Source of the DNA: Paramecium tetraurelia
Lineage: Eukaryota
DNA length: 64,000 nt
Direction: 5' to 3'
Assembly (NCBI GenBank): GCA_000165425.1
Contig: CT868207.1
Location: 806,001 to 870,000 of the forward strand
The position numbers and the translations under genes are program-made. Shown piece after piece: positions 1-64,000 of this stretch; positions within the stretch are counted from its first letter, which is position 1, and every line of letters starts with the position of its first letter. Below the pieces are notes generated by a model. That model was not told the DNA's origin. It did no database searches and saw only the letters and a program-made list of their open reading frames with translations.

Positions 1-331
1 TATGTATGATATCTAGAGATCCAAAAAATAGCCAATAACTAGAGTATAGTGTGATTGGAACTAATTTTGCCATTCGCAAGTATATCTTCTATTTTTACTC
101 TTCTGGAGACAACTCTTTCTACTTAAAAATTGGAATGTATTTTTGATTGACCCATAAATTAGGTGCTACATATTTTGTAGGGTAGTATTTTTGCAGAGTA
201 CAAAATCTAGATATTAATTTAATCATAACTTAATTTTAATTTTATATACCAACACTATTAAATTCTATGAAACCTTGTATAATTAAGTAATCAATAGTAT
301 TTTAAGCAGAATATTGATGCATATATTTTGA
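1..331 (+). CDS. 3' part of a hypothetical protein (truncated by window edge)
   Basis: Code-6 frame is open across a 26-nt GTA..TAG intron (137-162) to a TGA near 331. No homology recognised. Confidence 0.4.
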
Positions 332-359
332 TGAATTACATTACTATAATATTTCAAGT

Positions 360-1110
360 TCATATATTTAATATTTGTCTTAATACCATTTTGGCTTTCT
401 CTAATACCAATTTGATATCATTTCTCCTTTTTAATGAATAAGAAATCATTAAAAATAAAATAAATAACAAAATAAATGTTTTTCGACCTATTAGTTTGAA
501 TAGAGGCTATCGTTTATCTTTAGGAATTTCCATATTTGATTATTAATGATGAGGGTCATTAACATGATGATGTTGATGATTGTGTTAATGCATTTAGCCT
601 CTTTTCTGTGATTCTATCAAATGCAATTCATCTTATATTATCTATGGTTTATTTACTAACTTTACCTTTCTTACTTATTCATTATAAATATTTTTAGTTT
701 CTTTTAATGCTTCTTGAATATCTACCAATTCAACCAGGGTCTCTAAGTAATATTATTTGAAAATGATTATTTATTGATCTTAATGCATATCCAATTATTA
801 ATCAAACACATTTGAGAGCTTAATTATTTCTAAAGCCAATTTGTGTTATTTGAAAGTATTAAATAACCTTGCTCTTTACTATATTGAAATTAACTTACAG
901 TTCTATGAGTAATTAAAAGTTTTCCTAAATTTATTATTTATTGTTCATCACTCTTTCAAATGCTTGATCATATAATCCATATTCTAATAAGGCTTACACT
1001 TTCTTTGAAAATTAATCACCTATATTAATTTAGCATTGTAAAGTACTCAAATTTGAATTATCAATTGATTATACATCTTGTCTCAGATTGTTTTAGATTA
1101 ACTCTTACAT
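360..1110 (-). CDS. Hypothetical tail-anchored protein with a His/Gln-rich patch
   Basis: MQELIQNNLRQD...HQHNHQHHHVNDPHH...RKTFILLFILFLMISYSLKRR...LNI*. Two tiny GTA..TAG introns and a single C-terminal hydrophobic segment. Confidence 0.7.
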
Positions 1111-1291
1111 TCTTCTTATAAAAATTAATTACAATTAATATATTGAAATTCTGATTAAAATAATACAAAAATTGTGTTAATCAATTGGGACCATAGTTAT
1201 TACATATACTTAGATATTATGATGTAAATTCTATGTATGATAAAATTAATTATTAAATAATATTCAATTAAAATAAAAAAATTAACGACAT

Positions 1292-2629
1292 ATGAATAAT
1301 GCCGCAGAAAAATTATGTGATATTTTTAATGCTACACTTACTGAACTTGAATCAAATATTATTACAAGCTCTATAAAATATACTTCTCAGCCTTAACGTT
1401 TACTTGAAGTATATCATTTTCATTAATTGCAATTAGGATCTGACATAATCAATCACTGATTTCAAAGCTAAATATTATGAATCATTACACAACTTAATGT
1501 CATTTTTTGGATAGCTCAGTAATGGGCATGATATCATTTTAGCAACTTAATACCTAGAAACACATCTTAAGAAATATAAATAATAATAAATTTTTATTCA
1601 AATGAAGAATATTTTAAATCTTAAATTAAAGGCACTCCTAGAAACATTTCCTAGAGATAATAATCAAAAACTAGAAGTATTTTATCTCAATTGCTATTTA
1701 AGGTATTAAACTAAATCACATCATTAAAAGATTCTTTAATGAAAATTGAATCAACCCTATTTGAATAAAAACAATTACTATCCCCTTCATAATAATATTT
1801 TATTACACCACACCCTAAAAAAGGCTTTATTTAAACATCATCCAAAAATACCTTAACTCCTAATTTAAGTGATGAGGCTGAAATGAGAGGAAAGGGTGTT
1901 TTCATAACCCCAGAAAATAGATAATAACAACCAAGTTAATTTGATCATTCACATTAATAATATTCTTCCACTGAAAGTTATTCTAAAATCTAGAATAAAA
2001 CATTAAATTCATTTGACAAAGAACAATCAGAAAATAAATAAGATTTATTAAGTCCTATGTTTGGATTCTAAGAATAGCCTTGTTAATCGACTTAATTCTT
2101 CCAAGATGACATCATAAATAAATTACTCTATTAAAATTATTTAGACTAAAACGTTGCTGATATCTAAATAGATAATCATTAATAAGGATAAACTCCAAAT
2201 ATTCTTCAATAGTTCTAATAAACCTTTTAAGAAATAGATTCATTGTAAACTACAAGAACAGAATAATAGGATAATCCTTTAGAAAGCGAAAGTTTACAAA
2301 AAATCAGGAATTAATCAGTTGAACCAAATATTAGAGAAAATTCCATATCTCCAAATGGAAAGAGGCTAATTCAAACTTCAAATTCTAAAGAATCCTTTTC
2401 AAGATGTAAATCTACCTTAGACACAACCAATCTGCTTTAAAGATTAAATTAAGTTGAAGTACCAAAAAAAATCAATATTATGAGTAAATCAAATAAGGAA
2501 AATTAATCACAAATTAATTCAAAATAATTGAAATAGAGTAAACCTGTAAGTTTCTAAAAACAAAAAGGTCTTGTAACTACGAAAGCGTAATCATAATAAA
2601 ACTTAATAAAGAAATCAAAATCAAACTGA
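1292..2629 (+). CDS. Hypothetical protein with a helical N-terminus and low-complexity Q/S/N-rich tail
   Basis: MNNAAEKLCDIFNATL... Introns near 1409-1436 and 1677-1702. TGA at 2627-2629. Confidence 0.75.
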
Positions 2630-2664
2630 TATTATTAGTAGTTAATACTATTTTTTATAACAAA

Positions 2665-4206
2665 TCAATAATTATTTCCATAATTTAAAGCTGTTCTAGG
2701 ATATTTATTTTCAATCTATTAATTCTCTTTTGCAAAACTATAATACATTCTTACATTATCCTTTCTTTCAGAAAACAATTATAATTTCTTATTTTCTTTT
2801 GTTCTTGCATAATAACTATGTTCATATTACTATTATTATTATTATTATTATTATTACTATTATTACTATTATTACTATTATTACTATTATTACTATTATT
2901 ACTATTATTATTATTATTATTATTACTAAACTAAAACCATTTGTTATTATGGTAAGCTTTAATATTATTACTATTGTTGATGTTGTTATGTAACAATAAT
3001 TTGCTATTCCTATTAAATAAGTTTATCTTCTAATTACTGTATTCTTTATTCATATTTTTCTAATATTTAATCTTCAACAACTAAAAAATTAATAAATTTT
3101 ATACCTCTCTTATCTGCTATATTATCTGAGTCTCTTTACTTAGTCAATTTTTAAATGTTTTAATATTCCATTAATTCTTCTTTAAGTTTAAAGATTTAAT
3201 TCTTTTTAATCTATAATTATTCTTCCAATTCATCAATTCTATCCTCTAAGGCTTGAACTTTTAAGTTTTATTGTTTTTTTAAAGTACCCACTTTTGCATT
3301 ATCTAATTCTTAAACCAATTATTAAATTTTTCTTTAGCTATTATCTGAGAAGGTTTAATAAATGTTTTATAATTCAGTCAGTTGATTTTAACTAATGTTA
3401 AACTTTTAAAATAAATCTTAGTATTAAATTTAATAATTTTGATCCAAAGATTAATATCTCTAACTCCAAAGCATTATCTATTCTTTATATTATTATAATT
3501 ATTATTGTAATCCTTCTATTTCATGTTTGAATTAATCAATTTCCTTACATTTATTATTAAATTTTTCATTAACATCTTATTCTACTTTACCTTTTGTGTC
3601 TTAAAAAGCTTTTTCAAATTGTTTTATTACATCTTTTTAGTCATGAATTTCTTATTATTGGGTTTCTATAATTTTGATTAATTTCTAATTTTCATCTATT
3701 AAATGAGCCATTTTTTCAGATGACTGATTTTAATATGAGTTGTTCTCTCTAACATCTTTCAATTTTTAATCTTTCTATTCCAATTAAAGTTGCATTTATT
3801 AAATTTCTGAGAACAAATTGTTAATCTTTTCCTACAATGTAAAATTGCTATCTTATAGCATATGATTTTAAGTGTTGACTATTTAAAAACTTTCATGATG
3901 TTCTTCCTCTAAAACATTAATTTTATCTTTCAATTATCTATTTTCTAATATAGCCATTTGGAGTTAGGTTGATAACTCTTTAATCACTTCTCTATATGTT
4001 TCTGGATCAGTGTCTGTTATTTTAGAGTCCTCATTTTCATTATATTCTTAAATTCGAGACAACTATCGAGGAGTAGCTCCTTATCTGGGAGTCACGTGAT
4101 AGGATGAAAAACTAGTATTCTAAGCATCCTCATTAATGGTTGATGTAAAGACATTGGATGTATTTATTGGGGTGAAACTAGAACCTTAAATTCTTGGAGA
4201 AATCAT
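2665..4206 (-). CDS. Coiled-coil protein with a 34-residue polyglutamine tract
   Basis: MISPRIQGSSFTP... followed by E/K/Q-rich heptads. One intron at about 3081-3104, then VVEDQILEKYEQRIQQ..., poly-Q, ...NYGNNY*. Confidence 0.8.
2827..2928 (-). repeat. (TAA/TAG)34 trinucleotide repeat encoding polyQ
   Basis: 102 nt of tta/cta triplets on the + strand, in frame with the minus-strand CDS. Confidence 0.9.
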
Positions 4207-4311
4207 TCCGTTATAAATTTATTAATAAATATATATAAATTCCCTTATATTTCATAAAGTGTCTTAGAAGAACGTCGTTTACATTATTTTGCAATAAAAA
4301 TATTAATGTAA

Positions 4312-5142
4312 TCATTATTTTAATTAAATCAATTGAGAATTATTTTTCTAGTTCTTGTCAAAAATAATTTCAATTTTTGAATCTGTAGCCATAATTTTTG
4401 GGTTATCTTCTAATTCATCATTTTGCAATATAGAATAAGAAAAGAGGTAAAATTCTTTGTGATTTTCTTTTTCTTGACAACTGCTTTGAACCTAAAGAGT
4501 TAATCTTTTAGGTTGGTCTAAGAATTTTATTTCTGCTTATCTTTCCAGAACCTGAGTTGAAGAATGAGTTAATGTATATTTAATTTAGTCCTTCCAACAA
4601 CCACCATCAGAGTTTTCTACTTTCGCTTCTTCTTTATGAACTTTTTAATAGAAAATTTATAAATACTATTAAACACTAGGTCACGTCCTAAACGGAATAG
4701 TTATGTTTTCAGTTGTTAGTTTTCATATTCTAACTCTATCCTTCTTTATTGTAACTATAATAATTCTTTGTTTCCATCCTCTATTTACATCTCTATAATT
4801 TAATAATAATACAATATAATTTACAAATGTTTTTGCATTTAAGTGTAATTCTTTATATTATAAGTTTGTTCAAATAGATTATCAGATAGCAATACTTGAC
4901 TAATACTATTTTTAAATTTTGATCAACTACAAGATAATTGTTAAGATTGTATAAAATATAATTTTCCTTTAGTTTTATCCTACTCAATAATCAATCAAAA
5001 ATCCAATTTAAAAATCTTCTTAAGTCTGAACCATACCCCAGAAAGTATTAATGATAGAAACAGTTTTGGGGTCTTAAGTATATAGAGAATTGTTAAGTGG
5101 GCTATTTTTTATGATTTTGGAAACATCAGTTATATTTTGCAT
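4312..5142 (-). CDS. Hypothetical protein
   Basis: MQNITDVSKIIKNSPL... and an open C-terminal frame ...ENHKEFYLFSYSILQNDE...IQLKQ*. Internal exon structure not fully resolved. Confidence 0.55.
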
Positions 5143-5297
5143 TATTTATACAAATATTTTATTTAAGAAAGATTGCCACTGAAATTAATGATAATTAAAA
5201 AAATGATGTATTAACTGCTTTCATTTGCTACGCATTAATATGATTTTCAATTTATATCGTTTTATATTTCAAATCTATAAATTACAAGTCATTATTA

Positions 5298-5618
5298 ATG
5301 ATTACTTATTCTCCGAATTTCAAGTTGAACCCTATGACACCATTAAGTGTTCATCATAAATTATCTCTAATTGAGGATGAACCTGATGACCTTGATTTAG
5401 AATAGGGATACTCAAAAATATAATTCAATGAAAAGCTGATTGTTTGTATGTACAAACCAAATCAAAATGTTACCAACATCCAAAAAACACTTTTGAAATT
5501 GAAAGGATAATAAAATATTGGGTGGGTTAATCCAATTTTAAATGATGAAAAAGTAAGATCAAGCTCAATCCTAAAAAGTTCTCAATCACCAATAAGAATT
5601 TGCTCTGTATCCTAATGA
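5298..5618 (+). CDS. Small hypothetical protein (106 aa) with an RVxF-like motif (KIQF)
   Basis: Intronless code-6 ORF MITYSPNFKLNPMTPLS...SKIQFNEKLIVCMYKP...SVSQ*. Confidence 0.75.
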
Positions 5619-5727
5619 CTATAACTATATATATTTTATTATTTAACAAATATCAATACAATTATAGTTTATATTACTGAGAAAAATAAGTTTTACTATG
5701 CTATAGTATTATTAATTAATATAATTA

Positions 5728-6030
5728 ATGTAGAGTTAATTCTTTCAAACCTATTTTAGAGGATTAATTGAACGCTGCGTTAGTGTAACAATCGAATTAA
5801 AAAATGGATTACAAATACAGGGATAAATCACTTATGTTGATGATAACTTAAATTTTAACTTAGTTGATCCTGAAGTGTCTGATCCTCTCAAATAACCATA
5901 ATTAATGACTTTAAGAAATAGTTTCATTCGAGGATCGACAGTTAAATATGTACATATTCCATAAGAAGAATTGTAAGAAGAAGTGTTGATATCTGCTTGC
6001 AAAAATGAAGTCAAAAAATAAAAATAATGA
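5728..6030 (+). CDS. LSM2: U6 snRNA-associated Sm-like protein LSm2
   Basis: FFQTYFRGLIERCVSVTIELKNGLQIQG..YVDDNLNFNL..VSDP..PQLMTLRNSFIRGSTVKYVHIP matches the LSm2 Sm1/Sm2 motifs. Confidence 0.9.
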
Positions 6031-6059
6031 GCTTATGTTTAGCAATATTATTTAATAAA

Positions 6060-6973
6060 ATGAATCAAAATAAAACTTTTCCCATTCAGCTTTGTATTAC
6101 ATGTTGTAAAAATGCTGTTACCATTGTTATTTATGTAATGATCAATTAGATCAGCAGGTTGTTAATCATGATTAATTTCAATTAAACTATATATGATTCC
6201 TTGATGCCAATCGATATGCTTTTTCATGAAGACTCTTAAAATTAAATTTACCATCAAATAATTAATATGTTCAAATTGCTATTAATAAGGATGTGTTGAT
6301 ATGTGTAATTTTTAATTTCAATACATTAATCCTCTTCTGACATAGAATCAATTTCTAAAGCAATCCTGCAGAATTTGAATATCTATGAGACCTTTTAATG
6401 TGTAACAACAAAGATTTTCAATGCTCAAAAAGTATACCATATATTCAAATATCTTATGTTTATATTGATATATTTGATCAGTCATATGTGTATATGTGTT
6501 AGTGGCAATAAAATTCGCTTTAGAATCCTTACTTCTTAATTCCAAGGCTATATTAAACTTATTGCATAGTATATTCATAAAGATAAGTGGGTAGATTTGT
6601 AGTCAATAATTTAGAACAATTTGATTATAAGATTATATTTTGGATTGACTTAAATAAGATTTTGAATTAAGTTTCAAACTGGATAATTATCTCTCTTAAA
6701 AAGAATAGCTTGCTTATTTCCTTGATGTAATAACTTGTTAGTTGTATTTGTTAAACACAATTTTGTCACGTCAAAAAAAGTAAATTTATTAAATCAAACA
6801 ATTAAAAGGTAATGAAAATTTAGTAACTAAACATATGTAAATGGTATTCAAAAGGTTAAAAATTTAGCATTTTAAATATGGTTAATGTAGGTGTTCTAAA
6901 AGAATCAGAGAAATATTCTTATCTTAAAGGGGAATTTATGAGTATTAGGGGTGCAACAATAAGGGGGAAGTGA
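6060..6973 (+). pseudogene. Possible decayed gene
   Basis: ATG at 6060, in-frame TGAs at 6297 and 6663, an intron-like GTA..AAG near 6780-6808. No intact ORF and no homology recognised. Confidence 0.25.
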
Positions 6974-7090
6974 TGGGTAATTTTATATTAATGGCTTTTT
7001 TTGATTTATTATGGAGAGAATTTTAGAAGTTATTTGATTAAAATAATATTAATTTATATATTATAAATAAATAATAAAATTATTTGAAAT

Positions 7091-7279
7091 ATGCTTTGTG
7101 CTATTTGTTCCGATGCTGCCACAAAATATTATAATAGAAAAGCTAATATTTTATTATGTAAAAATACAACTTGTTATTTCTAATTTCAAAAGATTACTTA
7201 AAACTAATATACATATTAAGATTTTGAGGAGATGGATAATCATAAAGAATTTTTAGTGGGTCGTAAAAAATAAGAATGA
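7091..7279 (+). CDS. 62-aa micro-protein resembling a HIT-type zinc finger
   Basis: MLCAICSDAATKYYNRKANILLCKNTTCYFQF... gives CxxC...KY...LC(x4)CY. Flanked by AT-rich spacers. Confidence 0.6.
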
Positions 7280-7315
7280 ATTATAAAATAAATAATTAAA
7301 TAATATATATAACTT

Positions 7316-8079
7316 ATGTAAGGTGCTAGGTTTGTAGAAACCAATTTGGTTTAGAAGATGCTCCGTAATCAAAATTATGAATTTCATAAAAAGAAATTGG
7401 ATCAAATTTAAACTGAGTAATAAGTTCATTCTTAAAATTTAGCAAAAAGCCAAGATATGCTTTCAAAGATTTGCCAGTACTAAGTAAAACATAACAATTA
7501 AAAGTACAATCATCTAGATTTCAGAAATCTGAGTAAAGAAAGCGAATTGATGAATAAAACTAATTTTTAACTTCGCATATCATAGAAATTCAAGAAGGCA
7601 AAAACTCACAATTCAGATCTATCTGGACTGTTCAAAATTTAAGATAGAAAGCCTATGTAAGTTGAATTGCTTAGCTTTAAGGCAGACACTTCAATATGGA
7701 GTGAGAATGCTTTGGGAAAGAGGTTGCATTCCCCTTTGAGAAGAAAATAATAATAAAAAATAGATGAAGAAAATTAAGAACTCTAAAAGAGATTAGAACT
7801 TACAAAACAAATCCTATTAGAAAAATAATAAGAGTAAATACAAAAATATGAAAAATTACGTGATCATATGACCAGAGTAAGAATAATTTAATTAATCAGA
7901 TTAAACCTAAATGTCAAAGTTCTTCAATGTTGAAAACACAATTTCCATCTGTCAAAAGTAAAAGCACTACTTAACTGCTTAATAAACAATATCAATCTGA
8001 ATCAATCATACATCATAGTAGGATGAATGACTTGTTAAAATCGGAAATAAACATCAGCAAGATATCAAAATTAGAATGA
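7316..8079 (+). CDS. CFAP97/KIAA1430 (Hemingway)-domain-like protein
   Basis: NYEFHKKKLDQI... and LHSPLRRKQQQKIDEENQELQKRL resemble the family motifs. Contains tiny introns. Confidence 0.55.
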
Positions 8080-8120
8080 ATTTGATTATCATTTATTAAT
8101 ATAATTTATTAATCTACAAG

Positions 8121-11100
8121 ATGAGTGGATTTACACATTACAAAATAGAGACTACAGATTCAAGAATCGATGCTTATCCACCTTAGAGAAATTATCAATA
8201 CCAACAATACACAAATTCACAATTAAGGTAAATTTCAATATTGATTTATCAAGGACTGAAGATTACAGAATACAAACCAATTCCATCCCTTAGGAATAAA
8301 TAACTATAACTGATTAAGCATCTTTTTAGAAGATTATCGAGGCTAAAGATAGAGGTAACAAAATCGTTAATTTTAGAAATTGCAAATTTAAGGGAAAGTG
8401 TAAATTCCTTAAACAACTAGATATCTGATTATTTGAAAGAATTGGATTAATGGAAATATAAGTATAAACAATTGCAAGCTGAAAAAGGGTCTAGTCGTGT
8501 TACTACTGTTTACTAAGGAAATGATTTTGAAATTAATTAATACAAGGAAGAGATAATTAAACTTAGATAAGAAAATAATGAATATAAGTTTAGACTAGAG
8601 CGCAATACAGGAATTTCTTCAAATGACTATGAAGTCAATTAATTGAAGATGCAAATTAAACAGTTAGAAGACCAAGTCAAGAAGAATTCTTATGTCTCCT
8701 ATAATCCAAGTTAAGAAATCAATGAATTGAAGGATTAACTTAAATAATTAACTTTAAAAAGGAGGATCTCATTAAAGCCAAGAACTTATTACATTAATAA
8801 TACTAATCATCATAAATACAAATACAATAAAGTAGCTCTAAAATATCGTTTGGTTAAGATTTAGATTAATTTAGAAGTGAAAGAGAGGACTACAAAAGAA
8901 AAATCAAATTACTAGAAGACAAAATTCAAGATCAATAATAAGAAATTTAAAGATTAAATTTTAATTGTGATTCCTACATTTAAGAAATCCAATAATCATC
9001 TATGAGATAAACGAGTAAAAATCAAAATGCTGAAATTGAAGGGTATTTAAAAAGAATTTCTGCATTATAACATGAAGTCTTGGTTTGGTAGGATCGTTAC
9101 AAAGCAACATAAACTTAGGAATAGGTGTTTGCAATTGAACAAAAAGTTACTTAAAAAGATAATTAAATAGCATTTTTGTAAGAAAGAATTAGGCAATTTG
9201 AATTACAAGTTGATTAATTAAAATTAGAGGTAGATAAATCCAAAAGAGAAATAAATGGATATAGAATTAGTTTTGAAAGCAGAAAATCAGACACTTAAGA
9301 AGTAGATGCTTTAAAAAGGAAAATTACAGAGATGGAACAAGACATTTAAATTTTAATATAAGATTTAAATGAAAGAGATTAAAGGATCAGTACTACCTAA
9401 AATGAATATCAAGAGGAAATTAGAATGCTGAGAAATTAATAACAATCTTAATATTAATAAGAATTCAAACTATTGAAAGAAGAGAAAGAAAAATATCAAT
9501 AAGATTATGAGCGATTATCAAATGAATATATGATATTTTAGAGATAAAGTGATTAATATAAAAACAATTCTTTCGAACTTGATTCATTGCGAAAAAGGAT
9601 AATTGAGTTAGAATAAGAATTGAGAAATGCAAGTTATTAATATTAAACCCTCTAAAATTAGAATTCTTAATTACAAGTTTAAATTTAAAATCAATAATCA
9701 TCATAATAAAATTCATATTAATTGTTAAGTATAAAAGAGGAATATTCAACCTTATAAAATTAATATAAGATGATTTAATCTGAAATCTAAACTTACAAGG
9801 ATCTAATAAAGAGATATTAAACTGAATAAGAATAATTATACTAAGAAAATTAATAATTAAAATCTTAAAAATTGTAAATTGAGAAAAATTCTTATTAATA
9901 CACAAGTATTTAGAATGAATATTAAACATTATAAGATCGATGTAGTTGGTAATAGAATGAGATCTAATAGTTGAATGAATAAATTAGAAAATATAGAAAT
10001 GATTACGAATCTTTAAACTAAAACTTCTTACTATTAGAGAGAGAAAGTGAAATCAAATATTCATAATAGAATAATAACGAAGTAGAGGTGTTGAAGTAAA
10101 GAATTAATCAATATGAACAAAGAATTTTCTAATATGAAACACAAATATAATAATATAAAATTTAACTTCAAAATCAAGAAGCCCAATTTGAATAGTCTTT
10201 TAAGGAGAGACTCAGAATCGAGATGCAATTTACTGAGTAGAAGGTTAATTAGTAAGGACAATTCGAATTATAATAATTACAATAATAGTATAAATAATTG
10301 CAAATTTAGTATGATCAATTACAGATAAAATATTAGGAATCTAGTACTGAATTGAGATCAGCTAAGGAACAGGTGATTAGACAAAGTCAATTTGAGAGTT
10401 AGAGTTTAAGAGATCAAATGTAGCAATTAAGATAAATTAACTTGCAATTAAATTAAGAGATTTCGAGCTTAAAGGAGCTTAATTTGAAATATAAAAGTGA
10501 CTATGAATAAATCAATTAAAGATTTGTTATTATTTAAAGAGAAAGTGAGACTTTCAAAGGCAACTCCATAGAAATAGATCGATTGAGTAGTAGATTAAAG
10601 GAGGCAGATTATGAATTACAAGCAAAAAATTAGTAAATCAACAAATTACAATTGGAATTGAGAAATTTAGATATGTAAATACGGGATGAATTAGAATCAC
10701 AGTTCATCTCAAGATTAACCATTGAAAGATAGAATTTAGAGGATAGATTACAGTAATAAAGTATTCAAGAGATCTAATAACTAACTTATCAATTGTAATA
10801 AACATAAATGGAGTTAAATCAGTATAGATCGAAGTATTAGTAATTAGAACAATAATACAATTCAACAAAGATTGAAATAACCTAGATTAGATCTCAATCA
10901 TCAAATATTAGTAATGAATAAGTAAAGAGATTGTAATTAAGAGTCACAGAATTAGAACATGAAATATAGACATTAAATATTGAGATTGAGAGGTAGAAAA
11001 ACATAAGATAAGAATAGGAGAATAAAATCTAAATTCTAATTACAAATATCACTGATTATGAATCACGTTTGCATATTTTAGAATAAGAAAATGCTAGATT

Positions 11101-11475
11101 GGACAATAAAGTCAAAAAATAGATTTTTACTGAGAAACAAAATGATTAATTAGTTGTGAATTAATTAATAGGACAATAAAGTTCAGGTATTAAGAAGACC
11201 AATGTCTAAATTGTAACGAGATAATCTGGAATAAATTAAGTTTCTTAGATTCCTACATCTTACAATTAATATGTTGATAGGATCTAATCTTCAAATGAAA
11301 TCAAGTAGTCTTAAGTATCCCAAAGAATACAAAGTCCTCAGCCTTATGTGTAAAACTATTAGAGTCCTGATAGAAAGTAATTTATTAATTATATTAAATT
11401 AGTTATTAGACCTAGAAAATCATGACTACTAAAAGTGTGAAATAAGCTATAATGTCATCAGCAAATTAAGGATGA
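8121..11475 (+). CDS. Large (~1100 aa) coiled-coil protein, probably cytoskeletal, with an apparent frame change near 8753
   Basis: Long E/Q/K/L-rich heptad frame with three canonical tiny introns. The frame switches by -1 somewhere between 8726 and about 9003. Confidence 0.75.
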
Positions 11476-11490
11476 TAATATTTATATAAA

Positions 11491-11985
11491 TCATAGTTAT
11501 TTTTAATAAAATGATTTTCTAAAACTAAATGGTTCGCTGTTTTTGGACTTAAGTAAGATATTTGGATTACACTTATTAAGTGTAAAGAAAGAATAAAATG
11601 AATCTGTAGTCGATTGAGTTTTAGTCTTTAATCCATCTGATCTATTTGAGTTAGGAGGTTCAGTTTATAGGAATGTACAAAATTGTTTATTTCTTGGCAA
11701 TTTTAGTGATGATTTTACTAATTATTTATTAGTGATTTCTCTATTAGATGATAAATTAGGTCTTTTAATCAAACGACCTAAACTATTTCTTTCGTGTATA
11801 AAGGGAACAAAGACATCCTGATTTTTTATTAAGTAATTGATTGGATGTGTAGGTTAATTTAAACTGTCTTAAATCAATCCTCTTCTAAATGTCTTATTCT
11901 ATTGATTAGTAGTTTTTCTGAGAAGATGAGATTTACGATAGTAGATTGTTTCATTTCTTAAAATATCATTAATCTGCGAACTCAT
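11491..11985 (-). CDS. Hypothetical basic protein (164 aa)
   Basis: Intronless code-6 ORF MSSQINDILRNETIYYRK...FYQKQL*. Confidence 0.7.
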
Positions 11986-12097
11986 AAATTTTAATTAATT
12001 TAGTTAAGTTTATTTTGACTTGACAATCAAATTAGAAATTCGACGAAAATGGTAGAGTTTTCTTTATACATAATAATAATAGATGATAAGTATGAAA

Positions 12098-13025
12098 TCA
12101 TTTTATTGCATTCTTAGATGCCTATTTACTCTCTTAACTGTTACTCCTATAACTGAGTTAAACCTCGGTTTTTAAATGTGAATATGACATTGGACTAAAG
12201 GATAATAATTGAAGAGATACCATGGTTATCGAATGAAGACTGGCTATTTAATGGCCTTAGTGTCAGCATAGTTAGTCACTGATATCTTGCGAATTGGGAT
12301 TCTTTCTGGGGAGTTTTTATAACTATTGAGTTGAGATTCTTATATTAATGATACTTACTATTTGCTGCACACTTTTCTTCATTAAATTGACTGGCTTTAC
12401 GTTGATGTGTATAATTGGTTTAATTCAACTTGTTGAGGTGGTATGCAGTATCATAATCTTCATGGATTGGCTCAGTAATTAGTTTAGTATGTCTTTATTA
12501 GTTCTAATTGATTGCTTTACGAAGTTCACTTTAATAGATTACGATATCTTTGTTTTTCTATTTGATTTATTATTCATATTCTTTTATCTATTGAGTTTAT
12601 TACTCTCTTTCTATTACAAAATCATCAATTTTAGATTAGAGTGTTTCAGTATAGATTCTTAATTGTTATTCGATTCGAATATGTTAACGAACATCAGCTT
12701 CTAGCTTCTAAATCAAAGTTTCATATTGGGTCTGAGATTCAATTTATTGTGTTCTTTCTTCTAATTCTACCTTGGTTTTAATTAGATAGATGACTATTTA
12801 TTTGAAGTAATTCATGATGATGATACTATCAACTTAACTGAGTGTTTATTTGTCATCGTCAATAGGAATGACTTTGGACAAATAATCTTTGGAAGATTTG
12901 TCCAATTTCTAGGTGATTTCTACAAACATGTCTAAAATGGTGTTTGAGTGTTATGAATATTTCTTAACATTTCTAAAAGATTCTGTCATTTATTTGAAGT
13001 TAAAATAGTTCTCTTTGCTGTCCAT
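12098..13025 (-). CDS. Coiled-coil protein of a ciliate-expanded family
   Basis: Contains YETLIQKLEADVRQHIRIEQQLRIY, followed by a S/Q-rich tail. Confidence 0.75.
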
Positions 13026-13055
13026 TTAACTGATTAATTAATTATTATATAAATA

Positions 13056-14082
13056 ATGTCTGATAAGGAAGCAACATTAAATGAAATAGGTAAAAAGGCT
13101 CTTGCAGATACTGAGAAATTGGCCACAGTATAGAGATTTGGACTATTTTCATCACCTGTTCCCCTAGGTTTGGGTGACAATAGTTATGATAATAAACCAA
13201 GACGTTTTACTATTTGTGTTAATGTTTAGCTGCTCGTAATGAATAAGGAAAACCAATCACATCTCCTCCAAACATGAAGGTCACAGCTACTCAATCGGGC
13301 AAAATCAAGTCCTCCTATTTTAGTCAATTAGGCTTTACAACCATAGGTGACAAATATATTGACCCTGAAAGAAAAATTCGGATTCAGGAATTGGAGGAGA
13401 AGAAAAAATATGCTAATGATGATAAAAAGAACTTTGTTCCCCCATCTGGTTACAAAGAACTAGTTGGAGGAGTTTATAATCATGAAGCTGATTATGAAAT
13501 ACCAAAAGGGCCCAATAATCATAAGGGAGGTGATGGCAGAGTCAAGATTGGACCCAAAAATGTCACCACTAATCCTGGTTCAAGTAGTTTGGGCCATTTC
13601 CCAAAACACGAAAAGGATGAATACAATCGTTATAGGCAATTCGAAAGGGAGAAGATCTTTAATGAATAAAAGATGCTCAAAGATAAATAGCCATTCAAAA
13701 GCACCATTTATACAACTGATAATTTCAGCACTGATAAGCAAATCTTTGGTGAAACCAACTTACCTAAAGTAAATTTCATATGGAATTTAGCCAACCTAAG
13801 TCAAAGAGTTTAAACCAAACATCATGAAACATGAGGCTCCTTTTAAACCTTCAAATCCAACTAAAAGTGGTGAGACTGGCTGTTTAAGCAAATATCCTCA
13901 ATATAAGGGAGATCCTCTTAAACCTACTTAAAGAATAGACTTTGTCAAAGGAAAAGATCCCTTCAAGTAAATATCATATTCAGAATAGACCTAATCATTT
14001 AATGGAAATGGTCAGACCTACTCCAAGCATTTCGTGTTTTCCTCATAATCTTAAAAGAGAATTAAACAATAGAATGTTTTGA
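13056..14082 (+). CDS. CFAP96: Cilia- and flagella-associated protein 96 / C4orf47 (DUF4586) homolog
   Basis: RFGLFS..., YFSQLGFTTIGDKYID, FVPPSG, GPKNVTTNPG and PFKPSNP motifs. Three tiny introns. Confidence 0.75.
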
Positions 14083-14123
14083 GGCATTATCAATTAACCA
14101 TATATATATATATATAATATATA

Positions 14124-14964
14124 TCAAGAAGACTCTTTCATTTCATTTATCATTTCAACCATCGACGAAGAAGATATTGATAAATTTTGACTTAATGGTG
14201 TATGAATTTTATAATTTGTTTGTGAATTCTAAAAATACTGATGGATGCCATACCTCCAATTATTCAAAGATTGATTAAATTTATTTCATTGCAGTAGTCA
14301 GAAACGGTTGTTTCGGTGTTCTCAAATCCTATCTCCACAGATCTATTTAATTATTTTTCTCATTGATTATTATCTAGAATTAATTGTTATCAATTGTTAG
14401 TTTTTTTATTTATTGATTCTTGCTATCCAAATCTAATTCAATTTCCCTTACTCTATTTCTATATGCTTCTAATTATAAATTCTGTTGATTTATTTAATGA
14501 TTTAATTAATCAATGATGCTAGTTGCATTATTTTCAATCCCATAAATCCTTTCCAATTCTTATTCGAGGGTAACAATCCTTTGATTTAAGGTTTCCTTCA
14601 ATTACATGTATTTGGATTTCCAATCCTCCTGACTCATATTATTCATTATTATTGATGAACTTCTACCCTTAGGCACTTTTTGATTGCGAGGTGCATTTAC
14701 ATTCTTTTTTTGGACATTTTCGAACAAATTTGGAACTGATCTGTTCTCATTACTATTCACAAAATTCAAGAGTTGATTATCAACTTGATTTGAGTTCTTT
14801 CGAGTTATGTTCTGTTTTGGAGATAATGAGGTACAAGATCTCTAAATTTATGTGCATTTTTCCTTTTTGAAATACTTGCTCAAACCCTTGAGGGATTGCA
14901 TAATCGAGATCGGAATAACATTTGTATTCTAATTAATCTACTACAATTAAACTCTATGTTGCAT
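14124..14964 (-). CDS. Hypothetical coiled-coil protein
   Basis: MQHRVQLQQINQN...EDWKSKYMQLKETLNQRIVTLEQEL... with one 25-nt intron. TGA at 14124-14126. Confidence 0.75.
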
Positions 14965-14984
14965 TCGTTAAATAATTATATAAC

Positions 14985-15444
14985 TCAATTTTAATAATTC
15001 TCTGCATACTCTTTAACATACATTCTCATCTACGCCAATCCATATGACAATCCCATTATACAACAAACTCCCTACACTACCTACTTATATTTCAGTATCT
15101 TCAACATTTAATTACTGATCTCAGTACTTCTGGCATACTTGAAATCTGCTCTCTTTATGCTATCTGCAATATTCAATGCCTCTTTCTCCATTCTCTGGAT
15201 TCCCGATTTCTCCATGTCTTTTACTATCGAATTCACTAAGTAAATTCCCAATAATCCATATGCCGTTGTGCTTAATCCCAAATACAAAAATAGTCTAATC
15301 TTAATTGCATTCTTCTTTTCATTCCCCAATTCATTACTCTTCCATTTTTCCAATAAACTTTTAACTATAAACTCACACTTACACTTTTTCCTACTCGGTC
15401 ATCGGAGCCAAATAATCAGATGGTTATGGGAAGATCTTATTCAT
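14985..15444 (-). CDS. Small membrane protein with two hydrophobic segments
   Basis: MNKIFPQPSDY... with a 25-nt intron, then LFLYLGLSTTAYGLLGIYLV and VVQGVCCIMGLSYGLA. Confidence 0.7.
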
Positions 15445-15469
15445 GTATATATATTTAATTATAAATAAT

Positions 15470-16054
15470 AATGGCAGATCAAAGAAATAGATCACCTGAA
15501 GATCTAATCTATTTTTTTTAATAGAATTACTTACACCAAATGCGTCGAAAAACACACTAAACCATACTATAAGTTGAAATTCAATAATCCAAATTTAACA
15601 AATCCCATTCTACACACATCCCATAACCAATTGCTTCAGCCTAGAATCTATTTGATGCATATATCAAGGAAAGATAATAAAAACGTGAAATCAATCAAAT
15701 ACCAAAACCTTAAAGCAAATCATCCAAATACTTGAATTAGATTCTTATTAACAACCAATCCATTATAAAAAGAAATCGTTTTGCTTCTAGATAACAACAA
15801 CCAGACAAGAGTATTGAATAGATAATCTCACGTAAAAAGAGTGTAAATTTAACAATTTCTGATTCAAATTAAAAAAGAACAATAGGTAGAATTTTATCGT
15901 AAATAGAGAGAAGAGTGATTGGCTGATAAGACCAGGCAAAGTTCATGTAGATCGCAAATAAATCAAATAATTAAGACATGAAACTATATTTAGAGAAACC
16001 TTTAATCGTTTAAATGGATGGTAGATAGATAATGACAATGATACTGAATTCTGA
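15470..16054 (+). CDS. Hypothetical basic protein (3' end uncertain)
   Basis: MADQRNRSPEDLIYFFQQNYLHQMRRK... As written the frame stops at 15924-15926. An alternative frame ends LNGWQIDNDNDTEF* at 16054. Confidence 0.6.
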
Positions 16055-16536
16055 TCTTTATTATATCTTTTTACGATATTTTAATAGAACCCTGTTCTAT
16101 ATAACAAAATTTATGAGAAGTTTCATTAAATTTATAAATATTTTAATCCATAAGTTTATAACAAGTATTTTTAACTTATTTAGAATTTGTGCATAGTTTA
16201 TAAAATATAGGGTATAAATTGTTATCAAATACCATAATTTCAACATTATTTATACTTAAATATCGATTATATAAGGGATAGTCAATTAGAACAATGGTAA
16301 AAGGCCACAAAAATGTCTTTATCAGAAACAGTTATTATTAAAATTATAAATATCAAAAGTTGGAGATTCATATTTTAATCTTTGATGAAAATGCAAAAGG
16401 ATATAAGTTTGTTTTGAATAAAACAATATAAATAGATGATGATTTCTAAATTTGATTTATCCTTAAATAAAGTAGATTCATCAGAAACATAAATTGAATT
16501 GGCTGTAACATTTTTATTTAATATACTATTTATATA

Positions 16537-18068
16537 TCATTATTATTTGGATGCTTTTCTCTTCTTTTTTGGAGCTTCTTATGGTTATTCTACTGGTTCT
16601 TCTTCGACTTCTTCTACAACCTTTTTTGATTTGGCTTTCTTTGACTTCTTGTCTTTTTTGGGTTAATTATTTTTCACTTTCAAAATAAAGTCCTTCTCCT
16701 TTTAATTCTGCCAATACTTCATCCATGATGTCAGTATTTTTGTTCAATTCTCCTCCAGCAGTTAAGAATTTTAATCTTTGTTCCATTTGATCCTTCAACT
16801 TGACTCCAAACTTTTCAGTTGGTTAGATCAAGAAATGATCCAATCTGGAAGCAATAGCACACTTGTTGGCTAGATTTCTATTAAAATTAAATGGGAATTA
16901 AATACCTAGAGATTTTTCCTTTATCAGTTCCATTAGCTCTTCCAATATAAGTACTGTGATATAATAAACCATATTTAGGAGTATTTCCTCTAGTTTTCAA
17001 GGCTCTGAACAATGCTTTTTCTGCTCCCAAGATTTGGATGGTAGAGGCAGGATATTTAGCAAGATTGATCAATGATCCAGCATGAGCTATTAATTTAGCA
17101 GCTACATTTTCACCAATCAAAGCTGTAAGATTTGGTGCAATAGCTATCATTTTGTTCTTCAAATATTCTTGAATATTGTCTCTAAATTCAAATTGATTGA
17201 GAACTCTGATGCATAGATCCTTTAGAGTAGATAAATCAATTTCTGAGATGTCTTAACCCATGGATATCTTGGCTGCTTCCACAATTTGTTTAGCCAATTC
17301 AGCATCAGTTGTGAGTTCTTCAATAGCTTCCAAAGCTTCATCATTGATATTCTTCTTGTCTCCATAGGTATCAACGATTCTGGTGAAGACTCTATTATCT
17401 GTGACAATCTTGGCCAATTCTGGGAAATGCCATGAATACCATTCTTTGATTCTCATACTTAGTGTGTTTAAGTCCTTGTCCATTTATTCAATGATGCTTA
17501 TAGCCTAAGTTACATGTTTGTCTTCTCTGTTGATATCCAACTTCACTTTGTTTCTGGATACTTGATGTGCCAAACCCAACTAAGCTTAAATGTAATCTCT
17601 TTCTTTGAAATCTTCATTTCTCAAGAAATCAACGAAATGAGTTCTGATTCCTCTGAACACTTAGGCTGTTGCTTCGTTCATTTTGCTCTTCAAATTCAAA
17701 TATTATTGGAGTCCTGCAGCCAAACCTTTGTCGGAGATAGCAATTTAGAAACTACAATAAATCAGTGTGATTACTTGCTCTTCTTCCCAACAGCAGGGAG
17801 ATTGGTTGATAAGAAATCGACCAATTCTTAAGTTACGGTACCTGTATGGATTGCTAAAGCATTGTTCAAAGCTATTTCAGCAGAAATAAATGGTTGAAAA
17901 GCCTGAATAAGGAATGATAATTACTTTTAAGTGACATACTTCTGCAAATTAAGCAAAGTCAGAGAATTGTTTTTGAATCTATTTCGATTTGACATTTGTT
18001 TCATCTACACTATCACATTAGAACAAGGCTAAACCAGCAGCTGCCTCAAATAAATAAAATGTGCTCAT
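16537..18068 (-). CDS. NOP56: Nucleolar protein 56, box C/D snoRNP core protein
   Basis: [16 protein letters not shown]...[70 protein letters not shown], and a K/E-rich tail. Confidence 0.93.
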
Positions 18069-18109
18069 AAATTAAATATTTAATTTAATGTCAATCCCTG
18101 AGTAATATT

Positions 18110-18727
18110 TAATTAAAATAAAAAACATACTCATCAATGTCAGTTCTTCAATTTTTTCATATCTGAGATGGGTTCTTCAATTAAAATTTGCTATTCCTTC
18201 AGAATTAATTGTTGGTTATTCTTCTTGTTCCAATCACAAACACATCAATTTTAATACAATCCTATAAATATATTCTTAATCTAACTTTCAATCAGCATCT
18301 AGATCTAAATGAACTCTTTGTTTAGTTAGTTTTCATATAAATGAATGAAAAATGGTTAAATTAAATTACAAAACTTCCTGCATTCCTTTCTCAACCTAAT
18401 TCATTTCTAAATTAGACTTAACCTTGTTATTATAATTGTAATACAACTACTCCAATCAGCATCATCTAGGTCTCCCAATCACCAAAAATAGATTTCATTA
18501 ATTAAAATAGTTCCTATTCCAAAGTTGACATTTTGAAAATAAAAAAAAATGATTGGCGAATACTCAATTCATTTAATAAATTCTTATTATGATCTTAAAA
18601 GCATCATAATCTTTGATGTTGCATATTTTCTATTTGATTTATTATTTAAACTTTATACATCCACAAATATATTTCTTATTTTAACTCTCCTGCACTTATA
18701 TTTACTCAACCAAATTTGATTTTGCAT
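18110..18727 (-). pseudogene. Possible decayed gene between the snoRNA and NOP56
   Basis: ATG at 18727, then coding-like stretches (e.g. VKSNLEMNQVEKGMQEV) broken by several TGAs. No homology recognised. Confidence 0.3.
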
Positions 18728-18747
18728 AAAATCATTAAAAATATATA

Positions 18748-18811
18748 TCAGCATTAGCATGAAAATTTAGCAGCATACTTGTTTCAGAACAGGTCTGTAT
18801 TTTATCATCAT
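18748..18811 (-). ncRNA. Box C/D snoRNA with two 18S rRNA guides (equivalents of yeast Gm1428/snR56 and Am796/snR53)
   Basis: Minus strand reads ATGATGA (C) taaaat ACAGACCTGTT CTGA (D') aacaagt atgctgc (degenerate C') taaat TTTCATGCTAATG CTGA (D). The guides are complementary to conserved 18S AACAGGUCUGU and CAUUAGCAUG. Confidence 0.85.
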
Positions 18812-18869
18812 TGTCATATTAATGACTTAATTAAATACTAATTATATTATAAACATATTTATATTAATT

Positions 18870-19196
18870 ATGGGATTGATCTCAATCATGTTTAATGGCT
18901 ATTACCTTAAATTTTATTGTTTCCTTAATAAATTAACAATCCAATAATTTTATCCATTAAGTTATAATTAATAAATTGTTATTAATTATGGGATTTATAC
19001 ATAATAGATCATACTTAGTATTAATTTAAGATCAAAGTATATTTATAGCATGTTTTTGGTTAATATTATTGCTAGTAATTAATCATTATTGAGTTATGAG
19101 TAATTGATATAACAATAAAAAATCAGTTTGAATTTGGGCATCATATAAGGATAGGAGATTGAAAATCTGATGAATTATATGGGTTGCTTTTCATGA
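18870..19196 (+). CDS. Possible small hypothetical ORF (108 aa)
   Basis: Open code-6 frame MGLISIMFNG...MGCFS*. Very AT-rich, so it may be a chance ORF. Confidence 0.25.
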
Positions 19197-19300
19197 AATA
19201 AATTTGTTAAGAATTATAATTTTTAGGAAATGCATAAGTAATATAAGTTGATTAAAAATTGAGACAAAATTTTGAGGGTTTATTAATATTAAATTTGTAA

Positions 19301-19900
19301 ATGGCATTGATTAACATTACCAACATAGTTTTTGATTCAGACACAGCACTTTTTAATAGTCCAATTCAAATGTAAATCACATTCGAAGTGATGAGATAAT
19401 TAGATGAGGAAATTGAATGGAAGTATTTAAATTAATGAGCCATAGACTTATTTATATAGGATCACCCACAAGTGATAAATATGATCAAGTACTTGAATAG
19501 TTCTCTATGCCTCCTCTGTAATAAGGGACTATGTAATTTACTTTGATGAGTTCTGGTCCAAATTTTGAGCTGATTCCTAGTAAAGATGATTTATTTGGCG
19601 CTAGTGCTATTATCCTCAGTGTTAAGTATAGAAAGCAGGAATTCTTTAGAGTAATGATATTTTGGTCTATAATGTGATTAGGTCGGGTACTACGTATATA
19701 ACACTTACTTGGAACCAGAATTGATCGAAAATGATCCTCCACAAGTGCTCATTGAAAGAGTATATAGATAAATCAACACTTAAGCCCCTAGAGTTACGAG
19801 AATGAATATTGATTGGGAGGGTCAAATGGTCCAATTGTATGTGAATCCTCAATAAAATAATCAATCCTTCATGTTCCGAATAATAACCAATTTTTAATGA
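19301..19900 (+). CDS. ASF1: Histone H3-H4 chaperone ASF1 (tail may extend to 20013)
   Basis: MALINITNI...ITFEV..EIEWKLIYIGSP.SDKYDQVL...YRKQEFFRVGYYVYNTY...PRVTRMNIDW. Two introns. Confidence 0.92.
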
Positions 19901-20060
19901 TATTACTAACAATCTTGGTTATTTATAAGAGCCTGTACCCTGATAAAATACAATAGCAGCATTAATAATAACAATAATATTCTGGAGAGATAAATAATAA
20001 TATAATACACTGATCTTTAGAGTATATTTTGATTTATATAAATATTTAATATTAATAGAA

Positions 20061-21138
20061 TCAATTCTATTAATATTCTAAATAAGGTTAAGCTTGTTTC
20101 TTTGTAATATGTATGTTCTAAACTACATATGAAAGCAACGGGAGATCCTCAGAATTTTGAAAAAACACTATTTGATCACTCTTTTGTAACTCTAATTCTT
20201 ATTTAAAATTCAAAGATATTGAAGATTTGTCGCGAATGATTTTTACTGCATTCTTACCATTCACTATTAAAAACAATGAAAATTTGTCAGAATAATTAAA
20301 TTAATCCTATTATGAAATGATAACTGATTCTTATTCAGATGCTGGTGTTGGAGTCTCTGACAAAGGATTTTATTAAACTTTCTTATTCGGAAAATTAAGC
20401 CTATATCTCATTTACAAAGAGCAATGATTCTGTTTAGACAAACTTTCAATGTTTAGACCAAGAGTACTTTGAAATTAACCAAGTAGAGAAAAATCATTTC
20501 TTTTGAATGTATAAATGTTTTTGTTAGATGATCCAGATTCCTCCATTTCAAATTCATAATTATACTCAGTCTTTAATTGATGAGGGTGATCATCAAATAT
20601 TTTTTTTATTTAAGGAGTTGCTTTAAGTTTTAATTTTAATTATATTTTATAGATTTAATCTAATGATAATAAGTATTATTTACTATTCTTAACCTATTTA
20701 GGTGGAAGAATTATAACTGTTTGCATTATATTCCTTGTATTCTACACTAAAAGATCTATTTTATTTTTCTACTCTTCCAAGGTGTTCAAAGTCTCTAAAA
20801 GTTTCTCATTTATTTATTCTTTCCTCATCTAGTAACATTAAACGCTAAAATTATTAGAATCAAAGATATTACATGCTCTATTAAGAAGGTAAAGAATTCT
20901 TTAACTAACTACTTCGGTCTAATATATCCTTAACTTCCTTTATGAAATTTATATTTTCGTTATCGTTTGTGTTTTCTAGCTAGTGCCAATACTATTCGAA
21001 TGTTCTCAATTTTTCTGTCACTTCGGTAATTAATTAGGCTAATTTATTTTTATTCTATTCAAAATCGGACCTTGCATAATAGAATTGTTTGGCTTCTTGA
21101 AGTCCCCATGATAAAAAAGAAACAAATGATAGATTCAT
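20061..21138 (-). CDS. Hypothetical protein with an N-terminal coiled coil
   Basis: MNLSFVSFLSWGLQEAK... with 28-nt and 24-nt introns giving one continuous frame to TGA at 20061. Confidence 0.7.
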
Positions 21139-21419
21139 AATCTTTTAATTTTTATTTTTTATTTTATTTAATAATCAAAGTAATGCAAACACTTATATCT
21201 TATGGTCTTATTCTATTAATTGTGTGTTAAATCTCTTTGAACACTTAGTTTTGTTTCATTATTACTGAGAACTATTTATCAAGATTGAAATAATTAAAAA
21301 TAAGGCATCATACTTATTTATTTTATGATTTTTTATAATATGAAAATGATATGTTTTTTATTCATTAATAATAAATATTATAATCACTGGAGACGTTAAA
21401 TAAATTTCATAATAATATA

Positions 21420-22553
21420 TCATTTAGGGAAAATTAAACCTGGGTAATTCTTATATTCTCTTAATTTCACTCTGACATCCTTATTGCTAAATCTTATTGC
21501 TTTCAAGATAGGGATTAAGGTTAAGAGTACTGCATCTGACAAATCCCCTTTCCAAGTCTAAATCTGGATTCCATTTTCTGGTTGCAGACTAAAACACTCA
21601 GGAGTATTATCAATGATAATTGTTTTCGACAAAAGTCTTCCTAGCTTTCTGAGGTCTTTTCCATAGAAATCTTTATAAATATTGGTATGTTATCGAAAAA
21701 GAAAATAAGAAAAGTATTGCTTCATAGTAAGCTTATTCAAGATTCTATGTGCATAAGATTCTAGTCCTGCAGTGAATAAAATTAGTTCATATATTCGACT
21801 CATTTACTTTAAGAAAGTTAATAAGAATGGGCGCTAATAAACTTTGTCACCATCATAATAAATCAACGTCTCATCCATATCCAAGACAAGAGTGTAGGCT
21901 TCAAGGTTGATGGGTATGTGATTACCCACTATATTTGGAGTTTGTAAAAGGGGTATAATTTTATTGATAATAATTTTGGAATACACAGCTAGGTTGCTTT
22001 GATGAAGTTTCAATCTAAAATACTCTAACAAGTGAATCCTCAGATGGGAGTCATCGATGTGACTGGAAAATGATAGATAAAAGCATACTATTGTATGAGA
22101 ATTGATGTAATTGAATCTAGAGAGGACTGAAGTTTAAGGAGTTGCTATAAGGGCTCTTCTCTTAGCTTGATAAATTTCATCCACATTTGATGATGCATCA
22201 GAGTGGTCTTGATAAACTTACATTTGTAACCATACAGCAAGGAAACAGTTAAATCATGTTTGATCAGATAGCATAGAATTATTGCTATATACTCTAAATG
22301 AATGTTTGCCTGAATCTCAATTAAATCTATATCATCCTACTTAATCATAGTTAGTTACGGGAATATTAAAAAGTTAAGGGAGGTGATCATTTTTTGGATC
22401 CTTAAAAAAGGACATTAGCAACTATGATCTTTTGTTGAGTTGAAGGATGAAACAGCTATTGTTTCTTTTGATTGTTTCGTGTTGGTCATAGGTATTGGAT
22501 CGATTTATCTTGTTAAGTCGAGGTAATTGATAACTATGTATTCTTTTCCTCAT
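21420..22553 (-). CDS. NIF/FCP1-like (SCP-type) HAD phosphatase
   Basis: [39 protein letters not shown] and PENGIQI.TW motifs. Confidence 0.9.
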
Positions 22554-22608
22554 AAATAATGATTGAATAATTAAAAGTTAATATAAAAATTATAAAAGAA
22601 CATCCTAG

Positions 22609-24042
22609 ATGGCAAAAATTCATTTGGACAATCAATTCAATCAAAGCAGTTCACATTAGGCTGCCATCTTAGAGGAGGATCTCTTTGATGAAGACGAAAT
22701 AGAACAATTTCGACCAAATTCGCTTCCAATGATGTCTGAAGGTTATGGAAGATAATGTGCAGAAAAAAATATAATGATCAAAATCTTAGCTATGGGATTT
22801 GATTAATATTACTCAGAAGAAATATTAAAAAGTATAATTGATGAAGATTTCAAAACCCTTGATGAGAATATGATTTTAAACAAGGTGATCTCAGCAATTT
22901 TGATTCTAAATGTAAATAGCAAACCATATTTTTTATCAGAATTATTAAAATGAGGATTAGACTTAACAGAGAAAACACAGGCAAGAACTAATTGATATGT
23001 TGGGAACAATGAGTCCAAACTTAATGAGTTACTTAGGATATAAGAGTAATAGATAATCACAGTAGCTTCTTACTGTTATTTGTGGAATTTGTATGGAACA
23101 AATAATTGATGACCGTTGCCCAGAAATGGATTGTTGTCACACTTTTTGTTTGTAATAACAAATCTATATCATAGATCTTGTATGAAAGCCTATTTAATAG
23201 ATCGAATTGTGAATGGATAAGTTGATCAAATGATATGTCCATAATCTGATTGTAATTTCTAATTGAGCGACGCTTACATAAGATAGATTGTGGATCCAGA
23301 TATGATGTAAAAATTGAGAAGGTTCAGAAAAATCAAATAGCTGCAACAGGATCCTGATATCATTTGGTGTCCAAGAGTAGGTTGCGAAGAAACACTCAAG
23401 AGGAGTGGTTAAAAAAAATTAAGATGTAAATGCGGTTAATAAATATGTCGTAAGTGTGGGAGAGAAAGACATTAAGGATAGACATGCAATGATCAAATTG
23501 ATAAGGATTTTAAGAAAACTATCAAAAAGTTAAATATCTAAAAATGTTTGAAATGCAAATCTCCAATCTAAAAAAATGATGGGTGCAATCATATGACTTG
23601 CAAAACCTGCAAATATGAATTTTGCTGGCTATGCAGATCCAAATATAGTTATCGTCATTATTCAAATTACAATATTTTTGGATGTCCAGGGATGCAATTT
23701 ACACAAAGAGATCCGTTTAAATATCCAAATTTATACAGATTTATAGCAATTCTATTGATTTTGATATTGGGACCCCCATTGTTTATTGTGGCCTTGGTGT
23801 TGGGATTTATAGTTTTAGTAATTGGATTGCCAGTTATATTCTATATGAACTATGTTCCATATCATCAATTCGAAGAATATAGCTGCTGCAAAAAAACAAC
23901 TATTATTATTGCCTTCATTATAGCCTGTCCCCTGTTATCTCCAATTTGTTTTCTACTAGTCATTTTAGGGATTGTCGTGGCCATAATTGTTGGAATACCC
24001 TATTGCATATATCTATTCATCGATTGGCTAAGATATGGATGA
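22609..24042 (+). CDS. RBR (RING-IBR-RING) E3 ubiquitin ligase with C-terminal TM segments
   Basis: [63 protein letters not shown], followed by two long hydrophobic stretches. Confidence 0.9.
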
Positions 24043-24081
24043 TCACTCAATTTATATATATAATTTAGAATATATTTTATT

Positions 24082-24654
24082 ATGGATTAAAGTAATCTAG
24101 TTTGGCAATGGTTGAATGAACCAAAAGAGTGGAAAAACCAAAATGAAAGGATCACAATAGTGACTGAGCCCAAAACAGATTATTGGTCCAAAACTCATTA
24201 TGGATTTATAAGATATGATGCTCCAACCTATGTTACTAAGGTGAAAGGTGATTTTGTATTCACTTGCAAAGTTAATTCAGCATCAAAAGTCTTATATGAT
24301 CAAGCTGGAATCATTTTGTTTGAAGACAAAGAAAATTGGATTAAAGCATCATCTGAGTACCACGATGAAAACTATTCAACTTTGGGATCAGTGGTAACAA
24401 ATCTTGGATACTCGGATTGGGGTTATCAAAGAGTGTCCTCTCAAGTTAAAGAACTGTACTATAGATTAAAGAGAAAAGGATAAGACTTCAATATAGAATT
24501 CTCTTATGATGGAAAAGAATTCCACGAAATAAGAGTGTGTCATTTACACAAAGAGACTCAAGAGACTTTTGTTGGGATCTATGCTTGCAGTCCTCAGGAG
24601 TCTAGTTTTTAAGCTGAATTCAGCGAATTGAAATTGGAATTTATTCAATAATGA
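24082..24654 (+). CDS. DUF1349 / Ree1-like concanavalin-fold protein
   Basis: WLNEP..W, TEPKTDYWSKTHYGF, YDQAG, ENWIKASSEY, LGSVVTNLGYSDW and VGIYACSP motifs. Intronless. Confidence 0.85.
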
Positions 24655-24747
24655 ATTATTAGTTTAAATTGAATGCATTTCTGGAACACTCTTATACAAT
24701 AATATTTATAAAGAATTATTTCAGAGAATTTATATTAATTTTAATAT

Positions 24748-25171
24748 ATGGACAAATTAGAATTTTCTATTGTTTGGGGAGTGCCATCAAAGGTCATTTA
24801 CTAAGCTATTCTTGATCCATTTGAGATTATGCAATATACAAGAGCACCTGCTATTGTTGAACCAAAGGAAGGAGGACAATATAAAATAATGGAAGGGCGT
24901 ATCGAGGGTGTTTTCAATAAATTAGTATGATAACATTTCTATTTAGGTTGAAAATCAAGAGATCTAAATGACTTGGAAATTCAACAATTGGAAATAACAC
25001 TCAAATGTCACACTCAGATTGATAGAAAGGGAAGATAGTTGTGAATTGAAAATCACCTAAACCAATTTCCCTAATGATGTTGATAAGATCAAGTTGGAAG
25101 ACGGATGGAAAAATTAAATATTCGTTCCCATGAGCAAGATTAGAGGTTATCCTATCGAAGATGATGATTGA
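24748..25171 (+). CDS. Stand-alone AHSA1 C-terminal (START/SRPBCC) domain protein
   Basis: IYQAILDP..IMQYTRAPA..EPKEGGQYKIMEGRIEG.F..LVENQEIQMTWKFNNW...GWKNQIF. One intron. Confidence 0.8.
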
Positions 25172-25214
25172 TTATTTTGTTAATGCTGTTCAAGTCATCT
25201 ATTTAATTATAATT

Positions 25215-26464
25215 TCAAAAATATGAAGATAAGGTACCACCTTCTCCTTCAAAAGTTATTCCATCAATTTTTAGTTTTGGACTCTATGGATTACAAGGGG
25301 TATTTTGAAAATTCTATGGTTATTTATCCATTTTCTGAGTATTTCTCTCAGCAAATGTTTTCAGAGGAGATGTCACTTTCAAATTTGACAATTGATCCCA
25401 AATGATACCATTAAAAAATGGATGTCGTTTTAATTCAGCATATCCATCTCCCTATTTAGAAATACCAATTTCTTTACCTTCACTCCTAATCTCTCTGATG
25501 GATTAGTCTGCAAGATCTGTTTAATCAAATCTACACTTTGTGAGGACATCTTTTCAGGATACACAGGTCGATTTTCAATAATGTTTTGTGAAATCATCTT
25601 GAAGTCATTGTTTGAATCCCGAAAAGGTGTGAAACCATTGATCATCTCATAAATCATTATTCCCAAAGTCCAGATATCTACTTCATATGAATGTCCTGAC
25701 TTGTTCACTATTTCTGGTGCAAGATATTCTGCAGTCCCAGCAACCTATATAATTATTTAATATATATTTATTACAGTGTATGATTTCTCTCCATTTTCTC
25801 TTCTCATTGTTGCCAATCCAAAATCAGTCAACTTCACATGTCCAGTTGTTGTTAGTAACAAATTCTCTGGTTTTAAATCTCTATATATCACTTTTAATTT
25901 TGTATTCAAGTATTCAAGTGCCAACACTACCTCTGCTGCCACAAATTTTACAACATTCTCCGGCAACCCTGTCTTCACCTGACCCAGAATCCTATAGAAC
26001 TCTCCTCCTGCAATGTATTCCATAATAAAATATATATGGGAATTTGTTTGAAATGCGTATTTTAAACGGACAATAAAAGGGTGCTTACTTTACTTTAAAA
26101 CATTTCGTTCTAAAACAGTATTGTTTTGTAACTTGTTTTTGAATATCCTCTCCTTCTCTATTTATTTCATTGCATATATTTTATTCGTCTTTTTCTATCT
26201 CACCTTATAAACCACTCCAAAAGCTCCCTTTTTAATAGAATTCTTTATTACATATCCCAACTTATCGATTTTAATAAAGTCCTCCCTATTTACTTAACCT
26301 TTTGGTTTTTGTACTGTCAATGCGTTGCTAGTTGAGGCTAAATTTGGGCTAGTTTGCATAGGTTAGGTGGCTTTCATCTTGGTCTATTCCACTTCCTCTA
26401 CTAAAACGTTGGCAACAGAGCTTCTCTCAGAATTTACATTGCCCTTTGGACAACAATTACCCAT
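25215..26464 (-). CDS. AGC-group Ser/Thr kinase with an MGNCC acylation motif
   Basis: [21 protein letters not shown] and DIWTLG motifs plus an AGC C-tail. N-terminus MGNCCPK. Confidence 0.92.
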
Positions 26465-26958
26465 AAATATTTAATATTAGTATCAATTCAGTTTCCATAT
26501 ACATATAGTCATTAAATTACAAAGTCAATTAAATATGCAAGATTAATGGATATAAGATGGTTTCATCTGTTCAGATTAAACTAGAAATGAGAAGAAGTTA
26601 AACAGTAACTTATTATAGAATGGCTAGAATTATTGATTTCCTGATATGAATCATTTTCGATAATAATAAGCATACATATACATTACACCAATTCACACTC
26701 AAAGTTAATATTGTTCATTATTAAGCAGAAAATAATCTGAATCTGGTAAATCCAAAATAAGAAGATGATTGATTGTATAAAACCCGTTATATATATTTAT
26801 TATTCTAATTAACTTTCTTATGGATCTACACTAAATCAGCTTAGTAGATATTTTTATAGCCTATCCTACTAGGAGATTAAAATATAATAAAAAAATATGA
26901 ATTTTTATAAATAAACATTTACTCATATGAGTACATTTAATTATAATAGGTTCAAATA

Positions 26959-27743
26959 TCATTTTTTTGGCTTTTTTTCTTTTTTTATGGGCTCCAGTGG
27001 TCTCAATCCATCTTACCATTAAACAGTTGACATCTTAATTGCAGGAACAAACATGTGTTTCACACTCTGTAGATTTTTTTCATGAAACTTCATTAGGTAA
27101 GGAGGGTAATTTGAATCTGAATCAAATGCTTGATTAATTAAAGGAAATAATTACCATTATATGTAAGTTTTCCAAGTTTTCCTCCACTTATACTCACTGA
27201 TTTCTTTTTCGCCATCTCTTCCTTGTAATTAGGCAGGAATTCAGGGAAAGCATCCTTACGTTAAGTTTTTGGGACTGTAGTCCAGTTACGTTCTTTTTCA
27301 ACCAGACTTTTATCAGTTTTGGCGTAGGATCGTAGACCAGTTTCAAATTCTGCTTAACTTAAATGAGGAGTGGGACCAATTCTACCCTTCAGAAGATGAA
27401 GGACTGGAGTAGAATTGCCATTATACTTCACATCTCTTGAGAGGTGCTTGTCCTTTTAAGACTCAATCTTTTGATCTCCTCTTGAGAAAGTTTGGTTTGG
27501 TATTCTAGCCAATTTCGCTGTCATTTCTGCCTAATGTCATGATAGAGATTCTACATGATCAATATTTCTTAGTTAGAGCACAAATTCAATATCCTTTTCA
27601 GTGATGTAGGGTTCAACTAAGAAATGGCTATAGTAATTGACATTTCTAGGGATGCCATGTCTTTCTGGAGTCTTCATTGTTTGAGATTTCTCTGGTTTTT
27701 GAATAGCAGTTTGTGAAGCACTCTTAGGCAACTACTTTTTCAT
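26959..27743 (-). CDS. Hypothetical protein with repeated (F/W)xxxLR motifs, possibly axonemal
   Basis: IEFVLQLR, AEFETGLR and VQWQDGLR repeats. Introns at 27531-27554 and near 27131-27156. Confidence 0.7.
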
Positions 27744-27916
27744 TTATTATATTAAATTAATTATTCATTATTTTTGAACTATTTCAATCATAGCTTAATG
27801 AGGATATGGGTTCAATAAACATCAAACAAAATGAGTAATCAAGATAAGATCATTTCGTTATTGTTGATGAATATATATATATTTTAATATAAATTATTTT
27901 GAAAGTTAGAACTTTA

Positions 27917-29217
27917 ATGGGATCATGCTGCACCGGATCTTAAGGATAGGAGAAGAATTGTCAAATCATCTTATAAACTTAAATACAAAATACTATCATA
28001 TCTGAATACGATATTAAATACCATAAGCAAATTCAATTCATCCAAGGTAAGATTGTGAACTAAGTGTAAGCCTGTGCTAGAGGATATCTTGTGAGGAAAA
28101 GATATTAAAATCTAATACAAAAGTTGAGGAAATAGAAGATGATATCAAAAGAACAATACAATTATTCTAATGAGTTAAGTTTCAAAGACACCTTCCCATT
28201 TCAAGACCCCAAACTAACTTAAATGACTAAAAGTCAGCATCAATAAATATATCAAGTCAAGAAATTACCAAAAGTACCTGACTATTTAAGCAGTAGAATT
28301 AACAAGGTAATCTGACATTTTACTTTAATTGAAAGATTCTGTTATTATATACAAATTTTAAGTATGACACCGAAGAAGACAATAAATTTAATTTTCCAAT
28401 TTATTAATTAGATGACGGTTCCATTTACCATGGACAGTGGAAAAATGGGTAAGCAAACTAATTATTCAGTCTTAGACATGGATGTGGAAAGTAGTATTGG
28501 CAAAATGGTACCTTTTATGAAGGATATTGGGCCTTTAATATGTTTGATGGTCGAGGGAGATTGGTTCACAGCGATGGCAACATTTATGAGGGAGAATTCA
28601 GAAATGATAAAGCTTCTGGCAAAGTAATTTGATTCTTCATCTCTTTTTAGGGAATATACTATAGCATTGAAGGATTAAAATATGTAGGCGAGTGGGAAAA
28701 TGATGTGTAAAGTGGTCAAGGAATGGAGATATGGCATGATGGAACTACTTACAGTGGAGAATATAAGAATGGACTTAAAAACGGATAAGGAGTATTCAAA
28801 TGGTCGGATGGATCAATGTACACAGGATAATTCGTTGATGGTAATCTTGAAGGAGTTGGGTAATTCAAATGGGAAGATGGTAGAGTCTATGATGGATACT
28901 GGAAGAATAATTGTATGCATGGAAATGGAGTAAATTTTAATTTTAGTTTGAGTAATTTAAATGGCCAGATGGAAGGAAATATGAGGGTTAATACAATAAC
29001 GGTATCAAGGAAGGCTTAGGTCAATTCGAGTGGCCTGATGGTAGAGTAATAATAGATATCTTTATTTCTTTAGCTCTACAAAGGAGATTGGCAGAACAAT
29101 AAATAACATGGTGTTGGAATCTATTTAGGATACAATGGAATCGAAAAAGAGGGAGAATGGGCTGATGGGAAACTTGTTAGATGGAATAAAGGCAAAGCAA
29201 GAATGTCGATAATCTGA
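27917..29217 (+). CDS. MORN-repeat protein with an IQ motif and MGSCC N-terminus
   Basis: IQACARGYLVRKR and about nine YxGxWxxxxxxGxG repeats. Several tiny introns. Confidence 0.9.
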
Positions 29218-29362
29218 TGTTTATAAATTAAATTACTTTCTCAATTTTCCTATTATTTTTATATTTTCAAATTAAAATTGTTGATAAATTAATCCCAAAT
29301 GAAACATAATAATTTTAATTAAGTAAATAAATGATTTATAAAGACATATATATATTTTTTGA

Positions 29363-32300
29363 TCAATTCATAATCTCAATTTTGATAAATTAGATTTGTT
29401 TACTAAAATCGGTTCCATATTAATTTCATCTTTAACCTTAACTAACTCGTCCAAATTGCTGCTTCTATTGGGATCACCAACTGTCATGTCTAGATTAGGG
29501 TATTATTCCTTGAAATCAGTATTATCTTGAGTCTTCTTTTTTGGTTTCTTTTGGTTTTGTTATGCAAGTTAGGATTCCGCAATCAAATCATAAATATTGA
29601 GTCTATTTTCTTCTGGAATTGGTTTTACTTCAATAACTAAGGATATATATAACATTTACTTGAAAGATTATCTTGGGGCGATACCTTTTAGGTAGTACCT
29701 GTACGAATTACTGATCTTTTGAGATAGATTGCAATGGCAAGAAATCCAATTGCAATTGCAACGGCGGTGAAAATAATCCCAATTACATTGTTTCCAGTCA
29801 TCATGATAATGACTGCACCTGTGTAAATAAAAATGATGATTAAAATTAGCATTTGCTCTATGATATTGTACCATTTGACAAAGCAGGGTTCCATTTTGAT
29901 ATGAAAGCCAAGAACAAAAATTAGGATTCCAATTGAAAATAGCATTTAGTATTCAAATGAACTATCCAATGTATTAAAGAACGAACTCAAACCCATAATC
30001 AACAGTTTAGCTTAAACATATATAATGATGTAAGTGGATTTGAACTTTAAATCCAATGAATGATCGCTGAATTAGAAAGTAGGTTATAAATAAGTTGAGA
30101 GAGGATAATAAATACCGACTCCAATCAATCCTAAACCCATATAAATGTAATGCTCAGATGTTAAACATTCGACAGATGTTTCTCTAGCAAATTTGTAAGG
30201 CAGGCTACTATAATCACAAATGTAGGCATCCATGAATGTTCTCATTACTGTCATGAAAAAACCACTCAAAATGGAGATAACTCTTGGAAGAATGAATTGA
30301 ATATGAGGAAATCTAGCTAAATTGCCATTTTCATCTTGTCCAAATGTATTCTTTTGAACAGCATCTAAACTCAGGGATCCTAAGAGTCCATACAGTATGG
30401 ATACTCCCAAGGAGAAATAGAAAAAGAAGGCATAGCTGTCATAGAATGCAGATCCACTAATTGTATCTGATCCTGATACAGATGTACTACCAAACCAACC
30501 TACTTATGGGTTATATGCCACACTTGCTAAACTGTACAAATCATATATCTTAAATATTAAAGCAAGGATATTACTGGAAGTGGGTTTGAATTCAATTGAT
30601 TTCTGTTATTGATTAGCAAGGTTTTTCTCATATTCTTCAGTTGCTTCGAACAAAGTTTCAATCGTGAGTTTAGCAACTATTTTCCAATCAGGCATTTTTT
30701 ATCTTTTATGATCTAGCATTGGTTTTTTTTCAATTTTTGGTTTTGGTTGAGCAGCAGCCAAATTAGGAAAGTATTTCTCTATGATATTGACTCTTAGCCA
30801 GTCATTACAAGAATAGCAACATTTCTTATGACAAGGTAATTTCTAGGCGTATGCTGATTCGATCTCCTATCTGCCTTATTCATATTATTATTCTTTTTAT
30901 TTTTTAGACAATTTGGCAGCTCTATTTTCTGCATTATTCTAATTGATTTTAGATTGATTGGCTACCTCCTCTTAGAATACTTACTTAACTTTAATTGCAT
31001 CAAACTTTGTGAACTCTGTTTGAACAGCATTTGAAGTAAAATTCTATCTTAAAAAGGGATTATCTGAGTTTTTGTTATTTTGTAATACCTTTTTATTTGA
31101 ATATTTGAAATTAATCATTAATGTTTTCATCGAAGTGATTAATTAAGGATAGATGTGATCAAGGACCAATTGTTTCAGATTATCGAAAAGATCTCCATCA
31201 TACCCTTTGATCATGCCTTTGATCAAACCAGCAAATTAGACTTCATTCAAACTATAAGTTTAATTGACCCAGATAGTCTTGGCATACTTCTCATAATCAA
31301 TCAAATCAAAGTGCAATTCAGTCATTCTACTGAATTCCTATAAATCAGCAAAACAAATGGAAGGTTCCAATCCTTAGTCGTTATTGGCAAATTCCATAAA
31401 TACTTCATGCATAAACTCTGCAATCATTTGATCGGATGATTATAATGAGAAGTATTGATCTGACGATTTGATATTGCCTAATGCTTTATCATTTAATTTC
31501 TTTATTTGAATCTGACTCAGACTATCAGTCTTCTCACTTTTTATTTCTTAAACTGGTTTGTACTTTTGTTTGTATAGAATTTGCTTATCTTCAGGTTGAT
31601 AATCTATCTTCTTAATAAGGGTATCAGTTTCTTCTGCAATTTTATAGACAGAAGTGAACTGTGGGATCAAATCATTCATCTTTTACCCAGTATCTTCATC
31701 TAAATTAAAGAGATCTCTCAGTTTTATTATTTCAACATTTTTTTGGTTTTCTAATTCATTCATTTCTTCTAGACCACATCTACAACACAAACAGTCCATT
31801 AAGTACTTTTTGAACCCTGTCAACTCCTATTCTTTAATAATGTTCTTCTATTTATCTAACAATTCCTATTCTAATAATGTAAGATATTCTTGATATACAT
31901 TTCTACTTACCAATTTGTGATCATACTCTAACTCTGGACCATCATATTTTATTACATTGATAGGTTCTCCTTAGATTAGATTTTCTGTCAAAGATTATTT
32001 CAATTATTTCAAATCCTCTTATTTCTATTTCTTTTTTTATGTCTAATTCTTTATAGCATTCAATTTTGTATAGATAATCTATAACTTATTCAAGTATTTC
32101 ATATACAGAATACCAACAACACTTATATCACATAGAACATAGTTCTCTCTCAACATCTCCAATACTTTCTTCAAGATTTCTCTTTTCTTCCTTTCGAATT
32201 CTTCTCTATTCAATAACAATGATAAAAACAATGATGTCCCTGTCACTCCAATCATACACACAAATAACCCTAATCCAACTGCTCCTTATGCAAAGTATTA

Positions 32301-34584
32301 GAAAGTTGAATCAGAATTATTAAAAAACACTGCCATTGTAGGTACTATAACTCCAAATGGAAAAATAACACAACACCATAATAATGAGCTAACAAAGGGT
32401 TAAAAGAAATCTTCAAATGCAATTGAATGGTTTTTAATTGTCACAAGGAACTTGTACATCAGAAAACAAACTGGAACTCCGATGGCCAATGCTTCGAAAA
32501 ATATGGAAGCCCTTTCGTTTGAGGTTATCAAAGATATTGGAATAAATAAGGTTAATGGTACCAAAATACCACAACAAACTGCAGTATTTTGATAAAACCT
32601 CTTCTAAATCCTCTTTCTATTCTTCTACTCTTCCAATTTCTATAGTTCTTTTATGTCCTATGCAAATTCATAAGTGATTTCTAACGATCGATGTCCAAGT
32701 GCAATATTGATAAGCACAAATATTATTGGTGTAATGACCATAATAGCAAACATAGTTGCACCTTCTGTAACTGTTGCCGTGTTAGTTTGATCAAATATAT
32801 ACCAAAAGAAATAACTTATTATAAAGTAGGAAATTAAGAAACAGACTGAATTTATACAGAAGGCTAAATCTGTTAGATTGTAGTATTTGAACTCATCAAA
32901 TGTTGGAACAATTTGATCAGCTAATTCCTTGGCTCTTTTAATTGTTTTAAGGGATTAATAGAAAAAGTAACACAACACCATTAACAAAACTATCATTCCT
33001 ATCACAACAAAGATGTATGAGATTACTTACAAGGAAGAATATTGATATAGATTATAAAGTGGTAGGAATACTCCAATTGGAATTGCAATGAAAAAACAAA
33101 CGAATCCCAAGGAATTGATAAACAATCTTCTTTTGTCCAGTCCCATCAAAGTTAATGACAACCAAAGGATGTTCACAAACAATGGACAATAATATAGAAT
33201 TTCAGTGAAGTTGGTTATGTCCTTTTCATATTGCAAATAATCGCCCAATTTCAAGAATCCAAAGATTATTGGAGCCCCTATAACTAAAGGTACAGCTAAA
33301 TAGGTATATTATGGTTTCCTATCACTTACTGATATGAAGACTCCCAAAAATAAATAAAATGGAATGATTATTAGTTCTAATGATAAAGTAATTATTGCTG
33401 TGTAATTAACATTTGTTTTTTTCAATTCGGAGGCTAACAAAATATAAAAAATGATTTCCATTGTCAAATAAGCTGCTCCTATTGAATAAATTACAAACTT
33501 AGACATATATGTGCTTATCTGAACTAATTTTTGGGATTGCTATTGCTCTTTTTCAATTTATTATTTTAATATCTTAATCTTAATTCTATCCAAAGCTGAT
33601 TTAATAATTCCAGCTGGCCAATCAAATAATCTTGCATTGATCAATACATATGAGAATGTTATGGACACAAATATGGGAATGTATAGTGAATTAATGATGT
33701 AGTTGATGACTTTCTCAGCAGTGATTATCTCCAAACCTATCACATATGAAAATATTAAAAATCCTAACAAGTAAATTACAAATAAACACCAACCACTTGA
33801 GAATAAGGCTCCAGCTAATTAATTATACATGGTTTCCACTATCTGTTGAAGCACAGAAACAACAATGCCATTAAAAACAGAAATTATTAATACACTTAAC
33901 AACAAAACCATATCATAATTAATTGGACTATTATTCAAATTAAATACGTCAAGGAATACATAGAATAAATAAAATGCTGGCACTATGCATCCAAATACAA
34001 ACAATAATAGTAAGATTACTTGATTTTTGATTATAATTATCCTATTTGTATATTCAAATAAATTACGCTAATGTAAAACTTGTAATCATAAATCCGAATT
34101 CCGGCAATTATTAAACTATATTTAATTTAGTTGAATTCTTAACGATAATATCATCTGATTTCAAAGACTAATCATAGTTTAACTAAGTTATACAATCACA
34201 CTAGTTAAATATGTAAAATATATGCTCATATAAACAATAATTGTCAAAATATAGTAAAATGATATCTAACACATGTTGTCCATAAATGTGCAATTTTGAT
34301 TGAATTTTTATTCATAATAGATAACTTTTTGTCTAAAGCTTTCCAAAGTCTAATTAGATAAAGGTTTTCTTTGCTTTTCATCCAACAATTCTAATAATTC
34401 TGCTATTTGTGGATGATCAGGTCCTTAATATTTATATTCGACCTGATTTATAAAAAAGGATTTCTCAATTTACGGCAATCTAACTAAATGCGCTTGATTC
34501 ATACTTATTTTGTTCCAATAATGTATTCTAATCATCCTCATTTTGAATTAATGAGGAATCATTGTTTGAATTAGTTTAATTCAT
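29363..34584 (-). CDS. Very large (~1700 aa) polytopic membrane protein
   Basis: About 18 hydrophobic segments, a charged soluble domain, then a 7-8 TM module (FMDAYICD...VECLTSEH..MGLGLIGVGIYYP). Confidence 0.8.
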
Positions 34585-34781
34585 TTTTTACAATTATAAT
34601 GATAATAAATTGATATAAATTTTACTCATACGCTAAGTAAATTATTATGAGATCTGTATTTATATGAAATCATAATTTATCTAATAATTACATATCACAA
34701 CTTTGAACTTTAAATTAAATAGATATAGGCGTAATTTATACGTAATAGAATTCAGCGAAAATATATTAATTATTTAAAAAA

Positions 34782-36525
34782 ATGGGTGATCTTGTTTTGC
34801 CAGACAAGAATAAAGAGAGGGAAATTTTATAGTAATTTGACAGAATAAAAATTGGATTAGTCCTTTTATGTACGAAGATTGGCAAATTAAAAAAAATTGA
34901 TGAGAATTCTGGAATGTTATTTTCAGAGATGATAATTCATTTTATGTAAGGTGAATTAACTTTGGCAAGTGAAATTGGTGAAAAACTAAAACTAAAACAT
35001 AAATTCATATACATTTATCGTTTTTTAGCATTCTGTTACATAGAGTTGAAAAAATTTGAAGATGCTGAAACCTGCTTAAAGCAGGCTCTTCAAATAAAGC
35101 CTAAAAAATGTTAAATTTTGCTAAATTTATGTAAGAAAAATAAGAATTTTAGATGAACTATGTATGCTAAAGAATGAATATTAATAAGCATAAGATTATA
35201 TGAACTAAATCAAGAATTTAGATAGTCATCCAAATTATGATTTTTATTTAGGTAAATGGTGTTTTTAATATTGTAGGAATAACTTATTAAAAAATGAATG
35301 AACACGAAAAGGCAATTTAATGTTTCGAAATGGCTCATCAACGTTTACAAGATAAAAAGTACTTCATGGCTAAATGTAATGATCTATTCAGACTATTTAG
35401 CGGAGTCATATATAGCTCTCGAAAGATATGATGAGGCATTAGAGTGTTGCATGATAGCTTTTACTTATGAACCATGCGATAGGAATGTGCATCTAATTTT
35501 ATGTAAATACCAATTTAATTTAGAAACCTTAATTATTTTGCTTAAGATCAGTGAAGAATAACAACAAATGATGTAATTAAAGGTAGAAGAAGAAAATAAC
35601 TACACTATTGAGACATACAAAAAGAGTATAATTAATTAATATCTTTAGAGAGAGACTTAGAAGCTTAGCAAACTTAATTAATTAAGAGACAATCAAAAAT
35701 TAAGATTAAATCTAATTAAAACGAGATTAATCCAACTTAATCATAAATTAAAATAAATAAATAAAATCAATAAATCGTGTAGTATTTGGATGCTATTTAT
35801 TACACATTTACTAACTTTTTTTCTTTATACATTCACGCTAGCTAGAATTGTTCTGCTGAAGTTGGAAAATATCTATCGACAAAATAAAATATTGAAATAT
35901 TTAATTTTACTGATATAATAAGAGAAACAATCTAAAAATGTTATCCAGATTTAAAAAACTTGAGTGCTCAAGAGATAAGTGGATTGATGATTTTATGGCA
36001 TAATAAGAAAATTAAGGATGATCAAATTGACGTCTTTTAAAATCTTTACAACATTTTTAGTAATTTAATTAACCCTACTCTGAAACAGTAACTATTTGAT
36101 AGATTCAACGAAGACTTTAATTAGAGTATTGAAAGAACTAATAAAAATAAGGACTTCCATTAATATCTTGGATAAATCAGTACGTAAGTTGAAAAATAAG
36201 GTTTTACAATTTATAAATGTAACAATATTTAATAACATGCTTAGCATTTGGCGGTTTAATAGGATTAGAGCATGCGATTATGATTTTAGGATTTTTAATA
36301 AAGTTTCCTCAATTAGCTGATGATAAAGACAGTTTTGAAAATCTGCTTTTCAGAGGACTAATGAAAGAAGATTTTTATTAGTTATTAAAATCGTAGAGTA
36401 GATTATCAGTATCGCTAAAGCTAAATTAGGTTTATCTTTCAAATATTTCATAGTAATCACAATAGTTGGAAGGACTTGAATAATCAGTTTGTAGTGATTC
36501 GAACTTCCTTTCTAAGTTTTAGTGA
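34782..36525 (+). CDS. TPR-repeat protein
   Basis: YRFLAFCYIELKKFEDAETCLKQALQIKP and AESYIALERYDEALECCMIAFTYEP. Several introns. Confidence 0.75.
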
Positions 36526-36636
36526 AAGATATAAAAAGGAAAGAATGATTATTTTATTATTAAAAATTATGAAGTTAAAATATGTTGTATTATTTTCAAT
36601 GATTTTCTGTATTATTCAATATTTAATTTATAAGTT

Positions 36637-38201
36637 ATGAGATCGAAACGTAATGCTAGAATTCTTACAAATGATAATTCAAAAGATAATATAATTGATA
36701 GCAACAGAAAGCCTTCGCCTTCAAAAATTTATATGAATGCATCAAACAACAATTAATTAATATCAGATAGCAGTTTTTAAAGGAAAGGAAGAAGCATCCC
36801 AAAGGATTGTCTAGGATTAGGAAACTCTTTTCAATGTAATAACTTATAATGATGTTAGAAAAGCTGTCACTACCGAAAAATCAAACACCAAGAATGTTGA
36901 GTAAAAGTGGAAGGGCGTATTATGACCATGAGGTATATAATTAGATGATAATTAGTTAAGAGTCCTAATTTAATTATATAACCAAAGCAAGAACAAAATA
37001 TGGAGATAGAGTGTCTGTCCCCAACTAAATAATACACAGATATCAAACTCCCATTTTTTAGTTCCCAGACTACCAATAAAAAAGAACAGACTACAAGAAG
37101 AGTGATTAAAGATGCTTCACTCAATAATAGTTAATTTACTTCAAAGGAGTCGCAAATTAAGGCATCAGATAAATCGAATATCAATAAAATCAGGAAAACA
37201 AATTATCACCAAAAATAGGAAATCAATCCTTAATTCCAGGTTTACGAGTTCAAATAAGAACTCAAAGCTCTAAGAGTAAAAAGAACAGAGTCTTTCGAAT
37301 GGTTGTAGGAAGATTCGCAAGGTTCTGAGGAGTCATCCTTTAACCAATTCAAGCAGATCAACTTAGGCACTTATTACATGGATAACTTAAGGAAGTATCT
37401 CAAGGGATTAAATTTGGAAGGGTTGTATGCCCAACTATACATCAATCACTTTGTTCAACAGTTTCATAGTCTATAACTCAGCAAGCAGTTTCTTCAGCCA
37501 GACGTTAAGGAAATAGAGCATCGTTCCATACAATTATAATAGATTAGTAATTGATGCATTTATTGAATAGAGAAGCAAAAAACGTTGGTCCTTGATTTGG
37601 ATGAAACACTAATCCATTGTAATGAGTAACCATAGATGAAATTTGATTTTAAGGTTCCCATCCAAATGCCAAATGGACAGATTCACGAAGTATACTAAAC
37701 TATATTAAAAAGGCAGGAATTAGTGTAAGACCTTTTGCTTAGTAATTTCTACAGGAATGCTCAAAACATTTCGAAGTGATGATTTTCACTGCTTCTCATC
37801 CTTTATATGCTGACAAGATTATTGACAAATTGGATCCAACCAAGAAGTGGGTCACTTGTAGATTATACAGGGAGCATTGCATATAAACATAATAGGGTAT
37901 ATATGTAAAAGATTTGAGAATTTTGAACAGAAATCTCAAGGATGTTGTTTTGATTGATAATGCTGCTTATTCTTTCGCTTACTAAATTGATAATGGTATT
38001 CCCATTATACCTTATATTGATAACGCAAAGGATAATGTATAAATTATTCTCACTTAGGAATTAATTGGTGTTATTGACTATCTGAAAGTCTTGCTTTAAA
38101 TTGAAGATGCAAGAGAGATCAATGCGAAAACATTCTTCTTGAAGTAAATCCAACAATGTCAAAGTCTTGACGAGGCCATGAGACTTCTTTTAGTGATATG
38201 A
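36637..38201 (+). CDS. CTD small phosphatase-like (NIF/SCP) phosphatase
   Basis: KTLVLDLDETLIHC, VRPFA, EVMIFTASH..YADKIIDKLDP, LYREHC, VKDLRILNR and IDNAAYSF motifs. Confidence 0.92.
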
Positions 38202-38549
38202 AAATATTTTTGACTATTACATTTTTTATATAAGATTAAAAATGAATAATATAGGATTATTGGAGTTATGTATATAAGACTGTAAGATGGGAAGAAATGG
38301 AAAATTGAAATAAAATTTAAACAGATAAATAATAATTCGATTAAGTGGTTTTGTGTGGATAGAACCAAGAGTATGTTTGAGATTCAAAATAATGCGTATT
38401 TTAAGGCTTACTTAGAATTCATAATAAGTAATTCATAGTTTTGAGTAAGTTTTAAACTATATATTTTTATAAGATGTAGTTTAAAATTTTGAATAAATTG
38501 ATTACTATATTTGGACACTAAATAATAATTAAATCTAATTAATTTAAAT

Positions 38550-40902
38550 ATGAATAGAGAATAGGATTCTGCAAATTCATCGGCGGATAGCATCGAAATG
38601 AGATAGTTTGGTGATCAGCAGTTAGAACATGTTAATAATGGTGTTTAATTGCAGACAGCTAAATAGAAAGCATTGACAATATCATTAATAAGTACATATT
38701 CTGATTGAATTACGAAAAGAAAACAAGAAATAAGTTGAGGATATTTACGAGTATTACAAAAGCAATGAGATATAACCTGAAGAAAAATTGAAATTATTAC
38801 AAAAAGTATACAATGATGATGTGGTTGAACATAGTGCTGATTCAAAGGAAGTGAAATAAGCCTAATTGACATTGCCTGGCTTCTATAGAATGTGTAAATA
38901 AAGTGCAATATTTGAATAGTTCACGAATCGATTCCAATTTTCTATCCCAATACGCCAGGTTTATTATTTTGGAAGGGATGGGTCGCAACAATAATTTTGT
39001 TTTTCTTCTATGAAATACCAATCTATATTTCGTTTGACAAAGAAGTGTGGGATGTAAGGATTGATATAATTCGAGTTTGTACCTGAATGGACTATAATCC
39101 TGATTGCAGTCTTGGCCATTGTGACATTTACCTTGGATATGTGCCTGGAATTCCATATGGCTTACTATTCACATGGAAATCTGGTAGTCGATAGAGCCAA
39201 GATCGCTCATCGATACTTGCAAACTAGATTCTTATTTGATTTGATTGCAACTCTGGCCTTAATGATTCGATCGATTATGTAGACATATAGTGAGAGATGG
39301 TTGTATCTCTTTTTCTATTTGAAATACCCATCATTAACCAGAATATCATTTTAGTTTGGTGAGATAGTGATGCTTCATCGTCGAGTAAGAACGATATTTT
39401 AAATCGGCAAAGTGTTGGCAGTTTTATAATTCGTTTTTATTCTGTATGCATGCATTTGGTATTTGGCATGTTTGTATGCAACTAACAATGGATACAACTC
39501 TTGGTTGACTCATGAAGGCAATTTCGGATCAATAAGTGAACTGACTTAGATTTAAAAATTCTTCTACTCTTATTACTTCAGTGTAGGTACAACAACAACA
39601 ACTATGGGGTATGGAGACATGTAACCATTGAATACTTTTGAAGTGTTGGTTGGCATGGGAGGCATATTATTTTCAGTTCTCATCTTTGCAGTGATGGTCA
39701 ATATCATATTTAAAATATTAGAAGAATATGCTATCTATGATATCAAACGCTATCAACAACGATTGATAATCAATAGGTACATGATGGTTAAGGATGTACC
39801 ATAGTAATTAAGAGAACGTGTCAGGTAATATTTGAATGAACATTGGTTTTAAGAAGGTAACAGGGATATTCAAGGGGAATAAGAGATAATAGGGGAATTG
39901 GCACCAGAGTTGAAGGCTGAATTGCAATTGGCCAGTTGTGGGAAGATACTCTTATAGATACCACTATTTTGTGCAAACTTTTCAAGGGGATTTTTAAGGG
40001 AATTATCATCAACCATCTAGGAAATGAATTACGCAGAATATGAAATGATATTCTTGGGAGAGGATCCTCAATTTTTGGATGATCAATCAATATATTTCAT
40101 TAATTTAGGATAGATTGCCATATTCCCCAATAATTTCAACAAACAATTATAATTGAAGAAATTAGGAAAGGGAGAGTATTTTGGAGAGTACTCATTTCTT
40201 ACTGGATTTGAAAGAAAGGCATCTGCTTAAGCACTGCAATATAGTTAACTCTACAAGATAAGTAGAGAGGATTTCCTATGTACATTGGCTAAATTTTCTG
40301 AAGATTACGAGAAGTATTGGATGATTAAAGATAAGATTGAATTTTAGAAGGATTTCTCAGCTATAGGACAGTGTTATACATGCTAATCTACAACTCATTA
40401 CAGTACTGAATGTGAAGTGACTCATTTGGTGGTGGATGTGAATAAGTTGATTGTGTTTAATTAAGACCAACAGAATAGAGTGAAATTCAAGAGGAAGGAG
40501 AAGAAGAAGTGGCAGACTTTTGTGAGAATTGAATGCTTTAAGGGAGAGGAAGGAGAAGAGGTCAATCACTTATAAGTAGGTGTTAAGTAGGAGATGGAAC
40601 AGAAGTTGAAGGAAATTGATCACGTGCAGTAGGAACACTTGGATGATGATGAATTTAAGAAGTTTTAGAATATCTTAAAAACTAATTTTGATACTTATAC
40701 CAATCAATATGAGGTTAAGGAAGGTCTGCAAGGTATGGATTAGGCATTCTAATTTACAAATTATTTCACTGAAAACAATTACCTCAATCAATCGGAATTC
40801 ATCAACACTCAGGTTCAGATGAAGTAGCCGACTCGTGTGTCCATCATCCGTAGTAAATAGATATCACAATAGAGGAGTAGATAAGCATCTGTTTAATAGT
40901 GA
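38550..40902 (+). CDS. Cyclic-nucleotide-binding-domain K+ channel (EAG/HCN-like)
   Basis: Six TM segments, pore TTMGYGD, C-linker (INRYM..KDVP..LRERVRQYL) and CNBD (GEYFGEYSFLTGFERKASA). Confidence 0.92.
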
Positions 40903-40975
40903 TTTAAATTTAATTTATATTTGTAAATATAACATAGTTGGTAAATACAAATTTAAATTTATTATTTAACAATCT

Positions 40976-43803
40976 ATGAAATTGGTTTGTCGTTTGAGGC
41001 CATAACCAAATAATACTTCAACCAGCAGTATCAATTCCAGAAAGGAAGTAAGAACTAACATTTTTGCAGGTGTCTTATCAAATGAATGTATTTGCAAACC
41101 ATAATCCTATAGCTCCTTAGACAATTGTGGTCAGCTCAAGAAATGCTCTATCTCAAAAGATCATCTAAGAGTATCTCAAGAGTGACTCAGATATCATGAA
41201 ATAGCGATAATCAATTATTGAAAATGCAGATCTCTTCCAATTCGATTAAGTTTTTGGAGAGAAGGCCAATTAACAATTACTATACGATCAAATAATGGCT
41301 AGTAAGGTTAATGGATTGGTTTTGGGAAATTCAGGTACCTTACTTGTTGCTGGAGGACCTGAAAGTGGTAAGAAATACACTTTGAAAGGGGAGGACAAAG
41401 GCTAAGAGAAGGGTTTGGCTCTTTTGGTTGTTGAGAACACTTTGAACCTGATTGAGGGATCGAAGCAACTGAAAGGAAAGGGCAAACTGTTTTGCTCAAT
41501 TGCTTTGGTGAATAATGTCGAAACAGTTGACATGATAGGATCTACTCGAAGTTAGACTATCAAAACCACTTGGGTCAAAAGTGGAAGCGAGTTTAAAAAG
41601 ATGTTCAATTAGAGTCTATTTTAATATAAACAATATGTGAAGGAACATCCAGAAACAAAGAATTGTCATTTATTTTTGAAATTTATACTTTAGCATGATA
41701 AATAGGAGATATCTTAATTGCATTTAATTCTGCTCAACGAATTCAGAAGAGTGACATAAGAGGCCAAAGACTTTTAAGCCAAATTAAAATAATTATTAAT
41801 CCAATAGTAAGATTTATAAGAGAGAGAATTGGACACAAAGGCTCTTCAATAGTTATTCCTAGCATTAAGAGAGACTAAATTTAATAATATTACAGCTCTC
41901 TTTTGTGTGTCTTAAGTGCAGTAGGATCACATCACTGCTTATATGACATTACAATTTGCTGAAGAATTAAGATAGTCAGCAAAAGGGTAATAGAGTTAGA
42001 GAGTTGCCTTGTCTTAAATCGAGAATTAATCGAGGGCTCAATTGGGTAGGGATTATGGGTTGTAATAATAATAATAAGCCACGCCAAAGTTGTCTGTTAT
42101 TGATGAACAGCAATCTCGAATTATCAAGCCTGGGTCTGATCAACTTAACTACTCGAAGAGTTAAAGTATGATAGAGAGACAGCCCAGTAGATAGGAGGCT
42201 AATTTTACTAAGTAGTTCTAGGAGATAAAGGAATTACTAAAGGAGAAGGATGATTATAAGTATTTTGATAATTTAGATTGTTAGAGTGTTGAGGTTCGAA
42301 AAAGAACTAAGGAATTTGTATGATGAGAATACAAGATTGTAAAGTAAGGTGTATCAATTGGAAGATTCATTAAAGCATAGGGATTTGTTGATTTAATAGT
42401 TGGAGAATCACATTGATGAGAATAGAAGATAATTGGATTTGGACAATACTCAAGGACCATAGAGGAAGCAGAAGGATTACTAAGTCGGAGAATAGAATCA
42501 GACCCTCACTCAACTGAATTTATAATTGGTGCATAGCAATGAAGAGTGTGAATTGCAAAAGCAGAAGGTGAGGATGTTAGAGAACGAGATAGAGATGATG
42601 AAGGATCAGGAGTTCACGAACATCAAACACTATGAGAAGAGAGAGGATGAGTTTATGGGTCTAATATAATAGGAATAGGAGAGGAATAAGCAATTGTATT
42701 AGGAATTGGATTATTTTGCAGTTGAGTTGAAGGGCAGGGAACAGTAGTTGTAGGCTTCTGAGGACAATATCAAAACATTAAATAAGGTGATTGAGGAGCA
42801 ATGTAAGAGAGTGGATGATGAGAAGTAGAAGAGTAAGGAGTTGAATGAGTGCATTCAAGGTCTGAAGTAGAAGTAGGAGGAGTACATAAAAGAATGTAAT
42901 TTGACGGAATAGAGATTCACCAAATTGAAGGTGAGATTGGATACTGAAAATGCTTAATTGAAGGCGGAGAAGGAGAAGTATCACCAGTAGTACAAGGACA
43001 AGTTGAAGAAATATAAAATGGCTATGAAAATGTTAGAGTAGGAGAATGGACAGATGAAAATGGAGAGAGTGAAATTGCAAACAGAAAATGATCAATTGTA
43101 TGGGATATCTAAATAGTTGGAGAGTCAATTGGGAAGAGTAAATAGTGAGAGTACAGAAAGGAATGGGGGGAGGTAGGATCATTACGAGTAGGACAAGGTT
43201 AGATAATAGAATTTGCAGTTAAATAGTCAATTGAAGTAGGCTGATTATGAAGTAAGCATGATACAATAATTGTAGATCTAAGAATTATCTATGCAGTTGA
43301 ACAATGCGATTTAAGAGTTGGAGAGAGTGACTGCGGAGTATAATGGATTGCAAAAGGAGAATAAAAGATTGCAAAAATAATTGGAGGAGAAGCAATCTGA
43401 GGCCAAGTAGAACGAGTTTATGATTGAGAGAGTGGTGCAATTGAGTGACAAGTAGTTGGATGATTTGGAAGGGAAGTTCAATAAGTTGACAGCTTAGGTG
43501 AATGGATTGCAGCATGAGAAGAAGTCGCTGATGACAGAAAATCAGAGTTTGAAATAGTAATTGGAATAGTTGGAGGGAAATGACATTGTGTTGGAGAAAC
43601 GCATAGTGAAGTTGAAGAAGGAGAATAAGGATCTGAGCAATCAGATTACGCAATTGAATTAGAATATGAAGGAGATGATAGTGGAGAAGCATGGAGAGAT
43701 GAGAAGTCCTTCCTTCAATAGATTACAGCAGTAGTTGCAGAATCAATCCTATAGATCTTAGAGACTAATGGATAATGATGATGACAGCGATAGTGATATT
43801 TGA
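40976..43803 (+). CDS. Kinesin-like protein with a degenerate motor domain and long coiled coil
   Basis: LVCRLRP, FQFDQVFG..ANQ..LYD and P-loop-like GGPESGKKYT. No SSRSH or DLAGSE motif. E/K-rich tail. Confidence 0.75.
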
Positions 43804-43838
43804 AAATTAATTAAATAAGTTAGTATTATATATATAAT

Positions 43839-46800
43839 ATGCTAATAATTTTATTACTACTTCACTTAGGAAATTGTGGGTATGTTATAAAGAGATTACA
43901 AATATAGACACATATCGAGTTGGGATATCGAATTGGATTACACGAATGCCGGATATGCCAGTCGATTTACTATTCCCTTTAAATTGAGTAATCCATTGCC
44001 CAATTTTGGATACCTGAGGATCAAATTCCCATTCGCACTTCATTACACAAATACCAACAATGTGCCTGACAATGTGGTGGTCACATTCAAACAAGTAATC
44101 ATGTTAAGGGATGTATAATAGGCAAAAGGAAATTACCACTGCGGAGAGGAGAATGAGCAGAGTGCACAAGTGTTTGTCAACAGTGGAGAGAACAATGCTT
44201 ATTACGTGAATTTCGGAGTGGAATTAACATCTAATGAATACTATTATGTGATAGTCCAGATTAGTGGCAAGAATCTGAACATCCAGTCATCTGGAGTGAA
44301 GGAACCAATTCAATTGACTACAGTTACATCAATATCTGCGATTGCCATGATAATTGATTACACTCCCAATGGAGGAATCTTTGCCTTGGATCTGGAACCG
44401 AGTTCTGACATGAGAAGCCAGGTAAGTGAAACTGTGAATACAATGAATCAAATCTACAATGTGATTGTGGGAGTTTAATTTAAGAAATAAATGAATGAAG
44501 GAGCCAGAGTCTAACTGATCTTCAAATCTGATTTTACATTTGAAGGCACTTGCAAATTATAAAATGATATCCCCTATGAATGCACCTTGACTTCGTAGAT
44601 GGTTGTCTATTTAATAAAACAATACATCCTGGTGAATGATTGGTTCTATTTCCAAGTGAGTGTCAGAAATCCTTTGAGAGTCACTCTGCCTACTACTTTA
44701 GAAATCAGATCATTGCAACAATATTCAAACACCATCAACGAAAGAACAGTGACTGATGCTGTATTCCAAGTCAAACAAGTTTTATTGTAAACTCATAAAT
44801 TATACTTGGGTTGGGGTTTAGAATACTCCTCCAGATCATCCTCCTATTATCCTTTCCCCATCATGGTTTTCAGGGGAGATGCTAATGGCAAATACAATCC
44901 TTATAATGCATTCAAGTGGTAATTTGCCATGGCTTCTGATTTGCCTGAAGATATCCAATTACAAATTGAAGTGTCCACACCCATGAAATTCAAAAGTTAT
45001 TTAATGAGCATCAATCACAATCTACCATCCTATCCAGGAAAGGAAAGCAAATGCATCTTCAGTAATTCCAACAAGTTGTCTCAATCCAAAATAGTTTGTT
45101 ACAATATTGGATAACTGTATTTGTCAACCACTTATTATATTGGATGCAGAGCTACATTTCCGTATGATCAATTCAATCTTCCATTGGAATAATAGTTTGG
45201 TTCCATGAATATATATACAGTCAGCAATGGAATCAAAGATACTCTGTCAGTCATTGTTGAGTACAATTTTCATTATCTATCCTAGATCAAATCCAGTCGA
45301 ATACATCCAAACCAATAATAATCCTGATTGGTTAAACTCTGCCTACGATGGCACTGTTGTATCTAGTTAGAAAATGGACATATCCATTCTAAATGATCCT
45401 CTCACAAACACACTCGGAATCATCCCCAATCTAGATGATGGTGATATCGAATTGATAAGATTGAAATTCAATTTGGCCATTAGAATAGATAAAATTATCA
45501 CTCCAGCAGTCACTCCTGTCCTTGGAACATAGTAGCTACCATATAGTGCAGGTATTGTAATTATTGCCAATGAAAAAATCCTTATGTCATCAACAGATCC
45601 AGCCAATCTTGAATGTGCAACACTCTCTGGGTCTTAATTCTTTAAATACGACTACAAATCCTCCAACTTAGCTAACTTCTTGGCCATCACCGTAGCCAGT
45701 TCAGATGCCTAAGGTCTCCTTAACATGTTTGTTTACAACACCAATGAACTACAAACTAAATTCCTCTAATTCGCAATCAGCAACCTATAAGTCAAATTCC
45801 ATGCCTCCTTGTATCCAGATGAATATCTATTGGACTTTTACATTGGGTCATTCGATTAAATTGAAAGTACTTATCCAATATTCAAATAATCCTTCCTAAC
45901 CAATGCTTACACCATTACTTCTCCTGCTCCGTCTTACATAAAATTAGGCATAGTCAACTATTTTTCAAGTTCCTCATCAGGAAACACTGGGGATTACTTC
46001 CCCACCATGATTAGGCTATCTGGTTACTTCCAAGACACCGATGTAGAGAATGCTCAAACGAAGATTTCCCTATTCTTTACAAATCTTCAACCGATGTACA
46101 TTTCCTCTGACTTTGAAAATGATAACAGAGTGTATTGTAAATATACTGGATAAACTTAACCAACCTGTTAATACTACTCCTCAGGGTTGTTGGCAAATGG
46201 CTAATCGTATATCAATTACGAGAGATTGGATGTGGAGTTTGAATCTTTGCCAACCAACTCAGCTGATGCCTTCCAATTACTGATCCCTGTAAAGACCTTC
46301 GCATCCAACACTAAGGTGAGCTTCTTCCTCACAGCTGTAGTTGAGATCAATAACCTAATCCAAATAAGATCATCATTCAGATTGACTGGTAAGGATAACA
46401 TCAGCAGTGGATAATACGCATTCCCATTATCAGTGGCAGGATTAGGCAATGGATTCGCAAGAGCTGGTGTCTCTCCTGCATTAGAATCTGATGGTGTCAC
46501 TCCAATCCCATACTAATTACAAGTGAGTTCAGCCATCACAGTAGGCAAGAATAATACGGATCTGACATTTTTTATTGGTCACAACGACGTCAGTTTCATC
46601 AATATTAACACTGTTGCAAATGACAATCAAAATGGCGGTGGATTCACTCTGGTCTCCACTCAGCCATTTTACACCATTGATTCCACCATCAAAGCCCCAA
46701 TATCTGTTGATGCGTCGAAAGTCTCAGGATGTGTGACATTTGAGTATTTGACTAAGTTCGTTATATTTTGTCCCACTGATAAAACCAGTGATTCTCCACT

Positions 46801-49800
46801 AACAACCTTGACAATCAAAGCAGGCAATCTACCCTTCAATAATGGTGATAAACTACCTTACAGAACTGTCTATGCTTGGAGTGACAAAGTGAACGGCCTG
46901 GGAGTCTTCAAGGTAGATACTGATACCTTGATCACACTCAAAGGAGTAGTCAAAATATTATAGGTTTCTCCTAAACTTGAGATTGCGTAGAAACAACAAA
47001 GAATCTAAATCAAATTCTATACTACCAATCCAATTCCGAATCTAGCAACCATAAGATTAGAATTTCTAGAAACAACTCCAACAATTAATTTCGATGCCAT
47101 CAACAAAGGATCTCGATGTTCAATTGAAACAGCATTTTACGGATTGCTAAGTCACACTTGCACTGTTTCAAGATCCACTTCAGGTTCCTATGTGTACTTT
47201 TTATTCAAAATAAGTAATTGTGACAGTTGTCCATGGACAAATGGGCAATTTACACTCAACATTTGGGGATTGAATAGTTTGCACACTGGTGCTGTTTCCA
47301 AGTCTTAATTTAACATAAGAATAATGTCAGAATACTTGAACACCATCGATCTGTCCAAGGTTCAAGGGGCTATTGAATATGACGATAACCCAAATGTGGC
47401 TTATGTTGCCTTCTTTGGTAATCCGAAGTTCCAGTTCTACAACAGAAGAGCCAAAGGACAAATCAGTGTTGACTTCCAATTTACTCGTAGCATTTGGAAA
47501 CAGGAATATGTGTTGATCAATATCGGAGGATTTTTCGATGACAATCAAAGGAACCAGAAGAACATCATGTGTTAGGTCTAATAATAGGGACTGCCCTCAT
47601 ATGCTTTTGGACAGGCTGATTACACCCTGGATAGAGGGAGTTCAGTAAGTGGAATCAAGTTGTACCCCATTGATGACATAATTGGATCTTAGATATTCAC
47701 TTTGAAGTGTTATGGCATGGTCATACCATACAGTTTGAATCCAGAGCCAATGGATACCAGTCTTATCCTGTAGGGGACATATCTAATCATATAATAATCA
47801 GGCACCGTGTCATTGGACTCATTGTATGATGAAACCATTCTGCCAATAAAGAACATCTAATTGACTTAGAAACTCAATAACTTATGCGGATCAACCACAG
47901 ATTTCTTCATCAATGTCACGACTACTTTGATCGATGTCAAATTAGGCACTTCCATCTTTGTGGTGTTCCCAACTACTTATCCCTTCATTGTCTCGAGCAA
48001 TCTTACCTATTGTTCTTTGAATAATCTCTTTGTGGCATGTTCAGTCGATGTTGAAAACACAGTGATATTAGAAAATTTTGACATCTCCATACCAAGAGGG
48101 TAAGAGATGCAAATCAGAATTTATGGTGCTCAGAATTCAGCCATTTTCAACGATCAAGCAAATGAAATCTTCGTGGCCTTCACTAATAATGTAGATATTA
48201 CAGTCTTGGGTGAATATGGTGTGATCTATGATTTAAATGGATAGGATATGGTCACTACTCCTCCCAATAACATTCTAACCCTGTGGATTGATACCACCCA
48301 ATAATATATCAGGGCTTTCAGTACAATAACGTTTAAGGTATCTTTTCCAGCAGGAGCCATTGATGTCTCCAATTTAATCTAAGTCGATTTCCCACCTGCT
48401 TGGGACATGATCATAAATTACAAACTACCCACTTGTTCCCTCTATGATCAAAACAATCAGACCAATTATGCAAAGTCGTGTATAAATTTTGGAAACAGAG
48501 TTACCATTTCAATTAAACAAAGCGATTACATTGGCTCATAGTATTATTACCTGATCTTAGGCAATGTGCGTAATCCAGATTATGCCGTTTGTGGTATCAA
48601 CATGTGGACAATCACTGTTTTGAATTCAACATATGTGTTTGGCAGATCCCATGCTCCCAACTTCAATATCCCCATCTTTCCATTTATTTCCAATCCAAAT
48701 CAAGTGACACTTAAATGGATCGACATGAACACTCGACAAAGTATTAGGACATTGTAAGTAAAGACAGGGATATTTGATCAAGTGATAGGATTAGCTTCTG
48801 ATGCAGGTTTATTTCTGCGTACATTCCAAATCTATTGTGACAATCCTTACTTTATAGCCAATCCCACTAATACCATTGCCCCCATGGGTTAAGCTTATAC
48901 AACCTTTTCAATAGCAGGTACAAGCAAAGCACCTCAAGGATTGCAATTGATTGAATTTGCAAAAACAGATGATTTTGATAAACATACTCAATTGCCGTTT
49001 CTTAGAGTGTTCTTGTCATAAAAGTCTTGTATTTTGAACACTGAAATGAGTCTTTATTAATTGACTCTCGGAGGTCAAGCACTACCCATATTGTTCAATC
49101 TCACAGAGTGCCAACCAGCATCAAATCTTCGTATTGAGGCATCATCAGACACAGACAAAATATATTTCAAGAGTAAATCATCGATTACGTTTGGTCTGAA
49201 TCAAAAAGTAGGAGCCTTTCTTTTAGCATCCGAAGACAGTGGAATAAGTGTAGGTGATTCAGGATTGATTACATTCCAAGTGTCAGGATCATATTAAAAA
49301 TATTATACAACTGTAGATCCTATCAGTTACAGAATTATTGATATTAATAAAAAGAGACCAACATCGAGTCTCTACAGTGTGGATCGAGGATCCAACTATG
49401 TCAAATTCATGGTGTCTTGTAATCAATATGCAGTTGTTTATTATTACATTTCAATAAAAGGATCTGAAATTTTATACTCAGAAGAAATCTAAGCAAGAAC
49501 ATTTCTTTGGACTGAACCATCCATAGATGATTATTATCATCAATTCTTTGGATTAAAGAATGTGTTTGTTCCACTGAAGAATTACACAGTCATTGTAAGT
49601 GGACTCAGACCAGCTACAACGTATAATATCACAACTGTGTGCAAAAACGTTGAAACCAAATTCAGTGTGGCCACAACTCTTTTACAAACTACAAAATCCA
49701 ATAACGGTAAGTCTTTCTATCTCGATTTCATTTTTGATAGTGAAATTGATCTAGAATTCTCTACCAGTATCACATGCTTCTTGACTCAACAATTCAAAGT

Positions 49801-50479
49801 GCCAGCCAGACTCATTCGTAACTCAATCAACACTTGGTGTTCCTTACAAAGAAGACGTCTGTTGAGTACAACAAGTAGTAATACTTATAATGAGAAGAAT
49901 GTGAGGATGTATGTCAGCTTAATCGACTTTGAATTACAAGACACTGTCACTGCCTCCTTACTTACCAAAGGAATCAACAAGACTTAGTTTATATCAGATT
50001 TATACGATCAAGTCGCTGGATTGCCTAATTTAGTTAAATTGTCTGATTTAACTGCCCTATCCACCACGATCCCTATATTTTAATATGAAGTCAATCTCAA
50101 CGTCAGCACAAACTCAATCTTACTGTATAACATCTCCTTGGACTAAGAGGGCTTTGTCTACTGTATGGTTGATTTCATCAACAGAACCAAGATGCCCACC
50201 TTCTACGATTTGAGACAAGGCAATGCCCTAAGAAAACCAGAAAATTCGACGTATTATGAAAGACAGCGATTCAACAAATCAACCACACTCAATTTCACCT
50301 TTGATGGTCTCACTCATTATACTAACTATTCAATCTTCTATTATGCGTCCAATGATGATCCAAGCGAGCATTAAATGAGGACTTAAGTTTACGAGATCAA
50401 ATTTAGAACCACTCCCAAATATGAAATGTGGGCCATGATAATACTCAGCATCTTGAGCATGAATATTATTCTTTTATGA
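43839..50479 (+). CDS. Giant (~2200 aa) secreted or surface protein, probably GPI- or tail-anchored
   Basis: Signal peptide MLIILLLLHLGNCG, beta-strand-rich body, RRRLL motif, and a hydrophobic C-terminus (WAMIILSILSMNIILL*). Confidence 0.8.
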
Positions 50480-50574
50480 AAAGAACAAATGTTTTTATTA
50501 TAAAATAGTCATTAAAATTGTTCAATGGATATATACATTAAATTTAAATTGTGAACCAAAAATAAACAAATTAA

Positions 50575-51566
50575 TCAATGCTTCTCAAACACATGATGAA
50601 GCAAATCCTACACCAACAATATGATTATCGACTAAGGAGCCACTCTCGCAAAATAAACAGGCAATCCCACCCACAACCCTGATATCTTCTCTCTTTGAAT
50701 AGTCTTCAGAAAACAATCAGCAACTCCTGAATACGGGTACTTTCCATTCGCATCCACCTTCATCTTCTAAAGTTTGGTCTTCATATTGTCGAAAGGTAAG
50801 GATAACACAGATGTGACTACACCAGCTCCAACAGATGCCCTATTAATTAATATTTTCTCTATTTACATGATTCGATCAGGCATAGTCTCCTTCTTTCTTA
50901 AGAATATTTTCATACACCATTGCTTAATCTCATCGTAAGTTGTCAATTAACCCACTGTTATTGCAATTGCTCTTAATACTGTGGGTGTTGACCCTCTCCA
51001 TAAAGTGGGCAATCCCTCCTCCTTCGTTATTCGATATAAAGCATCAAAAGCGTTTTTGTAATTTCTGCGTTCTGCTACTGGCAGAGTTGCATCCGCCTAA
51101 AATCTTACCAAACAAATATCTGTAGGATTGCCAATCAAAGCTCCACACAAACCAGAAAAAGATGATGCACCCACTTTCTCCAAGAAACTCAGATCTCCTA
51201 AACAAGTTATGGAATTTACTCTTACTTTTTTGATTGATCTTAACCTCATCTACAATCACCTTGTAAATTCCCAGTCGAGCAGTGGCATAAGTCAATTGTC
51301 TCAACATCGCAGATCCCAACCTATAATAGCATTTTTAAATACCCTTGATAGAACCCTTTCAATCCCTCCACTCTGTGCATCTCCTTTGCCACTTCAATTG
51401 GAGAAACCTTCGTTGAACCATGACTTATCCCTTTGCTCTCGCTATAAATCTAGAGTCTGACCTTCCATGTATCCAAAGGCATGATAATTGCAACCGCTGT
51501 GCATCCTGAGATGCCTCCAAAGAGGAATGGCTTTATGTAAGATGCTTTATTATTTGAATTAGACAT
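50575..51566 (-). CDS. Mitochondrial carrier, 2-oxoglutarate/malate (SLC25A11/DTC-like)
   Basis: PLDTWKVRLQ, GFYQGLGSAMLRQLTYATARLGIY, PFDNMKTKLQKM and YFARVAPQ motifs. Confidence 0.9.
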
Positions 51567-51671
51567 ATATAAATATTAATTCTGGCATTTATTATAATTT
51601 CTGCGACCTTTCAGCATTGATCTCATTTATCATTGCAAAACCACAAAATCAATAGTTAAAGACTATCCAAT

Positions 51672-53792
51672 TCATTCTATAACTTAAACATTATTTACTA
51701 TTCCATAATTTTTATTAACTCTTATTCCACTCCTATGATTCCTAAGAAACCCTTAGCACTCATTAAAATGAACTTTCTCTGGATCAGAATTATAATCTTA
51801 GGAATCCATCCCCCTTAGATGTTAAAACTTTTATTGTTAATGATATTTTACAAAATGTAGATAACAAATATAAGATAATCACTATTATGGATATTAATTC
51901 CTTTATTAGACAAGGCCTTATTAAAACCCTTAATTTATAAATGCTTGTTAGTTAAGTACAAAATCAGTTTATAGGGGTTGCGCTTAATTAGGATATGATA
52001 TTTAAGGAGGAAATGACAATTAGGGAGCATATAATAGTTGAGAAGGGAATTTCTGTTCTTAGGATACACAAGGTTATGGTTGAGGATACTGTCTTGTCTA
52101 TTTTAGATTGAATAAGTTCTTATGATTTATAGGCTTAGGAGATTTACTCATTACTTTCATATACTGTAATAGTTATTTATTTATCTAAGGCAAGACTTAT
52201 CTAGCAAGATCATTTTTAAGTTAATTGAAAGGAACGAATTTAAGCAAATCTCTAGAAGCATAGTTCCCATCACTATCTACAATGTTTTTGACTTAATTGT
52301 TCAAGGCTGACAATTCATCAAAGTTGCCATCTCCAATACCAATTATGATGATTGATAATGGTAAATTTTACTAAGCATTTACTTCATTAATAAATTCTTT
52401 CATATCACCTACTTATCCATTTGTGAAGATCAAAAGAATCTAATATTTATCACTATCCTAGAGTTTCAATTAATGAGCCATATCCATAGCGATTTTCAAG
52501 CTTGGTGTTAATTTGGCAGGACCATCGAAACACAAATGAGGCAATTACTTTATGTAGCATTAGACTATTCCATCCAAACCAATTACTCTTTAAACTATTA
52601 ATTAAAATAAGATACTCTGGATCTTTTGGGTTGTCATTAAGGGCGAATGAAGATAGTGTTTTATTAGTGTTAATCAAATTCATTTTTGGTTTGCATCCAA
52701 AACCATATACTGGCACACTCTTATCTTTATCATAACATATTAAAATTTCCATTAAGCTAGTTATGGCTTATAAATATTGACTCTGAGCTCCATTACTTTT
52801 CATATAATGTAATGAATTAGGATCATTGAAATTGCCATTTGAAGCTGCAAAGTCAATAGCAGTTATCAATTTTAACTATAATCCTCCTCGGCAATATTCT
52901 AGAAGCGTGTAATTAGGATTGAATTAAAAACCATTGAATTGAAGGACTCCGGAAGATTCTTTACCATTTGTTTTGCTCATAAACTCCTTTTCCAATATCC
53001 TATTCCATTTCTTATGCTCTATTAATTCATCTACACAAAATGTCGTCTCTCCTAGATACAAATGCTTGCCGTTGTTTCTATGATCCCATAATTCAACTTT
53101 GATATTCATTTGATGATCTCCACCACATAACTTGAAAGATGAGAAATTGATTTCATTCCACTTTGGTTGTGTTGTCTTCTTTGCAAACTCAGTCTCATGA
53201 ATTAAAACAGGGTTATTGTCATCCATAATATATCTGTAGAATCTTAACTGTGGACATGTGCCATGCCAAAACAAAAATCTAGTTTCTTTAATGTCATGTG
53301 CAGATAAGGTAAGGATTATTTCATCTTTGATCTACTTAATTATATCTGCCTATATTATGAAATAGCCACTCCTTCTACCAGAAATGTTAATTAGATCACC
53401 CATTAAAATTTGATCTCTTGAAGCAACTATAAGAGCAACCGTAGTTTCTGCAATGCCAACAACCTATAATCGTGATAAGTATTTTACCTTAGATTAAGTT
53501 GGACTGATGTAATGATAAACTTCTAGCTTTAAATGTTATTAGACTTCAAAATGATACTCCAATTATATTGATGTTTTGTAATTAGGGTTCAAATTATTCT
53601 TCACTAATTCAGTTTATCCGAATTTGGTCCCTTGAATACAATATCATCTATGCACTTACAATGGTTATTATGTTTTAAGTAGATTACAGCATAAGGATCT
53701 AAGTCTGACACAATGTCTAGATCATCTAATTATCTGCAACTTATATAAAGGTCCAGCTTCTCAAGTAATTCAGAATTCTCAGCTTGATTCAT
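51672..53792 (-). CDS. Copine-like protein (C2-C2-vWA) with a P/Q-rich tail
   Basis: SCRQLDDLDIVSDLDPY, NNLNPNY, AIDFAASNG..DPNSLHY, YDKDK.VPVYGFG and LPLSIIIIGIG motifs. Confidence 0.88.
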
Positions 53793-53872
53793 AGGTATAT
53801 TAATGGGGGGATATTTAATTATAATTGTAATTTATAGAATCTACTATTAATAAATAAAAATTATATTGAATC

Positions 53873-56112
53873 TCAATTACTTTGGTTTCTATTTTAGTTA
53901 TTTTAGGCCCTTTCTTCGTCTCTTTAAGCATTTTGTTGCTACTGATCATCATTTCCCATCAGAGGGAAGGAACCTTCTGAATGTTGATTATTGAATTCAG
54001 CATTTTCGATTATGTGAGACACCGATTGTTTAGGTTGTAGATTGGTATCTTAAATTACTTAAAGAATTACTGTGATTAGACATAAGTCCACCCAAGTAGG
54101 TAACTTGAGTCTGAGGGTTTGGATTGTAGTTTGAATTAATCAGATTTTGGGACAAATTCTTTTAAGTGAGAGGTTCTTGTTCTAACAAGGGATTCTGCAC
54201 ATTGTTATAAATTTGATGGTAGAGATGCTATCCAAATACCTATTGTCCCTGTCCTTGATCTTACTATTATTGATATATAAAGGGTTGTTGTATAAACTAA
54301 TTCTAAGTGATGATGGTTCTTTCATCTGGTTGATACTCCTCTTCAGCCTCTCCCAAAAGACGTTTCAAAGTATTCTACCTCTGTATGCCTTTGGGTTAAT
54401 AATATTAATCAAATTGTTAGTTCTAAGCAATGAATGGCTGATTCTTCTATTCTCGACTTCCTGGCATTTTGCCAATCGTTGACATGTAATTTACCACCTA
54501 ATCTGGTAGTTCAGACAGCACTTCCTAAGCGAACTTCTTTTGTTCATTTTTATAATTATTGAAAACTACAAATTTAACTAAATCCCTAGTTGCTTTTCTG
54601 CCTTATGAATCGATTTCATTCAGATCATTGTTGTTCAATCTTTCCATCAATGTGAAATCAGCATCTCCAATTCCAATAATAACAATCGAAATTGGCAATT
54701 CACAACAATCTACGATCAACTCAAAGGCACCATCAAAGTCACTGATGATCCCATCTGTTAGTATAGCCAATACAACATACTTCTCACTTCTTGCTTCTTT
54801 AAATCCTTTGGCTGTCTTCATAGCTTCCTTAATTGTTGGTCTAAATAATGTGGGACCAGAGAATTTGACTGTTCCTACGAAATTCCTGTAAGTTTGAAAT
54901 AATCCCAGTATATTCACCACTCTATTATATGGTTTATAAGTTACTCTGGGTCTTCTAAGTTATGATTCAATGGATAGCAATGATGTGCTTTGCCGTCCAT
55001 CTCAAATCCGAAACCAAACAAAGGAACTCGTTTGTCGTGGTCGTATTGAATCAAAATCTCTGAGACATTTCTTAAAGCTTATTCATATTGACTAAGTCTT
55101 CTGTTAGTTACATCAAAATAATGCAGACTCTAAGGATTTGTGGGTTCTAAATTGGAGTCAGTAAAATCAATAGAAATCATTAGATTCAATTGCAAACCTT
55201 CCTATAAATATTATTCAAAAGTAGGTATTTCTCTAAATAGACATTTTTAAATGCTTAACTGTCCTGTTATGCATTAATTACCCTTGTGCTATAGATTTCT
55301 CTGACCCTTCTTGTCCAACATTTGAGATATTGATAGGTTGACAGATCCGATATAAATATCGTTGCTTCTTCCCTTGTCGAAAATTTCAATTTGCAAGACA
55401 GCATCACTATCATTGTTGCAGATGTCCCTTGCCATCTTTTTGATCTCAGGCCTAGTTCATTCGATTAAATTTATACCAAGTTCTCCTGTCAGGGAATTTG
55501 ATGGGTTCGGATTGATACACTAGATTGGACTCATTTGTGTCTTGGAAGGTTCTCGAGATTTTAATATAGGGTTGGGAGGGTTGTAGATTGAAGATGCAAC
55601 ACTTCCTGCTCAATGAATCAGCAGCTAAGGGTAATAGATTAGATTTACATAGTATCAACTCAACCATATCATTTTTATATTTCTGATACTCTCCAATTAA
55701 AACTATTCTGCCCACTTTCTTGTTTTTATTGCAGATATCCGTATTATAGATCTGATCCTTGGCTGCTAACAAGGTTTAGATGTTCACTTCCGTGTACCCA
55801 ATTAACTGGAATATTTTTAAAATATTTACATGTTTCTTTTCCTGGTGACAGTTATAAACCTCAAACAGAACTTTATAAGATGTTTCGAATTAATAATTCA
55901 ATTGAACCGAAGTGCTAAATTGAGGGTTTCTTTGATTCAATTAAACCTCTGTTTTGCCCTTTTCGTTCCCTAAAGAATAGGCCTCAATTCTTACATTTGT
56001 TATCCCCCTGTTCCTTCACGACAACCTGTGAATTTATTTCGCCCGCATTTTAAATAGGACTTAATTCATAGCATTTGATCCTCACAACGAAGAACTTTTA
56101 TTGTGAACTCAT
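53873..56112 (-). CDS. Second, divergent copine-like protein
   Basis: GKTEV..NQRNPQF, SIDFTDSN..PTNPQSLHY, YDHDKRVPLFGFG, FSGPTLF.P.I, ILTDGIISD and LPISIVIIGIG motifs. Confidence 0.88.
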
Positions 56113-56271
56113 TAAAAATAATATTATATTCGGAAACTTTTTTAATAATTTTATCATTTATTTTTGACAAATTCTTATGGGATAGTTCAATTAGTTCTGC
56201 ACACTCGATTCTCTTCAAAACAACCATTTGTATATATCGATATTATTTAAAATATAATACTTAAACATTAA

Positions 56272-57509
56272 ATGGAATAAATACAGACCATATAATCCTA
56301 TTATGATTCACTCATAAAAGAATTGGAGAAGAAGTTTGAAGAAAAGCTATCATAACTCAACAAAAGGTATCACGTGATGGAAACATATCTGAAACAAAAG
56401 ATAAAATTGCTTGAAGCAGGGAAGCATTAAAGATCAGAAGATTTGGAAAAAGTAAAATTGAAAGCCAAAATATTCTCACTTGAAAAACAGTTATAACAAC
56501 TAGAATCCAGAGACAATATCCTGCATCGACCAGATTCAAAGTCCTCTGAATCTTAAGCCCCATAGGAAGTATTTTTGAGTGTATTAGATTCCGTGTTTAA
56601 ATAATTGGGGAATAATTTTGAATACCCTTATTTCCTCTATCCATAAATCGACAGTCTCATTCCCAATTTAATCGAAATCTTACCCACATCACTCAACTTA
56701 TTGTCAGACATGACTTTTTTGCTCTATAAAACAAAATTTTATAGTCATTTTTTAGCGATCCCTCACAGTATCATATAGTAGCTATATTTTCAGATAAATA
56801 ATTACAGGATGACAGAATCAAATTAAAAAGCATAGAATAACACGTTAACGAAATCATGTTTTGTGGTGGTTGTCATTAGAACTTTGAGATTTGTTTCAAT
56901 CCTCAAACAGAAGAGTGGAAGAAGAAGGCTTTGGAAAAAGAAATCGACAAACCTGTTGTCCAGCCTCACACTTTATAATTAACTCAAAGTTCAGTCATCT
57001 AGAATTACATTATCAAGGCTGCAAAATAAAAATTGGAATCCAGTTATACTAAAGTGATCAGAGACAACAACTAAATTCATCACTTGAACTTTTCCCAATA
57101 GCTCAAATAGAAACATGTTTTATTCGAAAGATTGAATTGTGTCATACTCACTTTTATTCTGTCCTTCACCAAAGATAATATAATCTATGCCTTAAATAAT
57201 ATCACTTAAGATTTAAAAATAGATGTACATTGATTATCATTAATTTAGAATCAAATATTGCTTTAGTAATTAATTTAGTAGATTTAAAAGAAAGATCTCG
57301 GTATTTTTTCTCATTTATAATTAGATATGTTGATCCTATATAAATTGAAAGACTACGGATTCGATATTGAATTGCAATACTCTAGTGTCAATTTCATCTA
57401 AGAACTAAATAGCAAAGGAATTAAGCTGTAATCTATTATACAATCCCTAGTCCCTTATCCGAATAGTACTTAAAGGAACAAAAAAAAACTGGAATTGATA
57501 AAGAGTTGA
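56272..57509 (+). CDS. Hypothetical protein with an N-terminal coiled coil
   Basis: MEQIQTIQSYYDSLIKELEKKFEE... Three tiny introns join the frame to TGA at 57507-57509. Confidence 0.65.
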
Positions 57510-58006
57510 TTTAGATGATCCAATAATTAGAATGAAAACATTAAAATATTTATATATGCATCATTTATACATAATAATAATTCACTTATCCATGTGATCT
57601 TTTTGAGTTAATAAATTCAAATTTATGTTAAGAAAAATAATAAAAATTTCAATTACGGTTAAGGGAACTAAAAGAACAATTCAAAATTATACTTACTCTG
57701 ATTCTAATTTTTAAATTTATTAAGAAGTTCTCTTTAATTACTTAGCTTTAAAAAATTGGAGATGTCTAATAAATTTTCATTTTAATAATTTGGGATTCGA
57801 ACTTCATAACAACGAAGTAACTGCTAATCAGCAATTCCTAAAAATCAAAAAAGTCATTGTAAACATATTTATTTTTTCGTTTATTTTTTCCATATTCTAT
57901 ATTGAATTTTTTGGAGGTATGATGATAAATCAGATTGTATTCAGAAAAATAGCATCTTTTAATATGGATACGGGATTTTTCAAATAATTATTAATAATAC
58001 ACAATA

Positions 58007-59140
58007 ATGATAAGTGTGCTTTTATTGTCCATTTTCTATATGGGATATTCTCAAAGGTAATAGGCTATCTGCAATTTCGAAGTCTATCTAGACCTTGATT
58101 CTGATGAAGAAATAGTCGACCACGCTAAACAAAATGGCACTGACATCGTGTTGACAACATCAAAATTCATTTTGTTGGATGATGCATTAAATGTTTTGAA
58201 TACTTATTCAACTCCTAACAATGGAACACACACCTGCAATCTGGTTTCTGGCCATCCACTCTAGAACATGTTCTTAATGGCCTGTCAATCAGAGGGAAGA
58301 TCACCTTACTTCGTAGCCTACAAAAAGACTTCCAACAGCACCTATTCAGTGTTCGGTGAGTATTAAGCCGTTCCATCAATATAAGAGGTCTTTAATAAAT
58401 TTGCTATTGTTGGAAACACATTAATCATCCCCCAAAAAAATAAACTGGTTCTCCTCACAACAGTAATTCAAGCCGCCACTTGGTACATTCGTACTACCTC
58501 ATACGTTTTGGATGCCCAATTTTTCAATACTTCTAGTTTGAATGTCACAGATTTCAGTTTATCATCATACGAACAAGATTAACAAACCTATTACAGAATC
58601 TTAACTTTGGATTATGAAAATGGTGTGTTCTGGGCTGATGCAATATCCAGATCAAACAACTTGATCCCATTCAACAATGGATTTATTAACGTAAAATCTA
58701 GCTTCTACATTCCCTATACATCCAGATTCAGATAAGTCACACCCCTTAACGTATCTTAGAATTCAACTCAATTTATTGTGTAGACCTATGTAGATGGTAA
58801 TTACCAACTTGATTATACCACAACCAATTCCTACCTCTATTTAGTGACAACCTTAAATAGATATAAGGATTGGAACCCATTTGGATCAGTCAGAACTCAA
58901 AATCATATAGTTGCTATTCCCTATTAGAATTATTAGAAAACTGTTGTGATCAATTTGTTTAACATCGGATACAGATTAAATGAACAATAAACGAACTTGA
59001 AGCAAGAACCAGCAGATCTACTCATTTCAGCTTCAGTAGAGAGCTTGATTCTGTACTTCACATCAGCAAATCAATTGGTATACAGAAGCGATTTCGACAC
59101 TTTTACGTAATGCACCTTGTCCAACTATAATGTTGAATGA
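58007..59140 (+). CDS. Secreted beta-rich glycoprotein (377 aa)
   Basis: Intronless. Signal peptide MISVLLLSIFYMGYS, several NxS/T sequons, no C-terminal anchor. Confidence 0.8.
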
Positions 59141-59200
59141 CAATTATGAATTATTAACAAATGCACAAAAACAAACACCCACAATATTTATTTTTATTAT

Positions 59201-60086
59201 ATGAATGTCTCTTTTGAATAAATTAATCGTTCGCCTTTAAATAGATCAGTGTCAAAAGCTCTGTACTCATTTCCAAAAGCCACTCGTTTTAAAGATTTCA
59301 AAGACAAACCGTAACTATGCAATTGATTCATCATTAGATGTCCCAATATATACAATATCCCCTCGATGATGAGCAAACGTAGTGCTGCAATAGGATATGG
59401 ATAAAAGTCAAATTTTATTCAGGAAAGCATAACCCCAGGACCCAACAATTACGAAATTAAGACCACTCTCAATATAAGCAACGGCTGGACTATGCCTGTT
59501 GGTCGAGATGTATGCATCATTGACTTAATCTTAGAAAGGTAATAAGTATGAAGGTATCTTCATTGGCCTTATACAAAAAACTCCTGGGCCTGGGGAATAT
59601 GAACACAAGGACACCAAATCTCCCATCAAGTACACAATAAGAATGAGAACTGAGAGTCACAAAGACAAGGATAGAAAACCAGGACCGTAAGTCATCTTGA
59701 TAATTTAGTGGTGATTATAATTTGCCTGCAGCACTCAATGAAACTGGAAAATATAAAATTAGCAAATTTAGAGAGTAAAAGAATTCTTTAGTCTAGTTCC
59801 GGAGCTATCATCCTTTCGCCTCAAAAGTCTAAAAGCTTTCGTTTTTCACCAGCCAAGGAACTCTCACCTGGTCCTGGAGACTATGCTCATTTAGGAGATA
59901 TTGATCCGAAAGGGTTGTATTATTGTTCCAAATTTGCAGATACTAAATCTACCATATTCACAAGGGCTAAGAGGGAATTAACTAAAATTCGAGCTGTATC
60001 TCCAGGACCTGGGGCCTATAGATTGCCTTCAGAATTTGGGTATTTAGATAAATTATGTTAGTCACTATGAAAAACCGAATAAATGA
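59201..60086 (+). CDS. SHIPPO/ODF3-like PGP-repeat axonemal protein
   Basis: Repeated (T/S)PGPGxY motifs and multiple tiny introns. Ends LPSEFGHYEKPNK* at 60086 if the last 22-nt intron is spliced, otherwise at 60070. Confidence 0.85.
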
Positions 60087-60728
60087 TTTTATTATAATTT
60101 TGGCATCGTCTTTCTTTATGGTTCTATACGCAATCTCTATAATTAAGTTAGCTGAGTGAGGCCGTTAGTTTTGGTCTTTTTTTGCGAGAGACTTTATACA
60201 ATCTTCGAAATTCGCTGTTTATTGTCTGTTCTGGAAATACGAAACTTAAGTTCTTGAGTTCTCTTAATCATTTTCTTGGGTACCTCCTAAAATCACGCAT
60301 TAAAGTATCTTTGTTCTTGAATGTTCCTTGAGTGGATTGCAATCTCTTCATCAACTTCTAGTTTTCATCAACGATTTTCATAGCTTCCTTTTTCCTTTTT
60401 GGTAAATTCAAAGATCTGATTGAACTAGCAGAATGTTATCTTGTAGATGGTTTAATTTTAATTATTCTATCCAGTATTTTGCTATTTTCTTAATACAACA
60501 TTTTATCTCTCATATGTTGAATTGATGCTTTACTGTTGTACTGATTCGTTTTAATTTTCTGTAGTTTATTTGAATCCATATGAAATTACTAATATGGTAA
60601 AATGGTACCTTTTTGGATGAACTTCTGTCACTAGCAATCATCTAAACTCTATCCCTATGAGACTTGAATCTTTCAAATTAACAAACCGAGTTGATTATAT
60701 TTTGTTCAATGTATTTCGGAGCTATCAT
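60062..60728 (-). CDS. CFAP97/KIAA1430-domain-like protein
   Basis: QENSKILDRIIKI...SLNLPKRKKEAMKIVDENQKLMKRL. 3' end uncertain (60268 or 60062). Confidence 0.65.
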
Positions 60729-60752
60729 TATTAATATATATTTATATAATAA

Positions 60753-62028
60753 TCATTAATAGTAATCATAATCCTTTATAGTATTAAAATTAGAGTTTAA
60801 ATTTTTAATCGCAGATCTTTGCATCTTGACTCTGATCAAATTAGGTTACGAGACTTCTTCAAAAATATGAAAAGTATTTTCCAACTGGATGGAATTGGGA
60901 TCAATAAAGAGGTATTTTTCAGTGATATTATGATGTAACGACACTTGAGATTTTCGCTTGTTTTTGAATTGGAACTTCACCTTGTTTTTTAACAACAAAT
61001 AAAGTTTGATGCGAGATCTGCATTTTGCAAAATAACTCTTGATTCTCTTGGCTTTTTGGTTCTATTTGCTGATATGCAAAAAGTGCTCATTCAACCTCAA
61101 CAATTCGAAGACCTTGAACAGGATCAAACTTTCCTAATTGCTTTATTGGATATTGAAATCTGCACCGTCATTCTATTGTTCATCTATTTAAGTAAGACAA
61201 AAGTCAATGCCCTTTTTGAATTACAAGGAATCATAGTCGATTATCTTGTTGTTGCTTCTAATTTTGCTGATTGCTGATTTATCTATCAAGGCAGTGGTGT
61301 AATCCTAGAATCGTTCCCATTAGAATGAAAATGCTTAGAAGATATTCTACAAGGTGATGATGGGTTCTCTTTCCAACCACCTACTCTGGAATCTAAACAT
61401 CTAAAATTAGTTGATAATTCTTTACATCATCTATGAACTTAACAATTTCAACCAATCCAGTAATAAATTGTTGGAGTAACTCATATCTGATCTAATCTAA
61501 ACTAAAGCCACAACCTAACCCCAATTCTTTGATGTAGGTGTAAAATTCTTCCAGATGAATATTTTTCTGTCTCAACAATTCGACATTCTTGAGAAACTGA
61601 GTGTGATTGTGTTTGTTATCAAAATAGTCTTGCTTCAGTGTAAAGATCGAAATAACCTTACGTTTATCAATCTCAATTTGCTTTATATCATACATTTCGT
61701 CTTAATATTGGAATTCCTCTTCCATAGATTCTATCGACAACTATAATTGATCTTCCTTCTCAGGAGGCTGGGTCAACTCGTCTTCCACTCGCTGCTTCCT
61801 ACTAATCCTCATGGTGTGCAATTTTATCTAATTGAAACGTTCAATCTAAGGAGGCTCATCTATAGAATCGAGACAATCAAAAAATTCATCTTGTTCTGGA
61901 ATATCAAAATCAATGTCATGTTCATAACGGAAATACTCATTCTAATCCAAATCCTATTTGATGTATTCTTAAACTATGTCCAAATCAAGATATTTAGAAT
62001 CAGTACTAACCTTTCTATGCTATTACAT
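60753..62028 (-). CDS. Hypothetical protein
   Basis: MQQHRKVSTDSKY... with an acidic N-terminal region. Two introns give a continuous frame to ...YDYYQ*. Confidence 0.7.
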
Positions 62029-62058
62029 AAGTGAAAAATAATATAAAATATAATTTAT

Positions 62059-63598
62059 TCAAAATCTCTTAATTGTGACTTGCTATTCTTTCACGTAAGA
62101 ATAATTTTAGAACTAATTCTGAACAGTCTCTTGTCTCAGTTTAATAGAATTCTCTTAAATCTATTGATCCAATGAATCATGTTCCGATGAAATCTCTCTA
62201 ATGTAGTTTTCCTCGCAAGATTTCGACAATTTAAATGGAGAGGCCAACTGTTTCTCATACAAACTCTTCCATGGGAATCCTGCAAACCACTAATGAGCAT
62301 AGATCTCCTGAGTCCCATTGAATCCCAATCGAGACTGAGGTTTCCTCTAAAGCAATTAATTTATCAGATCCGCTGCTTCCAAAGTCCACCCAATTGGCAG
62401 ATCGCTTTTCTTCAACTGTATTTACTTAGCAATAATAGCATCTCTTATGTCTTTCCTTGACTTACCCAGATATGGTCGTTTCCCCATCATAAATTCGTAC
62501 ATCATCACTCCTAAGGCGAAGTGATCAACTCCCACACTATGGTTTTATCTGAACATCACTTCTGGGGCTATGATGACATATTTACACACAATACCCATGT
62601 AACCAGGAGTGCCACTTGTTTCTGAAGCATTTTCTGATTTGATGACTCTGGCTATTCCAAAGTCAGTCAATCTTGGATACCCGTTTCGGTCCAATACGAT
62701 ATTCTCAGGTTTTATGTCTCTATGAATAATTCCGTTCTGATGCAAGTACTCCAGAGCCAATAGTATACTACAAATTACAAACTCTAAAATTATATAACTT
62801 TTATTACTCGTATGTTATTCACTAAATCTTCTCATCCTTCCTATGTGAAATCGGAGATCTCCCCCAGACAGCAAATCCATAACCAAAAAGAGATGTTCTC
62901 GATCCTAAAAGGCATAATGAATATTTGCTATAAAAGGGTGTTTTAACTGTGATAAGAGAATTCGTTCGTTCAATACAGAATTCACAGAATTTTTAGCCAT
63001 AATCCTAATAGGTTCATTTCTCTTACTTAGCTTTACTCATCTCCTTCATGGCATAGAGTTTCCTTGACTTCACCAATTCAACTCTCCACACCTTCCCAAA
63101 TCCTCCTTTGCCAAGTACATAATGGAATTTAAAATTGCCCCTATTAATTTCATGATCTGTTGATGGCATACGGGTTGTTCGGGAGTCCTCTATTAATCTT
63201 GATATCGGCCGAGAATAGATGGTGTTCTTCAGAGGTCTCCTCTCCCTTGATTTTGGATGATGGTTCAACATTTATTGCTCGATTCCTAACTACAATTAAA
63301 AAGGCTTCCGAGTAATGGAATTCGATTGAGGACTATTGCTTTTCTTTTAACTTGATTGTTCAGGACTTTTATCCCGATTAGAGATAAAAGATATATCGTT
63401 TTGAAAGCCAAAGTTTGTTTTCCACAACTTTTTCTACTCCTTTGGAGATGATGGAGTTGAAATTGGAGGAGGATTCTTAAAAGACGGTAGTCTAGATTAT
63501 CGAGTTATCATAATTGATTGGTTAGCATTCGCTCGATAAATACCACCATCGATAACAAAATTTTGTACAAGATTTCGTTAACAAATGGAATTTCTCAT
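62059..63598 (-). CDS. AGC-group Ser/Thr kinase (ciliate-expanded family)
   Basis: LGKGGFGKVW, YAMKEMSK, HPFIAN, HRDIKPEN, TDFGIA and SGTPGYMAPE motifs. Confidence 0.93.
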
Positions 63599-63660
63599 TT
63601 CAGAAAATTAATATATATATTTGTTGATAACATTTGTGAAACCATCGAAACATTATAATA

Positions 63661-64000
63661 TCATTAAATTGATTGCCTTTTTATTCTCATCTTCCTTATT
63701 ATAACAGATTGAGTTCTGGCTGTTGTTAAGGATTGATTCTATTAGGAATTCAACAACTGATGTAAACTATTGGTTCTCAATCGTTCTAATCTTTACTCTT
63801 ACTATTTCAAATTTTAATAGTATATAGATTTTTAGAAATTTTCGGAGAGTTGATTTTTAATTTTTCGACTTGTCTTGCAACGACTAGTGTCCTCTTGAAA
63901 ATCTTTATTAATAATTGCGAAATTAAAGGTGTCGCCAGAAGGGGCTGGCAACCTCCTCTTCTTTGGACTCCTATACGCAGATGTCGGAGACGAGAGCTTT
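63661..64000 (-). CDS. 3' part of a hypothetical basic protein (truncated by window edge)
   Basis: Open frame KLSSPTSAYRSPKKRRLP...KRQSIQ*. Confidence 0.6.

Follow-up and report, generated by a model that had tools for sequence, protein, structure and literature searches.

Does the intergenic DNA upstream of the Paramecium tetraurelia gene for NOP56 encode a single box C/D snoRNA with two guides, and does its place beside the gene for one of its own presumed core proteins carry any meaning? The question was raised by a first-pass annotation made from the letters of a 64,000-nt stretch of DNA (the window, within which all positions below are counted). In that annotation, one very compact minus-strand RNA was proposed to do the work of two yeast snoRNAs, snR56 and snR53. 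Our analysis indicates that the locus is very probably transcribed on its own, as a monocistronic gene, into a 70-nt box C/D snoRNA whose two guides are both active.

Ends and architecture of the RNA

Expression was analyzed in X24, a single size-fractionated small-RNA run labelled with the same species, about 60% of which was read and mapped over positions 18000-19250. Two contig runs, X19 and X20, contributed no reads, which does not bear on expression. A total of 247 reads were found, exclusively on the minus strand and all in three bins covering 18714-18839, and the small-RNA depth was zero in the rest of this region. The ends of the RNA were sharp, with 120 reads starting at position 18815 and 59 reads passing position 18746 into non-genomic letters, which we take to be a commercial small-RNA 3′ adapter. 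Taken together, the read starts and the adapter junctions define a 70-nt RNA, in agreement with the minus-strand small RNA of about 65 to 75 nt that had been expected. The location first proposed for the gene was thus correct, but its extent of 64 nt was slightly too short, as the mapped RNA runs from 18815 to 18746.

The boxes and guides that had been assigned to the minus strand were verified by direct reading and by pattern matches, and all their coordinates are correct (Table 1). The C box starts 5 nt from the mapped 5′ end, and 2 nt separate the D box from the mapped 3′ end. As read from the letters, the spacers are 17 nt long from C to D′ and 18 nt long from C′ to D, and the D′-C′ loop measures 8 nt; the D′ box is a perfect CUGA, whereas the candidate C′ box, UGCUGC, matches at only 4/6 positions. 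The 15-mer formed by the D′ guide and its box occurs a single time in the window (18784-18798; 0.06 occurrences expected with up to two mismatches), and the D guide with the D box also gives a single exact match there (18748-18761). The TTT at 18764-18762 lengthens the pairing of the D guide to 13 bp, including one G:U, against CATTAGCATGGAA.

Table 1. Features of the snoRNA locus, with positions in the window and the basis of each assignment.
Feature	Position	Strand	Basis or comment
Mature box C/D snoRNA, 70 nt	18746..18815	minus	Small-RNA read ends; same bounds in the Rfam snR56 match
C box ATGATGA	18805..18811	minus	Letters; aligned with the C box in the models of snR56, DdR1, and snoR25
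D′ guide ACAGACCTGTT, snR56/U25-type	18788..18798	minus	Predicted target: 18S G equivalent to yeast Gm1428
D′ box CTGA, abuts the D′ guide	18784..18787	minus	Letters, exact match
Degenerate C′ box TGCTGC, 4/6 to TGATGA	18770..18775	minus	Aligns to UGcaGA of the snR56 model; inferred assignment
D guide TTTCATGCTAATG, snR53/snoR53Y-type	18752..18764	minus	Predicted target: 18S A equivalent to yeast Am796; possibly U6 Am47
D guide core CATGCTAATG, 10 nt, abuts the D box	18752..18761	minus	Letters
D box CTGA	18748..18751	minus	Letters, exact match
PSE/USE-like element AATCCCATAAT	18867..18877	minus	52 nt ahead of the mapped 5′ end; predicted promoter
PSE-containing 36-nt repeat, second copy	18963..18998	minus	81% identity, 118 bp upstream of the first copy (18845-18880)
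T5 run	18737..18741	minus	5 nt beyond the 3′ end; may act as a terminator or 3′-end signal

The arrangement of boxes alone does not go beyond chance, since the pattern scanned (ATGATGA or GTGATGA, 10-25 nt, CTGA, 15-45 nt, CTGA) was found once on the two strands of the window, compared to 0.235 times expected from 200 first-order Markov resamples; the case for a snoRNA therefore rests on other evidence. The match to the snR56 family, the sharply bounded reads, and the conservation of the guides elsewhere raise this locus above chance.

The same run also revealed that the locus is not the only source of such an RNA. Sixteen X24 reads match the window down to position 18766 and then diverge (agreement 0.93), and their consensus, read on the RNA strand, has a slightly longer spacer and ends with the same D guide and D box. 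No second copy of either guide with its box is present within the window. A second, slightly different copy of the snoRNA is thus expressed from elsewhere in the genome, and it is probably a paralogue that arose by whole-genome duplication.

Guide families and predicted 18S targets

A scan of the whole window at the Rfam gathering thresholds gave no match. The RNA nevertheless aligned to the snR56 model (RF01188) at 39.5 bits, below the gathering threshold of 54 (E = 0.0015 on 1.5 kb and 1.4e-4 on 141 nt), and weakly to the snoR53Y model (RF01279), at 17.2 bits compared to a gathering threshold of 43 (E = 0.66 on 141 nt). Rfam used at these thresholds misses the snoRNA, and so would the Rfam-based ncRNA annotation described in PMC5485702.

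The consensus guides of RF01188, RF01559, and RF01600 have the same letters and register as the D′ guide, whose core and register also recur in the DdR1 (Dictyostelium) and snoR25 models. The RNA thereby shares the guide core ACAGACCUG, its register, and the 18S G that it selects with the snR56, SNORD25 (U25), AtsnoR19, DdR1, and snoR25 snoRNAs (clan CL00049, comprising RF01188 and RF00054, and also RF01559 and RF01600), and its box C/D architecture and size are those of the snR56/U25 clan. Unlike the snR56 model, in addition to its score below 54 bits, it contains in its 3′ half a different, functional-looking guide; yeast snR56 is not known to have an assigned D guide. In Neurospora, the snR56-type guide of CD41 is partnered by a guide for 26S-Cm1489 instead (PMC2780460), an example indicating that different lineages give this guide different partners.

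The last 10 nt of the D guide together with the D box are the same, letter for letter, as the consensus guide and box of snoR53Y, CAUGCUAAUgCUGA. This 10-nt guide, CAUGCUAAUG, abuts a CUGA in an identical form in snR53, snoR53Y, and Neurospora CD11 (clan CL00080, RF00338 and RF01279). In snoR53Y and CD11 it precedes the D′ box, whereas in the Paramecium snoRNA it precedes the terminal D box and follows a 5′ half that resembles snR56. Judged by its letters, the 5′ half of the RNA is thus snR56/U25-like, and in its 3′ half the snR53/snoR53Y guide occupies the D position instead of D′. The Rfam matches and the identity with the consensus guides are in line with the guide types that had been named in the first-pass annotation and, together with the small-RNA reads, they confirm its compact double-guide box C/D RNA as one that is expressed, 70 nt long, and equipped with two guides.

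The pairing of both guides was analyzed on stand-in 18S sequences. Contaminant eukaryotic 18S sequences were sought by scanning prokaryotic assemblies for an 18-nt 18S motif, which yielded at least 49 loci; among the loci listed, 23 had at least 700 nt of upstream sequence, and 16 of those had an rRNA-like context. Six of the 16 were submitted to Rfam, and all six were recognized as eukaryotic SSU rRNA. L023, a fungal 18S standing in for the species' own 18S, contains a full-length eukaryotic SSU at 183-1977 (1790 bits). On this stand-in, the D′ guide formed 12 bp (1 G:U) and selected G1423, its next best site offering 7 bp, and the D guide formed 13 bp (1 G:U) and selected A793, with a next best site of 8 bp containing 4 G:U. 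Under the D+5 rule, each guide had a unique site on L023, where the D′ guide is predicted to select the 18S G that ends AACAG in AACAG-GUCUGU and the D guide CAUGCUAAUG the 18S A that ends CAUUA in CAUUA-GCAUGG. These are the G and the A that had been expected from the D+5 rule, here found on a fungal stand-in.

Both positions are known sites of methylation in other eukaryotes. In Neurospora, 18S-Gm1423 is assigned to CD19/CD41, homologues of snR56, snoR19, and U25, and 18S-Am793 to CD11, the homologue of snR53 and snoR53Y (PMC2780460); the two positions selected on L023 bear the same numbers as these Neurospora Nm sites. In yeast, Gm1428 depends on snR56 and Am796 on snR53 (PMC5199042), and the earlier statement that yeast employs two separate snoRNAs is accordingly right. 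In Arabidopsis, RiboMeth-seq data link G1434 to SnoR19 and A801 to SnoR53Y (PMC8053127), and among the C/D guides that Hoeppner and Poole traced to LECA, plant, human, and yeast counterparts are given for both sites (PMC3511168).

In the cell, the Paramecium snoRNA presumably assembles with fibrillarin, Nop56, Nop58, and Snu13. The D′ guide would then pair with the conserved 18S segment AACAGGUCUGU, leading to 2′-O-methylation of the G that corresponds to Gm1428 in yeast and Gm1490 in human, and the D guide would pair with the 18S sequence CAUUAGCAUGGAA, leading to methylation of the A equivalent to yeast Am796.

Conservation of the guide pair and a possible U6 target

A strict search pattern (D′ guide, box, 10-40 nt, D guide, box) retrieved six metagenome loci, which represent three distinct sequences, and found no match in viral contigs. 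Three of the loci (L050, L053, and L054) are one sequence of 24% G+C. A WD40 frame in L050 is open only if TAA and TAG are read as Q. L052 (26% G+C) is a relative of L050, to which it is 74% identical over 487 nt ending at the snoRNA. The L050 and L052 homologues scored 36.1 and 35.9 bits, respectively, with the snR56 model, and L052 scored 27.5 bits with the snoR53Y model. The two remaining loci (L051 and L055, 47% G+C) correspond to a 1020-bp contig that has repeats of CCCCAAAA at one end and of GGGGTTTT at the other (C4A4/G4T4) and contains a gene for an Fe/Mn superoxide dismutase with an in-frame TAA, read as Q, inside the conserved domain. This contig has the appearance of a complete nanochromosome of the spirotrich type, which would carry a protein gene and a snoRNA gene together.

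Two minor features of these loci were also recorded. The snoRNA of the 1020-bp contig has a 10-bp terminal stem and lies downstream of the superoxide dismutase gene on the same strand. L050 contains, at 4134-4224, a long palindrome of GGGGATT-type heptamer repeats, which gives spurious Rfam microRNA matches.

Guides and boxes are retained in all three distinct homologues, while the spacers, the C′ boxes, and the flanks differ. Both guide families are old and well known, and their combination is common to the Paramecium locus and other ciliate-like sequences. The two-guide arrangement is thus not peculiar to the Paramecium genome and appears to be common to distant ciliates. We see an even chance that both guides were joined in one minimal RNA early in ciliate evolution and were kept in a Paramecium-like genome, in two other AT-rich ciliate-like genomes, and in a spirotrich with C4A4 telomeres, in which case the D guide and its partner may serve two 18S sites and A47 of U6.

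Such a U6 target of the D guide was absent from the first-pass annotation. The same type of guide is assigned to U6-Am47 in Neurospora CD11 (PMC2780460), and Arabidopsis SnoR53Y is assigned to U6 A48 besides 18S A801 (PMC8053127). By analogy with these fungal and plant counterparts, the D guide could pair with the conserved U6 sequence AUUAGCAUGG and lead to methylation of the equivalent of A47, which may thus be a third target of the snoRNA.

A stronger version of this idea is that the RNA is a genuine C/D snoRNA in which only one guide acts on 18S, the D guide being devoted mainly or entirely to the U6 A47 equivalent or being a relic. Besides the double assignments of CD11 and SnoR53Y, it would agree with the G:U at position 11 of the D guide in the window copy and with the variability of the 18S target. 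Among the matches listed, only 8 of the 16 stand-ins have the exact 10-nt complement of the A796 type where it is expected relative to the other site, 622-636 nt upstream of it, from which it follows that this target is not universal among eukaryotes; one more of the 16 has the complement at 1349 nt.

However, the D guide forms 13 bp on the stand-in 18S, more than the 10 pairs (9 Watson-Crick and 1 G:U) that we estimate for U6 on the basis of its conserved sequence. Furthermore, the reads of the second Paramecium copy have a C where the window copy has a U at position 11, which turns the G:U into a G:C with CAUUAGCAUGGAA, as constraint from that target would predict. Position 11 is likewise a C in all three distinct homologues, and in both the second copy and the nanochromosome sequence the complement extends into a GGA that is specific to 18S. 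We therefore regard an 18S role for the D′ guide alone as unlikely, and an RNA with two guides active on 18S remains the preferred reading.

Putative promoter elements and neighbouring genes

The element AATCCCATAAT matches the Tetrahymena snoRNA USE, AAACCCATAA, at 9 of 10 positions, in surrounding DNA that is very AT-rich. In Tetrahymena, the USE is located 53-125 bp before C/D snoRNAs and is present at 22 of 27 intergenic snoRNAs (PMC3273799), and the Oxytricha PSE is found 50-60 nt upstream (PMC3177221), a spacing that the Paramecium element fits. The CCATAA core is placed at -63 from the C box in the window, and at -56 and -55 in L050 and L052, respectively. The window contains three exact ATCCCATAAT sequences, and two of these lie upstream of the snoRNA. 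Allowing up to one mismatch, the PSE motif occurs 19 times in the window compared to 11.9 expected, and 3 of 100 shuffles reached 19, so that the motif shows no clear enrichment.

At the other end, runs of 3-13 T are found within 35 bp downstream of Tetrahymena monocistronic snoRNAs (PMC3273799), and the T5 run next to the Paramecium RNA is a possible terminator, a weak indication in DNA of about 21% G+C. We infer that a PSE/USE of the ciliate snRNA type, some 52 nt upstream, would drive transcription of the snoRNA, which would end near the T run. The Tetrahymena intergenic monocistronic C/D genes described by Andersen and Nielsen in 2012 (PMC3273799) are likewise small (about 60-70 nt) and intergenic, preceded by a USE/PSE of the AAACCCATAA type and followed by a run of T. 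The D′ guide of the Paramecium snoRNA distinguishes it from this published set, in the supplement of which CAGACCTG/CAGACCUG occurs 0 times, the set being non-exhaustive according to its authors (PMC3273799). TtnuCD21 and TtnuCD30, which have SSU/U6 targets, were considered as Tetrahymena counterparts and rejected, as their guides differ.

Several other PSE-like sites were inspected. No X24 small-RNA reads were found behind the second PSE copy (18985-18994), and alignment detected neither a second nor a decayed copy of the snoRNA there. The pair of 36-nt repeats, 18845-18880 and 18963-18998, may reflect a duplication of the promoter or include a distal element. On the plus strand, an exact AAACCCATAA at 29989-29998 precedes ATGATGT by about 25 nt, with CGCTGA further on, but this C/D-like motif (30024-30070) had no Rfam snoRNA match at E ≤ 1, and the arrangement at 29989-30070 may be due to chance. 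By eye, no obvious RNA gene was found downstream of the PSE-like sites at 53083 and 42052.

We then considered the neighbouring genes. The downstream gene is NOP56, as shown by its Nop domain (PF01798, 7.8e-72) and by its best PDB match, human NOP56 (309 bits, compared to 249 bits for NOP58). Its ATG is at 18068-18066, 680 nt from the D box, and it is co-oriented with the snoRNA, as had been described; the neighbour on the opposite side is ASF1, which is encoded by the plus strand.

This position had led to the proposal of a functional link, reminiscent of the snoRNAs hosted by NOP56 in animals. The snoRNA would be derived from a long transcript shared with NOP56, coupling the expression of a guide RNA to that of a core protein. 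In addition to the common orientation and the short distance from the NOP56 ATG, a weak minus-strand poly(A) signal (depth 0.5-3) at 18126-18335 and 18462-18545 could be taken as a trace of such a transcript. However, the oligo-dT depth, which was 16.9 at the 5′ end of NOP56, fell to about zero at 18084-18125 and was zero at 18546-18713, although this is not strong evidence, with 29 reads from about one third of the run. The snoRNA is preceded at -52 by a PSE-like element of its own, and its 3′ end is directly followed by a T5 run. Moreover, a tblastn search of the six metagenome loci with NOP56 and ASF1 found neither gene in any of the three distinct loci within the sequence examined. The putative promoter element, the gap in oligo-dT depth, and the absence of NOP56 from the homologous loci make co-transcription unlikely, and we give a shared transcript very little credence. 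The earlier argument that Paramecium introns of about 25 nt are too small to host snoRNAs is contradicted as well, as a handful of introns of about 80 nt contain snoRNAs (PMC5485702, citing Chen et al. 2009). The NOP56 neighbourhood of this independently transcribed snoRNA is probably incidental, and its position provides no evidence of a regulatory link.

Finally, that the boxes are a chance arrangement or the RNA a functionless degradation fragment, as the box statistics and the lack of a gathering-level Rfam match might suggest, is scarcely credible and is refuted in practice by the small-RNA reads, with their sharp, strand-specific ends, and by the guides, which have the sequences of known family guides, correctly in register, and are conserved in three other distinct sequences with differing spacers and flanks.

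Both guides, both target sites, the class of RNA, and the type of promoter were already known, and the snoRNA falls within a known class without being unusual in it. Our literature search did not turn up a published description of this Paramecium RNA; the catalogue of Paramecium ncRNAs by Chen et al. 2009 (RNA 15:503) was outside this search and may list it. PMC6461891 was discarded as a prior description, its subject being Cryptomonas paramecium, which is not a ciliate. The locus adds to ciliate annotation one experimentally bounded snoRNA gene, with a putative promoter element and a second expressed copy. It also illustrates that the guide modules for two ancient 18S sites are packaged according to lineage, in two RNAs in yeast and in one in ciliates. 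These data may be of use in snoRNA homology searches and in reading ciliate RiboMeth-seq maps, and they leave the general understanding of snoRNAs unchanged.

Two minor observations concern the spacer between the snoRNA and NOP56. The weak poly(A) signal described above is flanked by zero-depth bins on both sides, and no minus-strand ORF of at least 60 aa is present at 18126-18335 or 18462-18545; it could stem from an unannotated short transcript or from pervasive transcription. About 140 nt downstream of the snoRNA, the minus strand also contains a perfect 8-bp hairpin at 18586-18610, formed by ATTATGAT, a 9-nt loop, and ATCATAAT.
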